Of a stretch of 64,000 nt of DNA, positions 1 to 64,000 are shown one piece after another; position 1 is the first letter of the stretch; every line of letters starts with the position of its first letter. Source of the stretch: a virus. The notes beneath the pieces are model-generated. The model was not told the DNA's origin and ran no database searches. It saw nothing but the letters and a program-made list of their open reading frames with translations. The stretch lies in IMG/VR virus record IMGVR_UViG_3300044716_000973, positions 1-64,000 of that record; one strand, written 5' to 3'. Made by a program: the position numbers and the translations under genes.

Positions 1-1
1 G

Positions 2-502
2 GAAATCAGAACAACAAGAGATATTGCCCGCCAGATTTTGCGGCATAGTTCTTTCAGATTCCAAGAGTACAGTCAGCGTTACGCCGATCCAACCCAGGAT
101 CTGGGATTTGTTGTACGGGAAGCACGCTTGCAGGATGCCAAGAACCGGCAGAACTCAGTAGACGTTGAAGACTCTCGCCTGCAAGAAGAGTGGGCAATGA
201 GACAAGTAGCTGCAACTGATGCTGCTTTAGATGCTTATGAGTGGGCTATTGATAATGGGATCGCTAAGGAACAGGCACGTGCTGTTCTTCCTGAGGGCAA
301 TACAGAATCTGTAATGATTATGTCAGGTTCGCTTCGTTCATGGGTTCATTACTGCGAACTTCGTATGGACAAGGCAACTCAAAAAGAACACCGCATCGTT
401 GCTGAACAGTGCTGGGATATTATTTGTCACCACTTTCCAGATGTGAAGGCTGCTATGGATAGTATGGCAGCACAAGCAGAATTTGAAAGGAAACTTCCAT
501 GA
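2..502 (+). CDS. thyX: Flavin-dependent thymidylate synthase ThyX (5' end lies outside the window)
   Basis: Frame is open from base 2: EIRTTRDIARQILRHSSFRFQEYSQRY (ThyX RHRx7S region, variant), KEQARAVLP, GSLRSWVHY, TQKEHR. Confidence 0.93.
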   Translation, partial: EIRTTRDIARQILRHSSFRFQEYSQRYADPTQDLGFVVREARLQDAKNRQNSVDVEDSRLQEEWAMRQVAATDAALDAYEWAIDNGIAKEQARAVLPEGNTESVMIMSGSLRSWVHYCELRMDKATQKEHRIVAEQCWDIICHHFPDVKAAMDSMAAQAEFERKLP

Positions 503-645
503 TCAATTGGTTAGTATATAATAAAAATGATATCGTCGTTGCAGATGTTGAGTCTGAAGAAGAAGCTCTCGAGGTCGTAGAAGATCTTACAGAAGATCCG
601 TGGTGGAAAGACGCAGCGCCTTATCGAATAGAGATGTTGCCATGA
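499..645 (+). CDS. Small acidic hypothetical protein (48 aa, MINWLVYNKNDIVVADVESEEEALEV...)
   Basis: Read by hand; ATGA overlaps with the thyX stop and with the next gene's start; below the ORF-track cutoff. Confidence 0.7.
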   Translation: MINWLVYNKNDIVVADVESEEEALEVVEDLTEDPWWKDAAPYRIEMLP

Positions 646-812
646 CGCGAACAATTGTTAAGCAAACAGAAGACGGCGAGTTATATATAGATTTACCACC
701 GGAAACGATAGAAGCCATGGGATGGGACGAAGACACAGTCCTTGAATGGCGAATTTATGAAGACGGTACTATGGCATTAGGGAAAGCGGATGATTCAAGT
801 AACGAAGCGTGA
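642..812 (+). CDS. AbrB/MazE-like swapped-hairpin DNA-binding protein
   Basis: DGELYIDLPPETIEAMGWDEDTVLEW fits the AbrB pattern common in T4-like phages; ATG at 642 is coupled to the upstream stop. Confidence 0.65.
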   Translation: MTRTIVKQTEDGELYIDLPPETIEAMGWDEDTVLEWRIYEDGTMALGKADDSSNEA

Positions 813-3060
813 TGGAACGCGCGAACCTCTCGATATTAATAAGTTCCACAAAGTTGCTATGCACGCATGTGAAGGTCTATCCGGCGTTTCCGTATCTGAT
901 CTAGAAATTAAAACACACATTCAGTTCTACAACGGTATTAAAACTGGAGATATCCAGGAAACTCTCATCAAAGCAGCAGCTGATCTGATTGATGAAGATC
1001 ACCCCAACTATCAGTATGTTGCAGGTCGACTAATCAACTACCAGCTTCGTAAAGAAGTCTATGGTAAGTATGATCCGTATAAACTTCTTGAACATTATTG
1101 TAATGTTCGCAACGATGGATATTATGATACTGAGCTAGGTGAATCATACAGCGCAGCCGAGTTTGATGAACTTTGTAATTACATCGATCATGACCGTGAT
1201 AATCTGCTAACATATGCTGCCATGGAACAGTTCCGTGGCAAGTATCTTATTCGTAATCGTGTAACCAATAAGTTTTACGAAACTCCTCAAATGGCTTTCA
1301 TGTTGATTGCCATGACTCTTTTCCAAAACTACAAAAAAGACCGTCTCAAATGGGTAAAGGAACTCTATGATGCAATCAGTACTTTTGATATTAGTTTGCC
1401 TACTCCTATTATGGCAGGCGTTCGTTCCCCACAGCGTCAGTTTAGTTCGTGCGTACTTATCGAAACTGACGACTCGCTGGACTCAATAAATGCAACCTCC
1501 TCAGCAATCGTCAAGTACGTTAGCCAGAAAGCTGGAATTGGTATCGGCGGCGGTCGTATTAGGGCTGTTGGATCTCCTATACGCAATGGTGATGCTTCTC
1601 ACACTGGTGTTATTCCTTTCTGGAAGCATTTTCAATCTGCTGTTAAATCTTGTAGCCAAGGTGGTGTCCGTGGTGGAGCGGCGACACTCTATTACCCCCT
1701 TTGGCATTACGAAGTGGAGGATCTACTTGTCCTAAAGAATAACAAGGGCACTGAAGATAATCGTATTCGTCATTTGGACTATGGTGTCCAGTTTAATAAG
1801 GTAATGTATGAAAGACTTCTATCTGGAGGTAATATCACCCTCTTCTCACCTGGTGATGTACCGGATCTCTATGAAGCGTTTTACACGAGCGTTGATACGT
1901 TTAGAGAACTCTATGAAAGAGCAGAAAGAAACACCAAGCTCAGAAAAAAGACCATCCCTGCGATTGATCTCTTCTCAGCCTTCGTTACCGAAAGAAAAGA
2001 CACAGGTCGAATCTATCTGATGAACGTAGACCATGCCAATGAGCATGGTTCGTTTACTGAAGCAGCTCCAATCAAGATGAGCAATCTATGCTGCGAGATT
2101 ACACTACCAACTACACCGTTGAAGGATATTCATGATGAGTCAGGCGAAATTAGCCTTTGCACGCTTGCAGCAATCAATTGGGGAAGAATTAAAAAGCCGT
2201 CTGATTTCGAAAAGCCATGCACCATTGCAGTACGCGCTTTGGATGCCCTATTGGATTATCAGGACTATCCTGTTCGTGCCGCTGCTATTGGTACTCGGAA
2301 TCGTCGGCCTCTGGGCATTGGTATCATCAACTTTGCTTATTGGCTGGCTCGTAATGACACCAATTATTCTAATCCAGACCTTGATCTGGTGCATGAGTAT
2401 GCTGAAGCATGGAGCTACTATCTTATTAAAGCCTCGGTCGACTTGGCTGAAGAAGTAGGAGCATGCCCACTCGATCATGAAACCAAATACGGGCACGGGT
2501 ATATGCCAATCGATACGTACAAGAAAGATGTCGATGAGTTGGTTGCTCCTAACTATAAGATGCCATGGAGCATTCTTGCGAGTAGAGCGCTATCAACTGG
2601 CATTCGTAACTCGACTCTCATGGCTCTGATGCCGGCAGAAACTTCTGCTCAGATCTCTAACTCGACCAATGGTATTGAACCACCACGTGCTCTGGTTTCG
2701 ATCAAGCAATCGAAGGACGGCGTGCTGAAGCAAGTTGTTCCTGGTATTCAAAAGCTGAAGAATAAATACGAATTACTATGGGATCAAAAATCTCCTGAGG
2801 GTTATCTCAAGATTATGGCTGTCCTACAAAAGTTTATCGATCAGGCAATCTCGGTAAATACTTCTTACAATCCTCGTCATTATGAGGATGAAAAGATTCC
2901 GATGTCTGAAATGATTAAACATCTTTTGATGCATTATAAGTACGGCGGTAAGACTCTGTACTATTTCAACACCTTTGATGGTGCTGGTGAAATTGAAGAA
3001 CCAAAACCACTAGCACAAGGGCAAGTAGATGATGAGGATTGTGACTCTTGTAAAATCTAA
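790..3060 (+). CDS. nrdA: Class Ia ribonucleotide reductase alpha subunit with N-terminal ATP cone
   Basis: VTKRDG ATP cone, SSCVL, SNLCCEI, LMPAETS, LYY and C-terminal CDSC; no intron or intein seen. Confidence 0.98.
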   Translation: MIQVTKRDGTREPLDINKFHKVAMHACEGLSGVSVSDLEIKTHIQFYNGIKTGDIQETLIKAAADLIDEDHPNYQYVAGRLINYQLRKEVYGKYDPYKLLEHYCNVRNDGYYDTELGESYSAAEFDELCNYIDHDRDNLLTYAAMEQFRGKYLIRNRVTNKFYETPQMAFMLIAMTLFQNYKKDRLKWVKELYDAISTFDISLPTPIMAGVRSPQRQFSSCVLIETDDSLDSINATSSAIVKYVSQKAGIGIGGGRIRAVGSPIRNGDASHTGVIPFWKHFQSAVKSCSQGGVRGGAATLYYPLWHYEVEDLLVLKNNKGTEDNRIRHLDYGVQFNKVMYERLLSGGNITLFSPGDVPDLYEAFYTSVDTFRELYERAERNTKLRKKTIPAIDLFSAFVTERKDTGRIYLMNVDHANEHGSFTEAAPIKMSNLCCEITLPTTPLKDIHDESGEISLCTLAAINWGRIKKPSDFEKPCTIAVRALDALLDYQDYPVRAAAIGTRNRRPLGIGIINFAYWLARNDTNYSNPDLDLVHEYAEAWSYYLIKASVDLAEEVGACPLDHETKYGHGYMPIDTYKKDVDELVAPNYKMPWSILASRALSTGIRNSTLMALMPAETSAQISNSTNGIEPPRALVSIKQSKDGVLKQVVPGIQKLKNKYELLWDQKSPEGYLKIMAVLQKFIDQAISVNTSYNPRHYEDEKIPMSEMIKHLLMHYKYGGKTLYYFNTFDGAGEIEEPKPLAQGQVDDEDCDSCKI

Positions 3061-3072
3061 CAGGAGTATTCA

Positions 3073-3219
3073 ATGGCAAGAAAATCGCCATCAGCATCAG
3101 CTGTACAACACGTAAAGATCGTAACAGGTACATCGCAAGATATACGTCGACCAAAGCTGTCGTCCATGAATAAGCACAAGAAGAGAAATTTTAAAGCATA
3201 CCGTGGCCAAGGCCGTTGA
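3073..3219 (+). CDS. Small basic protein (48 aa) ending ...KRNFKAYRGQGR
   Basis: AGGAG Shine-Dalgarno at 3062; the C-terminal YRGQG motif resembles small proteins of T4-like phages. Confidence 0.75.
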   Translation: MARKSPSASAVQHVKIVTGTSQDIRRPKLSSMNKHKKRNFKAYRGQGR

Positions 3220-3232
3220 CAGGAGAGTGAAA

Positions 3233-3412
3233 ATGGATTATATTATGATTGATAACGACAAATGGGATGACGCCGGAAAGAAGTATAGACTGATTTCTTT
3301 GAATCGTCGTCCTAAAAGTACGGCCGTTGAACTAGAACTTGAATATGATGGACAAGTTATTCATAGAGTGGAAGCTTACCATAACATTCAGTTTTTAGAA
3401 GAAAAGGGTTAG
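3233..3412 (+). CDS. Hypothetical protein
   Basis: AGGAG Shine-Dalgarno before the ATG at 3233; fills the operon gap. Confidence 0.65.
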   Translation: MDYIMIDNDKWDDAGKKYRLISLNRRPKSTAVELELEYDGQVIHRVEAYHNIQFLEEKG

Positions 3413-3413
3413 A

Positions 3414-3959
3414 ATGCTATACACAGGCTCAGGGAATCTTCCTCACCACATCTATTGTTGGGTAGATTCTTCATTTATTCGCAAAGATGCTAAGCCTAAT
3501 ACGTATGAGCCTTGTATTTGGTTTGCACTACATGCAAAAGCAGGTCATTCATGGGGATGTCATGTAATGCTTGAATGTGGTGCAGTTTGGAGAGGTGTTC
3601 CTCCTCATGCATTAGCATTTGCACCAGATCCAGAAAAAACTTGGCGTCTTAAAGATACACAAATATGGGATTGTTATGGCGATCAGTTTTCTGTGTTGAT
3701 ATATAGTTATCTGCACAGCCAACAAGCAGAGATTCGAAGAAGCGGCCTTTTTGGCCGTTATCTTTTTACAGTCGTTCCAATGAACGATGGATATACACAA
3801 CACCCGTCTCAATCAAAAGAATTCATGTTCATTCAACTTGACAATGGTAGACTTACTATCATGCCAACGAATGAACTTCGATTCCATGATAAGTCATACA
3901 CCGAGGGCGATTGGCCTAAGGATTTGAAACTCAACGACAGTACCTGGAGAGTAGAATGA
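3414..3959 (+). CDS. Hypothetical phage protein (WDC motif) between nrdA and nrdB
   Basis: 181-aa ORF, stop overlaps the nrdB start; no function recognised. Confidence 0.75.
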   Translation: MLYTGSGNLPHHIYCWVDSSFIRKDAKPNTYEPCIWFALHAKAGHSWGCHVMLECGAVWRGVPPHALAFAPDPEKTWRLKDTQIWDCYGDQFSVLIYSYLHSQQAEIRRSGLFGRYLFTVVPMNDGYTQHPSQSKEFMFIQLDNGRLTIMPTNELRFHDKSYTEGDWPKDLKLNDSTWRVE

Positions 3960-5038
3960 CAGTATTTAGCATCAAGTTTGAAGATGCGACACAACAGAAT
4001 TGTTTCTTTGGCGAGCCAGTAAATATTGCTCGCTATGACAAGCAACGTTATTCTATTTTTGAAAAACTAACTGATAAGCAACTCGGTTTCTTTTGGAGAC
4101 CAGAGGAAGTTGATCTGTCACGCGATAGTAAAGACTTTAAAGGACTGACAGAGAATGAGAAACATATTTTCACAAGCAATCTCAAGAGGCAGATCCTCCT
4201 TGATTCTGTTCAGGGCAGAGCTCCATCTCTGGCTTTTCTTCCAATATGTTCGCTTCCTGAGTTGGAAACCTGGATCCAAACTTGGGCGTTTAGTGAGACG
4301 ATTCACTCCCGTTCCTACACTCATATCATTCGTAACGTCTATTCTGATCCTTCCAGAGTCTTCGATGAGATGCTGGACATCCAGGAAATAGCTGATTGCG
4401 CACAAGACATTAGTAAGTACTATGATGATTTGATTAAGTGGAATAATCTGGCATATGATCCCGGTGAATTTTATAATGAATACGATCATAAGAAAGCACT
4501 GTGGCTCTGTCTGAATGCCGTGAATGCTTTAGAAGGAGTAAGATTTTATGTCTCGTTTGCATGCAGTTGGGCTTTTGCGGAAGTTAAGAAAATGGAAGGC
4601 AACGCCAAAATCATCAAGCTTATCGCGCGGGACGAGAACGTTCATCTTGCCTCAACTCAGCAGCTCCTCAAAATTCTACCGAAAGAGGATGAAGACTTTG
4701 CTCGCATACAAGAAGAAACACGGGATGAGTGCATCAGCATGTTTTACCGAGTGGTCGAACAAGAAAAAAGCTGGGCACATTACCTATTTCAGAACGGGTC
4801 GATGATCGGTCTGAATGAAGAACTTCTTTGCCAGTATGTAGACCATATTGCCGCAAAGCGTATGGGTGCTATTGGACTCAATGGTAAGCCTGGAGCGAAT
4901 CCTTTGCCATGGACTCAAAAGTGGATCTCAGGCTCCGAAGTTCAGGTTGCTCCACAAGAAACAGAAATTACTAGTTATGTAATTGGTGGTGTCAAAAAAG
5001 ATGTTGACGAAAACACTTTCAAAGGATTTAGCCTCTAA
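3956..5038 (+). CDS. nrdB: Class Ia ribonucleotide reductase beta subunit
   Basis: FFWRPEEVDL, LLDSVQGR, ETIHSRSY, LEGVRFYVSF, RDENVH, VAPQETEITSY. Confidence 0.98.
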   Translation: MTVFSIKFEDATQQNCFFGEPVNIARYDKQRYSIFEKLTDKQLGFFWRPEEVDLSRDSKDFKGLTENEKHIFTSNLKRQILLDSVQGRAPSLAFLPICSLPELETWIQTWAFSETIHSRSYTHIIRNVYSDPSRVFDEMLDIQEIADCAQDISKYYDDLIKWNNLAYDPGEFYNEYDHKKALWLCLNAVNALEGVRFYVSFACSWAFAEVKKMEGNAKIIKLIARDENVHLASTQQLLKILPKEDEDFARIQEETRDECISMFYRVVEQEKSWAHYLFQNGSMIGLNEELLCQYVDHIAAKRMGAIGLNGKPGANPLPWTQKWISGSEVQVAPQETEITSYVIGGVKKDVDENTFKGFSL

Positions 5039-5175
5039 TGGATTGGATAACCTGCCCCTCATGCGATGAGGAATTCAAAATCATCACGGACAGTACTATA
5101 AAACCAGTTTATTGTCCATTTTGTTCTGAAGAACTTGATATTGAAGATCTTTTTGATGACGAAGAAGATGAATAA
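5038..5175 (+). CDS. Small zinc-ribbon protein with acidic tail (45 aa)
   Basis: MDWITCPSCDEEF...YCPFCSEELDIEDLFDDEEDE; two CxxC motifs; TAATG overlap with the nrdB stop. Confidence 0.8.
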   Translation: MDWITCPSCDEEFKIITDSTIKPVYCPFCSEELDIEDLFDDEEDE

Positions 5176-5210
5176 ATAAATCTTTCCGCTTGTTATGGAA
5201 TAGATTTATG
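5171..5210 (+). promoter_or_regulatory. Late-type promoter AATAAATA overlapping a hairpin that sequesters the RBS and ATG of the GIY-YIG gene
   Basis: ATAAATCTTTCC (5176-5187) pairs with GGAA-T-AGATTTAT (5197-5209): 12 bp with one bulge. Confidence 0.6.
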
Positions 5211-5630
5211 GGTTGGTTATACGAAGACAGAGAGTTTACTCACGACGATGAATGGTACGGCTTCGTATATCTCATTGAAAACTTGACCAATGGTAAGAAA
5301 TACATAGGTCGCAAGTATCTCACAAAAGCTGGATACAAGACTGTCAAAGGCAAACGTAAGAAGATCCGAGTAGAGTCCGATTGGGATTCCTATTACGGGT
5401 CTTCTTCTGCTCTAAAAGAGGACATTGAAAAGCTCGGCAAAGAGAATTTCAAAAGAACTATTTTGCGTCTATGTAAATCCCGTGGTGAATGTAATTACTT
5501 TGAAACAAAATACATCTTTGATTACGATGCAATATTAGATCCAAACTACTATAATACTTGGGTAAGTTGTAAGATTCAAGCAAGCCATGTGAAGGCTTTA
5601 CTTTTTAACCCCGAACAGGAGACTTTATGA
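5208..5630 (+). CDS. GIY-YIG endonuclease (single catalytic domain, Seg-like)
   Basis: GFVYLIENLTNGKKYIGRK, YYGSS, NFKRTIL, conserved Glu and YYN; ATG at 5208 preferred over TTG at 5190. Confidence 0.85.
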   Translation: MGWLYEDREFTHDDEWYGFVYLIENLTNGKKYIGRKYLTKAGYKTVKGKRKKIRVESDWDSYYGSSSALKEDIEKLGKENFKRTILRLCKSRGECNYFETKYIFDYDAILDPNYYNTWVSCKIQASHVKALLFNPEQETL

Positions 5631-5631
5631 G

Positions 5632-6018
5632 GTGGGCAAAGTACTAGAACATAAGCACTTAATTGTAAGAGCAGAATTAAGTAATCCTCCACAGTGCACG
5701 ACTGCTATTGAAGCATGGATGAAAAACCTTGTGGAAGCTATTGATATGAAGATTCTGATGGGACCTTATTCGGTCTATTCAGATATGGTTGGTAACCGTG
5801 GCTTGACTGCAGTAACCATCATTGAAACTAGTCATATTGCTCTTCATGTTTGGGACGAGTGCGAACCAGCACTTGCTCAATTGGACGTCTATACATGTAG
5901 TACTCTGAATATTCAAGATGTATTTCAAGCCATTGAAGCTTGGAACCCAACAAAAGTAGAGTATAAGTATATTGATAGAGAAAATGAGTTGACATTAATT
6001 GAGAAGAATGTTATATAA
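5632..6018 (+). CDS. speD: Pyruvoyl-dependent decarboxylase, S-adenosylmethionine decarboxylase family
   Basis: HLIV, GLTAVTIIETSHIALHVWDE, LDVYTC; substrate uncertain. Confidence 0.85.
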   Translation: MGKVLEHKHLIVRAELSNPPQCTTAIEAWMKNLVEAIDMKILMGPYSVYSDMVGNRGLTAVTIIETSHIALHVWDECEPALAQLDVYTCSTLNIQDVFQAIEAWNPTKVEYKYIDRENELTLIEKNVI

Positions 6019-6019
6019 T
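5989..6019 (+). promoter_or_regulatory. Sigma70-type early promoter
   Basis: TTGACA (5989) followed 17-19 bp later by TATATA/TATAAT. Confidence 0.6.
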
Positions 6020-6035
6020 AAGAAGGTGAAGTGAT

Positions 6036-6131
6036 ATGCCACATCCAGCAAAAAATAGACCACGTAAGGGTCGCCGTAAAATCGGCTCAACTAAGCGCAA
6101 AGCACGTGGTGCTCGTAAAAACAAGAAGTGA
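6036..6131 (+). CDS. Very basic 31-aa peptide MPHPAKNRPRKGRRKIGSTKRKARGARKNKK
   Basis: AAGGTGA Shine-Dalgarno upstream; fills the gap between speD and the next gene; first gene after a promoter. Confidence 0.7.
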   Translation: MPHPAKNRPRKGRRKIGSTKRKARGARKNKK

Positions 6132-6140
6132 GGTTATATA

Positions 6141-6407
6141 ATGGGTAAGAAGAGAACTCGTAAAACAGTTGTATCAAAAGGCCAGCGTCGTAATATCGTT
6201 GCTGGTGTAAAGGAAATGCGTAGAGATACGACACCTCTTGAAAAAGCAATGAACAAGCTAAAGGCTTGGAAGAGAGGTCAGAATCCTTGGGTTACCGTTC
6301 CAGGACCAAGTTCAAACATGCGCTTTATTCGTGTCCGTGCAAATACTGCATGGGGCGATCCTCGTTATGTAGCAAACATTTACAGAGGAAAGAATGCAGA
6401 TGAATAA
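6141..6407 (+). CDS. Basic hypothetical protein
   Basis: GAGG Shine-Dalgarno; 88-aa K/R-rich ORF. Confidence 0.75.
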   Translation: MGKKRTRKTVVSKGQRRNIVAGVKEMRRDTTPLEKAMNKLKAWKRGQNPWVTVPGPSSNMRFIRVRANTAWGDPRYVANIYRGKNADE

Positions 6408-6651
6408 GGTTATTATCTACACTAAAGACAATTGTCCGTTTTGTGTGCAGGCTAAAAATCTATTTTCTGCAAAAGGTGTCACCTATCAAGAGATGAAGAT
6501 TGGTGCAGAATTAACTCGTGAAGAGTTTATGGAAATCTTTCCAAACGTGAGAACAGTTCCTTTTATTATTATTGATGGAGAAGAAGTAGGTGGTTATGAC
6601 AGACTCGTTGAATACTACAACCGACCAGAGCAACACTTCCTGGCGGAATGA
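6394..6651 (+). CDS. Glutaredoxin
   Basis: CPFC active site, RTVP, IDGEEVGGY. Confidence 0.95.
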   Translation: MQMNKVIIYTKDNCPFCVQAKNLFSAKGVTYQEMKIGAELTREEFMEIFPNVRTVPFIIIDGEEVGGYDRLVEYYNRPEQHFLAE

Positions 6652-6901
6652 ATATCTTAAAACAACATTGAAGGCTTCAACTCTGCGTGTTGTCTTTGTA
6701 AAGAAAGATGGTACAGAGCGTACTATGCTTTGTACATTAAACCCAGATCTACTTCCAGCTCAGACGGACCTTGAAGAGGCTGTACAGAAGAAGACTCCAA
6801 ATCCAGAAGTGCTGGCTGTGTGGGATCTTGAAGCACAGGGATGGCGTTCATTCCGCTATGACTCGATCATCGGGTTCTCGGAGAGAGAATGGGTACCATG
6901 A
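6590..6901 (+). CDS. WYL-like / SH3 beta-barrel phage protein
   Basis: VVFVKKDGTERTMLCTL...VWDLEAQGWRSFRYD pattern; start codon uncertain. Confidence 0.75.
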   Translation: MVMTDSLNTTTDQSNTSWRNEYLKTTLKASTLRVVFVKKDGTERTMLCTLNPDLLPAQTDLEEAVQKKTPNPEVLAVWDLEAQGWRSFRYDSIIGFSEREWVP

Positions 6902-7236
6902 TTTACATGGTAGATATTGACCAGACTATCTGTGTCACTCCATTTGTGGATGGAAAGCATCGCTACGATCTTTCCACTCCAATCGATCATCGTATTGAAG
7001 TAATAAATAAACTATACGACCAAGGTCATACTATTAAGTATTGGACCGCTCGTGGTTCAGGTTCGGGAATCGACTGGACAAAACTCACCACACAACAACT
7101 AAATGACTGGGGCTGCAAGTTCCATGAAGTGCGTCTAGGAAAACCATCTTACGACGTATGGATTGACGATAAAGCTGTTAACGATAAAGAGTTCTTCTTT
7201 CTTGTAGACCATAATGTCGGAGATATTAATGAATAA
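6898..7236 (+). CDS. Small HAD-superfamily phosphatase (capsule-biosynthesis phosphatase type)
   Basis: DIDQT (DxDxT), TARG, GKP and IDDKA motifs. Confidence 0.85.
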   Translation: MIYMVDIDQTICVTPFVDGKHRYDLSTPIDHRIEVINKLYDQGHTIKYWTARGSGSGIDWTKLTTQQLNDWGCKFHEVRLGKPSYDVWIDDKAVNDKEFFFLVDHNVGDINE

Positions 7237-8212
7237 CCAAGACCTAATTGAATTGAATGAACTGAACAAGGAGTCGAATGGTGGAACAGAACTTACCACC
7301 CGGAATCTCTTCCACCGACTTACACGTGATGAACTCGATGGCGTCCAAATTATCACTGCTCGCGTCCGCGAACTTGATCCAGAGCGAATTAGAATCTATC
7401 ATCTTCACGACCTACCTCTCGATCCGGAAGCTGAACACCTCAAAGATCCAGCTTCTCGAGATCGCTTCCACAAGTTGGTCTTCAGCTCTAACTGGCAATA
7501 TCAGCAATATCGCGACTATCTTGGAATTCCATATAGCCATCAATCGTGCGTTATTGAAACAGGTGTCGAACCTATCCCACTCGTTGAGAAGCCAAAGGAC
7601 AAAATACGCCTCATTTATACATCCACACCTCATCGCGGATTGGAGATTCTGGTTCCTGTTTTTTGCGCTCTCGCAGAAAAGTATCCAAACATCGAACTAG
7701 ATGTCTTTAGCTCGTTTGGTATCTATGGTAAGAACTGGGAAGGGCGTGATGCTCAATATGAACCACTCTTCCAGAAAATGAGAGACCATCCACAAATCAA
7801 CTATCACGGTTGGGCAGATCAGGAAACAGTACGTGCAGCATATCAAAAGGCTCACATCTTTGCGTATCCATGTATCTGGCCAGAGACGTCTTGCCGTTCA
7901 TTGATTGAAGCAATGTCTGCTGGTTGTTTGGCAGTTCATCCTAACTTCTCTGCATTGACTGATACCTCTGCTGGTTTGACTGTACAGTATGATGGCGATC
8001 ATGAAGATATGAATCTCCATGCCAACATCTTTGCTCATACTCTGATGTACGCAATTGAAAATGTACAGAATAACGACTTGACAAACCTTCTCACATTCAT
8101 CAAAGCATATGCTGATACTCGCTTCTCTTGGGAATCAATCATGCCTAAGTGGAAGGGTCTAATTGCATCATTGAAGGAACAACACAGTGATCTTGGCAAA
8201 AGCGCCTCTTAG
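7229..8212 (+). CDS. GT-B fold glycosyltransferase (GT4-like)
   Basis: GGTE N-terminal motif, YTSTPHRGL, YPCIWPETSCRSLIEAMSAG (Ex7E). Confidence 0.9.
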   Translation: MNNQDLIELNELNKESNGGTELTTRNLFHRLTRDELDGVQIITARVRELDPERIRIYHLHDLPLDPEAEHLKDPASRDRFHKLVFSSNWQYQQYRDYLGIPYSHQSCVIETGVEPIPLVEKPKDKIRLIYTSTPHRGLEILVPVFCALAEKYPNIELDVFSSFGIYGKNWEGRDAQYEPLFQKMRDHPQINYHGWADQETVRAAYQKAHIFAYPCIWPETSCRSLIEAMSAGCLAVHPNFSALTDTSAGLTVQYDGDHEDMNLHANIFAHTLMYAIENVQNNDLTNLLTFIKAYADTRFSWESIMPKWKGLIASLKEQHSDLGKSAS

Positions 8213-9137
8213 AGTATCGTTCTTCGGTGGGGGTAGTGATATCCCCACCCACTTTGCTACGTGGGGTGGAGCCACTATCTCGACTGCTATCGACAAGTAT
8301 GTCTATGTAGCAGTCATGCACACTCCTCATGATCATATCAAAGTAACCTATTCAAAGTTAGAATGTGTTACCAACGTAGAAGACATTCAGAATGAAATCG
8401 TTCGGAATGCTTTGAAATTCTTTGGAATCAAATCCAACATCGAGATCACTTCATTCGCAGACATCCCTACGATCGGCAACGGTCTTGGTGGATCGTCTGC
8501 TTTTACTTGTGCTCTTGTCAAGGCATTGTCTGCCTATCTTGGGTTTGAATATGTTAACCCGTATCTTATTGCCAAGACTGCTTGCCATATCGAGATCGAT
8601 CTCTGTGGCTGGAAGATTGGTATGCAAGACCAGTTTGCATCTGCATTCGGCGGTATGAACTACATTGAGTATGCTAATGAACTTGGCAATGGCCGTGTAG
8701 ATGTCAAACGTCTAGACTCAAATGCAATTGAGAACTACATGATCTTGATTCCTACTAATGTAGAACACCATGCCGCAAAGATCTTGGATAACATCAACTT
8801 TGAAGCCAAGACGTTTGTCATTCGCCAACTTGCTGACATGGCAAGGATGCAAGGTACTCAGCAGGTGAATATCAACGAATATGGTGGTTTGTTGAACTCG
8901 GCGTGGATATTAAAGAAACAAATAACTGAAGGCATCTCTTCTGAAGAGATAGATAGTATGTACGATCGATGCCAACAAGCCGGCGCACTTGGAGCTAAAT
9001 TGCTTGGTGCAGGCGGTGGTGGTTATATGCTGGCACTCACAGACGCCAAAAGTAAGATTCGCCAAGAATTCTCAGATCATACTTGCCTTGACGTAGGTAT
9101 TTCACATGAAGGAGCAAGAGTTGTCTATAGAGACTGA
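8187..9137 (+). CDS. hddA: GHMP sugar kinase, D-glycero-alpha-D-manno-heptose-7-phosphate kinase family
   Basis: APLRVSFFGGGSD, GNGLGGSS, IGMQDQFASAFGG, GAKLLGAGGGG. Confidence 0.85.
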   Translation: MILAKAPLRVSFFGGGSDIPTHFATWGGATISTAIDKYVYVAVMHTPHDHIKVTYSKLECVTNVEDIQNEIVRNALKFFGIKSNIEITSFADIPTIGNGLGGSSAFTCALVKALSAYLGFEYVNPYLIAKTACHIEIDLCGWKIGMQDQFASAFGGMNYIEYANELGNGRVDVKRLDSNAIENYMILIPTNVEHHAAKILDNINFEAKTFVIRQLADMARMQGTQQVNINEYGGLLNSAWILKKQITEGISSEEIDSMYDRCQQAGALGAKLLGAGGGGYMLALTDAKSKIRQEFSDHTCLDVGISHEGARVVYRD

Positions 9138-9699
9138 TATCATATTCGATCATCTAGGCCTGATTAATATTGGGTTTGCCAGTATCGATCATGACGAATT
9201 TAAAAAGGCCGCTGAACTTATTCGGTTAACGAGTATTTCAAATTATCGTAATAACATCTATACGATTGGTAATGGTGCTTCTGCTGCAATTGCTCAGCAT
9301 TGGGCATGTGATTATACCAAGGGATGCAAGAAGGGTGGCATGAGACCACGAGTGATCTCGTTAGCTGCTAACATTCCTCTAATGACTGCCATCTCCAATG
9401 ATATTAGTTATGATGATGTATATTCATTCCAACTCGAAGCACTTGGTCAAGAAGGCGATGTGCTTGTGGCCATCTCATCGAGTGGTAACTCTCCTAATGT
9501 TGTCAAGGCAATCGAGACTGCAAAGAAGCTAAAAGTAAAAACTATTGCTTTGACAGGATTTTCACGCGACAATAAGTGTGCTCAGCTTGCAGACATTTCT
9601 CTCCATGTTGACATTCAAGAGTACGAAGCCGCTGAAGATGTGCACCAAGCGATCATGCATATGATTGCAAAATATTTGCGCACAGAAATTAGTGGTTGA
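9106..9699 (+). CDS. gmhA: Phosphoheptose isomerase (SIS domain)
   Basis: GNGASAAIAQH, TAISND, GDVLVAISSSGNSPNV, IALTG, EDVH. Confidence 0.88.
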   Translation: MKEQELSIETDIIFDHLGLINIGFASIDHDEFKKAAELIRLTSISNYRNNIYTIGNGASAAIAQHWACDYTKGCKKGGMRPRVISLAANIPLMTAISNDISYDDVYSFQLEALGQEGDVLVAISSSGNSPNVVKAIETAKKLKVKTIALTGFSRDNKCAQLADISLHVDIQEYEAAEDVHQAIMHMIAKYLRTEISG

Positions 9700-9724
9700 C
9701 ATTTTTTTGAAATTGATGTAGATT
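9696..9724 (+). promoter_or_regulatory. Sigma70-type early promoter
   Basis: TTGACA-N17-TAGATT. Confidence 0.65.
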
Positions 9725-9749
9725 TAATCTATAATCAAAGAGGAAAACT

Positions 9750-10844
9750 ATGGCTATCAGTATTAAGACCAAAGCTAAACCAAAGCAAAAGTCACGTGCA
9801 ACGATCAAATCGATCGATGATAAGCACTATGGACCAGAACCAATTGTTGTTGGTAGCTTTACAGACGCTCTGAATTGGTACAACTACATGGGCAACGATG
9901 ATGATGCTCGTGAATGGTTCTTTGACTACATGAAAAAGAACTATACCAAGAGTGATATTGCTTTCATTCGAAAGCTTCCTAAGTGGAAGATCTCTAAGAC
10001 TCTTGGTAGTGTTGCTCGTATTCTTTCGAATGGTAATGAACTACCAGAAAAGAATGTGGAATACTTTAAGAACAACGTACGTGATCTAATTCAAGCTGGC
10101 AAGCAGGTAGTAGACGAAGTCGAAGAAGCACCTAAGCCAGTTGTTGATATTCAAGCACGTGTTCGTGATAAGGCCAATATCATTATCACGAATCTTGAAG
10201 AAGAAATTGATCTTGTCATGGATGGTAAAGACTTCTCCATGTACAACTTCTGTCAGGCCAAGGAACTTAATCCTCAAATCCTGAACATTGTTTCTGACTA
10301 CTATCGTCCACAGTGGGATGAGATTCGTTCAAACGACGAACAGGTCAAGGAAGCATTTGGCAAGCGTCAAAAGTTTTGGTTAAATTTTTGGAATAATTTC
10401 TTCGCTGACATCGAAAGATACCTAAATAATAAAAAGGTAGTAAAGGTTCGTAAGCCAAGAGAGAAGAAGGTCAAGTCGGCCGTTGATCTGGTCAAAAGCC
10501 TGAAGTACCAGAAGGAAGAACCTTCACTGAAGATTGTGTCGGTACATCCGGCAGAAATTATTGGATGTCAACAGCTATGGGTGTACAACACCAAATATCG
10601 CAAACTGACTCAGTACCTAGCGGTGGGACCTGCGGGTATTCAAGTCAAGGGAACGACTCTTACTGGATGGGATGTCGAATCCAGTACGTCGAAGACTCTA
10701 CGAAAGCCAGAAGAATCCCTGACGGGTCTCTTGTCGGTAGGCAAGGTTGGACTGAGGTCGTTTATGTCAAATATAAAGACAGCGGAAAGCAAGCCTAATG
10801 GTCGACTCAATCAAGAATGTATTCTGCTAAGGGTAGTTAAGTGA
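9750..10844 (+). CDS. Hypothetical T4-like phage protein
   Basis: 364-aa ORF with a GAGGA Shine-Dalgarno; no function recognised. Confidence 0.8.
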   Translation: MAISIKTKAKPKQKSRATIKSIDDKHYGPEPIVVGSFTDALNWYNYMGNDDDAREWFFDYMKKNYTKSDIAFIRKLPKWKISKTLGSVARILSNGNELPEKNVEYFKNNVRDLIQAGKQVVDEVEEAPKPVVDIQARVRDKANIIITNLEEEIDLVMDGKDFSMYNFCQAKELNPQILNIVSDYYRPQWDEIRSNDEQVKEAFGKRQKFWLNFWNNFFADIERYLNNKKVVKVRKPREKKVKSAVDLVKSLKYQKEEPSLKIVSVHPAEIIGCQQLWVYNTKYRKLTQYLAVGPAGIQVKGTTLTGWDVESSTSKTLRKPEESLTGLLSVGKVGLRSFMSNIKTAESKPNGRLNQECILLRVVK

Positions 10845-11194
10845 CAGATAACATCGTTCTCTTTCCTGGATTCAAACGTGAATCTCCTCCGCAATCAGTA
10901 GAAGAAATTGCAGATCAGGTTACGCAGAATCGTAAAGACCATGTTGATGGTGTACTGAATGACGTCATTCCAGATCTCATTCATATGTTCGGGTCTTATG
11001 GACTTGACATCAACTCGGACGATTACATCAAAGATGTTGCTATGGTAATGGAATCCATCAAGGCGATGATTAGCAGACAATATCGCCTTGAACATCCTTT
11101 TCATTCTATGGTTGACAATATTTTTGATTTTAGTTATAATGAAGATAATACGGTTGCATACACATACAAATTTCCCAACAAGGATGAAGAGTAA
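10841..11194 (+). CDS. Hypothetical protein
   Basis: GTG start overlapping the upstream stop; acidic 117 aa. Confidence 0.75.
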   Translation: MTDNIVLFPGFKRESPPQSVEEIADQVTQNRKDHVDGVLNDVIPDLIHMFGSYGLDINSDDYIKDVAMVMESIKAMISRQYRLEHPFHSMVDNIFDFSYNEDNTVAYTYKFPNKDEE

Positions 11195-11200
11195 TATATT

Positions 11201-12052
11201 ATGATTATTGTTGATTTGTCTCAGGTGATGATTTCCAATCTGATGGTTCAGCTTGGTAACCATACAAACACCGAGCTTGAAGAAGATCTTCTTCGCCATA
11301 TGATTCTCAATTCAATTCGTTCATATAACCAAAAGTTTAAGAACGAATACGGTGAGATGATTATTGCATGCGATGCTGGTAACAACTGGCGTCGTCAAAT
11401 CTTTCCTTACTACAAAGCCAATCGCCGTAAGAACCGTGAGAAGTCTGAGCTCAACTGGACTCAGATCTTTGACACACTCGGCAAGGTTCGTGAGGAACTC
11501 AAGGAATACTTCCCTTATCGCGTTATTCAAATTGATGGTGCCGAGGCCGATGATGTCATTGGTACTCTAGTCGATAAGTTCGGCAACACTTCTGAAAAGA
11601 TTCTGATCATGTCCGGTGATAAGGACTTTGTTCAGCTGCAACGTTACATGAATGTCAAGCAATACGATCCTGTTCAGAAGAAGTGGCGTACCACTAACGA
11701 TCCTGATCGCTTCATGAAGGAGCATATCATTCGTGGCGACGTTGGTGATGGTGTTCCTAACTTCCTTTCGGCTGACAACACGTTTGTAGTTGGCGCTCGT
11801 CAAAAGCCAATTAGCCAAAAGAAACTGGATGAATGGCTTAACCAAGATCCTCGCGACTTCTGCGATGAGAACATGCTTCGTGGTTACCTTCGTAATCAGC
11901 AGCTTGTTGATTTAAACTTCATTCCAGAAAATCTACGTGACCAAGTGCTTGTTGAGTATGAAGCTCAGGCAGGCAAGGGTCGTAGCAAGCTATTCAATTA
12001 CTTCATTGAAAAGCGTCTCAAAAACCTCCTCGAAAGTATCAATGAGTTTTAA
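11201..12052 (+). CDS. rnh: T4 RNase H (5'-3' exonuclease)
   Basis: IIVDLSQ, WRRQIFPYYKANR, EADDVIG, SGDKDFVQL, GDVGDGVPN. Confidence 0.96.
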   Translation: MIIVDLSQVMISNLMVQLGNHTNTELEEDLLRHMILNSIRSYNQKFKNEYGEMIIACDAGNNWRRQIFPYYKANRRKNREKSELNWTQIFDTLGKVREELKEYFPYRVIQIDGAEADDVIGTLVDKFGNTSEKILIMSGDKDFVQLQRYMNVKQYDPVQKKWRTTNDPDRFMKEHIIRGDVGDGVPNFLSADNTFVVGARQKPISQKKLDEWLNQDPRDFCDENMLRGYLRNQQLVDLNFIPENLRDQVLVEYEAQAGKGRSKLFNYFIEKRLKNLLESINEF

Positions 12053-12053
12053 T

Positions 12054-12479
12054 ATGCCAAGACAAACAATTGCACAAATTATAGAAACAGCATCAAAGAT
12101 CGAAGTTATAGAAGATCGTGCTCAGTATCTTCGCGACAACGATTCATCAACTCTTCGTTATATTCTTGAACTGGCTCTTGTGCCAGGTGTCGAGTGGGAA
12201 ATTCCTGAAGGAGCTCCTCCATTTAAACCATGTGAATACCTAGATGTAGAAGGTCGACTTCACCAAGAAGCTCGTACTCTCTACATGTACCTCAAAGGAA
12301 ACCAACCAGGTCTTACACAATTGAAACGTGAAATGCTTTTCATTGGTCTCCTTGAGTCCATTGATAAGCGTGATGCCAATCTATTGATTGCCGTCAAAGA
12401 CAAGAAACTACCTCGTACTATCTCCACCAAAGTTGTCAACCTCGCATTTCCAGGGTTAATCAATGAGCAAGTCAATTAA
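12054..12479 (+). CDS. Hypothetical T4-like protein downstream of rnh
   Basis: IPEGAPPF, KREMLFIGLLE, AFPGLI pattern; ATG at 12054. Confidence 0.75.
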   Translation: MPRQTIAQIIETASKIEVIEDRAQYLRDNDSSTLRYILELALVPGVEWEIPEGAPPFKPCEYLDVEGRLHQEARTLYMYLKGNQPGLTQLKREMLFIGLLESIDKRDANLLIAVKDKKLPRTISTKVVNLAFPGLINEQVN

Positions 12480-12633
12480 GCGGAATAATAAGTACTATAG
12501 CCATGATGATGATCTTTATGAAGACCACCACTACGAAACTCATGGCCAAAAGCTTTTAGAGAAACGAATTCGTTCAGCTCTTCGTTCTCGAACCAAAAGC
12601 GGTTTGTTTGATTTAATTGAAGAAGATTATTAA
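12463..12633 (+). CDS. Small hypothetical protein (56 aa)
   Basis: MSKSIKRNNKYYSHDDD...; fills the gap, TAATG overlap with the next gene. Confidence 0.65.
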   Translation: MSKSIKRNNKYYSHDDDLYEDHHYETHGQKLLEKRIRSALRSRTKSGLFDLIEEDY

Positions 12634-12932
12634 TGCCAATCTATGAGTTTAGGGACAAAGAAACCGGGGAAACCTGGGAAGAGTTCCTTTCTATGTCTGC
12701 ACGAGAAGAATACCTTGCAGAAAATCCACACGCAGAACTAGTCATTGGTGCTCCTGCTTTCATTTCTGGAATTGCAGGTGTTACTCATAAAAACGACGAT
12801 GGCTTTAAAGATCTGTTAAATAGGATTGGAACAGCAAATCCGGCTTCTCCTCTCGGACAGCAACATGGAGACAAGAGCATTAAAGCCACTAAGATTCGCG
12901 ACGCCGTTAATAAAGCTAAAAACAAAAAATAA
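12633..12932 (+). CDS. FmdB-like small protein (Cys-less variant)
   Basis: MPIYEFRDKETGETWEEFLSM...ENPH...DDGFKDLL; such genes usually precede phoH in T4-like phages. Confidence 0.7.
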   Translation: MPIYEFRDKETGETWEEFLSMSAREEYLAENPHAELVIGAPAFISGIAGVTHKNDDGFKDLLNRIGTANPASPLGQQHGDKSIKATKIRDAVNKAKNKK

Positions 12933-12941
12933 GGATGATTC

Positions 12942-13697
12942 GTGACTGAAGCAAGACTTACCAAAAGACAAAAGAGAATTCTACGTCAAAACGGAGAACA
13001 AGATCTGCTGAACAACAAACCGAGTTTCAACTCTCCAAACTTTAATCTAAAACGAGTTCATCCACTTACAGACAACCAAAAGAAAACGTTTGATGCATTC
13101 CATAGTGGTAAACATCTAATGCTTCATGGCATGGCTGGTACTGGTAAGACTTTTCTTTCAATGTATCTGGCAATTAAAGATTTGATTGGTGGAACAAGCG
13201 AACAAGAAAAGATCTACGTAATCCGTTCTGTTGTTCCGACTCGTGATATGGGATTCCTACCAGGATCTCAGAAAGAAAAGATGAAGGTCTATGAAGCTCC
13301 GTACTATGCAATCTGCAGCGAGCTCTTTGAACGTGGAGATGCTTACGACATTCTAAAACAAAAGAATGCCATTGAGTTTATGAGTACCTCATTTGTTCGT
13401 GGTACTACATTGAACAACTGTTATGTGATCGTTGATGAGATCAATAACATGACGTTCCATGAACTTGATTCTGTTATCACACGTATCGGTAAGAACTGCC
13501 GAGTGATTTTTTGTGGAGACTTCCGTCAGTCTGACTTATCTCGTGAACAAGAGCGTAATGGCTTAAAAGAGTTCATAAAAGTGATTGACAGATTATCCGA
13601 TTTTGATTATATTGATTTCTTAGAGGCCGATATTGTGCGCTCTAAACTTGTGAAGGAATACATAATTGCACGCCAAAAGCTTGGACTACAACCGTAA
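12942..13697 (+). CDS. phoH: PhoH-family ATPase
   Basis: GMAGTGKT Walker A, MGFLPG, RGTTL, VDEINN, GDFRQSD, DIVRS. Confidence 0.96.
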   Translation: MTEARLTKRQKRILRQNGEQDLLNNKPSFNSPNFNLKRVHPLTDNQKKTFDAFHSGKHLMLHGMAGTGKTFLSMYLAIKDLIGGTSEQEKIYVIRSVVPTRDMGFLPGSQKEKMKVYEAPYYAICSELFERGDAYDILKQKNAIEFMSTSFVRGTTLNNCYVIVDEINNMTFHELDSVITRIGKNCRVIFCGDFRQSDLSREQERNGLKEFIKVIDRLSDFDYIDFLEADIVRSKLVKEYIIARQKLGLQP

Positions 13698-14364
13698 ACA
13701 TTTCGAATTTGATCTGCTCGAGTTTGCAAATCTAAATCGTATTGATGGTGAAACTGCTCGTTTGTACGAGACTCCTACCGGTCAAAGGTATCCATCGGTC
13801 ACTACCGTTCTCGGTAAGATGTCTGATAAGACTGCGCTCAACGAATGGCGCAAGAGAGTCGGTGATGAGGAAGCCAATAGGGTTTCTGCGCGAGCCGCAT
13901 CTCGTGGGACGTCTATCCATAACATGTGTGAGAAGTACATTCTTGATCAAGAATTTGATACTTCGTTGCCACATAACATGGTAATTTTCCGCCAGATTAA
14001 AGGAATCCTTGACGAAAAGGTTGATATGATTCGTGCCACTGAATGCACGCTCTTCAGCCATCATCTCAAGATTGCTGGTACCTGTGACTTGATTGCAGAC
14101 TACGATGGTAGGCTTTCCATTATCGATTATAAGACATCCACTAAGCGTAAGCGTAAGGACTGGATTGAAGGTTACTTCTTACAGTGTAGCCTCTATGCCT
14201 ACATGCTCTGGGAAATGACTGGAATTGCAATCAAAGACATCGTGATTATAATCGGTGTTGATGATGAAATCGATGCTCAAGTCTTTGTTGAACGGCCTTC
14301 CAATTATATCGAAAAGGCTGCTGATCTTGTTCGTAGCTATCACCAATTATATGGAAACAAATGA
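13666..14364 (+). CDS. PD-(D/E)xK exonuclease (Cas4-like phage exonuclease)
   Basis: YPSVTTVL, RGTSIH, AGTCDL, IIDYKTS, YFLQ. Confidence 0.9.
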   Translation: MHAKSLDYNRKHFEFDLLEFANLNRIDGETARLYETPTGQRYPSVTTVLGKMSDKTALNEWRKRVGDEEANRVSARAASRGTSIHNMCEKYILDQEFDTSLPHNMVIFRQIKGILDEKVDMIRATECTLFSHHLKIAGTCDLIADYDGRLSIIDYKTSTKRKRKDWIEGYFLQCSLYAYMLWEMTGIAIKDIVIIIGVDDEIDAQVFVERPSNYIEKAADLVRSYHQLYGNK

Positions 14365-14927
14365 TGAATCAATTATGGCAATATTGGAGAGCTGCAGTTT
14401 CTGAACAGCAAATCTCGCATATCATGGAAACCGGAAATCTTCAACCAACAACGGTCGCCGGAATAGGCTTTGACGGATCTACTAAGAATCTTGAATATCG
14501 ATCAAGCGAAATTAGATGGATTCCAACTTCAACCAGTCCAGACATTACCAACATGCTATGGTACTATGCACAGGTTGCAAATCGTAATGCGTTTGGATTT
14601 GATATCACCTATCTAAATGATATTCAATACACCACATATAATGCTACAGAAAATGGCAAGTACGATTGGCATCACGATGCGTTTTGGGCTAACCCTACGA
14701 CATTTGATCGTAAGATTTCTATAGTAATTCAACTCACAGATCCTAGTGAATATGAAGGTGGTGACTTTGAAATTGATCCGCAATATCCACAGCTGCCAAA
14801 AGAAGAGATTAGAGAAAAAGGATCTGTTCTAGTATTCCCATCTTTTATCCCTCATCGAGTTACTCCTGTAACAAAAGGTGTTCGCCGTTCCTTGGTATCC
14901 TGGATTGAAGGACCAAAGTTTAGATAA
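14361..14927 (+). CDS. 2OG-Fe(II) oxygenase (prolyl-4-hydroxylase-like)
   Basis: WHHD (HxD), RKIS, FPSFIPHRVTPVTKGVRRSLVSW. Confidence 0.92.
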   Translation: MMNQLWQYWRAAVSEQQISHIMETGNLQPTTVAGIGFDGSTKNLEYRSSEIRWIPTSTSPDITNMLWYYAQVANRNAFGFDITYLNDIQYTTYNATENGKYDWHHDAFWANPTTFDRKISIVIQLTDPSEYEGGDFEIDPQYPQLPKEEIREKGSVLVFPSFIPHRVTPVTKGVRRSLVSWIEGPKFR

Positions 14928-14949
14928 ACCATTCATAGTATTGAAAAAT

Positions 14950-14985
14950 AAAAATGCACTCTGGGTTTCTGGAGTGCATTTTTTT
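14950..14985. terminator. Bidirectional intrinsic terminator
   Basis: AAAAATGCACTCTGG-GTTT-CTGGAGTGCATTTTTTT: stem flanked by A and T tracts. Confidence 0.85.
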
Positions 14986-14986
14986 A

Positions 14987-15031
14987 TGTACATTATTATG
15001 AAAATATACTATACTAATAATATAAGGAATG
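14987..15031 (+). promoter_or_regulatory. Early promoter cassette, copy 1
   Basis: TGTACA-N17-TATACT; bases 15001-15031 are identical to 15730-15760. Confidence 0.75.
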
Positions 15032-15043
15032 AAGGAAAAAATT

Positions 15044-15334
15044 ATGACTGCTCCTAAGACTGTTCTCATCGGTGATCGGGTTCGTTATGAATCGGCTGCA
15101 GGTACCATTCGTGGTGAAGTTGTCAAGATCATGAAGGACTGGAATGCAGCTGGTAATTTGATCGACTGGATTTACATTGAGTACTACAACGAAAAGTCGC
15201 CTTCGAAGTATTCCATCGTTCGTCTTGCCGATACGGCTCTGGCAATGATGAAGTTTAAAGTTATTTTTCGCGACTGCATTAACTATGATGCTCTCGCTAC
15301 TCGCTATGCACATGAACGTATGATGGAGGTTTGA
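15044..15334 (+). CDS. Early hypothetical protein
   Basis: AAGGA Shine-Dalgarno, ATG at 15044. Confidence 0.75.
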   Translation: MTAPKTVLIGDRVRYESAAGTIRGEVVKIMKDWNAAGNLIDWIYIEYYNEKSPSKYSIVRLADTALAMMKFKVIFRDCINYDALATRYAHERMMEV

Positions 15335-15543
15335 TTATGACTCGTTTGTATGAATATATTCTTGCTCAGGATGATCCGTATGATTTTATCTATGAAGCTC
15401 TCGGTGGAACTCATGGTACTGAAACCATGAAGACTTGCACTGAAATGTATAGTGATATCTCTGCAGATCATATGCTGCACCCTGATGATGACTTTGAAAA
15501 GATCATCGAGATCATGGTTAACCACATGGAAGAAGATGTATGA
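15331..15543 (+). CDS. Acidic early hypothetical protein
   Basis: GGAGG Shine-Dalgarno; coupled ORF. Confidence 0.7.
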   Translation: MIMTRLYEYILAQDDPYDFIYEALGGTHGTETMKTCTEMYSDISADHMLHPDDDFEKIIEIMVNHMEEDV

Positions 15544-15719
15544 GCAATTCTGCTACCATTGAATACTTTGGAATGCCAACCGTTGAACAGGCCATTGCAA
15601 ATTACTTTGCAAAGCATGGAGTCACTGAGGATGTTCGTGACTATTTGATGGTCCTTGAAGTCGAAAAGCCTGATGATTTTTTTCAGTTAGTATGTGATTT
15701 TATTGAAAAAAAAGGTTGA
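15540..15719 (+). CDS. Early hypothetical protein (59 aa, MSNSATIEYFG...)
   Basis: Read by hand; ATGA overlap with the upstream stop. Confidence 0.7.
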   Translation: MSNSATIEYFGMPTVEQAIANYFAKHGVTEDVRDYLMVLEVEKPDDFFQLVCDFIEKKG

Positions 15720-15760
15720 CATTTTTATCAAAATATACTATACTAATAATATAAGGAATG
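15716..15760 (+). promoter_or_regulatory. Early promoter cassette, copy 2
   Basis: TTGACA-N17-TATACT plus the shared 31-bp block. Confidence 0.8.
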
Positions 15761-15769
15761 GAGATTGTT

Positions 15770-15916
15770 ATGCATTATGTTCTTATGATTGCCGGTTTGA
15801 TTACAATGTGTGTACCTGAAGAAGCGGGTTTTCTTCGCATGGCATTGCAGGCTGGTCTCGGTCTCAGCATGTTCGGCTTCGGTACGCTGATTGCTCTTAA
15901 TGAAAATAATGCATAA
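15770..15916 (+). CDS. Small two-helix membrane protein (48 aa)
   Basis: GGAG Shine-Dalgarno; MHYVLMIAGLITMCV...LQAGLGLSMFGFGTLIAL. Confidence 0.7.
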   Translation: MHYVLMIAGLITMCVPEEAGFLRMALQAGLGLSMFGFGTLIALNENNA

Positions 15917-15921
15917 TGTTG

Positions 15922-15950
15922 TTGACATTATTTTGAAAATAGACTATATT
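15922..15950 (+). promoter_or_regulatory. Sigma70-type early promoter
   Basis: TTGACA-N17-TATATT. Confidence 0.75.
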
Positions 15951-15977
15951 TAATTATCAATTGGAAAGGTTTTTGTT

Positions 15978-16925
15978 ATGGCACATATGATTGAATTTAT
16001 GGATGGCAAGGCTTCGATGGCTTATGCTGGTGAAACTCCTTGGCACGGTCTTGGTACTGAAGTTCCTGCCGATATTACTCCTGCTGATATGCTCAAGGCT
16101 GCCGGTCTTGATTGGCGAGTGACTCCGGTTCCTGCCTTTGCTGAAATTGCTGGTAAGCAGGTTTCAGTTGGCCACTCTGCTCTGGTTCGTGATGTTGACA
16201 ATAAGATCTTGGACGTTATCACTGACGACTGGATTCCGAATCAGAACGAATCTGCTTTCGAATTCTTCAATGATTTCGTTGCAGCCGGTGAAATGGAAAT
16301 GCATACTGCTGGTTCGCTTCGTGACGGCCAGCTGGTCTGGGCTCTTGCCAAGGTCAAGGAAAGCTTCGAGCTTTTCAAGGGTGATACAGTAGAGTCCTAC
16401 CTCCTCTTCACCAATCCTCACAAATATGGCTGGTCAATCGATGTCCGGTTTACTCCAATTCGCGTTGTTTGCAACAACACTCTGACTCTCTCGCTCAATA
16501 CTCAGTCGAGCAAGATTGTAAAGGTTAGCCATCGTCGCGAGTTTGACGGTGATCTGGTCAAGGAAACTCTTGGTGTTGCCAAGGAAAAGCTTGCCAAGTA
16601 CAAAGAAATGGCTGCTTATCTCGGCTCCAAGCGTTTCACCGACGAGTCGATTGTAGATTACTTCACTCGTGTCTTCCCGGTCTCCGGTTCCAAGAAGGAA
16701 ATCAGCAAGAATGCTGGTATCGCTCTGGAAATCATGGACCAGCAACCTGGTGCAGAATTTGCTGAAGGTAGCTGGTGGCAGGCATTCAACGCTGTCACTT
16801 TCATGACCGATCACATGATTGGTCGTAATTCTGACAATCGTTTGACTTCGGCTTGGTATGGTGCTAATAAGAACCTTAAGACCAAGGCCTTGGAAACCGC
16901 TGTTGAATTTGCAGACGCAGCATGA
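15978..16925 (+). CDS. DUF932 family phage/plasmid protein
   Basis: PWHGLG, AGLDWRV, TAGSL, TPIRVVCNNTL, WQAFNAVT. Confidence 0.92.
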   Translation: MAHMIEFMDGKASMAYAGETPWHGLGTEVPADITPADMLKAAGLDWRVTPVPAFAEIAGKQVSVGHSALVRDVDNKILDVITDDWIPNQNESAFEFFNDFVAAGEMEMHTAGSLRDGQLVWALAKVKESFELFKGDTVESYLLFTNPHKYGWSIDVRFTPIRVVCNNTLTLSLNTQSSKIVKVSHRREFDGDLVKETLGVAKEKLAKYKEMAAYLGSKRFTDESIVDYFTRVFPVSGSKKEISKNAGIALEIMDQQPGAEFAEGSWWQAFNAVTFMTDHMIGRNSDNRLTSAWYGANKNLKTKALETAVEFADAA

Positions 16926-17155
16926 TTGTAACTTACCTGCCATGGCTAATGTCATGCCTTACTATTTGGATGACGTTGCTGGCAGGTAACAATCACCCAC
17001 GTGCATGGGCAGTTGGACTCGGCAATCAAGTCCTTTGGATTACATGGATTATTGCCAGCGAAACGTGGGGATTGATTCCGATGAGCATTGCGCTTGGAAT
17101 CGTTTATGCCCGCAATCACTTTAAATGGAATACTGTGGAGGAAAAGAATGATTGA
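16922..17155 (+). CDS. Small PnuC-like membrane protein
   Basis: Three hydrophobic segments; AWAVGLGNQVLWITW. Confidence 0.6.
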   Translation: MIVTYLPWLMSCLTIWMTLLAGNNHPRAWAVGLGNQVLWITWIIASETWGLIPMSIALGIVYARNHFKWNTVEEKND

Positions 17156-17483
17156 AGTGAAGAGTAGGTCCCCAGAATCTTGGGGACCTCTTGCCAAGGT
17201 TGGTGATAGAGAGTTCAATCGTATTATTAACAACCGCAAAGGCAATACGAAGGATCTAATCAAGAAGGCCAAGAAGCTCAAGACCTATAAGGTTCGGTTC
17301 AAGAAAGTTTGGGAATCAGATTACTTTGAGATCCTGGCAGAGAATGACTATTCAGTTGGCAGTGTTGCTCGAGCTTATTTCAAAGCAAATGAAAGCAAGA
17401 TCGGGTTCAAGGAACCACCCCGCAGTAAGTGGGCGGATGGTTATGCTGGTTATGATACATTGAGTTATGTAAAGGTGAAATGA
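17148..17483 (+). CDS. Hypothetical protein
   Basis: GGAGG Shine-Dalgarno, ATG at 17148. Confidence 0.7.
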   Translation: MIEVKSRSPESWGPLAKVGDREFNRIINNRKGNTKDLIKKAKKLKTYKVRFKKVWESDYFEILAENDYSVGSVARAYFKANESKIGFKEPPRSKWADGYAGYDTLSYVKVK

Positions 17484-17484
17484 T

Positions 17485-17727
17485 ATGTTTTGGTTGTGGT
17501 TAATTGTTGCTATTTTGCTCATTGCAGTTGGCTCGTATGTTCTCGGTAGGATTGATGTAGATTACGATGATGCGGTTGGTCTATTTTGGGCTATCTTTTT
17601 CGGATCTCTGTTCTGGCCGGCTGTACTACTAGCGGTAATGATTGTTGGTCCGTTCTACGGGTTCTACTGGCTTGGTAATCGTAAACGTGAGAAGCTCATG
17701 GAGAAAGAATCTACTACGAATAAATAA
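17485..17727 (+). CDS. Membrane protein
   Basis: Two hydrophobic segments; SLFWP motif. Confidence 0.75.
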   Translation: MFWLWLIVAILLIAVGSYVLGRIDVDYDDAVGLFWAIFFGSLFWPAVLLAVMIVGPFYGFYWLGNRKREKLMEKESTTNK

Positions 17728-17731
17728 GTTT

Positions 17732-17914
17732 ATGGTAGAAGAAAATGGTACTTACTTTGTAGGAATGTCTTTAGAAACCGAGGATGATGAAATCATCTTT
17801 CCGGTAAGATTTCATACAAAGAATTACAAAGAAGCTCTCATACTTACTCGCTGTATCACATCAGGTGACCCTCGAAAGCGAGTTATGTTTGCTGATATTG
17901 ATGAGGAGTTCTAA
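17732..17914 (+). CDS. Acidic hypothetical protein, possibly a leaderless late gene
   Basis: AATAAATA at 17719-17726, ATG 5 nt later, no Shine-Dalgarno. Confidence 0.6.
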   Translation: MVEENGTYFVGMSLETEDDEIIFPVRFHTKNYKEALILTRCITSGDPRKRVMFADIDEEF

Positions 17915-17915
17915 T

Positions 17916-18242
17916 ATGAAAAAGCTTATTGCATCTGTTCTTGCTGCTAGCATGCTAATTACCACTCCGGCTTTTGCCGAACACCGCAAACGAGACAGAG
18001 ACTATAGCCAACAGGAACGCCGTAAAGGTGGTTGTGGCTGGCTTTGTGGAGCAATCATTGGCGGTGTTGTTGTAGGTGCTCTTTCCTCTGATCGTAGAGA
18101 ACGCAGAGAACGAGAACAAGAATACGATAACCGTTACTACCCACCAGATTATCGTTATGATAGACGCTACTGCGTTCGCGAACAGATTACCGAATGGTAT
18201 CGTGGTGAACGTTATGTCTATTGGGAAACCCGTTGTAACTAA
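17916..18242 (+). CDS. Exported protein with signal peptide, glycine-zipper-like segment and R/D/Y-rich regions
   Basis: MKKLIASVLAASMLITTPAFA signal peptide; GAIIGGVVVGAL; GAGGAG Shine-Dalgarno. Confidence 0.8.
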   Translation: MKKLIASVLAASMLITTPAFAEHRKRDRDYSQQERRKGGCGWLCGAIIGGVVVGALSSDRRERREREQEYDNRYYPPDYRYDRRYCVREQITEWYRGERYVYWETRCN

Positions 18243-18251
18243 GGAAAATAT

Positions 18252-18692
18252 ATGAAGAAGTTTATTGCACTAGCGCTTATCGCCCTAGCCACCACTCCAG
18301 CTATTGCTCAGAAGACACCAGTTGGTGTTACCTATGACACCACTATTGTCCGTGCCATTGATGGTGATACAATTGTTGTTACCGCGCCATATCTTCCAGC
18401 GCCACTGAAGCCTGAGCTGGGTGTTCGTATCTTTGGTGTCGACACTCCAGAGAAAAGCTTCCGCGCTAAATGTGAAAGCGAAAAGAAGCGTGGTGAGCAA
18501 GCTTCTGTCTTTACAAAAGACGTAATTGCTGCGACAAAGAAGCACCAGGTTGTTCTATACGATTGGGACAAGTTTGGTGGCCGTATTCTTGGCGATATCT
18601 TGCTTGATGGTATGAGCCTTCGTGATCTGCTTATCAAGAATGGTTTTGCTCGTGAATATTATGGCGACGCAAAGCAATCTTGGTGCAATTAA
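18252..18692 (+). CDS. Thermonuclease (SNase-like) with signal peptide
   Basis: IDGDT, RIFGVDTPE, DKFGGRILG, LIKNGFAREY; N-terminal MKKFIALALIALATTPAIA. Confidence 0.92.
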   Translation: MKKFIALALIALATTPAIAQKTPVGVTYDTTIVRAIDGDTIVVTAPYLPAPLKPELGVRIFGVDTPEKSFRAKCESEKKRGEQASVFTKDVIAATKKHQVVLYDWDKFGGRILGDILLDGMSLRDLLIKNGFAREYYGDAKQSWCN

Positions 18693-18695
18693 TGG

Positions 18696-18726
18696 TTGAC
18701 ATTTAAATCAATCTAGTATATAAATA
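18696..18726 (+). promoter_or_regulatory. Composite sigma70 and T4-late promoter for the tmRNA
   Basis: TTGACA (18696)-N17-TATAAATA (18719-18726). Confidence 0.8.
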
Positions 18727-18730
18727 GAAT

Positions 18731-19084
18731 ATCAGTTGTTGACAATCAACAATAAAGGTTCCGAGGACGCGGGGGCAGTACCCGCCACCTCCACCATAGA
18801 CACTCTGGGCCGAATACACACCGGCTAATAAAAGTTTCGATTACTATTGCTGAAATCCGGGCAATAGAATAGGCAGAGTTTGGAATCGCAGGTACTCTCT
18901 AGCCAGAGTGTCTATGATGGGGGTGAACTAGGATCGACTGGGATGGAATAGGGCGGTTCGAGACTGATTGATTGGCAAAGTGCCACTAAACGTAAATGCA
19001 AACGATAACAACGCATATGAAGGTCTTGCACTAGCTGCATGATTTTTCGGGGGATGGGTTCCACCTAGCAACAGAACGGGCCCA
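18731..19084 (+). ncRNA. ssrA: Circularly permuted (two-piece) tmRNA, alphaproteobacterial type
   Basis: Acceptor piece first: T-arm GCGGG-GGCAGTA-CCCGC (18769-18785), then CACCTCC-ACCA (18786-18796). Coding piece starts GGGGGTG (18919), giving G3.U70, then AACTAGGATCGAC. Tag frame 18998-19042 = ANDNNAYEGLALAA*. Outer ends approximate. Confidence 0.95.
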
Positions 19085-19121
19085 CACATACCACGAGTTG
19101 TTCTAGAAACACCACGAGTGG

Positions 19122-19152
19122 TTGACATTTATAGATCTATGGTGTATAAATA
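19122..19152 (+). promoter_or_regulatory. Composite sigma70 and T4-late promoter
   Basis: TTGACA (19122)-N17-TATAAATA (19145-19152); same design as the tmRNA promoter. Confidence 0.8.
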
Positions 19153-19156
19153 AAAT

Positions 19157-19412
19157 ATCGCAACGGAGGTTGGAACCTCCATTGACTCTTACAAAGCTTC
19201 AAGTCTTAGGGCTATAGAAAGCGGAATTATCTAACATCTCAGATGCACAATAATTCCACCGACGAAACCATAATGATTTTGCATTTCCAGTAAGAGGGAA
19301 ATGGATGGAAGATACCTTCGTTATTTCTTTTTGTATCTTCTCATAGCGACAGAAAAACTATAGGCTGAGATGCCTGCAAAGTAGTCTCTGTTTGCCAAAG
19401 TCATTTAAGATT
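19157..19412 (+). ncRNA. Candidate structured RNA or long leader of unknown family
   Basis: ~255 nt with no long + strand ORF; five hairpins and several loop-loop complementarities found by eye (see findings). Confidence 0.6.
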
Positions 19413-19423
19413 AGAGGATACAA

Positions 19424-20002
19424 ATGAAACTTTTCGAAAATAGAAAAGATTTCCCGTACCTGCGCTGGGCTGAAGGATTCTGCCTTGGTCTTGCTCTTGC
19501 TGCAGGTGCAGCAGTTGCAATGCCAACTAAGGAACCAGAAGTCAAGATTGTTAAGGTGCCTGAAGTCAAGGTAATCGAAAAAGAAGTTATCGTAAAAAAG
19601 CCAGTTTATCTGAGCGCTAACGATAAAAAACAAATCCAATGCATGGCCGAGAATACCTACTTCGAAGCAGGCCATGAACCCTACAAAGGTAGGATTGCGG
19701 TTAACAATGTTGTGTTAAACCGCGTCAAAGATGATAGATTCCCAAAAACACCATGCGGAGTAATTAACCAAAAAGCTCGAGGCGTATGCCAATTTTCATG
19801 GAAGTGTGAGGGAGGAAAGCGAATTCGTGACGGTGTAGCTTTCGCAAAAGCAAAAGAAATCGCCGAACACGTGTACCTAGGAAATTACGGTGACGTAACT
19901 AAAGGTGCAAAGTTCTACCACGCCGACTACGTAAGTCCTCGTTGGGGTAGAGTCTTTGATCGTACAACTAAGATTGGTGCACATATTTTTTATAGAGGAT
20001 GA
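19424..20002 (+). CDS. SleB-like cell wall hydrolase (Hydrolase_2) with N-terminal membrane anchor
   Basis: CMAENTYFEA, AVNNVVLNRV, FPKTPCGVI, CQFSW, GAKFYHADYVSPRW, IGAHIFY. Confidence 0.93.
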   Translation: MKLFENRKDFPYLRWAEGFCLGLALAAGAAVAMPTKEPEVKIVKVPEVKVIEKEVIVKKPVYLSANDKKQIQCMAENTYFEAGHEPYKGRIAVNNVVLNRVKDDRFPKTPCGVINQKARGVCQFSWKCEGGKRIRDGVAFAKAKEIAEHVYLGNYGDVTKGAKFYHADYVSPRWGRVFDRTTKIGAHIFYRG

Positions 20003-20008
20003 TTTATT

Positions 20009-20254
20009 ATGGTGGACGACGTTATCTTTCAAAAGACTATGTCTAATGAAAAGTTTATTAAAGAGATTGAAAATCTTGTGAAGACGTATAATTTAGATTA
20101 CATGGATGCCGTCGTCCACCTTTGTGAAAAGAATAATATTGAAATTGAGGCTGCTGCTTCAATTATCAAGAATAATATTAAAATCAAATCAAAACTTCAG
20201 TCTGCTGCTGAAGATCTTAACTATCTTCCTAAGACAGCCCGACTGCCAGTATGA
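20009..20254 (+). CDS. gp33: Late transcription coactivator gp33
   Basis: FIKEIE, YMDAVVHLCEKNNIEIE, LNYLPK; 33-59-32 synteny. Confidence 0.9.
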   Translation: MVDDVIFQKTMSNEKFIKEIENLVKTYNLDYMDAVVHLCEKNNIEIEAAASIIKNNIKIKSKLQSAAEDLNYLPKTARLPV

Positions 20255-20829
20255 CGCCGTTCGAGTCTTATAAGACTTTCCTTGCGGTCAAAAGCCACTT
20301 TACCAGTGATAGTTATGATTACATTAAGTACAATGGTAAAGTGAATGCAAGTTCTACGAGCTTCGAGACTCGTAAAGATAAGTACCAATTTTACAAACTC
20401 TCTAAACATAAGAACCCACTTCAGTATCTGGTTGCCAACTTTGTTGATGGTGACTTGAAATGGATTGGCGATTTGTTTGATGATAAGTCTGAAAAGCTCT
20501 ATGCTGACTGGCTCAAGCGACAACAATCTCTTTCGTATATTTTTGAGCAAGACCTAAATAAACTGTTGACAGATTTTGACGATAATGTTATTGTAAAGAA
20601 TGGGCAACACCCATATTTACTTAAACAATACTTACGTAGAGAAATCTCGATTGAGACTATTATTATTCTAAATGATATTCTTGGTTTCTTTGGCCACTGG
20701 AATAAGAAGATTGAAGATGGTGTTCTCTGGCCGAACATATATAAAAAGCTAAGTAAGTATAAACCATTCTTTCATTATGACATGTTTAAGTGTCGTAAAA
20801 TACTGAAAGACAAATTTGCAGGTGATTGA
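20251..20829 (+). CDS. gp59: Helicase loader gp59
   Basis: HFTSDSYDYIKYNGK, RKDKYQFYKLS, ISIETIIIL, KYKPF. Confidence 0.92.
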   Translation: MTPFESYKTFLAVKSHFTSDSYDYIKYNGKVNASSTSFETRKDKYQFYKLSKHKNPLQYLVANFVDGDLKWIGDLFDDKSEKLYADWLKRQQSLSYIFEQDLNKLLTDFDDNVIVKNGQHPYLLKQYLRREISIETIIILNDILGFFGHWNKKIEDGVLWPNIYKKLSKYKPFFHYDMFKCRKILKDKFAGD

Positions 20830-21710
20830 TGTCTGAATATTTTCGTTACTCTACTGAGCCGGCTAATCCGGCAATGACTGCTCAAGCTCCTCTAGCTTCT
20901 TCCAAAGAAACATTTGAAAAGATGATGGCTGCCAAGCAAGTAAATGATGGCAACTATTGGAATGTGATGTGTGAAGTGTTTGCTGAGGATTTTGAGAATC
21001 TTCCTAAAGAACGCTTTAAGGTCTGGGCATCTGTGATGTCAGTTCCTTTTATGACTCGAGCTCGATTCTTCGATTACTTTGCTGCAGTCCTTCCAGCTGC
21101 GAAAGAAGATCGTCGAATTCGTTACGCACTCGAAGATCCCGATGTAGGGATTACCGAACAAGATCGTGGTATCTATAATCTGTTCGAAGACTTTACAACC
21201 TCAATGAATCGTATCCAACATATGGCTCACCTTGTTTTGAACAAGTGGACTCCAGAAGATCTGGCAAAGCTGGATACGATTGTAGAACTTGGCGGCGGCA
21301 TTGGCGACATGGCTGATATCGTCTACAAGCTCGGCTTCAAAGGCAAGTACGTAATTTACGATTTTGCTGAAGTCGGTGCAGTTCAGAAGTGGTATCACGA
21401 TCAGTTAGGACATACCAACATCGTACATACTTCTGATGTGAATGATCTGTTTGATGCAGATCTTATGATTGGTACTTGGTCATTCACCGAGATGCCAGTC
21501 GACCTTCGTAATGATATCATGTCAAAGATCGGCCAAACAAAAAATTGGCTAATTGCATATTCTAATGAGATCTTTGGTATCGATAATGATAAATACATAC
21601 GAGAGGAATTTGTCCCACGTTTTACCAACCATGATATCGAATATTCTGATATTCCATTCATGCCTTGGGATGGCGGGGCTAAATATCTCTCAATTAAATA
21701 TAACGACTAA
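20826..21710 (+). CDS. SAM-dependent methyltransferase, putative sugar O-methyltransferase type
   Basis: IVELGGGIGDMA motif I, YVIYDFAEV..VQKWY, TWSFTEMP. Confidence 0.75.
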   Translation: MMSEYFRYSTEPANPAMTAQAPLASSKETFEKMMAAKQVNDGNYWNVMCEVFAEDFENLPKERFKVWASVMSVPFMTRARFFDYFAAVLPAAKEDRRIRYALEDPDVGITEQDRGIYNLFEDFTTSMNRIQHMAHLVLNKWTPEDLAKLDTIVELGGGIGDMADIVYKLGFKGKYVIYDFAEVGAVQKWYHDQLGHTNIVHTSDVNDLFDADLMIGTWSFTEMPVDLRNDIMSKIGQTKNWLIAYSNEIFGIDNDKYIREEFVPRFTNHDIEYSDIPFMPWDGGAKYLSIKYND

Positions 21711-21745
21711 TATAACGTACACAACGACATACAAGGAGAATAATT

Positions 21746-22651
21746 ATGTCTTTCGCTGATCTCAAGCGCTCGTCTGCTACCTCATTTGAAAAGCTCACCA
21801 AGGAGCTTCAGAAGCAGACCACTACCTTCGACCGTTCCGACGATGACAAGTATTGGAAGCCTACATTGGACAAGGCTGAAAATGGCTACGCTGTTATTCG
21901 TTTCCTTCCTGCACCGGGCGGTGAAGATCTTCCTTTTGTTCGTATCTGGGACCATGGCTTTAAAGGCCCAACCGGTCTTTGGTATATCGAGAAGTCGCTG
22001 ACGACTCTTGGTAAGCCAGATCCTGTTTCTGAGCACAACTCTGTTCTCTGGAATACTGGTCTGGAATCGGACAAGGAAAAGGCACGTGACCAGAAGCGTC
22101 GCCTGTCTTACATCTCAAACATCTACGTTGTTAGCGATCCTGGTAATCGTGACAACGAAGGTAAGGTCTTCCTGTACAAGTATGGCAAGAAGATCTTTGA
22201 CAAGTTGAACGACCTGATGAACCCTCAATTTCAGGACGAACAACCAGTAAATCCGTTCGATCTTTGGACGGGTGCTAACTTCAAGCTCAAGATTCGTAAG
22301 GTTGAGGGTTACCGCAACTACGATAAGTCTGAATTCGACTCTCCCGCACCACTGCTCGATGATGACGCTGAACTTGAAGCGGTATACAAGCAGGAGCATT
22401 CGCTCCAGGATCTTGTAGATCCAAAGCACTTTAAGTCTTATGATGAGCTAAAGACTCGTCTCAACAATGTTCTGGGTCTTAATGCCGCTCCGGCAAAGAT
22501 TCGTGGTGTTGAACTTGACGAGGAAGAGTACAAGGCTCCGGCCCCAGTCTTCCAGGCAGCTGCTGCTCCAGCCGCTCCTGTTGCTTCGGCAGGCGTCGAT
22601 GATGACGACGAGGATCTGGCTTTCTTCAAGCGACTTGCTGACGAAGATTGA
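21746..22651 (+). CDS. gp32: Single-stranded DNA-binding protein gp32
   Basis: GYAVIRFLP, WYIEKSLTT, YKYGKKIFDK, GANFKLKI, NYDKSEF, acidic tail. Confidence 0.98.
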   Translation: MSFADLKRSSATSFEKLTKELQKQTTTFDRSDDDKYWKPTLDKAENGYAVIRFLPAPGGEDLPFVRIWDHGFKGPTGLWYIEKSLTTLGKPDPVSEHNSVLWNTGLESDKEKARDQKRRLSYISNIYVVSDPGNRDNEGKVFLYKYGKKIFDKLNDLMNPQFQDEQPVNPFDLWTGANFKLKIRKVEGYRNYDKSEFDSPAPLLDDDAELEAVYKQEHSLQDLVDPKHFKSYDELKTRLNNVLGLNAAPAKIRGVELDEEEYKAPAPVFQAAAAPAAPVASAGVDDDDEDLAFFKRLADED

Positions 22652-22658
22652 TCGGTGG

Positions 22659-22689
22659 GAAAGGGGGCCTTCGGGTCCCCTTTCTTTTT
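22659..22689. terminator. Intrinsic terminator with C(UUCG)G tetraloop between convergent genes
   Basis: GAAAGGGGGCC-TTCG-GGTCCCCTTTC-TTTTT. Confidence 0.92.
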
Positions 22690-24316
22690 ATGCCGCTTTC
22701 ATTGGTGTATTGGTTTCTTTATAACCAAATCGGCTAAGGTAGTATTGAACACTATTTCTATCAACCATGGTTGGTAAATTTTCAACTACTGATGAACCAG
22801 CCGCACTAATATTTGGTGGTGATACTACAGGAGGCGGTGTAGGTTTACTTGCATCGTCTTTTATTTTAGCAATTGCCGCAGTTTGCGTAGCAGCTTCATT
22901 TGATATCATTTGTGCAAAATTTGGTGCAGCAGTTGTTAAGCTTCGTGCCATGCCCGGACCAACAACTTTTCCACCAACAGTTCCGATAAACTCTGCTATA
23001 TTTGTAAAAGTATCATCAACTTTTCTTTTTGCAGTTCCTATTACATTCTCTACCATCGATTGCTGTTGACTACCTTCTCCTTGTTCTGGAGAAAGTCCTG
23101 GTCCTTTAAATTCAAAATGTCCGCCGTGACTACCCGCGTATTTTAGTTCGGCCCAACCATATTTGTGCCCATGTTTTTTTATCCATGCATTTGATTCTCC
23201 ATGGATATCCATTGCAATGCCAGATAAATGAAGGGAAGCTGCTGCTGGCTTATAACCCTTTTTTTTCATTTCTTCTTGATATGCACGGGTTCTTTTGCTG
23301 CTAGTAACGTCGCTAGGTTTTACTACACCATTCGAATCTATCATCATTTTATAAAAAGCTTCGGCGCCTTCTTTACTAAACACAACAGGTCGACCCTGCT
23401 GGTCATTACCGCCTGCTATTCCCCAACCTTCACCAGTATTTGGGTGATTGACTTTGATTATTTTGCTTGCTGGTTTTTGTTGTTTAGCAGCATTTGGATC
23501 TGGCTTTCCACCGGCCCATGTAGGTGCGTTGCGTTCCCACCAAGATCTGTCATCTTTTACAGTCAGTGTTTTCTGTGATTCTTTTGCCGGTGGTGTAGCC
23601 GGAGTTATTGGGGTGCGAGTGCCTGCTTCTGCTTGTTCACGTAAAGAAGGTGTTGGCTGTTCTGGAGCTGGTGGAACAGGTGTAGCATCTGTCTTTGGTG
23701 GAGGTGGAGAATATACTGGAGCAGCTTCTGCTTGTTCGCGCAACGGTGCACCAGGTTTTACAGGAGAACTGCTTTCTGAACTACTATCAGGAGTTTCTTC
23801 TGGAACATCGTCTGGGAAAAAACCATTAAAAAAATCTGTAATTTGTGTTACTGTATCAGAAATAAAAGTTGCGGTCTTTAGTGTAAAGTCTACCATTCCT
23901 GTAATGAAGTTCATTACTGGATCATATGCTAACAAACCAAGACCAAGAAGACCGAGCATGCCAAGGCCGCTGCCTGTTGACGGCGATTGAACTCTCTTGG
24001 CGTCCTTATTTTGTTCTAATTGATTTTGGCGTTCTATTCTGTCTTCTTGAGCATCTAACTTGCTATTTTGATACGCAATCTTTTGATTGTTAAGCTTTTG
24101 CTTAAAAAGATTGTCCATTATAGAAAGTTGATCTAAAGCGGCTATAAGCTTTTTAGAATTTAATTCTGGTTTTTTGTCAGGAACGGCGTTATCATTTGCA
24201 ACGGCTTTATTTGCGTTTTTAATATCACTTTCGTTCAATAGAACAGAACCAACAATACCAAAAGACTTGGCAGTATTGGTTGTATCAATAGCGGTAATAA
24301 GAACTTTTAATGCCAT
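22688..24316 (-). CDS. Tape-measure/hub-like virion protein with M15-type zinc peptidase domain
   Basis: Coiled coil, hydrophobic segment, Pro-rich linker, then SKRT...SLHLSGIAMDI...HGGHFEF. Confidence 0.7.
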   Translation of the reverse strand: MALKVLITAIDTTNTAKSFGIVGSVLLNESDIKNANKAVANDNAVPDKKPELNSKKLIAALDQLSIMDNLFKQKLNNQKIAYQNSKLDAQEDRIERQNQLEQNKDAKRVQSPSTGSGLGMLGLLGLGLLAYDPVMNFITGMVDFTLKTATFISDTVTQITDFFNGFFPDDVPEETPDSSSESSSPVKPGAPLREQAEAAPVYSPPPPKTDATPVPPAPEQPTPSLREQAEAGTRTPITPATPPAKESQKTLTVKDDRSWWERNAPTWAGGKPDPNAAKQQKPASKIIKVNHPNTGEGWGIAGGNDQQGRPVVFSKEGAEAFYKMMIDSNGVVKPSDVTSSKRTRAYQEEMKKKGYKPAAASLHLSGIAMDIHGESNAWIKKHGHKYGWAELKYAGSHGGHFEFKGPGLSPEQGEGSQQQSMVENVIGTAKRKVDDTFTNIAEFIGTVGGKVVGPGMARSLTTAAPNFAQMISNEAATQTAAIAKIKDDASKPTPPPVVSPPNISAAGSSVVENLPTMVDRNSVQYYLSRFGYKETNTPMKAA

Positions 24317-26145
24317 TACGCAGCCAACTTATAATGAGCAAGATACTTTTCGATTCCATCACTACCAGGATAGTTTGGATTTATAACAGAGATAGATCCG
24401 GTTGGTGATGCTGACTTTAATGTTTGTGCAGCAGATGGTATGTTTGTAGCAGTAGACGCGGTTTTCTTTTCACCCATTGCAATTTGGTTTTGAATCTTAT
24501 TTGATTCTTCTGAAATAAGTTTTGCAAAATCTGGTCCGGTTGTAGTAAGATTTCTCGAAACACCAGGACCCACAATCTTGCCACCAATATGTCCAATAAA
24601 GTCAGCAATTGTTGTTAGCACTTTATCAGCGCCGGTTGCAATGTCTTCCATTTGAAACCCGCCTGAAGAAGAAGCTGGACCGGCTCCAGGCGCATAGTAT
24701 CCTTCTTGCTTAGCAATGGATTCCATCAATTTTGTTTTTTCACCCTGATTTAAATCAGTATATTTCTTATTAGGATCTATGCCAGCCGTTCCAATAACTT
24801 TTGATGCGTGCGTAGGATCTTCTGCCCACTGTCCTAGTGTTTGCCCAATTGGTCCACTTGAATATTTGTCACGACTTAATTGAGCATCCAAAGCAGCAAA
24901 TCCCGCGGCAGCCGTAGGAAACACTGCAACAGGAGGACCGTTTGTAGACGGAGAAGATCCTACTGCGCCTAGAGATATTGCAAGCGGACCATACATTATA
25001 TTCCCAGGATTGTTTGTACGCGCGGCTATAGTTCCTCCACGGCGTTCTGTAGTTCCATCAGAATATGTTACCGTGGTATATCCTCGACCGCCGTCAACTA
25101 CACCGGTGATAGTCTTGTCTTGAGATGTAGTGTTTGGTTGTGTTGCTGACGGAGCAGTACCATCAACTTTTTCTCCACCTTTTAATTCTTTAGCCATTGC
25201 ATCTGGCGTATATGCACTAGGATCTGCTTCTATTCTTTTTCTGGCTGCCTCAGAAGTACCACCTCTGTTATTAGGTCCATATGCCTCTAAAATATCTTTA
25301 TATTTTGAAGGTAGATTAGCTGCCTTATATGTTTTGCCATCTGGAAGAATATATCCTTCAGTCATACCCTGTTCATTAAGAACGGCTTTCATGCCGTATT
25401 GTTCTAAACCTTTGCGTGATTTATCTGCGTCATTATACGTATCTTTCATGAATTTGTCCATTCCCCATAATATAAGGAGCGAACTTCCTAAAGCGGCTAA
25501 CGCTGGTCCGGCCGCAATAGCATTAACTAAACCTACCAGACTTCTAATATTTTTTAAGAAAGAGAGACCACGTAACCATTTCCAAGCAGTAGAAAATGCT
25601 TTAATGGCTGCTTTAAAACCTTTGAATAATGCACTTAATCCGAGTTTAGCAAAGTTAGTAGCAAATCCTCCTAACACGCCTAGAAGAGTCGAAAGGATTC
25701 CTCCTTTTGATTGTTTTTCATTATCATTTGCTGCGCCGTATCTTTTTCCAAGATCATTGAATATACTATTCTGTTCGATCTTAGCTTCTCTTGCGGCAAG
25801 GGCATTTTCTTCGTAGACTTTTCTATCAAAGTCAATTTGCTTTTTCAGTGTTCCATTAATTGAAACCAGATACTTAACAACGTCTGACAGAAGCTTTTCA
25901 GTATTATCTGACTTTGCTTTGTACGAGCTTTTGGCGTTTGCTGCTGGTAAAGATCCACTGCCAGCAATACGCTGTTGGCCAGCACTTGCAGCCATTCCAA
26001 AGCTGGCATAGATTATATTTGAAGTTTGCTTTTTTGTTGACTGGTCTTTTGAAGAGAGTATAGTAGAGACTCCAGCCGCGATACCGCTAACTGCTTTTTC
26101 TCCGCCTGAAATAACACCTTTTACAGCGTCTAACAATCCCGCCAT
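24316..26145 (-). CDS. Tape-measure/hub-like virion protein with NNPGNI lysozyme-like domain
   Basis: Coiled coil, hydrophobic/amphipathic segments, RTNNPGNI...VFPTAAAGFAAL...IAKQEG; lies directly downstream of gp26/gp51. Confidence 0.7.
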   Translation of the reverse strand: MAGLLDAVKGVISGGEKAVSGIAAGVSTILSSKDQSTKKQTSNIIYASFGMAASAGQQRIAGSGSLPAANAKSSYKAKSDNTEKLLSDVVKYLVSINGTLKKQIDFDRKVYEENALAAREAKIEQNSIFNDLGKRYGAANDNEKQSKGGILSTLLGVLGGFATNFAKLGLSALFKGFKAAIKAFSTAWKWLRGLSFLKNIRSLVGLVNAIAAGPALAALGSSLLILWGMDKFMKDTYNDADKSRKGLEQYGMKAVLNEQGMTEGYILPDGKTYKAANLPSKYKDILEAYGPNNRGGTSEAARKRIEADPSAYTPDAMAKELKGGEKVDGTAPSATQPNTTSQDKTITGVVDGGRGYTTVTYSDGTTERRGGTIAARTNNPGNIMYGPLAISLGAVGSSPSTNGPPVAVFPTAAAGFAALDAQLSRDKYSSGPIGQTLGQWAEDPTHASKVIGTAGIDPNKKYTDLNQGEKTKLMESIAKQEGYYAPGAGPASSSGGFQMEDIATGADKVLTTIADFIGHIGGKIVGPGVSRNLTTTGPDFAKLISEESNKIQNQIAMGEKKTASTATNIPSAAQTLKSASPTGSISVINPNYPGSDGIEKYLAHYKLAA

Positions 26146-26327
26146 TATTTCTTTCTACTCTCTATTTCTTGTTTCTGCTTTTCTAAAAATTCCATTAACA
26201 TATCAACATATAGATCTCTTTCATATGGAATTAAGCTTTCAATCTCTGTAATAGAATATTTGTGATGCTGAGCCAAAGAGAATACCATTGAATAGTATCT
26301 TGCTAAGTCTGTATGACTCAGCCCCAC
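26145..26327 (-). CDS. gp51: Baseplate hub assembly protein gp51-like (possibly made as a -1 frameshift extension of gp26)
   Basis: LAQHHKYSITEIESLIPYERDLYV motif; no Shine-Dalgarno-led start seen. Confidence 0.85.
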   Translation of the reverse strand: MGLSHTDLARYYSMVFSLAQHHKYSITEIESLIPYERDLYVDMLMEFLEKQKQEIESRKK

Positions 26328-27025
26328 ATAAAAAAATCTTTGAGATTTGTTAACTCAATTTCCCTATCATTACCAAGAGAATTTTTGTACTTAATAGTAT
26401 GTTGAAGCTTTGGAATACTTTCAAAGAAACCTCTGATCTTTTCAAATGTCGAAACGTCTAAGTTATCTAAAAACTCAGAGATTTCTTTTTCAGAATAATC
26501 AGTTGCTGGATACACACTATCTGCGTCGTAAATAACATCAATACAATTTACAATAAAGAACGTCATGAGTTCTACTTCACTATTGATATCACCCATCTTA
26601 TCTGTAATATCAGCAGTAGGATATCTCATCATCATTCCTACATCATCTGTAATTTCAATCTTTGAATTTGCTTGCTCTGGTATATTTACTTCGATTTCAT
26701 CCAGATTGAGTTCAAAGTCATAAATCTTTTCATCTTCTGTATCTTTATATGATAGCTTAATGATGTTATTTACAGACTTGGCTCTGAGTTTTAAGAACAA
26801 ATATTCTAGATCGAAAATAGCTAGAGTGTCAATGTTCACTTCACTCTGAATACAGTTTCCAAGGATTTGTTTAATTGCTCTAATAATTTCTGCATCATTT
26901 CCACTCTGTTGAGCAATAAGCAGGATTTTTTCTTCTTTCACTAGGAACGGCCGAAATACAATTTTCTGCTGCGAAGATGGAATCACAACATCAAAAAGCG
27001 GCTGATCAATTTTTGGCAAAGTCAT
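26318..27025 (-). CDS. gp26: Baseplate hub assembly protein gp26
   Basis: MTLPKI, FRPFLVKEEKILL, FDLEYLFLKLRAKSV, FFESIPKL, LKDFF. Confidence 0.92.
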   Translation of the reverse strand: MTLPKIDQPLFDVVIPSSQQKIVFRPFLVKEEKILLIAQQSGNDAEIIRAIKQILGNCIQSEVNIDTLAIFDLEYLFLKLRAKSVNNIIKLSYKDTEDEKIYDFELNLDEIEVNIPEQANSKIEITDDVGMMMRYPTADITDKMGDINSEVELMTFFIVNCIDVIYDADSVYPATDYSEKEISEFLDNLDVSTFEKIRGFFESIPKLQHTIKYKNSLGNDREIELTNLKDFFMWG

Positions 27026-27040
27026 TTTATAAAGTCTCCA

Positions 27041-28066
27041 TTAAGGTGCAGGCGGACCGATTCTGGTCCCACTAAGATTTTTCGTGGTATTTGTTCCTAC
27101 CGAGTCATTTCCACTTATAGGTTTCGGCGGATTATTATTTGTAGCGTTTGGCGAAGAAGCACCGACAGAACTTTGTGGATTTTTCCCAGGACGTCGGCTA
27201 TAATCTTTCTTGCTTTTCTTTTTGTTTTCTTTTTCGGCTGCTGCAGCTTTTGCATCGGCCGCAACTTGCGCATCGACTGCTTCTTCGAGCTTTCCGTTCA
27301 AAGCACGAGGCGTAAGTGTTTGCATATTAGTAAATGCAAATGTTACGGTCAGTTTCTGTACTTCGTTTTCCTGTGCATATGCCAAATTTTGAGATTGAAT
27401 ATTCATAGGAAAAACATCATAAAGAATATATTCTGTTACAGTATATAGTTCTCTATCATATACGTGTATTCTAACAAGAGGACATGTATATTCATCTTTG
27501 TAACCAACTTCATAACCAAGGTAATCATTTAATCCAGGACGTGCATTGAGTTCTAACCCATCTCGTTCGGTAAAGAACATTTGACTGTTGCCTTTGGTTT
27601 CATAAAATACAATTGTATTCATCCACTGATAAAAGAATTCAATTAGTTCAGATCTTTTATCAACCAACCAAGTAAGAGTCAAATCATTAAATTGCATTCC
27701 ATATGGCACTTTTTCTACAGGACCATAACCGTATCTTCTAACATTTTCTTCTTCTAAAACTTGTACAGTTGGTAACACTGCTGATTCACAACGAAGAATT
27801 AATTTATCTGAATTATTTTTTACAAATTCTGTGAGTGGAACGTTTGCTTCAAATCCAAGTCTAAACGGAGCAAATGTTACCAAATAACTGTGTGTTGGTA
27901 ACATGTCATTTTTATTAATTTCAGCTTTAAAACTGTTAATATCAAATCTTCGCGTTTTTCTGGCAGTAACAATGATCTCATCATACGATTCTGTAATAGT
28001 AAACGGATCAGTTCTTAATGGCGCCGGTGGCGTTTTTGCTTCTTCATTTGATGGTGCTTCAGACAT
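27041..28066 (-). CDS. Tail-tube-fold protein (gp54/gp19-like tube initiator) with low-complexity C-terminal extension
   Basis: CESAVLP, YGPVEKVPYG, FFYQWMN, YKDEY, DVFPMNI, KLTVTFAF. Confidence 0.8.
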   Translation of the reverse strand: MSEAPSNEEAKTPPAPLRTDPFTITESYDEIIVTARKTRRFDINSFKAEINKNDMLPTHSYLVTFAPFRLGFEANVPLTEFVKNNSDKLILRCESAVLPTVQVLEEENVRRYGYGPVEKVPYGMQFNDLTLTWLVDKRSELIEFFYQWMNTIVFYETKGNSQMFFTERDGLELNARPGLNDYLGYEVGYKDEYTCPLVRIHVYDRELYTVTEYILYDVFPMNIQSQNLAYAQENEVQKLTVTFAFTNMQTLTPRALNGKLEEAVDAQVAADAKAAAAEKENKKKSKKDYSRRPGKNPQSSVGASSPNATNNNPPKPISGNDSVGTNTTKNLSGTRIGPPAP

Positions 28067-28665
28067 TACTTTCTAATCCCTAGCATTCTCTTCGAATCGT
28101 TCCATACCTGAGTCTTTGACTGCTTGGTAAAACGTTCGGTTGGTAAAAAGAGAGCAATGTCCCATTCAGAAGGGTACACATACATAAAGCGAGAACGTAC
28201 ATGCTCGTTAAGATAATGCTTCACACAAGGAGAGAAGAATCTCATCTTTGCAATACTTGTAAGAAGCTGATAGTTAAGTTTGATTTTTGTTGACTCGTCA
28301 TAGCGAGTGTTGTTGGCATAGTCATATAGACCATCCATTAACTTGGCTCTAAGTTGTGGTGGAAGATAGTGAAGGTTAAGACCATAGAATCCACCAGGTA
28401 CTTTACGAAATGGAAAGACCAGAGGGAATCTATCGTAGTAAGGAAGTTCATCCTTCCACTTTGGATCGTAGTTGAACATGTACATCGAACCAACGATTGG
28501 TGAAGTTGTTAGACGCGCCGAGTCACCTCTCATCAGTGTACGTTCATTTACATTACGCATTGCACCGGCTGTTTCACGAAACCAATCACGTGCACCTTGA
28601 GTACGCGCTGGAATCTGTCCAGAACGAACACCTTGTGTAATGATTGTATCAAATATAGTTGCCAC
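28066..28665 (-). CDS. gp2: DNA end protector protein gp2
   Basis: YDPKWKDELPYYDRFPL, GLNLHYL, CVKHYL, LPTERF. Confidence 0.93.
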   Translation of the reverse strand: MATIFDTIITQGVRSGQIPARTQGARDWFRETAGAMRNVNERTLMRGDSARLTTSPIVGSMYMFNYDPKWKDELPYYDRFPLVFPFRKVPGGFYGLNLHYLPPQLRAKLMDGLYDYANNTRYDESTKIKLNYQLLTSIAKMRFFSPCVKHYLNEHVRSRFMYVYPSEWDIALFLPTERFTKQSKTQVWNDSKRMLGIRK

Positions 28666-29105
28666 TAGAATTTTAGTCCCAAATGATCTTCTGTTAATAT
28701 TTCGAAATCCCAGCCACGATCTTTACAGAACGATGTAGCTGCTTTCCACTTGGCTTCATTTACGCCCCACGTCATCACTTCATTAATGTAACGTTTGTTT
28801 GGCTTATTTATTACAGCTGGCGGCCGTGTCTGTGCTTTCGGTTTAATCTCAATCAGTGCAGACTTTGTCTTGCCATCAGGCATCTTCTTCTTGATATAGA
28901 AGTCGACAAAGTAACGATGCATCCGATTATCAATCGGAGAACGATACGGAATCACATGTTCTTCACTGGACCATTCGACAATACTCGGATCTTTGTCTAA
29001 TCGAGACATGTAAACGAGCTCCCACCTTGAACGATACACTATGTTCGTGGGATCACCTCTGTATTTCGAAGGATTCAATGGTTTGAAAAAACCTTTATAA
29101 GCCAT
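28665..29105 (-). CDS. gp4: Head completion nuclease gp4
   Basis: MAYKGFFKPLNPSKYRGD, YRSRWE, WSSEE, HRYFVDF, EIKP, NEAKWKAA; start set at ATG 29105. Confidence 0.95.
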   Translation of the reverse strand: MAYKGFFKPLNPSKYRGDPTNIVYRSRWELVYMSRLDKDPSIVEWSSEEHVIPYRSPIDNRMHRYFVDFYIKKKMPDGKTKSALIEIKPKAQTRPPAVINKPNKRYINEVMTWGVNEAKWKAATSFCKDRGWDFEILTEDHLGLKF

Positions 29106-29110
29106 AGTTC

Positions 29111-29122
29111 TATTTATAAATA
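29111..29122. promoter_or_regulatory. Palindromic bidirectional late promoter TATTTATAAATA
   Basis: Reads TATAAATA on both strands between divergent gp4 and gp48. Confidence 0.8.
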
Positions 29123-29150
29123 AAGAAAGAACTTTCAAAGAAGAGAACAC

Positions 29151-30401
29151 ATGGCTATTATCAAGCTTAATAACGACGGATTGAGAAAAAGTAAAGGCAT
29201 TGCAAGCCGACTTATTGACAACGTCGTAAATAAAGTAGAACGAAAGCTCGAAAACGCAGTTGAAGATGCTTTTGGAAAAGCACTAAAGAAGATTGGACTG
29301 TCTGACAATATTGCGGGACAGCTTTCTGCTCGCTTTGGTGATGCGTTCTCTGTAGGTCAAGCTGATAGATTCTTTGGTACATCGACTTCTGAACAGAATA
29401 GAGTTTCTTCAAAGGATTGCGTAGATAATATATTAAATCGCCAAGCAGAAACTGTCGTAGATGCTCAACAGTCAATTACTAGCAAAGTTCAGTCAGATCC
29501 AGGATTGCTTCAATTCCCGCCTGACGTTGGCCCGTATTACATGCTTATGAAGTTTACAGAGTATGCTCGACCAAGCCCACAATCAGTAGCTACTCGCAAA
29601 GGCCTTAAAAACTTTATTCTTCCAGTTCCAAGAGAACTCAAAGAGCAATTTTCAAATAACATCGATCCAAAGGGTGTAGGTGTTGTAACCGGCGGCCTTG
29701 CAGATATTGGTACAGACGTTCTTCGAAGCGGAGGAAAAGATGGCGCTGGTGCTGAAGCTGGTAACCAATTAAAAGCAATTGCATATGCGGCTGCAGTTCA
29801 AACAATAGGAGACTTTGGAGATAGTCTTGCTCAATTTGGTGGCGCAGTTCCAAACCCGCATCTTCAAGCAATTTTTGGTGGTGTTCAAATGAGAACACAC
29901 AGTTTTCAGTGGACATTTTCTCCAAGAAATGCGATTGAAAGCAGACAACTTCAACAAATCATATATGAACTTAAGAAATATTCATTGCCAGCATTTAGTA
30001 ATCTCGGTACGGCATCTCTTCAATATCCACCATTAGTTGATATTGAATTGTATCCATGGAAAAAACTTGGTGAAGATTTAATTATTTTTAAGCCATGTTT
30101 AATCCAAAGTATTTCTGTAAACTACTCTCCACAAGGACTGCCATCATTTTTTAAGGGCACCAAACAACCAACATTCATTCAAATTTCAATTGACTTTATG
30201 GAAACTGAAATTCAGACTGCATATGATTATAGCACAAAGAAAGATGATAGATCTGATACTGCATCTGAAATATACAAGGAAGTAGCTGGATTTGCAACAA
30301 AAGAATTTCCAGAAATTTCTAATGTCGCAAGTAAAGCCGGTGGTTATATTAGTGGATTAGTGGATACCGCCGCGGCTGCTGCAGAAAAGGCTAATCGATA
30401 A
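29151..30401 (+). CDS. gp48: Baseplate tail tube cap gp48-like
   Basis: NPHLQAIFGGVQMRTHSFQWTFSPRNAIES, LQYP, ISVNYSP, IDFMETE. Confidence 0.85.
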   Translation: MAIIKLNNDGLRKSKGIASRLIDNVVNKVERKLENAVEDAFGKALKKIGLSDNIAGQLSARFGDAFSVGQADRFFGTSTSEQNRVSSKDCVDNILNRQAETVVDAQQSITSKVQSDPGLLQFPPDVGPYYMLMKFTEYARPSPQSVATRKGLKNFILPVPRELKEQFSNNIDPKGVGVVTGGLADIGTDVLRSGGKDGAGAEAGNQLKAIAYAAAVQTIGDFGDSLAQFGGAVPNPHLQAIFGGVQMRTHSFQWTFSPRNAIESRQLQQIIYELKKYSLPAFSNLGTASLQYPPLVDIELYPWKKLGEDLIIFKPCLIQSISVNYSPQGLPSFFKGTKQPTFIQISIDFMETEIQTAYDYSTKKDDRSDTASEIYKEVAGFATKEFPEISNVASKAGGYISGLVDTAAAAAEKANR

Positions 30402-31231
30402 TGTCTAGATATTTTTCAAGATTCCCTCTTGTAGATTATAATGGTACTCCTGCCAAAAACATTTTGGCACGGGTTGACTTCAGTGAAGAGACAAAGAGAG
30501 ATATCTATTCTAACTTTGATTACGTTATTCAAGATGATTTGATTCGCCCAGACTTTCTTTCATATACGTATTATGATTCATCACAATATGACTGGATGAT
30601 CTATCTTTCTAATAATATTATAGATCCTTATCATGACTATTATTTGAGCACAGACGATTTCAAAAAATATATCATTGGAAAGTATGGCACCGTTGAATCG
30701 GCAAGAGAGAAGATTCTATTTTATAGAAACGATTGGACATCAGACGAAAGTGTGATTACAGAATCGATTTACAACTCTCTTGATCCCGCAATTAAGAAAT
30801 ATTGGAAACCAACGTTAAATGCAAACAACCAAATCTCTGGATACGAACGTGCAAAAGAAGATTGGGTTGTAAGTACAAATAAAATTTTGGAATTGGTTTT
30901 AACTGCTAATGTTACAGCATTTGATGTTGGAGATATTATATCTCAAACGGCTACGGGCGCTTATGCTACGATTGTTGCAAAAGACACTGTTAGAAACTCG
31001 GTTATTGTGCAACATGTTGAAGACGACTTTGAGGTAAATGTAAGCCAAGGTCTGTTAGAGGTAAATGTTCTTAAGGTGAATATTCCAAACACAGAAACTA
31101 GTTTCTGGAGTAAGGTAACTGCTTATGATGATGAGCAAGAAAAGAATGAACTAAAAAGATATGTAAATCTTATTAAGAAGTCTTATCTTCCAGAAGTAGA
31201 AAAACTGTTTGTAGAGTTACTTAACCCATGA
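30401..31231 (+). CDS. gp53: Baseplate wedge subunit gp53
   Basis: YFSRFP, RPDFLSYTYY, WMIYLSNNIIDP, NELKRYVNLIK. Confidence 0.9.
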   Translation: MSRYFSRFPLVDYNGTPAKNILARVDFSEETKRDIYSNFDYVIQDDLIRPDFLSYTYYDSSQYDWMIYLSNNIIDPYHDYYLSTDDFKKYIIGKYGTVESAREKILFYRNDWTSDESVITESIYNSLDPAIKKYWKPTLNANNQISGYERAKEDWVVSTNKILELVLTANVTAFDVGDIISQTATGAYATIVAKDTVRNSVIVQHVEDDFEVNVSQGLLEVNVLKVNIPNTETSFWSKVTAYDDEQEKNELKRYVNLIKKSYLPEVEKLFVELLNP

Positions 31232-32505
31232 GTTCAAATGTAACGATGAGAGAGGGTAAGTTTAAACTTAGTACGTTTGAGCTTACTACACCAATTGATT
31301 GTAGAACTTTAAAACTGGCGCCATACTGTGCTAGAGCTGACATTTACGAAAGTGTCTTAGAACCAACTGTTGTTGCTGAATTTATTATTGTTGATAAAGT
31401 TGGTATGTTCAATCGCTTCAATTTTCTTGAACAGCGTATTAATATTGACTTTACCACATACGAAGACAATAAAAGCGCAAACGTAAAATATACACTATAT
31501 CCTATTGAAGTTGATCCGGCAGAAACACTACCAGACGATAAAGGGATTACATATAAAATTACGTGCGTTTCTCGTGAAGCAATTAAATCTACACAGATTA
31601 AAAACATTCCTTTGGTAAGAAAAAAGATCGAAAGTGAAACTATTATTAATGCTCTTTTGCAGCTAGTGGAAACTGATAAGAATTACTTCTTTGAAAAAAC
31701 CCTAGGTTTGCAGGCATGCAACTTCACTGAACTTACTCCATTCGAGGCGATCGATCAGATCAGACTTAAGTCAATGTCTGCTCAATATAGTGGTCACTGC
31801 TTCCTGTTTTATGAAAACAGTAAAGGGTATCATTTTAAAACCTTTGAAAGTTTGATTGATGAAGGAAAGAAGAAGATTGGTGATAAGTATTATACTCAAG
31901 TTGCTCTAGCAGATGTCTCGGTAACTGGTTCTCGTTGGAGAAACATCCTTGGATTAAAAGCGATCCAGACAGGTAATCAGAACGTTACCAGAATGCTTGG
32001 TGGTAAAGTTCTAATTAAAAGAAAGAATGTTATCACTGGTCAAATTGATCCGTACACCATTGACTCTTCGAAAATAGAGTTTGTTTCTTTGAATAAAGGT
32101 TCTATTAGCCAGAACCTAACGTCACAGAAAGAGCTTTCAAAGGACGAAGGCAGAATTGAAATCACGTATTTCGATCCATCTGTTGAAACAGCAGACCAAG
32201 CAGAAGCAAAAGTATTAAGACCATATTATCTTTCTTTTCTTTTTAATACGGTTGCTCATATTACAGTATATGGCGACACCACAGTTACAATTGGTGACGT
32301 AATTACATGCGATATTCCAGAGCATACTGGTCTTACTCTTGGTGAAGAAAGACCATACGTTGAAAGCAATGAAATTCTTGCCGGTAATTATTTGATAACT
32401 AAGTGCCGACATATTCTTTCTTTCAATGAAGGTGCTGAATATATGCAAGCACTCGAAATTGTAAAAGATGGTTACGGTGGTACTCCGCCTAGACCAACGA
32501 AATAG
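31228..32505 (+). CDS. Baseplate hub protein (gp27-like)
   Basis: IYES, FLFYENSKGYHF, GDTTVTIGDVI, GNYLITKCRH; lies between gp53 and gp5. Confidence 0.7.
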   Translation: MSSNVTMREGKFKLSTFELTTPIDCRTLKLAPYCARADIYESVLEPTVVAEFIIVDKVGMFNRFNFLEQRINIDFTTYEDNKSANVKYTLYPIEVDPAETLPDDKGITYKITCVSREAIKSTQIKNIPLVRKKIESETIINALLQLVETDKNYFFEKTLGLQACNFTELTPFEAIDQIRLKSMSAQYSGHCFLFYENSKGYHFKTFESLIDEGKKKIGDKYYTQVALADVSVTGSRWRNILGLKAIQTGNQNVTRMLGGKVLIKRKNVITGQIDPYTIDSSKIEFVSLNKGSISQNLTSQKELSKDEGRIEITYFDPSVETADQAEAKVLRPYYLSFLFNTVAHITVYGDTTVTIGDVITCDIPEHTGLTLGEERPYVESNEILAGNYLITKCRHILSFNEGAEYMQALEIVKDGYGGTPPRPTK

Positions 32506-32513
32506 GAGATATT

Positions 32514-33209
32514 ATGAATATTCAAAAGTGGTTTGAAGGCGAAATTGTTGATGTTGACGATCCAGAAAAGCTAGGTCGCGTCAAAGTAAGAGAAACGCTC
32601 GGTCATAGCAACAGAGTAGACCCAGAAGATCTCTTTTGGTCTCACGTTCTTATGCCACCAACAGGTGCAAATGCAAAAGGAACTGGTGTTTCTCCAGTCG
32701 GCTTAACAGAAGATTCTAAAGTAATTGGATTTAGAATTAATGAAACTCTTTCTTATGTAATAGGATCTGTTGCTTATGTTCCTAACGATGCAGATCATTC
32801 CGTTTCGAGACAGGCTCGTGGCGTTGGGCCTGTAAAGAAAGATTATATTGAAGAGCTCGGTGAAAAGAAGACCGAGTATGATGCAAAATATCCACACAAC
32901 AAAACAATTACTACATCCTCAGGACATGTACTCGAACTTGATGATACACCTAAGGCTGAACGTATCCATGTATACCATACATCTGGTTCGTACGTAGAGA
33001 TCTTTCCAGATGGATCGATCATTACTAAATCTATGGAAGATTCTGTAAGTGTAACTATGAAAGATCACGCTATCAGTGTTGTAAAGGGTGATCTTCAGAT
33101 TGTTGCCAATGAAGGTATGATTGAAATTACGTCTGATAAAGACATCAATCTTGTTTCAAAGTCTGGAGTAGTAAACATCCGAGGTGCCGTAATTGGGCTG
33201 AATGGATAA
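32514..33209 (+). CDS. gp5: Baseplate central spike gp5 (OB fold and short beta-helix, no lysozyme domain)
   Basis: DDPEKLGRVKVR, YPHNK..TSSGHVLELDDTP..ERIHVYHTSGSY. Confidence 0.9.
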   Translation: MNIQKWFEGEIVDVDDPEKLGRVKVRETLGHSNRVDPEDLFWSHVLMPPTGANAKGTGVSPVGLTEDSKVIGFRINETLSYVIGSVAYVPNDADHSVSRQARGVGPVKKDYIEELGEKKTEYDAKYPHNKTITTSSGHVLELDDTPKAERIHVYHTSGSYVEIFPDGSIITKSMEDSVSVTMKDHAISVVKGDLQIVANEGMIEITSDKDINLVSKSGVVNIRGAVIGLNG

Positions 33210-34480
33210 TGACAATTGTTGTTGATCTGCCAAAGATTCCAAAGTTACAATGCTCACCCGATGGTAAATTGAGCCAGAAAGACTTAGATGCTTATTTTAA
33301 AAACATTGGTAGAACCATAGGTCGACTTGAATTATCTGTTGTTGGCTTAGATTTAGATGATGAATGTTCATTAGCAGTTATTGCTGCTATTGTTGCAATT
33401 GATGCTGCAACAAAGCCACTTGAAGAGATAACAACAACACCATTAGATAAGTTGAAATCAAAAGAACTTGAGTTTCGTTATCGAGCTCGTGAACTTGGTA
33501 AAGACATTGAAGAATACTTTCAAAAGAAAGTTACTGAAATATTACTTGATCTAATTGAATTGTTAGGAATACCGAATCCATTTGAAGTGCCAATTCCATT
33601 TCTTGGTACAGCAACACTCTTAGATGATAAAGGTAATCCATACAAATACGATCCAGTGATTGTGGATTTGTTTACAAAAGAAGGCCAAAGAAAAGTAAAG
33701 CTTGCTGCCAAGGAAGACATTGAAAAAGTAAACAAGTTCCTTGGTATCGAATCGACATATAATGGTGATCTAGGAATCAAATCACCAGACCTTGAAGCTG
33801 AAGAAACTTGGCACAAAATAAAGAATTGGTTCAACAATCTTATTAATGACTTTATTGGATCTGTAGCTAATGCAATTGCAAAAGCAGTGAAAGCCATTCC
33901 AATCATTGGTAAGCCAATTTATGATTTGATTACAGCTGCAACAGATCCTACTATTACTGTTGAACAGGCTTTCGATAAACTGGTTGCTGAATACAAAGCC
34001 AAGATTAAGAAAGCCAAAGAAGATGTTTTGTCAGGTAAAGCAGTTGAAGACCTCGGCCAAAAAATCTTAGATGAAGCTATCGAAAAGATTCTAGGAATTC
34101 AAATTCCTCTTATTGGCACCGTAGGTGATCTAATAGATGTCAATCCTGATGATCGTGATATTGTGATTAAAGAAGGTATTTTTCATGAGATTGAAGATAA
34201 GGTAAAAGAACTGATTGCTAAGGCTCGTAGATTCTTCAAGGGTGGATTGATCGTTAAGATTAATGATATTATTGCAAAGGCACCTGGTTATATCCTACAG
34301 CAGTTTCCTATTGTTGGTAAGATCTTCAAGATTATTAAAAGAGTTGCTGACATTCTTTCGGGCAAGAATCCTTTGACAGAATGTGAAGTACTCAATATAC
34401 TCTTACCACCAATCTTTAGCTTTGGCAGTTTAATTGAGAACTTGCTTCCAAAGTGCGTAGAAGTCAGATACTTAGAATAA
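33209..34480 (+). CDS. Unknown helical protein between gp5 and gp25
   Basis: 423-aa coupled ORF with IPFLG/IPIIG/IPLIG/FPIVG repeats. Confidence 0.75.
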   Translation: MTIVVDLPKIPKLQCSPDGKLSQKDLDAYFKNIGRTIGRLELSVVGLDLDDECSLAVIAAIVAIDAATKPLEEITTTPLDKLKSKELEFRYRARELGKDIEEYFQKKVTEILLDLIELLGIPNPFEVPIPFLGTATLLDDKGNPYKYDPVIVDLFTKEGQRKVKLAAKEDIEKVNKFLGIESTYNGDLGIKSPDLEAEETWHKIKNWFNNLINDFIGSVANAIAKAVKAIPIIGKPIYDLITAATDPTITVEQAFDKLVAEYKAKIKKAKEDVLSGKAVEDLGQKILDEAIEKILGIQIPLIGTVGDLIDVNPDDRDIVIKEGIFHEIEDKVKELIAKARRFFKGGLIVKINDIIAKAPGYILQQFPIVGKIFKIIKRVADILSGKNPLTECEVLNILLPPIFSFGSLIENLLPKCVEVRYLE

Positions 34481-34483
34481 ATA
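34476..34483 (+). promoter_or_regulatory. Late-type promoter AATAAATA
   Basis: Upstream of gp25; the same motif lies at 49571 upstream of the 702-aa structural gene. Confidence 0.5.
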
Positions 34484-34501
34484 AAACTAAAAGAGAAATA
34501 G

Positions 34502-34939
34502 ATGGTAGATACTGCACGTATTGATAGAATTACACGCACAGATAAAGCTTCTGACAAGAAGCCGTATTATAGTGACTTCTATACAAACTTTAACGCGCAT
34601 CCACAAAACAAGCGTTTGGTAAAGTATACTAATGAAAACTCTGTAAAGAGATCTGTACGTAATTTGATTCTTACAGAGCCAGGAGAAAGACTTTTTCAAC
34701 CGGAAATCGGATGCAAAATCAGACGTTTACTCTTTGAAAACATGTCTGACATTACTGCAATTCAATTAAAAAATGCTATTGAAGAAACAATATCATTATA
34801 TGAAAAGCGTGCAAGAGTAATCACTGTCGAAGTTGTTCCAAACGAAGACCTTTATAACTACGACGTATACATTATTTTTGAAGTAATAAATAGTATTACT
34901 CCTGTTGCCCTCAACATAACTTTAGACAGAGCACGATAA
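34502..34939 (+). CDS. gp25: Baseplate wedge subunit gp25
   Basis: YSDF, SVKRSVRNLILTEPGERLFQPEIG, LLFE, YEKR. Confidence 0.95.
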   Translation: MVDTARIDRITRTDKASDKKPYYSDFYTNFNAHPQNKRLVKYTNENSVKRSVRNLILTEPGERLFQPEIGCKIRRLLFENMSDITAIQLKNAIEETISLYEKRARVITVEVVPNEDLYNYDVYIIFEVINSITPVALNITLDRAR

Positions 34940-36735
34940 TGGCTGCCAATTCAAGTATTACTTTATCACAACTTGATTTTAACGAGTATAAAAACTCGCT
35001 CAAAATGTATCTTACTGAACAAGATGAGTTCAAGGATTATGATTTTGAGGGTAGTAACTTATCCGTTCTGCTCGATGTTCTTGCCTATAATACCTACCAA
35101 AACGCATTCTATCTGAATATGATTGGTAGTGAAATGTTCTTAGACTCTGCTAGGTTACGTGATAGCGTAGTTTCGCACGCCAAAGAATTAAATTATCTTC
35201 CAAGATCGTTTACATCTGCAATTGCTAAAATTCAATTGAAAATTACTCCAACAGATTCAAACAAAAACTCGATTGTTATTCCAAAGGGTACTGCGTTTAT
35301 TTCTCGTGTTGATGATTTCACTTATACGTTCAGCACAAGCGAAAACGTAGTTATTACAAATAAAGTAAATGGTTCTTTCCAAAGTGATACTATCACGATT
35401 TATGAAGGCAACTACCTGAGTGATACTTCAGTTATTAATTACAGCAGCCCGCTCATCTATAGAATTAGTAATAGAAACGTAGATATTTCAAGTGTTACAG
35501 TAACTATACTTGAAGACAATGGTTCAGTCACTCAGGAATATACAAGAGCAACTTCGCTATTTGGACACGATGAAAACTCAAAAGTCTTTTTCTTGCAACC
35601 AGCCATTGGTGACTCTTATGAAGTAGTATTTGGAGATGGTGTTGTTGGTCGTAAACCAAAAAACAATTCAATTGTAATTATTGAATACCGAGTATCAAAT
35701 GGTGAGCTTCCAAACGGTGCATTTAGATTTATCAATGCAGCACGTATTGACAGTGAATCAGATATTATTATTACAACAGTTAGTGCTGCAGCCGATGGTG
35801 CAGTTGCTGAAGATTTGAACTCAATTAAGTTTAATGCTCCAAGAGCTTTTACAACTCAAGAACGTGCAGTCACGGCTGAAGATTATGAGAATCTATTGAA
35901 GGCCAACTATCCAGAGATTAATGCTGTCATAGCATACGGTGGTGAGGATGCAACTCCTCCACAATATGGTCGTATCTTTGTTTCCGTTGATCTGACAGAT
36001 GTTGATGGTCTACCAAAGATTAAGGAAGACGAATATAAGAGATTCCTTCGTTCACGCTCTTCGGTTGCAATGGAACCACTCTTCATTACTCCAGATTATA
36101 CCTATCTTAAAATTGATAGTACTGTTCGTTATAACATCAACAGAACAGGTCTAAATCCTGAAGATCTTCGTACTTATGCAATTGATGCTATTCTAAACTA
36201 TGCATCAACAAATCTAAATAGCTTTGCCAAAACATTTAGATACTCTAAGCTTGTTCAAGCAATTGATGCAACAGACGCCAGCATTATTAGTAATGAAACA
36301 GATATCAATCTAGTAAAATATCTTACTCCACAAATCGGTACTGCTTTAAACTTAACAATAGATTTTAAGTGTCCGCTAACTCATGAAATTCCTCTATTAG
36401 GTGATGAGCATCCTATTATTGACGTACATGGTGTAACATCAACCGCGTTTACATATAATGGAATTCAAAACTGTGTTCTAGAAGATAACGGTGATGGCAT
36501 TATGAGAATTGTAACTCCTACTGGAGCAAACCATAAGAAGATTATCGATATTGGAACTGTTGATTACGACACAGGCGTTGTCAGACTGAATAACTTTAAT
36601 ATTCAAAACTATGTAGGTACATCACTGAAGATCTATGCTGAGCCAAGATCACGCGATATTACTGCCATCCAGAATGTGATATTAAATATCATTGAATCAG
36701 ACGTGAACATCACAATCGAACAGATCAGAGAATAA
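34939..36735 (+). CDS. gp6: Baseplate wedge subunit gp6
   Basis: LDFNEYK, DYDFEGSNLSVLLDVLAYNT, FGDGVVG, QERAVTAEDY. Confidence 0.96.
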   Translation: MAANSSITLSQLDFNEYKNSLKMYLTEQDEFKDYDFEGSNLSVLLDVLAYNTYQNAFYLNMIGSEMFLDSARLRDSVVSHAKELNYLPRSFTSAIAKIQLKITPTDSNKNSIVIPKGTAFISRVDDFTYTFSTSENVVITNKVNGSFQSDTITIYEGNYLSDTSVINYSSPLIYRISNRNVDISSVTVTILEDNGSVTQEYTRATSLFGHDENSKVFFLQPAIGDSYEVVFGDGVVGRKPKNNSIVIIEYRVSNGELPNGAFRFINAARIDSESDIIITTVSAAADGAVAEDLNSIKFNAPRAFTTQERAVTAEDYENLLKANYPEINAVIAYGGEDATPPQYGRIFVSVDLTDVDGLPKIKEDEYKRFLRSRSSVAMEPLFITPDYTYLKIDSTVRYNINRTGLNPEDLRTYAIDAILNYASTNLNSFAKTFRYSKLVQAIDATDASIISNETDINLVKYLTPQIGTALNLTIDFKCPLTHEIPLLGDEHPIIDVHGVTSTAFTYNGIQNCVLEDNGDGIMRIVTPTGANHKKIIDIGTVDYDTGVVRLNNFNIQNYVGTSLKIYAEPRSRDITAIQNVILNIIESDVNITIEQIRE

Positions 36736-39700
36736 TGAAGAAAATAGAAGCAATAATTTCTCCATTTGTTGAGAACCAGTTTCCTTCTTTCTATCAGGAA
36801 GAGGGTCCACAGTTCATTGCTTTTGCCAAAGCATATTTTGAGTGGATGGAGAACAGCGGTTCTTATACGGCGGCCAACGGTGATATTGTAACCCCTTATA
36901 TTGATTCATCTGCAAACATTAGCTATACATCTAATAGCTCAAATAAAGCAATAGGTCCTGCTGCTCTTTACCAAGCACGTAAACTTCCAGACTATCGTGA
37001 TATTGATACAACTGTAGATGAGTTTATTCTACAGTTCAAAGAAAAGTATCTGAAGAACATTCAGTTTGATACTGCCACAAACAAAGAACTTCTAATTAAG
37101 AACTCGCTCGACCTGTATCGTTCAAAGGGTACTGAGCGTTCTATTGACTTGTTCTTCAAATTGGTATATGGTACAGCTGCTGAAGTACGTTATCCAGCTG
37201 ATAACATTCTTCGTGTTTCTGATGGTATTTGGGAAAGACCAGAATATCTAGAAGTTACACACAAGCGCTTTAACGTTGACTATGTCGGTAAGCAAATCAT
37301 TGGTGCTATTTCTGGTGCCAAAGCATTCGTAGAAAAGTTCATTCGTCGTCGTACCTCGGTTGGATACGTAGATATTCTTTATATCTCTGGACGCCAAGGC
37401 GAGTTTACCAATGGTGAATTGCTTGGTCTAAATGTCAATAACAATCCAGTTTATGACAGAACAAAGAGAGCTAAGCTCATTGGTTCTGTTAAGCGTGTAA
37501 TTCTACAAGATCGTAGCCGCGATTTTAAAGTTGGTGATATTGTTACATTCACCGGAACTTCAAACGGTCTCGGTGGTTTAGCTCGAGTTGAGTCTGTCAG
37601 TGAAGCAACTGGTATCGTAGACTTTATCTTTATCGATGGTGGATATGGATACACACTCAATTCAGAATCAATTATCTCTGAAAAAGTAATCACACTTGAT
37701 AGCGTTGTAGTAAATACAAACAGCGACCAATACTTCCGTCTGTTCGAACAGGCAGTTGAACCAATTGTGAATGCCACGTTTACAGGTGCGACTGCAAATC
37801 TAACGATTGGCCAAACACTATCTCGTTACGCATCAAATGGCCAAGTGTCCGGTTCTGGTAAGATTGTCGATATAGATCAGACCGGTTCAAATGGCACGAT
37901 TATGATTTCACACGTCAATGGCGTGTTTACAAATACAGCAACATACTTTACACCCGGCAATGTCATTTCATTCCATGCCAACACCGTTGAAGATAGAACA
38001 ATTGGTGGTAAGGTAATGGGTATACCACAAGTGTACACATTAACTTTAAGAAATCAAAATGGTACGCTTGCTGTAAATCAATCTGTTCTATATAAAAATA
38101 CATCTGCTATTGTAGGCAGAGGAACTATTCAGAGTATTACTGCAGATGGTACTGGTAATACCGTTGTAATCAATAATACGCGCGGAGCATTTCCAATTGG
38201 AGAAAGATTAGAAGTATCTACGGATTCTTCTATCTCTGCTAATGTGACTGCAGTAAGTCTTACTGTTGGTGTATATGATATTAGAAAGTTCATTAGTACA
38301 CTAAAATATTCTACAGCGAATAATAGTGAACTTTTACATAGCAATAGAATCTATCGCTATGACAGTGCCGGAAAGAAGATCGCTGAGGGTCTTCTTCTTA
38401 CTGTCTCTCATGATGCTGGTACTTCATCTGGTAATCTTACCTTTGTTCCAATCAAAGGTTACTTTACTGAAACTGATACATTCTATACTGGTGCAAACAC
38501 AGGTCGTGCTACTGTTGTTACATACACAGTAGCAAATGCCGGTGGTGACTATATTGCTTCTGAGCATGCAAGACTCTTTACACAAACAACTAACACCACA
38601 GCGATTCCACTTACAACAAGTTTTGGTTCCGGTGCACAGTTTAATGTTGGAACTCTTGGTGATACAGAAGACATCTTCATTGGTACAGATCTGATCTCTG
38701 CAAATGGTGTAGGAACACTTGATTACGATCGTGTAACTCTAACAGTCGGATCAAGTTCTGCGTTTGCTGTTGGTGATCGTGTTTATCAAGAAGTAAACAA
38801 AATTGCATTTAATGCAAGTAGCTCTGTAAATGCTACAACTGGAAAAATTACTCTTCCAAGTGCTAGCACACTATTCAACATTGGCGATATTGTACGATAT
38901 CAAGTTGCTGCTGGAAATACTGCACTAAACGGTTTGTATAATGGTGATTACTACTATGTTGCAGCTACTACGGCAACAGACGTAATTCTTTCTCATCCAT
39001 ATCGTAAGTTTGACCAAATCAATTCCACAAACTTCTCTACATTTGCTAATAACAAAGTGGATGAAGCGGGACATTACTTATATAAGTTAGCACATGGAAC
39101 TGTTTTTGAAAAATCAACAGGCGTATTAAGAACTAAAGATAACCACAATTACTTTTCTGTTACTGGCGGAACTGCAGATGTAAGCACACCTGCAAATAGT
39201 AATATTATTAAGTACGGTGCAACATCCACAAATACTACTATTGATACTGTAGCAGTTTACACTACACTTAATCAAGCAAATCAAGTATATTCTGCTTTAC
39301 CAATTGCCGGTGCTGCATTCGGATTTCCAAAGAATCCTCAAGGTGATTCTAAGAATAAGATCTTTACATGTCTGACGTTTGATAAATTCACACTCGGTTC
39401 TATTGGAGCACTTTCAGGCATCGACCCTGGAGCTGGTTACAATGTCGATCCGTATGTTCTTGCTTATCAACCATATATTTCAGCATTTGGTCGTAGAGAT
39501 TTTATTATTAATATTTCCGGTGCAACTGGTGTATATGCAGTTGGAGAAAGAGTAAATCAAACTCTTGCAGATTTAAGGTACTACGATCTAAAAGTAGATA
39601 ATGGTGCTTACAGTGATACGTTTGATGAAAAGGTTGTAACAGTAAATGTTGACGACGAAATCCAGAGTGGAAATGATTTCATTCTGTATGTTTCAAATTC

Positions 39701-41834
39701 TTCTACATTCAATACAACAGATGATGTAAATTCAAATACAGATTTTATTTCTATTACAAATGCAAATGGTACATATCCAGTAAATACATATGTTCGCTAT
39801 TATACTAATAATGGAAACACGGCATTATCTTCTCTTGCTAACAATGCGTTCTATTATGTTGCAATGTCTAACTCGTCTGGCATTACGCTAGCGACTAGTC
39901 AGGGTGGTGCAAATATTAACCTGACTCAGGCTTCGAATGTTGCGACCTTCAACTCAAACACAAACGTTCAAAATAGCAATGATTTTATTACTATTGCAAC
40001 TGCAAATACATTGTTTGCAAATGGCCAACAGGTAAGATACATTACTGGTGCCGGTAATACTGCAGTAACCGGTTTAACAAACAATGCTCTGTATTATGTA
40101 AGATACGCAAACACAACTGGTCTTGCTCTGTCTGAGACTGCTGGCGGCGCGAACGTAAATATTACTGCTCTGGATCCAGGTGGTGCCGGTCATTTCCTAA
40201 GATATTTTAATCCAGCTGCTAATGGACATAACATTGTCAAGTATGCAAATGAGTTTGCAAACAATCAAAGAGTAATATATCGTACGCCTGCAGCAAACAC
40301 GGTTATCGATGGTCTGGCAAATAACACTGCATACTATATTGTCAGTGCAAACACGGTTGGATTCAAACTGTCGGATGCACGTGGCGGAACAGTCAAGGCG
40401 ATCAACGCTGCTTCGGCCTCACTGGAATCACATACATTCTCTACAATTCCTGGATTCCTACCTGGTGATCGTGTGTATCAAAGCACGACTCCGGTAATGA
40501 ATGCCAGTGTACAATCAATCTTCTCAAATACAACTGGCGATTATGTTCGTGTATCTGGTAATACATCAACAATCAATGTAACATCATCAAATACACTGCT
40601 TTCATATTCAAATCCGTATGTTAGTGCAAATGTATCTACTGCAAGCTTGTATCAAATTACATCTACTGCAAAGGGTATTGTCAAGTCAGCCAATACCACT
40701 GCAGTTCGCGTAAAGAGACTCAGTTTTGAAAATACATTTAGACCGGGTTCACCTCCAAGTGTTTCACTTCTGCTTGGTGAATTTTCTGGTGCAGAAGCTC
40801 AAATCACAGGAGTTACTGAAGATTTAGACCTTATCTATCCGATTGGTTTAAATGCTCAGATTGAAGCTAACGTTATTACAGCAAATGGCCAAATTACATC
40901 TCTGCAGGTTGTAGACTCTGGTGTTGGTTATTCGAATAGTGATGTTCTACAATACACTTCAGCAGATGGTGCACGTTCAGGGTCTATTAAAATTGTTGTT
41001 GATGGTCATGGCATCGGTGAAGGATATTATAGAAGTTCAAAAGGCTTCCTATCTGAAGACATGTACATTCATGACGGTGACTACTATCAAGAATACTCGT
41101 ACGAGATTCTGTCGAAGATCTCTGTTGATCGTTATGCCGACATGTTCAAGAAGGTTATGCATACTGCTGGTACTAAGTTCTTTGGTTCGGCACTGGTTGT
41201 CGAGGAAGATTCTATTACAGTTGAACTCTCTGAGATTGCAACCGGTCAAGAAGTGAAGTTCAACTCAGCTAGTGATGTAAGCACGGCAAATGAAACAATT
41301 GATACGGACATTACGCCAAATCCATTTGCAAATGGCGATATTGTAAGATACACAACCGCGTCTGGTAATGTAGCACTGGAAGGAACATTTGGTGGGTTTG
41401 CTTTTACAGCCACCGGTGGTACTTTCATATCTAGATCAAATATTAACACCAGCAATTCTACCGCTTTTATCTATCCTATAGTAATAGATGATTATGTAAG
41501 ATACTTAAATGCCGGCGGTGGTGATCCTGTAGGCGGGTTAATAGACGGAAATTATTACTATGTTGTATTTGCAAACACTAGCGGTTTTAGATTATCATCT
41601 ACTATTAGAGGAACTCCTATAACAGTTACTCCACCTAGTGGATTTGCGGGTGCCCACGTTGTTAATCGATTTAATATTTCCAATGGGGCCAGTTTCTTTG
41701 TTGCTGGAACAAGCGGAAGTACTATTAAACTATCCAGGTTTAGTAACGGTGCGTCTGTGATAAATATAACAGCTAATACAACACCTGATGTAGATACATC
41801 CGGCCATTACTTGACAAAGATCATCGAGGAATAA
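36735..41834 (+). CDS. gp7: Large baseplate wedge protein (gp7-like) with repeated inserted beta domains
   Basis: LYRSKGTERS, SDGIW, DGDYYQEYSYEI, HTAGTKFFG; lies between gp6 and gp8. Confidence 0.8.
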   Translation: MKKIEAIISPFVENQFPSFYQEEGPQFIAFAKAYFEWMENSGSYTAANGDIVTPYIDSSANISYTSNSSNKAIGPAALYQARKLPDYRDIDTTVDEFILQFKEKYLKNIQFDTATNKELLIKNSLDLYRSKGTERSIDLFFKLVYGTAAEVRYPADNILRVSDGIWERPEYLEVTHKRFNVDYVGKQIIGAISGAKAFVEKFIRRRTSVGYVDILYISGRQGEFTNGELLGLNVNNNPVYDRTKRAKLIGSVKRVILQDRSRDFKVGDIVTFTGTSNGLGGLARVESVSEATGIVDFIFIDGGYGYTLNSESIISEKVITLDSVVVNTNSDQYFRLFEQAVEPIVNATFTGATANLTIGQTLSRYASNGQVSGSGKIVDIDQTGSNGTIMISHVNGVFTNTATYFTPGNVISFHANTVEDRTIGGKVMGIPQVYTLTLRNQNGTLAVNQSVLYKNTSAIVGRGTIQSITADGTGNTVVINNTRGAFPIGERLEVSTDSSISANVTAVSLTVGVYDIRKFISTLKYSTANNSELLHSNRIYRYDSAGKKIAEGLLLTVSHDAGTSSGNLTFVPIKGYFTETDTFYTGANTGRATVVTYTVANAGGDYIASEHARLFTQTTNTTAIPLTTSFGSGAQFNVGTLGDTEDIFIGTDLISANGVGTLDYDRVTLTVGSSSAFAVGDRVYQEVNKIAFNASSSVNATTGKITLPSASTLFNIGDIVRYQVAAGNTALNGLYNGDYYYVAATTATDVILSHPYRKFDQINSTNFSTFANNKVDEAGHYLYKLAHGTVFEKSTGVLRTKDNHNYFSVTGGTADVSTPANSNIIKYGATSTNTTIDTVAVYTTLNQANQVYSALPIAGAAFGFPKNPQGDSKNKIFTCLTFDKFTLGSIGALSGIDPGAGYNVDPYVLAYQPYISAFGRRDFIINISGATGVYAVGERVNQTLADLRYYDLKVDNGAYSDTFDEKVVTVNVDDEIQSGNDFILYVSNSSTFNTTDDVNSNTDFISITNANGTYPVNTYVRYYTNNGNTALSSLANNAFYYVAMSNSSGITLATSQGGANINLTQASNVATFNSNTNVQNSNDFITIATANTLFANGQQVRYITGAGNTAVTGLTNNALYYVRYANTTGLALSETAGGANVNITALDPGGAGHFLRYFNPAANGHNIVKYANEFANNQRVIYRTPAANTVIDGLANNTAYYIVSANTVGFKLSDARGGTVKAINAASASLESHTFSTIPGFLPGDRVYQSTTPVMNASVQSIFSNTTGDYVRVSGNTSTINVTSSNTLLSYSNPYVSANVSTASLYQITSTAKGIVKSANTTAVRVKRLSFENTFRPGSPPSVSLLLGEFSGAEAQITGVTEDLDLIYPIGLNAQIEANVITANGQITSLQVVDSGVGYSNSDVLQYTSADGARSGSIKIVVDGHGIGEGYYRSSKGFLSEDMYIHDGDYYQEYSYEILSKISVDRYADMFKKVMHTAGTKFFGSALVVEEDSITVELSEIATGQEVKFNSASDVSTANETIDTDITPNPFANGDIVRYTTASGNVALEGTFGGFAFTATGGTFISRSNINTSNSTAFIYPIVIDDYVRYLNAGGGDPVGGLIDGNYYYVVFANTSGFRLSSTIRGTPITVTPPSGFAGAHVVNRFNISNGASFFVAGTSGSTIKLSRFSNGASVINITANTTPDVDTSGHYLTKIIEE

Positions 41835-44240
41835 ATGTCAGTTACTCAAAAACTTGTAACAACCAATTTTAATGTAGAAAGTGCCGCAAGTTTTGTGAGC
41901 TCTTTTGCAAACAATGATTACTTTGTCTTTGCCGGCAAGCATACTCCGTATCCTGGAAGTGATGCTGTTCTAACCACGCCAAACAATAGCATCAAGTCTA
42001 CAAACATTGATGTTTATAACGATATGATCTTTGCTAAGAGGATTACTTCTAGCGATGTAGCTCATGTTATTCCTAAGTATCTTTGGTCTTCTGGTACTTA
42101 CTACGATAAGTACGATCATACTGATGGTAATTTAGATACAAAGAAATTCTATACGGTTGTAGATGCCGGTACAGAATTTAATGTTTTCAAATGTTTATTC
42201 AATGCTAGTAATAGTACAGTACAAGTAAGTTCTACTGACGCTCCATCTGTAAAATCATTAGAACCATATCCTACTGGTGATGAATATATTTGGAAGTACA
42301 TGTATAGTATTACCAAAGCAGAGTATGAAAAGTTTGCTACAACAAACTATATTCCAGTCATTGCAAATACAACAGTAGAAGCTGCGGCCGTTCCTGGCAC
42401 TATTGAAGTAGTTGATATTATTACACGCGGCAAGGGTTATGATAACTATATTAATAATGGCATTTTTAGAACTACTGACATCAGTGTTGGTGGTAATGAT
42501 GAAATCTACGGTGCACCAGATACTGCTGAAGCAGAAGATGATTATTACGCAGGTTGTGTAATTAAGATTACTGAGTCTTCAGCCGGTGCTGCAAATCAAT
42601 ATCGTCGTATTGTAGATTATCGTGGCCAAGGTGGCCAAAAAATCTTTATTCTAGATTCACCATTTAATCCTGCTCCTGCAGCCGGCGATGAATATGAAGT
42701 TTATCCGTATGTTTACATATGGGGAGATGGAAGTGAAACAACAGCTGCCGAAGGTAGAGCTATTATTGACAGCGCAAGTTCTAATTCAATTGTAGAAATT
42801 GAAATGCTTGCCGTTGGCGCAGGCTATCGCTATGGCGAAGCATATGCAGGAAAAACTACAAACAGTATTCCAGTTACAGTTGATAGCGTGTTTATTGATC
42901 TTCCAGCTTCTGTATCAGGTAGCGCTGGCTTTACTGCGGCAACATTGCAGCCAATTATTTCGCCTATAAATGGTCATGGATCAGATCCAACTACCGAGCT
43001 GGGTGGCAAAAGAGTTTGCATTAGTACTAAGTTTACAAACAGCGAAGGTTCAACTATTCCAGTCGAGAACGATTTCCGTCAAGTAGGTATTATTAAGAAT
43101 CCTTTATACACAAACGTAGATATTATTCTTAAAACTGCAAATACACTTGGTACTGGATTTAGTATTGGTGAAACAGTTCATCAATTTAAGCAATTTAAGC
43201 TTCATGGAAATGTTTCAGTTACATCTGGTAGTACTACGATTAAGAAAACAAATCAAGGTCGTATTTCTACTGCTGTTAGTATTATTAATGGTGGTGAAAG
43301 CTATTCATCAGACGTAGCCGTGACTGTAACTAATCCTCTTTCTGGTGGAAATGGTCTTGCCGTATCTGTTAACTTAACAGGTGGAGTAATTACTAGCGTT
43401 GATGTGTCTAACCAAGGTAATAACTATATTGAATTGCCTACTTTGCAAGTAACTGCTACCACTGGAACCAACGGTCAGTTGGCTGCAGCATTTGCTAATC
43501 CACAAACACCTACGTTTAAAGATAACTTTGTTGCTGGTGATTATGTTCTAGTTACAAGTGGAACCAATCTTTTTCTTTCAAAAGTGGCAGGCGTTCCTCA
43601 GGATTACCAAATTACTACAACAACAAATTCGACATTCACTGGAGATAACTGTGAAGTTTCAGCACTTGTTCTTCAAGCTTCTGGAAAAGTTTCATCTGTA
43701 AGTGCTGGAAGAATTACTCTTTCAAATGTTGCGGGCGTATTCACAGAAAATTCTAGAGTTATTGGTCTTACTTCTAACACGATCAGCGTTATTCAAACAA
43801 CCGCTGGCGCCTCTCCATCGCTTCCAATTGAAGTAAATGATAAAGCGGCTGGAGGATTTAATACTGCTGTTCAACTTACAAGACTAACTGGTACCTTCCC
43901 GACTGGTGGAACAAGTTTCCTTGAAGATGAAGTTATTGAACAAACTAGCTTAATACCATATGCTAAACCACGTGGTGCTTTCCACCATATCGAACTTACA
44001 GATGGGTCTGATAATGATATCATGTTTATTAGTAATAAGTTTGGTATTTACAATTTAGATCCAGGTGGTGTAAGACCTATTAGAGGCGTAACTACTCTTG
44101 CTTCGCTCAATAATCTGACTAATAAATATCCTGGAGACTTTGTTGTCGGCAGTGGCCAGGTTCTATATCTTGAAAATCTAGACCCGATTACTCGAAGCGG
44201 CAACAAATCAGAAATTATAAAGATAATCTTGGAGTTTTAA
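41835..44240 (+). CDS. gp8: Baseplate wedge subunit gp8-like (extended)
   Basis: WSSGTYYDKY, VFKCLFN, YIWKYMY, DFRQVGII, SGQVLYLEN...EIIKIILEF. Confidence 0.88.
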   Translation: MSVTQKLVTTNFNVESAASFVSSFANNDYFVFAGKHTPYPGSDAVLTTPNNSIKSTNIDVYNDMIFAKRITSSDVAHVIPKYLWSSGTYYDKYDHTDGNLDTKKFYTVVDAGTEFNVFKCLFNASNSTVQVSSTDAPSVKSLEPYPTGDEYIWKYMYSITKAEYEKFATTNYIPVIANTTVEAAAVPGTIEVVDIITRGKGYDNYINNGIFRTTDISVGGNDEIYGAPDTAEAEDDYYAGCVIKITESSAGAANQYRRIVDYRGQGGQKIFILDSPFNPAPAAGDEYEVYPYVYIWGDGSETTAAEGRAIIDSASSNSIVEIEMLAVGAGYRYGEAYAGKTTNSIPVTVDSVFIDLPASVSGSAGFTAATLQPIISPINGHGSDPTTELGGKRVCISTKFTNSEGSTIPVENDFRQVGIIKNPLYTNVDIILKTANTLGTGFSIGETVHQFKQFKLHGNVSVTSGSTTIKKTNQGRISTAVSIINGGESYSSDVAVTVTNPLSGGNGLAVSVNLTGGVITSVDVSNQGNNYIELPTLQVTATTGTNGQLAAAFANPQTPTFKDNFVAGDYVLVTSGTNLFLSKVAGVPQDYQITTTTNSTFTGDNCEVSALVLQASGKVSSVSAGRITLSNVAGVFTENSRVIGLTSNTISVIQTTAGASPSLPIEVNDKAAGGFNTAVQLTRLTGTFPTGGTSFLEDEVIEQTSLIPYAKPRGAFHHIELTDGSDNDIMFISNKFGIYNLDPGGVRPIRGVTTLASLNNLTNKYPGDFVVGSGQVLYLENLDPITRSGNKSEIIKIILEF

Positions 44241-44244
44241 TTAA

Positions 44245-47200
44245 ATGGCTCTGCAAACAGACCTAAACGTATTTCCATATTACGACGACTACGATCCGAC
44301 AAAGAACTTTTATCGTGTTCTTTTCCGTCCAGGCGTAGCTGTTCAGGCACGTGAGCTGAATCAACTCCAGAGTATTCTGCAAAACCAAGTTGAGAAGTTT
44401 GGCGATAACATCTTTAAGCGTGGTACAATCATTGAAGGTTGTAACATTATTCGCCACGATGTTCTTCCTTATGTAAAGATTAAAGACACAGAAGCCGATG
44501 GAACACCTATTTCTGTTACTGCTTTTGAAGGCATGTCTGTACGTAACAGTTCAAACGTAGCTGGACATATTGTGAAGACCGTTGCTGGATTCGAATCACG
44601 TTCTCCAGATCTAAATACTCTTTATGTAAAATACAATTCATCTGGTTCAGATTCGAATACATTTACATTTGCTGCAGGTCAAACTCTTACTGTATATAGC
44701 CCACTCTATCCAATCTTTAAGACACGAGTAAATAACGGTTCAACGTTGTTTAGTAATACTGATGGTGTAGTAGTTGTTTCAGCTCTTGCTGTACAAAACT
44801 CAACCGGTGGTAAAACATTCGCACCCGGTTCATTTTCAGCAGGCCATACAATTCAAAACGGTGTAGCCAATCTTGTTATTATATCAACAGATGCTACTAC
44901 AAATACAGAAGCTCTTATTCTAAAAGTTAGACCGTATGCAAACAATCTTGCTGACGGTACTGCTAATACTACATTATGGCGTGTTGGTGTTGGTGAAACC
45001 ATTCGCAACACAACTGCGCCATTTGCTACTGCAAACGTTGTAGCACTAATTGGTACAGGTGCAGCTGGATCTCTAGTAACAGATGCTTCACGTAAAATCA
45101 CTTCGATCTCTGTTACCAGTCAGGGTACAGGATATTATGTACCACCACACGTAACAGTAATGAAGCAATCTACATCAGCTCTGTCTGCGACAGAAATTGG
45201 TGATCTAGATGTTGAAGCTCTTAACTACATGGCAACAATTACTGTTGCAAACACAGCACAAATTCCAATTGGTACTGGTTACGGTGTAACTGTTGATGAA
45301 GGTACTATTTACCAGAAGGGATTCTTCTCCAGAGTATCTCCACAGCTAGCAGTTGTAAGTAAGTATTCCAACACGAACTTTGATAAGTCAGTTGGATTCT
45401 ATACTGCAGAGGATATTATTGATAGCAATGAAGATACATCACTTCTTGATAACGCTACTGGCACTTATAACTACGCAGCTCCTGGTGCTGATCGTCTTAA
45501 GCTAACTCCAGAACTTCGCGTTCTTGATAAGGAAGTTGCAGATGCAAATACTGACTTCCTTCCAATCATCGAGTTTGCTGATGGTCGTCCATATAAGAAG
45601 AACCTAACAACTGTATATAATGTAATTGGCAACGAGATTGCTAAAAGAACATATGAAGAATCTGGTAACTATGTTCTAGATCAGTTCATTGTAAATGTAA
45701 GCGATTCTAAGACTTTCTCTGAAACAGAGACTTCATTTAAAATGGCAGTTGATCCGGGTAAAGCTTATATCAATGGCTTCAGAGTTGAAACAGGTGAATA
45801 TAGCACAAGCATTGCTAAGGGTGTTGCAACATCAAATAATCCTGCCGCAAGAATTCGTCTTGGATACGGCAACTATGTTCGTGTAAAAGAACTTGGCGGA
45901 AACTTTTCTTTCAATGAAGGTGCCAAAGTTGATCTTCAAGGATCTGCTGCTACGTACATTACAACCGGTGTACCAGCCGGTAGTGCAATTGCTGCTCCAG
46001 GAACAAAGCTCGGAGAAGCAAGAATTCGTTCTATCACACTTGAAACAGGTGAAGTTGGATCGCCGAATGCTGTATATAGACTCTATCTTTTTGATGTTGT
46101 CATGGAAGCCGGCAAAAACTTTGGTCTTGTTCGCTCAATATATTACGGTGGAACAAACAAGGGTATTGCTGACGTAGTACTAAGTGATAGTGGTGCAGCT
46201 ATTCTAGAAGATTCGGCTGGTACTTCTCTACTATATAGTTCTGTTCCTGCTATGCAAACAGCAGAAAGAATTACATACACATATAGAACCATTAATAGTG
46301 AAGAAGAAGCACTTACAAACGGCGAAATCACATTAAATCTTGGGTCGGGTGAAACTTTCCCGTATACTGGAGTTCTTGGCGATTCAGCAAAGAAAGAACT
46401 GCTAGTTATTCCTAAAGGAAACTATCAGGCACAAGCAAACGCATCAGGAACAATTTCTATTGGTGCCGGTGCTGACACCGCAAATCTTCAAGTTGCTGGT
46501 GCAGGTGGTACTAACTTCTTAAATGTGTTTAGTGCTGGCGACTTTGTTAAGTTCTTGAACAGCTCGGGCGGTAATGAAGTTATTAGACAAGTTGCTCAGG
46601 TAACTGGTGCGTCTTCAATGATTCTTACTTCGGGTCCTGGTCAAACATATTCTGGCGGTTCAGTAAAGCTTTACTATCCAGCCAATGTTCCAATTTCGCT
46701 AACTAGCAAAATAACTCGCACAGCAACTGTTACATCGCCAAGCACTATGGTTATTGCTCTAGCAAATACCATTGCTAATGCGAGTACCGGAAGTTCTACA
46801 TCTGCTGACATGATGGTTGTCTATAATGCAACTAGAAATAATATTGCATCAGCAGTAAAAGTCGTAACTCGCTCAATTTATACACGTGCTGTTTGTTCAA
46901 ATAATGCTGGTGGTACTCGTGGCCCTTGGGCACTTGGTGTTTCTGATGCTTTCCGTCTAAGAAAAGTATATGTAGCAAATGGCCAGTCAAGAGCTCTGAA
47001 CTTCAATGCTAATACTGGCATCATAAACTCTGGTACTCAAACTGCGTTTATTCAGATATCCAACAACCCATTTGCAAATGGTGATTCGGTAGTCTACGCT
47101 GATAGTACAACAACAGTTACCAACCTTACAGATGCTGAAACATACTATGCCGTATACGCTAATACAAGCGGTATGGCTCTTGCTTCTGCTCGTGGTGGAG

Positions 47201-49569
47201 CAAATATCCAACTAGGAGCAACTACAACATCAGAAAACCACACACTTACAGGCCAACCAGTATTCTTTACTGGAAATACCTATGGTGTATCTGATGTTAC
47301 GAACGACTTCTACATTGATATTAATCAAAAGGAAGACTATCTAGATACTTCTTATCTATATAGAAAACCTCGTGCAGCTGAACTTGTATCGAATGATATT
47401 CTACTTGTACAGTATGATGTGTTTACCGGCGGTGAGGCAGGTGTTAAAACTATCAGTTCTTATACAGTCGATGACTCATTAGACTTTGCAGCGCTATCTG
47501 CTTCTGAAAGTGTGCACACAATGGAAATCCCAGAAGTTCTGGGAACCAGCGGCAAGTACTATGATCTGCGTGATCAGTATGACTTCCGTCCACGCTCTGC
47601 AAATACAATTAAACTGGTTACAGACATTTCTAATGTGCCAGCTGGAGCAAATGCTCTATCTATTATTAATCCATCTGAACCAAGTTCTTCAAATCGATTC
47701 ATAGCAGGTGAAAAATATTTCCCTGTGCCAGATACAGATCTAACTGCTAACATTGTATATTGTCTAGGCAGATCAGATCGTGTTGTTGTAGATAGCAACG
47801 GAGACTTTGTTGTTCGTGCTGGTAAGAATGGCGCACAGGATGAAATTCCACCAGAGCCACAAAACAGCATTACACTGCAAATTCTTAAGATTCCACCTTA
47901 TCCTTCTCTGCCAGAATCAAAATCTGCAGACATGGCTAAGATTATTGATACTAAGGTTGCTAACGAATCATTCGGAAGAAGAGTTAAGAACTATACCGTA
48001 ACTCAACTTATTAGTGCAACTGATCGTTCACGTATCCAAGTCAAGGGATACAAGATGACTGATATCGCTTCTCTTGAGAATCGTATCAAAACTCTTGAAT
48101 ACTACGTATCATTTACGTTGGCTGAAGCTCTTGCAAAAGCAAGATATATTCCTTCGTCACTTGACTCACTAAACGATCGCTTCCGCTTCGGTTTCTTTGT
48201 AGATCCATTTACAGATTATAACTATTCTGATCTTGGAAATCCTGAGTACTATGGTACAATTAAGGAAGATCAACTTGGTCCTAAGCTAACCGAACTGAAT
48301 CTTGAATTCAAACCAGAAGACAATTCAACTGGTATTGTAACTCTTCCATACAATGAATTCACAATCGTGGCTCAAAATGATGCTACCGATGGTGCTGTGA
48401 TTACATCTGGACCAGTTGAAGTTCTAGTAGTTACTCAGAAAACTGAAGTTGCTATTCAGTCTCAGCGTAGTACAGCTCGCAGCGACAACGGCTCGGTATA
48501 TGAAGAATTCTTCTATACATTCAGCAGTCTAACAGGACCTGTTGAATTCTATGTTAATAGCCGTGATAATAACATAGCTCTTGAAGTATTCCAGTCAACA
48601 ACTTCTGGTGGTACTTATGTTACGACATATACATCAGCAGCTGCCGAAACAATTACAAATGCTGATATCTCTACCAAGGGTCTTAGCATTCTAAACGATG
48701 GCAGAAAGATCGAAAACCCAGGTTCTATAACACGTAAGTCTTATGGACCAGTTGGTGGTTTCGTTGAAGATAAGTTTAAGCTTCTTTGGACACACAATCC
48801 AAACGATGGTATTTACTATAAGCTTCGTGTTTATAAGGGTAAGAACCATGGTGGCCAAGGAAAATCTGGAACTTATGGATTTAAGCTTTATTATCCGTCG
48901 GATGTGGTAACTACTGAAACACGTATCGTTCCAAATCCTGCGAACTTTGATTACACTGGTGTTGTTCATACAATTTCACCAGCTGAATTCACAATCACTC
49001 TGTCAACAAACTATATGAATGATATCTTTGGCTCGGTTGCAATTGGTGAGTTTATCTCTGATGCACAGAAATTCTCAATTTCTATTACGGGTCTGAAGCC
49101 AAATACATATCACAAGTTTATGTTTGAAGGCGAAGATCAGACATCGAAGTGCGCACAGTCAAGAACGTCGACCACAAATACAACCGGTCTTCTGGCAGAT
49201 ATGAATGGTACTCTAAACTTTGATTTCTACTATGATGCAGGAATCAACGAAGCTACTACTGATCTTGAGCAACAGAATAAGCTTGCTGCATCGAAAGCTG
49301 GTGTGAAGGTATTTACAGTTCAGTCGTACGATGGTAACTCGAAGACAACAGGATCTATTGGTGTTAAATACTACACAGGCCTACCATTTGGATTCGATCA
49401 ACCAATCACACTGAATACATCACAAACTGCTACACAAGCTGCTACATCAGATAGAGCAACTACATCAGCAATTCCTGCTGGATTTAGTTCACAATCAATT
49501 CATGACGCTATTGATAACAATAACGTTCGTATTTTTGATTGGGATACTGTGAATGAGCGTCTTCGCTAA
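44245..49569 (+). CDS. VrlC-like (DUF4815-type) large virion structural protein
   Basis: PYYDDY..KNFYRVLFRPG.AVQARELNQLQ, APGADRLK, RTYEESGNY, GFFVDPF. Confidence 0.88.
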   Translation: MALQTDLNVFPYYDDYDPTKNFYRVLFRPGVAVQARELNQLQSILQNQVEKFGDNIFKRGTIIEGCNIIRHDVLPYVKIKDTEADGTPISVTAFEGMSVRNSSNVAGHIVKTVAGFESRSPDLNTLYVKYNSSGSDSNTFTFAAGQTLTVYSPLYPIFKTRVNNGSTLFSNTDGVVVVSALAVQNSTGGKTFAPGSFSAGHTIQNGVANLVIISTDATTNTEALILKVRPYANNLADGTANTTLWRVGVGETIRNTTAPFATANVVALIGTGAAGSLVTDASRKITSISVTSQGTGYYVPPHVTVMKQSTSALSATEIGDLDVEALNYMATITVANTAQIPIGTGYGVTVDEGTIYQKGFFSRVSPQLAVVSKYSNTNFDKSVGFYTAEDIIDSNEDTSLLDNATGTYNYAAPGADRLKLTPELRVLDKEVADANTDFLPIIEFADGRPYKKNLTTVYNVIGNEIAKRTYEESGNYVLDQFIVNVSDSKTFSETETSFKMAVDPGKAYINGFRVETGEYSTSIAKGVATSNNPAARIRLGYGNYVRVKELGGNFSFNEGAKVDLQGSAATYITTGVPAGSAIAAPGTKLGEARIRSITLETGEVGSPNAVYRLYLFDVVMEAGKNFGLVRSIYYGGTNKGIADVVLSDSGAAILEDSAGTSLLYSSVPAMQTAERITYTYRTINSEEEALTNGEITLNLGSGETFPYTGVLGDSAKKELLVIPKGNYQAQANASGTISIGAGADTANLQVAGAGGTNFLNVFSAGDFVKFLNSSGGNEVIRQVAQVTGASSMILTSGPGQTYSGGSVKLYYPANVPISLTSKITRTATVTSPSTMVIALANTIANASTGSSTSADMMVVYNATRNNIASAVKVVTRSIYTRAVCSNNAGGTRGPWALGVSDAFRLRKVYVANGQSRALNFNANTGIINSGTQTAFIQISNNPFANGDSVVYADSTTTVTNLTDAETYYAVYANTSGMALASARGGANIQLGATTTSENHTLTGQPVFFTGNTYGVSDVTNDFYIDINQKEDYLDTSYLYRKPRAAELVSNDILLVQYDVFTGGEAGVKTISSYTVDDSLDFAALSASESVHTMEIPEVLGTSGKYYDLRDQYDFRPRSANTIKLVTDISNVPAGANALSIINPSEPSSSNRFIAGEKYFPVPDTDLTANIVYCLGRSDRVVVDSNGDFVVRAGKNGAQDEIPPEPQNSITLQILKIPPYPSLPESKSADMAKIIDTKVANESFGRRVKNYTVTQLISATDRSRIQVKGYKMTDIASLENRIKTLEYYVSFTLAEALAKARYIPSSLDSLNDRFRFGFFVDPFTDYNYSDLGNPEYYGTIKEDQLGPKLTELNLEFKPEDNSTGIVTLPYNEFTIVAQNDATDGAVITSGPVEVLVVTQKTEVAIQSQRSTARSDNGSVYEEFFYTFSSLTGPVEFYVNSRDNNIALEVFQSTTSGGTYVTTYTSAAAETITNADISTKGLSILNDGRKIENPGSITRKSYGPVGGFVEDKFKLLWTHNPNDGIYYKLRVYKGKNHGGQGKSGTYGFKLYYPSDVVTTETRIVPNPANFDYTGVVHTISPAEFTITLSTNYMNDIFGSVAIGEFISDAQKFSISITGLKPNTYHKFMFEGEDQTSKCAQSRTSTTNTTGLLADMNGTLNFDFYYDAGINEATTDLEQQNKLAASKAGVKVFTVQSYDGNSKTTGSIGVKYYTGLPFGFDQPITLNTSQTATQAATSDRATTSAIPAGFSSQSIHDAIDNNNVRIFDWDTVNERLR

Positions 49570-49600
49570 GAATAAATAAAGAAAAGATTAAGAGGAATTA

Positions 49601-51709
49601 ATGTCGACATTTGACTACATCCAAACATTCTATGTAAATCCTGATACGGTTGCTAGCGCTTCTGAAATCATGTTGACTTCCGTAGATCTATTCTTTAAGG
49701 CTAAGCCTGCGCAAAATGCAAACGTGAGTGGTGCTTTTAAACCAGGCATCAACGTTTGGATTTGCGAAGTAGAAAACGGAGATCCTAATCCGAATCGCGT
49801 GCTTGTGAATTCGGTAAAATCAATCGACTATGATTCTGTTAACATTAGTAATGATGCACAGACACCAACGGTTGTTGGATTTTCAAATCCAGTTTTAATT
49901 AAATCTGCACGGTTCTATGGCATTGTTATTAAGTATAACGATCCAGCATATGACATCTGGACCAATGTTCAGGGAGATAGACTGGTAGGAGCAGGCGGTG
50001 TAACTAATACTGCTTCACCAGGTTCACAGTCACGCTTTGATGGTTTCCTTTATAAGGCAACTAATTCAAGTAGCTATGACAAGTTTAGTAATAAAGATCT
50101 TAAGTTCAGTGTAAAGGTTGCACAATTTAATTCTGATAATATTACTATTCCACTTGTGAATAAAGACTATGAGTTCTTTACAATTGATCGAACAACAGTT
50201 GGAGCTATTGCAAGCGGCGAATATGTTTATCAAAACATTGCAGATGCTGCTGATATTACAGTTAACGTTTCTTCAACAAGCAATACAATTGTAAGAGCAT
50301 CTGGAACTGGAGTATTCTCCAACTATAGCATCAATGATAAAATTGTAGTTACTAACGGTTCAGTAAGAAATGTTCTTACAATTACAAACGTTATTGATGC
50401 TACTACTATGACTGTTGATAAATTCCCAAGCTTTACTGCTACTGGAATTGGACTTAAAGTTCCACCAGTCGGTGTTGCATATTATGTCGACTACACCAAG
50501 AATAAGATTTATCTTGTTGATTCTAATGCCGCAAATAGTGATTTTAAGTTTGTCACTGGTACAAGAATTATTGCAGAAAGATCTGGTGCTTCGGCAAACG
50601 TAGCTTCAATTGATAAATTCAAAGTTGATAACTTTCAACCGAAGTTCCTGATTGGTAATCCTACAACATCTGACTACTCGATGGTGTATGCAATTGCTAA
50701 CTCTACAGATTACATACCTGCAACGACAGACAATCTTGAGCTTTTGAAGTTTAATAATCCTCCAAGAGAATCATACATTCTTTCACGATCACTTGAAGTA
50801 ATCAACTCGAATCTGTTCGGTACCGAAAGAAAGTCAGCAGTTGTTAACGTAAGCTTTAATGTTGCGGTTGCTGAAGCAAATAGATTCTCTGTTCCTTATC
50901 TAAAGACGAACGAGCTTGATTTCTTCTTCTATCAAAATGATATCAATAATACCATTACTGCAACACGTGGCAGTATTACGAATTATGATACAGAAGTTGA
51001 TCGCAACGGTCTTGCTAAAACCAAGTACATCTCTAAGAAGATCTCATTTGGTGAAGGTAAGTATGCTGAAGACGTTGTAGTTTATCTGGCTGGTTATCGT
51101 CCATCTGGTACTCAGATTAAAGCTTATGCCAAGTTGCATAATTCTGCTGATAAAGATGCATTTGATGACAAAGCATGGACTCCGCTAGAGCTAAAGAATA
51201 ATACTGATAGATACAGCACAGAAGATCCAAAGGATATCTGGGAATACACTTATGGTCTTCCACAATATCCTGAAGTTCATGCTAGTTTATCTGGCAACTT
51301 CTTGACAACAAGCAGCAGTAACAATATCGTTACAACAGCTGATGTATCTTCAACTCTTGCAACTGGCGATCTAATCAGAATATACAGTATTCTTACTCCA
51401 CAGAATCATGAAGTGTTTCCAGTAGCTACTGTAACGGCGCCGGCATCTCCAGGTGCAACCGGCTCCATCACCGTCTTTAAACCAATTACAAATGCTAATA
51501 TTGTAGGTGATGTTGGTATTGAGAAGCTAAAATACAAGAACGTTGCTTGGAATAATATTGCCAACGATAACGTTGCTCGCTATGTAACTTCTTCTTATAC
51601 AGAGTTTGATACGTATAACACAATGCAGATTAAGATTGTTCTTCTTTCTGAGAACACTCACGTTGTTCCGAAGGTAGAGCAAATCCAAGTGATTGGAGTC
51701 TCTGCATAA
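49601..51709 (+). CDS. Virion structural protein resembling the VrlC C-terminal part
   Basis: QTFYV, TSVDLFF, DLKF, KYISKKI, QIKIVL. Confidence 0.75.
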   Translation: MSTFDYIQTFYVNPDTVASASEIMLTSVDLFFKAKPAQNANVSGAFKPGINVWICEVENGDPNPNRVLVNSVKSIDYDSVNISNDAQTPTVVGFSNPVLIKSARFYGIVIKYNDPAYDIWTNVQGDRLVGAGGVTNTASPGSQSRFDGFLYKATNSSSYDKFSNKDLKFSVKVAQFNSDNITIPLVNKDYEFFTIDRTTVGAIASGEYVYQNIADAADITVNVSSTSNTIVRASGTGVFSNYSINDKIVVTNGSVRNVLTITNVIDATTMTVDKFPSFTATGIGLKVPPVGVAYYVDYTKNKIYLVDSNAANSDFKFVTGTRIIAERSGASANVASIDKFKVDNFQPKFLIGNPTTSDYSMVYAIANSTDYIPATTDNLELLKFNNPPRESYILSRSLEVINSNLFGTERKSAVVNVSFNVAVAEANRFSVPYLKTNELDFFFYQNDINNTITATRGSITNYDTEVDRNGLAKTKYISKKISFGEGKYAEDVVVYLAGYRPSGTQIKAYAKLHNSADKDAFDDKAWTPLELKNNTDRYSTEDPKDIWEYTYGLPQYPEVHASLSGNFLTTSSSNNIVTTADVSSTLATGDLIRIYSILTPQNHEVFPVATVTAPASPGATGSITVFKPITNANIVGDVGIEKLKYKNVAWNNIANDNVARYVTSSYTEFDTYNTMQIKIVLLSENTHVVPKVEQIQVIGVSA

Positions 51710-51918
51710 TGTTAGTTGATACAAATCATCCAGGGTATGTAAAAGATACTGACTCTGGCGTTATCATAAATAACAATGAAGAAGAATATAAGAAGTTCTT
51801 AGCTGCAAGAGAAGCAAGCAAAAGAAACAACAGTTTGTGCAAGAGAATGACTGATGTTGAAAATGAATTACGTGATATCAAGTCTTTGCTCGTGCAGTTA
51901 GTACACAGGAATAATTAA
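51709..51918 (+). CDS. Small coiled-coil protein
   Basis: KDTDSGVIINNN...ELRDIKSLL; coupled on both sides. Confidence 0.8.
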   Translation: MLVDTNHPGYVKDTDSGVIINNNEEEYKKFLAAREASKRNNSLCKRMTDVENELRDIKSLLVQLVHRNN

Positions 51919-54230
51919 TGTCAAGACAAGTAGCTAACGTTGATATCATTACTGATAGCTTTGAAGTTTGGTTGCTCCAGACTAACGAGCTGCTGAATTC
52001 TTTTTCGACCGAAATTATTACTGCAAACACTACTGTTGCTAACACCGGTAATAATACTATTGCTCGTACCGCTCAGCTTTGGGGTACATTCGGTTCGAAT
52101 AACGTTGTAGTTACTACGGCGCTTCGTGGTGGTAATGTTAATGGTCTTTCTGCTAACCTTGTCATCACTACTAATGCTACAGCTTACGTTGCTGCAGACG
52201 CCGGTATTCGTGTTCTTGCCGGAAACAGCACCTCGAACAGCTACCTGAATCCAGTTGGTGTTTACCTTGGCTTAGGATCTGCTAATTCCTTTGTAAACAG
52301 TAGTCTGATTATAACACAATCTAGCAGTACTGTCAACACGAATATTACACCAACACGCATTCAAGTTGCAGATGCTACAACCACAGCAAACATGACTGCG
52401 AACGCTTTTAGTACTGGTCTGTTTGTTGCCAATACTACTATGGTAGCCATTGGTGCAAATGTCTTTGCAAATGCTACAACGATAGTTGTTGCCAACAGTT
52501 CATTCGACAGTAAGTTTGGTAACGGTTCTTGGTCTGGTATTGCTAATCTAGTAATTACACCAACCAACTACCTGATAATTTCTGGTGCTGCTAATGTAAC
52601 ATCAAATGCTAACTTTGCAAATACGATTGTTGTAACTGGTAATGCTACATTATCCAATACACTAGCTGTAACAGGCAACGTTACATTATCGAACACTCTA
52701 GCCATAACTGGCAATGCTACTTTGTCAAACACTATTGCTGTGACAGGTAATGCTACATTCTCAAATGCCGTTGCTATCACAGGTAATGCTACATTCTCAA
52801 ACACAATTGCTGTTACTGGCAATGCCACATTATCCAACACACTAACAGTAGTTGGTCTAGCAAATGCTTCTGGCAATGTAAATACAACAACAGTGAATGC
52901 AAACGTTTCGATGAATGTCGGCGCTAACGTAAATCTTTCAAATACAAGAATTACGGTAGGTACCGGTAGTGTTAATACATTCATTACAGCCACTGCAATC
53001 GAAACCGATGGTACATTAACAGTTGCTGATGCTGCTACATTATCTAATACATTGGCGGTTACTAATACTACAACACTATCAAATACACTAACTGTTGCCG
53101 GTCTTGCATCACTAAATGCTGCACTAAATACCACAACTGCAAATGCTTCTGTCGCTGTGAATGTTGGCGCCAATGTCAATCTTACATTAGATAGATTTAA
53201 TGTTGGCAATAATAGTGTTAATACATTCATTACAGCCACTGCGATCGAGACAGACGGCACACTTACCGTTTTTGGTGCTACTGCATTATCTAACACACTT
53301 GGTGTAACCGGTCTAACCACTCTTTCTGGTAACCTAAACACTACAACAGCAAATGCTTCGGTTGGAATCAATGTTGGTGCTAACGTAAATCTTTCAAATA
53401 CAAGAATTACAGTCGGTACTAGTTCTGAGAATACGTTCATTACAGCTACCGGTATTGAAACTGATGGTACTCTATCGGTTGCTAATACTACAACACTATC
53501 AAATACGTTGAGTGTAACTGGTGCAGCTACATTCTCAAACACTATTAGTGTAACAAATACCGCTACGTTCTCAAATACGATTACGGTTACCGGCGCAGCC
53601 AGCTTTGGAAACACAATTGCTGTAACTAATTCTGCTACACTATCAAATACACTGGGTGTAACCGGATTAAGTACTCTTTCTGGTGGCATGAATACCACGA
53701 CAGCAAATGCATCAGTTGCAATGAATGTTGGTGCCAATGTTAATCTTACATTAACAAGAATTACAGTAGGTACCGGCAGTGTTAATACATTCATTACATC
53801 CACTGCAATTGAAACTGATGGAACCCTTGGTGTTCTTGGTGCAACAACACTATCAAACACTGTTACAATTGGTGGAACTACTACATTCAAATCAGATTAT
53901 GTAGTTGATGTATCTGCAAATGGTGATATTGGAAACGTAATTGGACCAGTGCTAATCTATACATTCACTAAAGCAACATATTCATCGGCCAAGTTTGAAG
54001 TTCAAGTAAAGAAAGGTAGTAACACCCAGCTTTCTGAACTTGTGCTTGCTCATAATGGTACCACCGATGCATATGTGACTGTCTATGGTACAGTTGCTTC
54101 AAATGGTGCCGCATCTCCTCTTGGAACATTTGTAGCAAATACTGGTTCTTCAGATACCAATGTGAATTTATATCTTCAACAAACCGTTGCAAATTCCGCG
54201 GTTAAAGTTATAGCTCATCTAATTAAGTAA
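51918..54230 (+). CDS. Fibre-like structural protein with 12-aa ([12 protein letters not shown]) and longer repeats
   Basis: Asn/Thr/Ser/Ala-rich tandem repeats; C-terminal [10 protein letters not shown] domain. Confidence 0.8.
52600..53870 (+). repeat. Coding tandem repeats: 36-bp units plus four longer units (..[20 protein letters not shown]..)
   Basis: Seen directly in DNA and protein; boundaries approximate. Confidence 0.85.
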
Positions 54231-54237
54231 GGTTGAC

Positions 54238-55539
54238 ATGGCAAACACTAATTTTAAAGTAGATAATGGATTATTAGTAAACGGTGATTCTACATTTACT
54301 TCAAATGTAGAAATTACACAGCACATGAGAATTCGTCAGACTCTCGCAGTCAACGGTTCGCTAGAGGTTGTAGGAAACCTTACATTTAGTAATACAGAGA
54401 TCAGCGGTGAGTTGATCCCGAATGCAAATGGTGTCCTACTTGGTAATACAACGAGAACATTCACGGTATCTGCCGACAATCTAAGTCTTTCAAACTCTAT
54501 TATTAATGCCAACGGAACAACAATTAATATTCGTGCCGGTGATGGTATTATTGCAAACGCAACAGGTTTGATTGTAAACGCTACTTCTATCTCTAATGGT
54601 ATTTTGAACATTGGTCAAGGTGGCACAAATGGATCAACACGTGCCGCTGCCATAAACAATCTTCTTCCAGCTCAAGGCAGTGCAACCGGGTTCTTCCTAA
54701 GAACAGATGGTACCAACGTATCATGGATAAGCGGCATTGGACCACAGGGTGCTACTGGGGCTCAAGGTCCGACTGGCGCCCAAGGACCGGTTGGCGCACA
54801 GGGACCAATTGGCTTTACAGGATCACAAGGTGCTACTGGAGCTCAAGGAGCTCAGGGCCCATCTGGTGCTACAGTTCAAGGTCCGGCTGGCGCTACTGTT
54901 CAGGGTCCAGTAGGATTTACAGGATCACAAGGTATCACTGGAGCACAAGGACCTTCTGGGGCTACTGTACAAGGTCCTCCCGGTGTTACTGTTCAGGGTC
55001 CAGTAGGATTTGTCGGATCTACCGGACCAATGGGTCCAATGGGACCAACAGGTCCTCAAGGCTCTACAGGACCAATGGGTCCAATCGGACCAATGGGACC
55101 AACAGGTCCTCAAGGTGCAATAGGTCCTATGGGTCCAATAGGTCCACAAGGTCCAGCAGGCGCAACAGTTCAAGGTCCTCCTGGTGCTACGGTTCAAGGA
55201 CCGACTGGACCACAAGGACCTTCTGGTTCTACCGTGCAAGGACCAGCCGGACCTCCAGGACCTCCAGGATCTACTGTTCAGGGTCCCGCAGGACCTCCAG
55301 GCGCTACTGTTCAAGGTCCAGCTGGACCTCCTGGTGCTACTGTGCAAGGACCTGCTGGTCCTCCTGGTGCTACTGTACAAGGACCTGCTGGACCTCCAGG
55401 ACCTCCAGGAAGTAATGCGACAGCGGGCGCGCCACTTCTGCGTCACGTAACATCAGGTTATACTGGCGGTGGACAGGTGTTTGTGCAGGGTCCACAACCA
55501 TCAGCATCAGCAACTGGCGATATCTGGATTCAAATCTAA
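54238..55539 (+). CDS. Collagen-like fibre protein
   Basis: Gly-X-Y tract at ~54735-55410 with GPP/GPQ/GPM triplets and GATVQG interruptions; ends GDIWIQI. Confidence 0.9.
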
Positions 55540-56105
55540 TGGCAATGCACTATTGGAACGGATCATCATGGGCAATAGTTAATAACTCAAATACTGGTGA
55601 TCTTACGTATGAAGATGCTGGCGCGGTTTTTCGTATTTGGAATGGTTCAGAATGGTTATATACAACCAACGCTAAAGTTTATAATGGAAGTACTTGGAAG
55701 GGGTTTGTCGACCAGGTTCAATTAAGTAACGATGGTGCGTCAAATGTTACTTATGGCGGTGGGGCTGAAGCTTATTGGGCTATATACTCTTCGGGATCTG
55801 TGATTTATAGCCAAGATAATTCTTATTGGGATTATCCATGGATTGTAAACCCAGCTAATTCAAATCAGTACCAGATTTATGTAGATTTTCAGAGCGGGGA
55901 ACCTTTAGAAAATACAAGCGATCCTCTAAATCAATGGTTAGATCTTAGCACTACTCGTGTTTGGAGAGTTTTTGCGAATGAGTTTAATTCGTCAGCTTTT
56001 GCAATTCTTAATGCAGAAATTCGTCATAAAACAACTCAAGTATCAGTTGCAACTAATCAATTTACCTTATACGCAACAACAACAGGAATCCCGGTTCCTC
56101 AATAA
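55539..56105 (+). CDS. Fibre-associated protein (possible tip or receptor-binding subunit)
   Basis: Three WNGS/YNGS..W N-terminal repeats; coupled to the collagen gene. Confidence 0.65.
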   Translation: MAMHYWNGSSWAIVNNSNTGDLTYEDAGAVFRIWNGSEWLYTTNAKVYNGSTWKGFVDQVQLSNDGASNVTYGGGAEAYWAIYSSGSVIYSQDNSYWDYPWIVNPANSNQYQIYVDFQSGEPLENTSDPLNQWLDLSTTRVWRVFANEFNSSAFAILNAEIRHKTTQVSVATNQFTLYATTTGIPVPQ

Positions 56106-56116
56106 GAGAATAACAA

Positions 56117-56446
56117 ATGGCAATTAAGGCAAATTTACAAATCGACCAAGGCGCTGATTTCAGTACAGAAATCGACGTGCTTGATGATGCCGGAGAAGTA
56201 GTAGATCTAACTGGTTATTCCGGTGCAGCACAGATGCGCAAGCACTATACTTCTTCTACGTCAACAGCTTTTAATGTTGCCATTAATGCTTCTGGTGGTA
56301 GTGTTACGTTGTCAATGAATGCTGCAACATCTGCCAACGTAACAGCTGGTAGATATGTTTATGACTGTGAACTGACAAGTTCTGGCAATACAGTCTCTCG
56401 TCTGGTTGAAGGTATTGTAACAGTTACTCCTCAAGTTACGAGGTAA
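56117..56446 (+). CDS. Small virion structural adaptor protein
   Basis: IDQGADF, DLTGYSGAAQMRK, GRYVYD, RLVEGIVTVTP. Confidence 0.8.
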   Translation: MAIKANLQIDQGADFSTEIDVLDDAGEVVDLTGYSGAAQMRKHYTSSTSTAFNVAINASGGSVTLSMNAATSANVTAGRYVYDCELTSSGNTVSRLVEGIVTVTPQVTR

Positions 56447-56448
56447 TC

Positions 56449-56709
56449 ATGGCTCTCAAAGCTAGAATTGTACAGAATTCTCAGATGGTTGCAAGAGTTA
56501 CCACATCAGGTGACTCTCTTGCATCATCTAAACCAGTAACTCTTAAGAATCAAATTAACGAAATTCGTAGCATTGAAGATTTTGGCGATGTTGACGAGGT
56601 GAATGTAACATCCGGTGCTACTTTAGTGTATAATTCCACAAGTGATAAATATGAAGTAAGACCGCTCGAAATCGGAGACCTCGGTAATATCGACGGAGGC
56701 ACATTTTAA
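56449..56709 (+). CDS. Small fibre-associated protein ending DGGTF
   Basis: DVDEVNVTSGATLVYN...K repeat unit; C-terminal DGGTF. Confidence 0.75.
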   Translation: MALKARIVQNSQMVARVTTSGDSLASSKPVTLKNQINEIRSIEDFGDVDEVNVTSGATLVYNSTSDKYEVRPLEIGDLGNIDGGTF

Positions 56710-56727
56710 ACTTGTTGAGGAACAATA

Positions 56728-58149
56728 ATGGCTAACCAAATTCAGATCAAAAGATCTTTAAATACTGCCACTCCTCCGTCATTAGCTAATGGTGAACTGG
56801 CTTTTACTGCAAACGGCGATCATCTCTTTATCGGGTCGAACGGCGCGTCTATCACCATTGGTGGTAAATTTAATCCTGGTGTTCTCACCGCAAATCAAGC
56901 TCTTGTTGCCAATGGCACTGGATATCTTGATGCAGTAAAAGCAGATGCTCTTACTGTGCGTACGATTACTGCAAATGGTACAGCAACTCCTGGTGCTGGA
57001 TATCTTCTTTCTGTAGATTCTGGTGGTAATACCTACTGGCTAGATCAGGGTGCAGTTTCAATTAACGTTGCTGCAGTGTATGCGTGGACAAACACACATA
57101 CATTCTCTATTAGTACCTCCAGCTCAAACACATCTACCGGTGCAGTTGTAATCACTGGCGGTTTAGGTGTTGGTGGCAAAATCCATACTAACGATTTTTC
57201 TGTTGGTAACTCTACAGTTAATTCTAGTCTGAGTGCTACAACACTTACTGTTGCAAACGTTTCTGCGTCTTTTGCAGTCAATGCCGCAGTCATTTCTGCC
57301 GGCAGTGGTGCTTTTATTGCCAATGCAAGTCAAATAACGCTTGCTGGCGGCGTAGGCATCTCTGCCAACGGTGGAATAGGCTCGGCTGGACAGGTTCTTC
57401 ACTCTAATGGTTCTTCTGTATACTGGTCAAACACAGTAGCAGATATTACTGCAGTAACCGCAGGTGATGGTCTTACCGGTGGTGGAACAACTGGCGACGT
57501 TACTCTAAACGTTGTTGGTTCGAACAGTATTAGCGTTGCTGCTGACTCGATCAGTGTTCCAACTGGTTCTACACTTACAGTCAACTCGACTGGTGTGCAT
57601 GTTAATAATGCTCTGTCGATTTCAGATCTTGTTCTTTCTGGCAACCTAACAGTTTCCGGTACGCTTACCACGATTGATACAAACAACCTTACAATTGAAG
57701 ATCCTATGATTAAGGTTGCTAACGGCAACGGTACAGATACCGTCGACGTTGGTTTCTATGGTATGTTCACAAATGGCGGAACCCGTTATACCGGTCTTGT
57801 TCGTGATGCAACAGACGGTGTTTATAAGCTCTTTACCGGTCTTGAATCTGAACCAACAACAACTGTTAATACGGCGGGTGTTGGCTATGGTCTTGCAGCA
57901 CTGGAAACTTATCTTTATTCCGGCGCTCTTGTATCACTTGGCAATACCTTTAGCATCACTGCAAATAGTGTTATTCCAGTACATATTTCTGCTAACACAC
58001 TTAAGCTATCGACTTTGACATCAGGTGGCATTCTTGTTGGTAACTCAACAAATGGTATGACTAACCTCGCAGTTGGTACAGACGGATACGTGTTACAGTC
58101 AAACGGCACATCTGTTGTTTATGGTACACTTGATGGAGGCACGTTCTAA
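56728..58149 (+). CDS. Tail fibre-like protein
   Basis: N-terminal IQIKRS...LANGELA, GNLTVSGT.TTI, C-terminal DGGTF. Confidence 0.8.
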   Translation: MANQIQIKRSLNTATPPSLANGELAFTANGDHLFIGSNGASITIGGKFNPGVLTANQALVANGTGYLDAVKADALTVRTITANGTATPGAGYLLSVDSGGNTYWLDQGAVSINVAAVYAWTNTHTFSISTSSSNTSTGAVVITGGLGVGGKIHTNDFSVGNSTVNSSLSATTLTVANVSASFAVNAAVISAGSGAFIANASQITLAGGVGISANGGIGSAGQVLHSNGSSVYWSNTVADITAVTAGDGLTGGGTTGDVTLNVVGSNSISVAADSISVPTGSTLTVNSTGVHVNNALSISDLVLSGNLTVSGTLTTIDTNNLTIEDPMIKVANGNGTDTVDVGFYGMFTNGGTRYTGLVRDATDGVYKLFTGLESEPTTTVNTAGVGYGLAALETYLYSGALVSLGNTFSITANSVIPVHISANTLKLSTLTSGGILVGNSTNGMTNLAVGTDGYVLQSNGTSVVYGTLDGGTF

Positions 58150-58152
58150 TTT

Positions 58153-58356
58153 ATGGAAGCCGAATTTGTTAATGAGTATATCAATCGCCTGACTGTAAAT
58201 TTACACGATTCCGTAAGTAAGAATGTTTTACATGAAGCAAGGCTGGCGCTGCTCGAAAAGAGTTACGCCAGCCTTCAAGTAGAACATCAACAGGCTCTTC
58301 TCGAACTCGAGAAGTTAAAGAAGAAAACTAAACCTTCGGAATCTCTACAACCATAG
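58153..58356 (+). CDS. Small coiled-coil protein
   Basis: 67-aa helical ORF; 3' end overlaps the convergent glycosyltransferase gene. Confidence 0.65.
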   Translation: MEAEFVNEYINRLTVNLHDSVSKNVLHEARLALLEKSYASLQVEHQQALLELEKLKKKTKPSESLQP

Positions 58357-58927
58357 TTGTAGAGCCAATGTGACCACAACGAATTGATGGGTCACACCAT
58401 AACCTAAAGCCTTTAGTAATTGCTTTTTTGCAAAAATCAGTGTCTTCGCTGATCGTATTGCTGTGATCGAGAGCAGGATGATATTCGAACTGTGGATAAC
58501 CTACGCCTGCTAATACTTCTTTCTTGACAAGCACACAGCCAAAGCCACAACCACCAATGCCAACTAGATTCCAGTCCTTTGCATAGAGGTCTTCAGTTGT
58601 CATACGTGTACCAAACGGTTCGTAGATTTCAAGCATTTGTAGTTCGAGTCTTTGACGATACACACCAGAAACCAGATCTTTATCGTGAGCAAGAAGCTTC
58701 TTTAATGTATCCGGTGGAAACGTAATGTCATGATCGACTGAGAACAAATAATCAAATCCGCGTACAACCCAGTCTGCAATCAGGTTACGAACCTGATCCA
58801 CTCGGTATCCATAGAAGTATTGAAAGGTTGTTTCATATCCTTCAGGAACTTCCAGGTCATAGATGGATTTGAATGTATCTGCTTCAATATAACGAGCAGT
58901 TGGTATGGCAATTAAGATTTTTTTCAT
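58328..58927 (-). CDS. GT-A fold glycosyltransferase (GT2-like)
   Basis: ILIAIP, RNLIA, LFSVDHD (DxD), GFGCVLV, SEDTDFC, CGHIG. Confidence 0.88.
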   Translation of the reverse strand: MKKILIAIPTARYIEADTFKSIYDLEVPEGYETTFQYFYGYRVDQVRNLIADWVVRGFDYLFSVDHDITFPPDTLKKLLAHDKDLVSGVYRQRLELQMLEIYEPFGTRMTTEDLYAKDWNLVGIGGCGFGCVLVKKEVLAGVGYPQFEYHPALDHSNTISEDTDFCKKAITKGFRLWCDPSIRCGHIGSTTMVVEIPKV

Positions 58928-60963
58928 AACGGTCTCAGATCAATCTGTCCTGGAAAGAATGGCGAATTATTCAATACTTTTGCAGCGGTCTTGTTCTGTT
59001 CTTCTGCATGTACTTTGTAGTCGTTGATTGGATTCAAATCATTATAGTTAACTACAATATCTGTTACGCATACAACCTTGTTCGGATCTGCTCGTTCAAT
59101 TAGATAATAGAACAATGAAGTATCACCACCTGCTCTTGGCCATTTTCCATCAATCTGTAAATCTTCTTTCGTCAAGTTTTTAACTAGCGAAGATTTAAAC
59201 GTACGCAGATGCGTGTACGGCATGTTCCAATTAAATCTGTACGAACGATAGAATTTGTTTGCCTTAATTTCAGGTGGATATTCCTGAGCAATCAATGGAA
59301 TGTTATCGGCCATAGACCAACATGATCCGTATGTAAACTCTGCACCTTCATGATAGAGGTTATTGTACATGTGAAAGATAGTCGGATCGTTGACAAGTGA
59401 ATCATCACCATCAAGAAGCATGATATACTGTTCTGTTATCAATTGCTTGATCGTATCATAGTGATTTGCAACAGCGCCAAGATTCTCTTCATTTTGTAAA
59501 ACAGTAAAGTGCCAACGTTGCGATGGTGTAAGCGAGTTGATGGTTTCCTTGGCGACCTTCACTGTATTATCTGTTGAGTAATCATCAATAATATACATGT
59601 GATAGTCAGTATAGTCTTGTGCGGCTACAGATCGAATACACCTTTCGATGTATGCTTCAGCATTATATACAGGTGTAATAATAGCTATAGATTTTTCATC
59701 TGAGATCTTAACTGGTTGGAGTTCCTCTGCATTCAAGAACCGACGGTTGAATACTTTACGAACCTTATGGTTAATCTTTGTAACCTTACGATACTCATCA
59801 ACAGGTAAGTATTCACCAAGTTTCTTATACAGATGTTGCTTCCATTGAAGAGCAACCGTATCCCAAGTACAAATATCTTTCACCTGGTTGCAAGCATACA
59901 TCTTCTGCTGGCGCAGATAAGGATTATTATATGCTTCTACGACTTTGTCAACAAATAAATTCACCTGATGTTCTTGGTTCAGCCAGTGCATTGCCCAGTT
60001 TGGTTCAACAGGATACTTAATCTTCCATGATGCTAGATCGATTGCTGTCTCTTCGAGGGCACCAAACTGACATGTAATGAGTGGCACATTATGAGCCAAT
60101 GCTTCAAGAGTTGAGATACCGAATGTCTCTGGAAAACCTACAGGGTAAATCATATAGGAAGCTTTGCGTAGGATATCAGAGATCTCTTGCTGAGTAATTA
60201 CTCCGGTGAACTCAATGCTGTGCCCATGATGCAGCATAAGTTCAGTCCAGTCCTTCTGCTGCTGGTCTGGTTCTGCCGCTTCACGGAACTTATAGTAGCC
60301 ACCGACGATCTTAAGTTTTGCATCTGGAATACGGCGCTTCACCTCTGGCCAGATCTGTTTGACAAGAGGTATCATTCCCTTGGTCACAGATGCATTGAAG
60401 ACAAAAAGGTTCGGATCTTTCTCACGAATATCAATCCAACCTGGATTCATATTGCCAATACCGTTACGAGTCAGGAAGATGTGATTCTTTAGAACATCAT
60501 AGTTACGACGGAATCCATGATCGCAATGAGTGACATAACCTGTATGCCAGTCAGAGAGTGTAAAGATCTCTTGGAGCTTGCCAATGTTAATGAGATACTC
60601 GATCTGATCGTCGCCCTCACAGAAGGTATCATGCATCCAAAGACAAACGTGTTTAGAATTGGCTATAATTGGCCAGTCTTCTGCAATGGGTTTTACGGAC
60701 CGAGATACGATACAGACATCATATGTTTTACGGTTTGACTTGGGTCCATCGCCAGCTACAGGGCGATAATTAACACCATTATACAATCCCCCGCGCGAGT
60801 CATCCGAAACACAATCATTAAAGACTGTAACATCAAAGCCTATTTTGGCAAGTTCTTCTGACATGCGAATCACGGCCGATTCAGATCCTCCAAGTCCTCT
60901 CTTTGAGAGAGTGGATCCGTCATAGGTCAGGCCGAGTGTATCTATAAAAGCAATCTTCATCAT
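58924..60963 (-). CDS. Bifunctional glycosyltransferase: GT4-like N-terminal domain fused to a GT2-like domain
   Basis: GLGGSE, WMHD, PETFGISTLEA; then IITPVYNAE, IDDYSTD, LDGDD, THLRTF. Confidence 0.9.
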   Translation of the reverse strand: MMKIAFIDTLGLTYDGSTLSKRGLGGSESAVIRMSEELAKIGFDVTVFNDCVSDDSRGGLYNGVNYRPVAGDGPKSNRKTYDVCIVSRSVKPIAEDWPIIANSKHVCLWMHDTFCEGDDQIEYLINIGKLQEIFTLSDWHTGYVTHCDHGFRRNYDVLKNHIFLTRNGIGNMNPGWIDIREKDPNLFVFNASVTKGMIPLVKQIWPEVKRRIPDAKLKIVGGYYKFREAAEPDQQQKDWTELMLHHGHSIEFTGVITQQEISDILRKASYMIYPVGFPETFGISTLEALAHNVPLITCQFGALEETAIDLASWKIKYPVEPNWAMHWLNQEHQVNLFVDKVVEAYNNPYLRQQKMYACNQVKDICTWDTVALQWKQHLYKKLGEYLPVDEYRKVTKINHKVRKVFNRRFLNAEELQPVKISDEKSIAIITPVYNAEAYIERCIRSVAAQDYTDYHMYIIDDYSTDNTVKVAKETINSLTPSQRWHFTVLQNEENLGAVANHYDTIKQLITEQYIMLLDGDDSLVNDPTIFHMYNNLYHEGAEFTYGSCWSMADNIPLIAQEYPPEIKANKFYRSYRFNWNMPYTHLRTFKSSLVKNLTKEDLQIDGKWPRAGGDTSLFYYLIERADPNKVVCVTDIVVNYNDLNPINDYKVHAEEQNKTAAKVLNNSPFFPGQIDLRPL

Positions 60964-60969
60964 AGTTCC

Positions 60970-60998
60970 ATTATAAATAAAAACAATAATACTGTCAA
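60970..60998 (-). promoter_or_regulatory. Perfect-consensus sigma70 promoter for the glycosyltransferase pair
   Basis: Minus strand TTGACA (60998-60993)-N17-TATAAT (60975-60970). Confidence 0.85.
60972..60979 (+). promoter_or_regulatory. T4-type late promoter TATAAATA
   Basis: Upstream of the fibre gene starting at 61044. Confidence 0.7.
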
Positions 60999-61043
60999 CT
61001 AAATAGTTGGCTTACAAGATATATATCTGCTTTGGGGAGCCAT

Positions 61044-64000
61044 ATGGCAAACAATAAGATTCAATTTAAGCGTACGACTATTTCTGGCCGTACACCAAAC
61101 ACCACGAACTCTGGCAACACATCTTATATTGATGCTGGCGAGTTTGCAGTTAATCTTACTGACCATAAAGTCTACTCCTCAAACGGATCTGTTGCATTTG
61201 AAGTTGGTGCAAATCTAGCCTCGTTGAATGTTGGTGGTAATGTTACAATTGGTGGTAACCTGAGTGTAACTGGTACAACAATCAGTATCTCAGGCAATAA
61301 CCTGTCTATTACTGACAATATGCTTTATATGAACCAAGGCATTCTTGCTACGGTTACGAATGCTACTGGTAATGGCTCTACTGTTACGTTTGTTGCAAAC
61401 AACAACTTCTCTGCAGGATGGGACGTATTTGTTTCTGGCATTTCGCCAAGTTCTTTTAACGGAACTTACAACAATATTCTATTTGCTAATGCTACTCACT
61501 TTACTGTTTCAAATACAAACGTAGATTCATACAGTTCAGGTGGTTCTGCTCGTGGTAAGACCGACTCGAATCCTGATATTGGTTTCTCGGCAGGATATAA
61601 CGACGGAACATATCATCATACCGGATTCTTTCGTGATGCAACTGATGGTCGATACAAAGTCTTTGATAGCTATCTTCCAGAGCCAGACACTTCACCATTC
61701 ATTGATACAGCAAATGCTAGCTTTAAGATTGCCGATTTCCAGGCAAATACTCTTTATGCAAATTCAATTTATGCCAATGGATCTCTAGGTACTGCAGGCC
61801 AAGCGCTTGTTTCAGACGGAACTTCAGTATACTGGTCAAACAATCCAGGTTATACTGGTTCGACAGGAGCTACTGGAGCACAAGGTGCTCAGGGTGCACA
61901 AGGACCAGCAGGAGCTCAGGGACCAACCGGCGCACAAGGTCCTACTGGAGCACAAGGCGCTCAGGGTGCACAAGGTGCTATAGGTTTTACCGGTTCTGCT
62001 TCTACAGTCGCTGGTCCAACAGGTCCACAAGGAATAACTGGTCCACAAGGTGCAACTGGACCACAAGGACCTCAGGGCGTTATTGGTTTCACTGGTTCTG
62101 CTCTTATGGGAGCAATCAACTATGTTCAAAACACAGCTCCAAAAGCTTTTGCAAATACAACTGATTCATTCCCAAAAGCACTTGTATCTGTCACTATCAC
62201 AACCAGTGGTGCACCGGTACAAATTGGTGCATACGGAGATGCAGAAAACAAATCAGTTGGTGGATGGGGCAAATTGCAACTCTATCGCGGATCAACACCT
62301 ATTAGTGGTAACGTTCACTATGAAGGATCAGCCGGAAGCGAAAACAGTCCATTTGCATTTACACATATCGACAATCCTGCCGCTGGAACGTATACCTATT
62401 ATCTCTATTGTACAGAAATAGCCGGTGGTAATACACATTTTGGTGAAACATCTGGTCCTGTTCTGAATGCTATCGAACTTCAGAACGTTAAAGGTGCACA
62501 AGGACCTACAGGCACACAAGGTCCTACTGGTCCACAGGGTGCAACTGGTCCTCAAGGTGTGCAGGGTGTAACTGGTGATCAAGGTCCTACAGGTACTCAA
62601 GGACCTACCGGACCACAGGGAGCAATTGGCTTCACTGGATCTGCTGGTAATACTGGTGCACAGGGCCCACAAGGAGCTACTGGTGCTCAAGGACCTCAAG
62701 GACTTACTGGCCCACAAGGAGCAACTGGTGATCAAGGTCCTCAGGGAGCGACTGGACCACAAGGTGCTCAAGGACTTACTGGCCCACAAGGTGCCACTGG
62801 TCCTCAAGGAGCACAAGGAGTTACCGGTGCTCAAGGTGCGCAGGGTCCTGCGGGAGCACAAGGTCCACAGGGCGCAACAGGTCCACAGGGTGTAATAGGA
62901 CCAATGGGACCAACCGGACCGCAAGGTGCTACTGGTCCACAAGGAGCTACAGGTCCACAGGGAGCGATTGGCTTCACTGGATCTGCTGGTATTCCTGGTG
63001 CACAGGGACCTCAAGGTGCTACTGGTCCACAAGGACCTACTGGTCCACAGGGTGCTCAAGGTCCAATTGGTTATACCGGATCGTGGGGTGGAACTGCTCA
63101 AGCTAATGTGAATATGAATGGTTATAGCATTACAAATGCTAATACCATTGTTGCAACAAGCACATCAATTATGGGAGCGCACCGCAAATATTATCTTGGA
63201 GCATTGGGTGCTGCTGGTACACAAGCTAGACGCCATGAAATTGCCAGACTTTATATTGATTTTAATGACTGGCATGGGGCTGGTACTACATTTGTAGAAA
63301 TCCACAATAACTACTATTACGGCGGTGATTATCAGCGCTGGTCAATTTCCTATGATTATAATAACGTACACTGTTATCTTATAGCAGGTGCATCTCCTCG
63401 CGGAAGACATGCACAGGTTGCTTGCAGTTCTCCAGTTCAAGTGTCTGGTGATTTTTATTATATTTCTGTTTATGTTGATGTGATGTATTACACTACATAC
63501 CAAACTTATATTGAAACCAGCTGGCCAGAAGTTACTTCTCATGGTGCACATGGCGGTAACATACTTGTATATCAATCACCATCTGCAACAAACATTTCTG
63601 ATTTTACAGCTCCTACAATTGTTTACACAAACAATTCTTTGCAAAGTGGGGCAGATGTTCGTGCGCCTGTTTTCTATGATAGCGATGACACTGCTTATTA
63701 CTCTAATATGGCGGGTGGTTCAAATCTTTATACTACAAAATTCAACACTGCAACTAACGGAGCAGCTGGACGTACAGTAGTTATTAAAGACGCGACACAA
63801 AGCGAGATACTTTTTGGAAATTATCCAGGAGGTTGGACATCTGCGCTTCAAATTCAAAACAATGATAACTCTGACTTTGTTTGGATTAGTCCGTTAGATG
63901 TTAACAACAATGCTAGAATTAGAACTGGTGGCTGTGGCCTTGATTTCTATACAGATGGTACCAACGATACCGGAACGTATTCGTTATTTGTTGGAAGCGG
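61044..64000 (+). CDS. Long collagen-containing tail fibre protein (runs off the window; absent from the ORF track)
   Basis: GGGGAG Shine-Dalgarno, [12 protein letters not shown]...[10 protein letters not shown]; in-frame Gly-X-Y tracts at ~61848-62100 and ~62493-63080 separated by a globular domain. Confidence 0.9.

What the first reader, a model, noticed from the sequence alone, without database searches (positions are those of the whole stretch)
19157..19412. Unexplained ~255-nt kissing-loop-rich RNA behind a promoter built like the tmRNA promoter
Seen: promoter TTGACA-N17-TATAAATA followed by AATATC, as for the tmRNA. Hairpins: GGAGGT/ACCTCC (19165-19180); GGAATTAT/ATAATTCC (19223-19257); CATTTCC/GGAAATG (19282-19303); GAAGATAC/GTATCTTC (19308-19340); and GACAGA..ACTAT-AGGC-TGAGAT-GCCT..GTAGT.TCTGTT (19348-19392). 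GCTAT (19211) / ATAGC (19343) can close a multiloop. The loops have distant partners: ATCTCA (19236) with TGAGAT (19366); GTAAGAG (19290) with CTCTTAC (19186); TTCGTT (19317) with GACGAA (19261); TGCAAA (19375) with TTTGCA (19278). AGTCTTAGG (19202) can pair with TTTAAGATT next to the hydrolase RBS. I do not recognise the family. Inference: a compact multi-pseudoknot ncRNA (ribozyme- or riboswitch-like), or a switch controlling the downstream cell wall hydrolase. This is the best candidate for an undescribed element in the window.
Basis: partly seen in the sequence, partly recalled or inferred. Interest (0 to 1): 0.82.

Follow-up and report, generated by a model that had tools for sequence, protein, structure and literature searches.

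The report
Pseudoknotted leader RNA before phage endolysin
The 260 bases between a late promoter and the cell-wall-cutting (lysis) enzyme gene of this uncultured T4-like phage fold into a conserved, pseudoknotted RNA of no catalogued family that always sits directly in front of that gene and probably controls when the enzyme is made.

Summary
Window 19162-19423 (+) is a real structured RNA. It recurs in 70 distinct sequences from viral contigs. In each it lies behind a T4-type late-promoter motif (68 of 69) and directly ahead of the same SleB/Hydrolase_2 endolysin-like gene (70 of 70).

Covariation supports the fold: 94.8% of cells pair against 87.3% in shuffles, and 26 of 57 pairs change on both sides, on an alignment not fitted to the structure.

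The fold has a 5' hairpin P1, a variable hairpin P3, and a 10-bp helix P4. P4 closes a junction of P5, P6 and P7.

- **P7 loop:** it is a GNRA tetraloop (67 of 70), not a kissing loop.
- **Loop pairings:** Two are rejected and one is undecided.
- **Outer helix:** a helix ending at the Shine-Dalgarno is moderately supported.
- **P6 3' strand:** it can instead pair with the Shine-Dalgarno and spacer.

No Rfam family matches.

Best reading: a cis-acting translational control leader, riboswitch-like, with unknown signal. The function is inferred, not shown. This scan has already noted the same RNA family on other phage DNA.

The parts
19145..19152 (+). T4-type late promoter motif TATAAATA; the transcript is predicted to start a few bases before P1
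   Evidence: sequence. NATAAATA or CTAAATA ends 3-13 nt before the model start in 68 of 69 homologues with enough upstream DNA. gp33 late coactivator, gp59 and gp32 genes lie just downstream. All 5 TATAAATA in the window are intergenic and point at a gene or RNA.
19165..19180 (+). P1: 5'-terminal hairpin GGAGG/CCUCC with a variable loop
   Evidence: 5 pairs. The loop-closing pair changes to U-A or A-U in 3 sequences, and A-U to G-U or G-C in 7.
19186..19192 (+). PK1 5' strand CUCUUAC, which pairs with the P5 loop
   Evidence: 70 of 70 paired. Variants are CCUUUAC/GUAAAGG (L323) and CCAUUAC/GUAAUGG (7 sequences), plus A-U to G-U in 9. PK1 was not part of the covariance model.
19202..19208 (+). 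PX 5' strand AGUCUUA (outer helix)
   Evidence: UCUUA/UAAGA against UCAAA/UUUGA. Cognate duplexes average -6.97 kcal/mol against -6.12 +/- 0.25 when permuted (0 of 5000 permutations reach it). The register varies.
19223..19257 (+). P3: variable hairpin, here with an 18-nt insertion that forms its own small stem (19235-19245)
   Evidence: all 6 pairs change on both sides (for example C-G 35, U-A 27, A-U 8).
19258..19271 (+). J3/4: nearly invariant single strand ACCGACGAAACCAU
   Evidence: conservation lines.
19272..19281 (+). P4 5' strand AAUGAUUUUG
   Evidence: 10 pairs, 99.9% of cells paired, U-A/U-G exchanges in 18 and 8 sequences. L369 keeps all 10 pairs with 3 positions changed on both sides.
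19282..19303 (+). P5 hairpin; its loop (GUAAGAG, 19290-19296) is the PK1 3' strand
   Evidence: 7 pairs, 100% paired, 3 pairs with both-side changes (U-A to C-G in 17; C-G to U-A in 15).
19307..19341 (+). P6 hairpin GGAAGAUAC/GUAUCUUCU with a variable loop; its 3' strand is complementary to the Shine-Dalgarno and spacer
   Evidence: helix. (alternative pairing with 19413-19423: 12 bp, -14.3 kcal/mol, rank 1 of 52 gene starts in the window).
19348..19392 (+). P7: three-part stem capped by the U-GNRA-Y loop (GAGA at 19367-19370)
   Evidence: 12 of 14 pairs on A5, all 14 on A4, change on both sides. (U-GNRA-Y in 67 of 70, with GAGA, GGGA, GUGA, GAAA, GCGA).
19396..19405 (+). P4 3' strand CAAAGUCAUU
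19406..19412 (+). PX 3' strand UAAGAUU, ending at the Shine-Dalgarno
19413..19423 (+). Shine-Dalgarno AGAGG and spacer AUACAA
   Evidence: The region is complementary to the P6 3' strand.
19424..20002 (+). Gene led by the RNA: 192-aa cell wall hydrolase with a hydrophobic, Gly/Ala-rich N-terminal segment
   Evidence: Pfam Hydrolase_2 PF07486, E 2.1e-24. PHROG endolysin phrog_938, E 1.7e-22. This ORF follows the RNA in 70 of 70 sequences.

Best explanation
Window 19162-19423 is the structured 5' leader of the late mRNA for an endolysin-like SleB/Hydrolase_2 enzyme. It acts in cis on translation of that gene.

**Shown: the fold**
- A 5' hairpin (P1).
- A pseudoknot between CUCUUAC and the P5 loop.
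- A variable hairpin (P3).
- A 10-bp helix (P4) closing a junction of P5, P6 and P7.
- A GNRA tetraloop on P7.
- An outer helix (PX) whose 3' strand ends at, or in some homologues overlaps, the Shine-Dalgarno.

**Inferred: the mechanism**
The RNA has two states. In the folded state P6 holds the pyrimidine strand GUAUCUUCU, so the ribosome binding site stays free or is only clamped by PX. In the other state that strand pairs with AGAGGAUACAA (Shine-Dalgarno plus spacer) and blocks initiation. Something that stabilises the tertiary fold would then set how much lysis enzyme is made late in infection. It could be a small ligand, a protein, Mg2+ or folding kinetics. The signal is unknown.
For: **Structure**
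- On the unfitted MAFFT alignment A5, 94.8% of cells pair against 87.3% in shuffles. 26 of 57 pairs change on both sides. No shuffle of 500 reaches any measure, and slid controls pair 46-54%.
- The model-fitted alignment A4 gives the same picture.
- The pseudoknot pairs in 70 of 70 sequences with three pair states, although it was never in the model.
- U-GNRA-Y caps P7 in 67 of 70.

**Selection**
- Leader identity to the window is 63-91%, against 39-77% at third codon positions of the adjacent gene.

**Link to the gene**
- The hydrolase ORF starts within 16 nt of the model end in 70 of 70 sequences.
- The RNA is present in 55 of 78 loci fetched with hydrolase relatives.
- The tmRNA upstream is found in only 14 of 20 loci, at distances from about 0.05 to 1.2 kb, and with tRNAs between in L363.
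- The tie is therefore to the hydrolase, not to the tmRNA.
- Contigs from three RNA libraries run from the leader into the coding sequence: 19193-19480, 19291-19470 and 19353-19570. This is weak evidence.

**Switch**
- The P6 3' strand pairs with the window's ribosome binding region over 12 bp at -14.3 kcal/mol. That ranks 1 of 52 gene starts.
- Across 46 distinct combinations the mean is -10.6 against -5.7 kcal/mol for shuffled sites.
- The enforced native fold scores -71.1 kcal/mol plus -6.9 for the pseudoknot. The unconstrained optimum, which uses the alternative pairing, scores -77.6.
- PX cognate duplexes are more stable than permuted ones.
Against: - No experiment or read-level data show a switch, a ligand or an effect on translation.
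- The P6 3' strand is nearly invariant, so its pairing with the Shine-Dalgarno cannot covary. A purine-rich Shine-Dalgarno matches any pyrimidine-rich strand to some degree, and the shuffled control breaks the purine run. In the largest clade the match is only about 7 bp.
- PX has no fixed register and fails or is weak in several lineages, such as L043, L084, L326 and L373.
- Nearest-neighbour energies ignore tertiary contacts.
- RNA-library contigs can contain DNA and show neither ends nor strand.
- Sequence counts are not independent events: one change inherited by a clade counts many times.
- No intrinsic terminator or processing site was sought experimentally, so a stable processed RNA is not excluded.
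Confidence: 0.6

Rival explanations
1. Constitutive structured leader. The fold is real but does not switch. It protects the late mRNA from 5'-end-dependent decay through the 5'-terminal P1 hairpin and compact fold, or it sets a fixed, low translation rate for a dangerous membrane-targeted hydrolase.
For: P1 sits within a few bases of the predicted 5' end. The cis link to the gene is the same as for the best explanation. No ligand or alternative state has been shown.
Against: Roughly 250 nt with invariant junction strands, a pseudoknot and a GNRA tetraloop is far more than end protection needs. In about a third of the 46 distinct combinations (11) the Shine-Dalgarno and spacer match the P6 3' strand over 9-12 predicted bp, top rank in the window.
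Confidence: 0.2
2. Stand-alone stable non-coding RNA. It is transcribed from its own late promoter next to the tmRNA gene and acts in trans, like the unexplained small RNAs C and D of the T4 tRNA region. The hydrolase is merely the next gene.
For: Its promoter resembles the tmRNA promoter. It lies in an RNA-gene neighbourhood: tmRNA in 14 of 20 loci, tRNAs in L363. Its size and tertiary motifs fit stable RNAs. T4 RNAs C and D have no known role (PMC3014915, passages read).
Against: The distance to the tmRNA varies, whereas the hydrolase start follows within 16 nt in 70 of 70. No terminator-like site separates RNA and gene on the + strand. PX ends at the Shine-Dalgarno. RNA-library contigs bridge the RNA and the coding sequence in three runs. 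Model R1 found nothing in the five genomes that hold L238, L276, L230, L252 and L201, nor in two order-level samples of 151 bacterial genomes each. It found no second copy in the window.
Confidence: 0.12
3. Self-cleaving or otherwise catalytic RNA that processes the late transcript.
For: It is a compact pseudoknotted fold with invariant junction nucleotides and a GNRA tetraloop.
Against: No known ribozyme family matches, even at E up to 10. Nothing in the data points to a cleavage site. Contigs in RNA libraries span 19193-19480 without a break.
Confidence: 0.04

Closest known systems
Translational control of the phage T4 lysozyme gene e by mRNA structure (reviewed in PMC3014915; passages read)
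   Same: It is a T4-type phage. The gene for the cell-wall-cutting lysis enzyme is preceded by RNA structure that can hide the Shine-Dalgarno, and late promoters are involved. The aim would be the same: no premature lysis.
   Different: In T4 a simple hairpin forms only in long early transcripts, and late promoters lie inside it, so late transcripts lack its 5' half. Here the only TATAAATA (19145) lies upstream of the whole ~250-nt fold. Late transcripts therefore carry the entire pseudoknotted structure. There is no sequence similarity, and the enzyme family differs (Hydrolase_2, not T4 lysozyme).
Riboswitches with translational expression platforms (general class)
   Same: It is a conserved multi-helix core with invariant junctions, variable peripheral stems, a pseudoknot and a GNRA tetraloop. 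A closing helix has its 3' strand abutting the Shine-Dalgarno. A three-element arrangement is possible: P6 5' strand, P6 3' strand, Shine-Dalgarno.
   Different: No ligand is known or testable here. No Rfam riboswitch family matches. At about 245 nt it is larger than most aptamers.
Glutamine riboswitch next to the two-piece tmRNA gene of marine Melnitz-like and pelagibacter myophages (PMC9004378; passages read)
   Same: It occupies the same genomic slot in related T4-like phages: two-piece tmRNA, then a structured regulatory RNA, then the gp33 late coactivator gene.
   Different: No glnA RNA match was found. The RNA here is about four times larger by my recollection of the glnA motif's size, which no call checked. 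A hydrolase gene sits between it and gp33.
c-di-AMP (ydaO-yuaA) riboswitch, which by my recollection often precedes cell wall hydrolase genes
   Same: It is a large pseudoknotted leader in front of a peptidoglycan hydrolase gene.
   Different: No match to that Rfam family, even at E up to 10. The architecture does not show its two-fold pseudo-symmetry. The gene association is recalled, not taken from a call.

Membership tests
Any Rfam 15 family (4227 models) | Covariance-model score at or above the family's gathering score | tested here: not met
   No match in 19157-19423 at gathering score or at E up to 10. None on the leader in 20 diverse homologous loci.
Two-piece tmRNA (as a third piece or extension) | Lies inside the tmRNA gene, or at a fixed place relative to it | tested here: not met
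   Rfam and ARAGORN end the tmRNA at 19086/19133. In homologues the tmRNA is found in 14 of 20 loci, at about 0.05-1.2 kb, with tRNAs between in L363.
Riboswitch (kind) | Conserved structured aptamer supported by covariation | tested here: met
Riboswitch (kind) | Specific binding of a small ligand | not testable with these tools
   Needs in-line probing, ITC or similar.
Riboswitch (kind) | Expression platform: alternative pairing that hides or frees the Shine-Dalgarno | tested here: inconclusive
   P6 3' strand against the Shine-Dalgarno: 12 bp in the window, rank 1 of 52, but weaker in the largest clade and without covariation. PX ends at or overlaps the Shine-Dalgarno.
T4 gene e type inhibitory hairpin | Late promoter inside the structure, so that late transcripts lack its 5' half | tested here: not met
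   The only TATAAATA near the gene is at 19145, upstream of the whole fold.
T4 gene e type inhibitory hairpin | Shine-Dalgarno sequestered in a helix | tested here: inconclusive
   Predicted only.
GNRA tetraloop (motif) | Four-base loop G-N-R-A kept while N and R vary | tested here: met
   U-GNRA-Y in 67 of 70, with GAGA, GGGA, GUGA, GAAA, GCGA. Its receptor was not identified.
Protein-coding gene or conserved uORF | Open frame kept across homologues | tested here: not met
   The longest ORF (39 codons, MARKRH...) occurs in 25 of 70, and the window lacks its start codon. Leader lengths fall in all three classes mod 3 (34/21/15).

The most novel reading that the evidence does not exclude
This is a new riboswitch class carried by T4-like phages. 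It senses a metabolite or infection-state signal and gates translation of the lysis enzyme, making it an RNA-based lysis-timing switch. It would also be the kind of riboswitch candidate in T4-related genomes that the 2010 T4 review said had not yet been characterised (PMC3014915).
Probability: 0.27. Interest if true: 0.88.

Novelty: new variant of a known kind. Interest (0 to 1): 0.72.

Why it matters
Phage lysis timing is usually explained by proteins such as holins and antiholins, and in T4 by a simple hairpin before gene e. Here the endolysin-like gene of a widespread group of uncultured T4-like phages is led by a large tertiary-structured RNA. It is conserved as strongly as the protein it precedes. 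It would therefore be a new structured RNA family and a strong orphan-riboswitch candidate. If it switches, it gives a directly testable RNA mechanism for controlling a lethal enzyme late in infection. It would also offer a compact regulatory part for phage engineering in laboratory strains.

Tried and rejected
- *Kissing loop ATCTCA/TGAGAT:* rejected. 5 of 70 sequences show 5 or more Watson-Crick pairs. The P3 insertion is missing in most homologues.
- *TGCAAA/TTTGCA:* rejected, 9 of 70.
- *GCTAT/ATAGC:* not supported, 2 of 70 with 5 or more pairs. 60 of 70 keep 4, but variants such as ATAGA, ATAGG, ATAGT, ATAAC and ATTGC are uncompensated.
- *TTCGTT/GACGAA:* undecided.
- *CUCUUAC as an anti-Shine-Dalgarno:* rejected. 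Where it changes to CCAUUAC the Shine-Dalgarno stays AAGAGG and the P5 loop changes instead.

**Other tests**
- A scan for further covarying column pairs found none outside the helices, except a local 57/58-63 coupling that I could not interpret.
- Coding reading: rejected.
- blastn of 18600-20100 against 50,697 phage records found no match.

**Searches in cellular genomes**
- The genome contigs pattern scan used a pattern that was too loose. None of its 120 stretches holds the RNA by nhmmer.
- Model R1 found nothing in the five genomes that hold L238, L276, L230, L252 and L201, nor in two order-level samples of 151 bacterial genomes each. That means not found in those searched, not absent. 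The host is unknown.

**RNA libraries**
- All four runs are contigs, so they show no ends, strand or level.
- No contig covers 19113-19169 in any run. This proves nothing.

**Literature**
- 'riboswitch, endolysin, late promoter, pseudoknot' returned 7 papers, none on this RNA.
- 'structured RNA, phage, metagenom, cell wall hydrolase, motif' returned 0 papers.
- 'tmRNA, T4-like, freshwater, cell wall hydrolase' returned 43 papers, 15 listed, none on this RNA.
- Supplements were not opened.
- The metagenome-contig scan, protein structure tools and complex prediction were not used.

Full report
**Setting.**
The window is a viral contig (73 kb record, CheckV estimate 43% complete) of a T4-like phage.
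- Downstream of the finding lie genes for the gp33 late-transcription coactivator (PF16805), gp59 and gp32.
- The gp32 protein is closest to those of cyanomyophages, at 52-62% identity.
- Upstream lies a permuted two-piece tmRNA: Rfam RF01849 at 109 bits and RF04321 at 106 bits, and ARAGORN at 18704-19133.
- The finding fills the gap between that tmRNA and a 192-aa ORF at 19424-20002. The ORF is a Hydrolase_2 cell wall hydrolase (PF07486, E 2.1e-24) and matches PHROG endolysin families.
- The ORF has a hydrophobic, Gly/Ala-rich N-terminal segment (translation). Reading it as a signal-anchor-type endolysin is my inference.

- The promoter-like TTGACA-N17-TATAAATA and all five hairpins are in the sequence as described.
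- Single-sequence folding is better than shuffles on both strands (z -3.7 and -3.9). It therefore neither picks the strand nor proves a structure.
- Comparison with relatives settles it. The hydrolase protein retrieved 80 viral-contig loci. The ~280 nt upstream are conserved at 75-100% in nearly all of them.
- A conserved-core pattern scan and a search with a hydrolase alignment added more loci. A covariance model built from 55 distinct sequences (R1) then found the RNA in 55 of the 78 loci.
- Of the other 23, most (L374-L395) match the query only from about residue 51-56 onward. Those I looked at carry a signal-peptide-type or other N-terminus, or are cut at a contig end.

**Covariation.**
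- I used 70 distinct sequences in a plain MAFFT alignment that was not fitted to any structure (A5).
- On it, 94.8% of cells form standard pairs against 87.3% in shuffles. 26 of 57 pairs change on both sides (292 cells against 74). No shuffle of 500 reaches any measure.
- Sliding the 3' partners by 1-3 columns drops pairing to 46-54%.
- The model-fitted alignment A4 gives 96.4% pairing and 33 of 57 pairs.
- These counts are sequences, not independent events.
- G-U pairs in P3 and P4 would be C-A on the other strand, so the RNA is on the + strand.

**Architecture (coordinates).**
- P1: 19165-69/19176-80.
- Pseudoknot PK1: 19186-92 with the P5 loop at 19290-96.
- PX: 19202-08/19406-12.
- P3: 19223-30/19250-57. 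Here it carries an insertion that most homologues lack.
- Invariant strand ACCGACGAAACCAU: 19258-71.
- P4: 19272-81/19396-405.
- P5: 19282-88/19297-303.
- P6: 19307-15/19333-41.
- P7: 19348-92.
- P4 closes the P5/P6/P7 junction. RNAalifold proposed it, and it is 99.9% paired with many U-A/U-G exchanges.
- A distant, reduced homologue (L369; 17.2 bits, E 0.0011 with filters off) keeps all ten P4 pairs with three positions changed on both sides, and lacks P7.

**The pseudoknot is the strongest single result.**
It was not in the model, yet it pairs in 70 of 70 sequences. It occurs as three pair states:
- CUCUUAC/GUAAGAG;
- CCUUUAC/GUAAAGG (L323);
- CCAUUAC/GUAAUGG (7 sequences).

A further A-U to G-U change occurs in 9 sequences.

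**The other loop pairings.**
- The P7 loop reads U-GNRA-Y in 67 of 70, with five different GNRA sequences. It is a tetraloop for tertiary docking, not a kissing partner.

**Link to the gene.**
- A late-promoter motif (NATAAATA or CTAAATA) ends 3-13 nt before the model start in 68 of 69 sequences. The hydrolase ORF starts within 16 nt of the model end in 70 of 70.
- The tmRNA was found in only 14 of 20 diverse loci, at variable distance.
- The leader is conserved at 63-91% identity to the window. Third codon positions of the adjacent gene are at 39-77%.
- No frame is conserved inside the leader.
- Contigs from three RNA libraries of three studies bridge leader and coding sequence: 19193-19480 and 19291-19470 without differences, and 19353-19570 with two. 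They are contigs, may contain DNA, and show no ends.

**How it may work (inferred).**
- PX is an outer helix whose 3' strand ends at the Shine-Dalgarno. Its sequence covaries (UCUUA/UAAGA against UCAAA/UUUGA).
- In several lineages PX shifts to UCUUAGAU/AUCUAAGA, which covers the first bases of AAGAGG.
- Cognate 5'/3' strands pair better than permuted ones: -6.97 against -6.12 +/- 0.25 kcal/mol, with 0 of 5000 permutations reaching it. Several lineages fit poorly.
- Separately, the P6 3' strand is complementary to the Shine-Dalgarno plus spacer. In the window this is 12 bp at -14.3 kcal/mol, the best of 52 gene starts. Across 46 combinations the mean is -10.6 against -5.7 kcal/mol for shuffled sites.
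- The unconstrained minimum-energy fold uses that pairing (-77.6 kcal/mol). The native nested fold scores -71.1 plus -6.9 for the pseudoknot, so the two are roughly equal.
- This is the layout of a translational switch, but no call shows switching.

**Comparison with what is known.**
- No Rfam family matches, and three literature searches found no description.
- The nearest functional precedent is T4 gene e. There a hairpin hides the ribosome binding site in early transcripts, and late promoters lie inside it (PMC3014915, passages). Here the promoter precedes the whole fold, so that defining feature is not met.
- In marine Melnitz-like myophages a glutamine riboswitch occupies the same slot between the two-piece tmRNA and gp33 (PMC9004378, passages). 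It is an unrelated RNA.
- The same review states that no riboswitch had been characterised in T4 and that T4-related genomes might offer candidates.

**Earlier notes of this scan.**
The same RNA family was already noted on other phage genomes. In one case a follow-up agent reached the same general reading. I re-derived the structure independently here.

**Verdict.**
This is a real, conserved, pseudoknotted leader RNA of an undescribed family, almost certainly acting in cis on an endolysin-like gene. A riboswitch-like translational switch is the best-supported mechanism, but it is unproven.

Noticed in passing
window 18704-19133 (+): Phage-encoded permuted two-piece tmRNA with tag ANDNNAYEGLALAA behind its own TATAAATA (18719). 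Homologues are found in 14 of 20 related loci.
   Followed up: partly
L369:251-448: Reduced, highly diverged form of the leader before a 48%-identical hydrolase. It has no P7, P4 is rewritten as AACAACUUUG/CAGAGUUGUU, and PK1 is kept as CUCUUAC/GUAGGAG.
   Followed up: partly
L377:2183-2302 and the like in L381-L393: Hydrolase relatives with a signal peptide (201 aa) lack the leader. After a terminator-like hairpin they share another conserved upstream element: CAGTG..CACTG hairpin with a GGGGAG loop, followed by CCCTCTC. It is a possible small pseudoknot.
   Followed up: no
L005:2660-3000: Only the 3' 159 nt of the leader are present (100% identical), and the 5' half is replaced by unrelated sequence. 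This is either recombination or an assembly chimera.
   Followed up: no
window 29111-29122: Two overlapping TATAAATA motifs on opposite strands sit at the junction of divergent gene clusters (ORFs ending at 29150 on - and starting at 29151 on +). All 5 TATAAATA of the window are intergenic and point at a gene or RNA, though the count is not above chance.
   Followed up: no
window 20009-20254 (+): The gp33 late-transcription coactivator gene starts 7 nt after the hydrolase stop. A late promoter plus this leader may therefore also head the gp33-gp59 genes.
   Followed up: no
A4 columns 57/58 and 63 (window about 19206-19212): Coupled change UU..A against AA..U within AGUCUUAGAU / AGUCAAAGUU. It is not explained by a feasible local hairpin. 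It may be part of PX or simply shared ancestry.
   Followed up: partly
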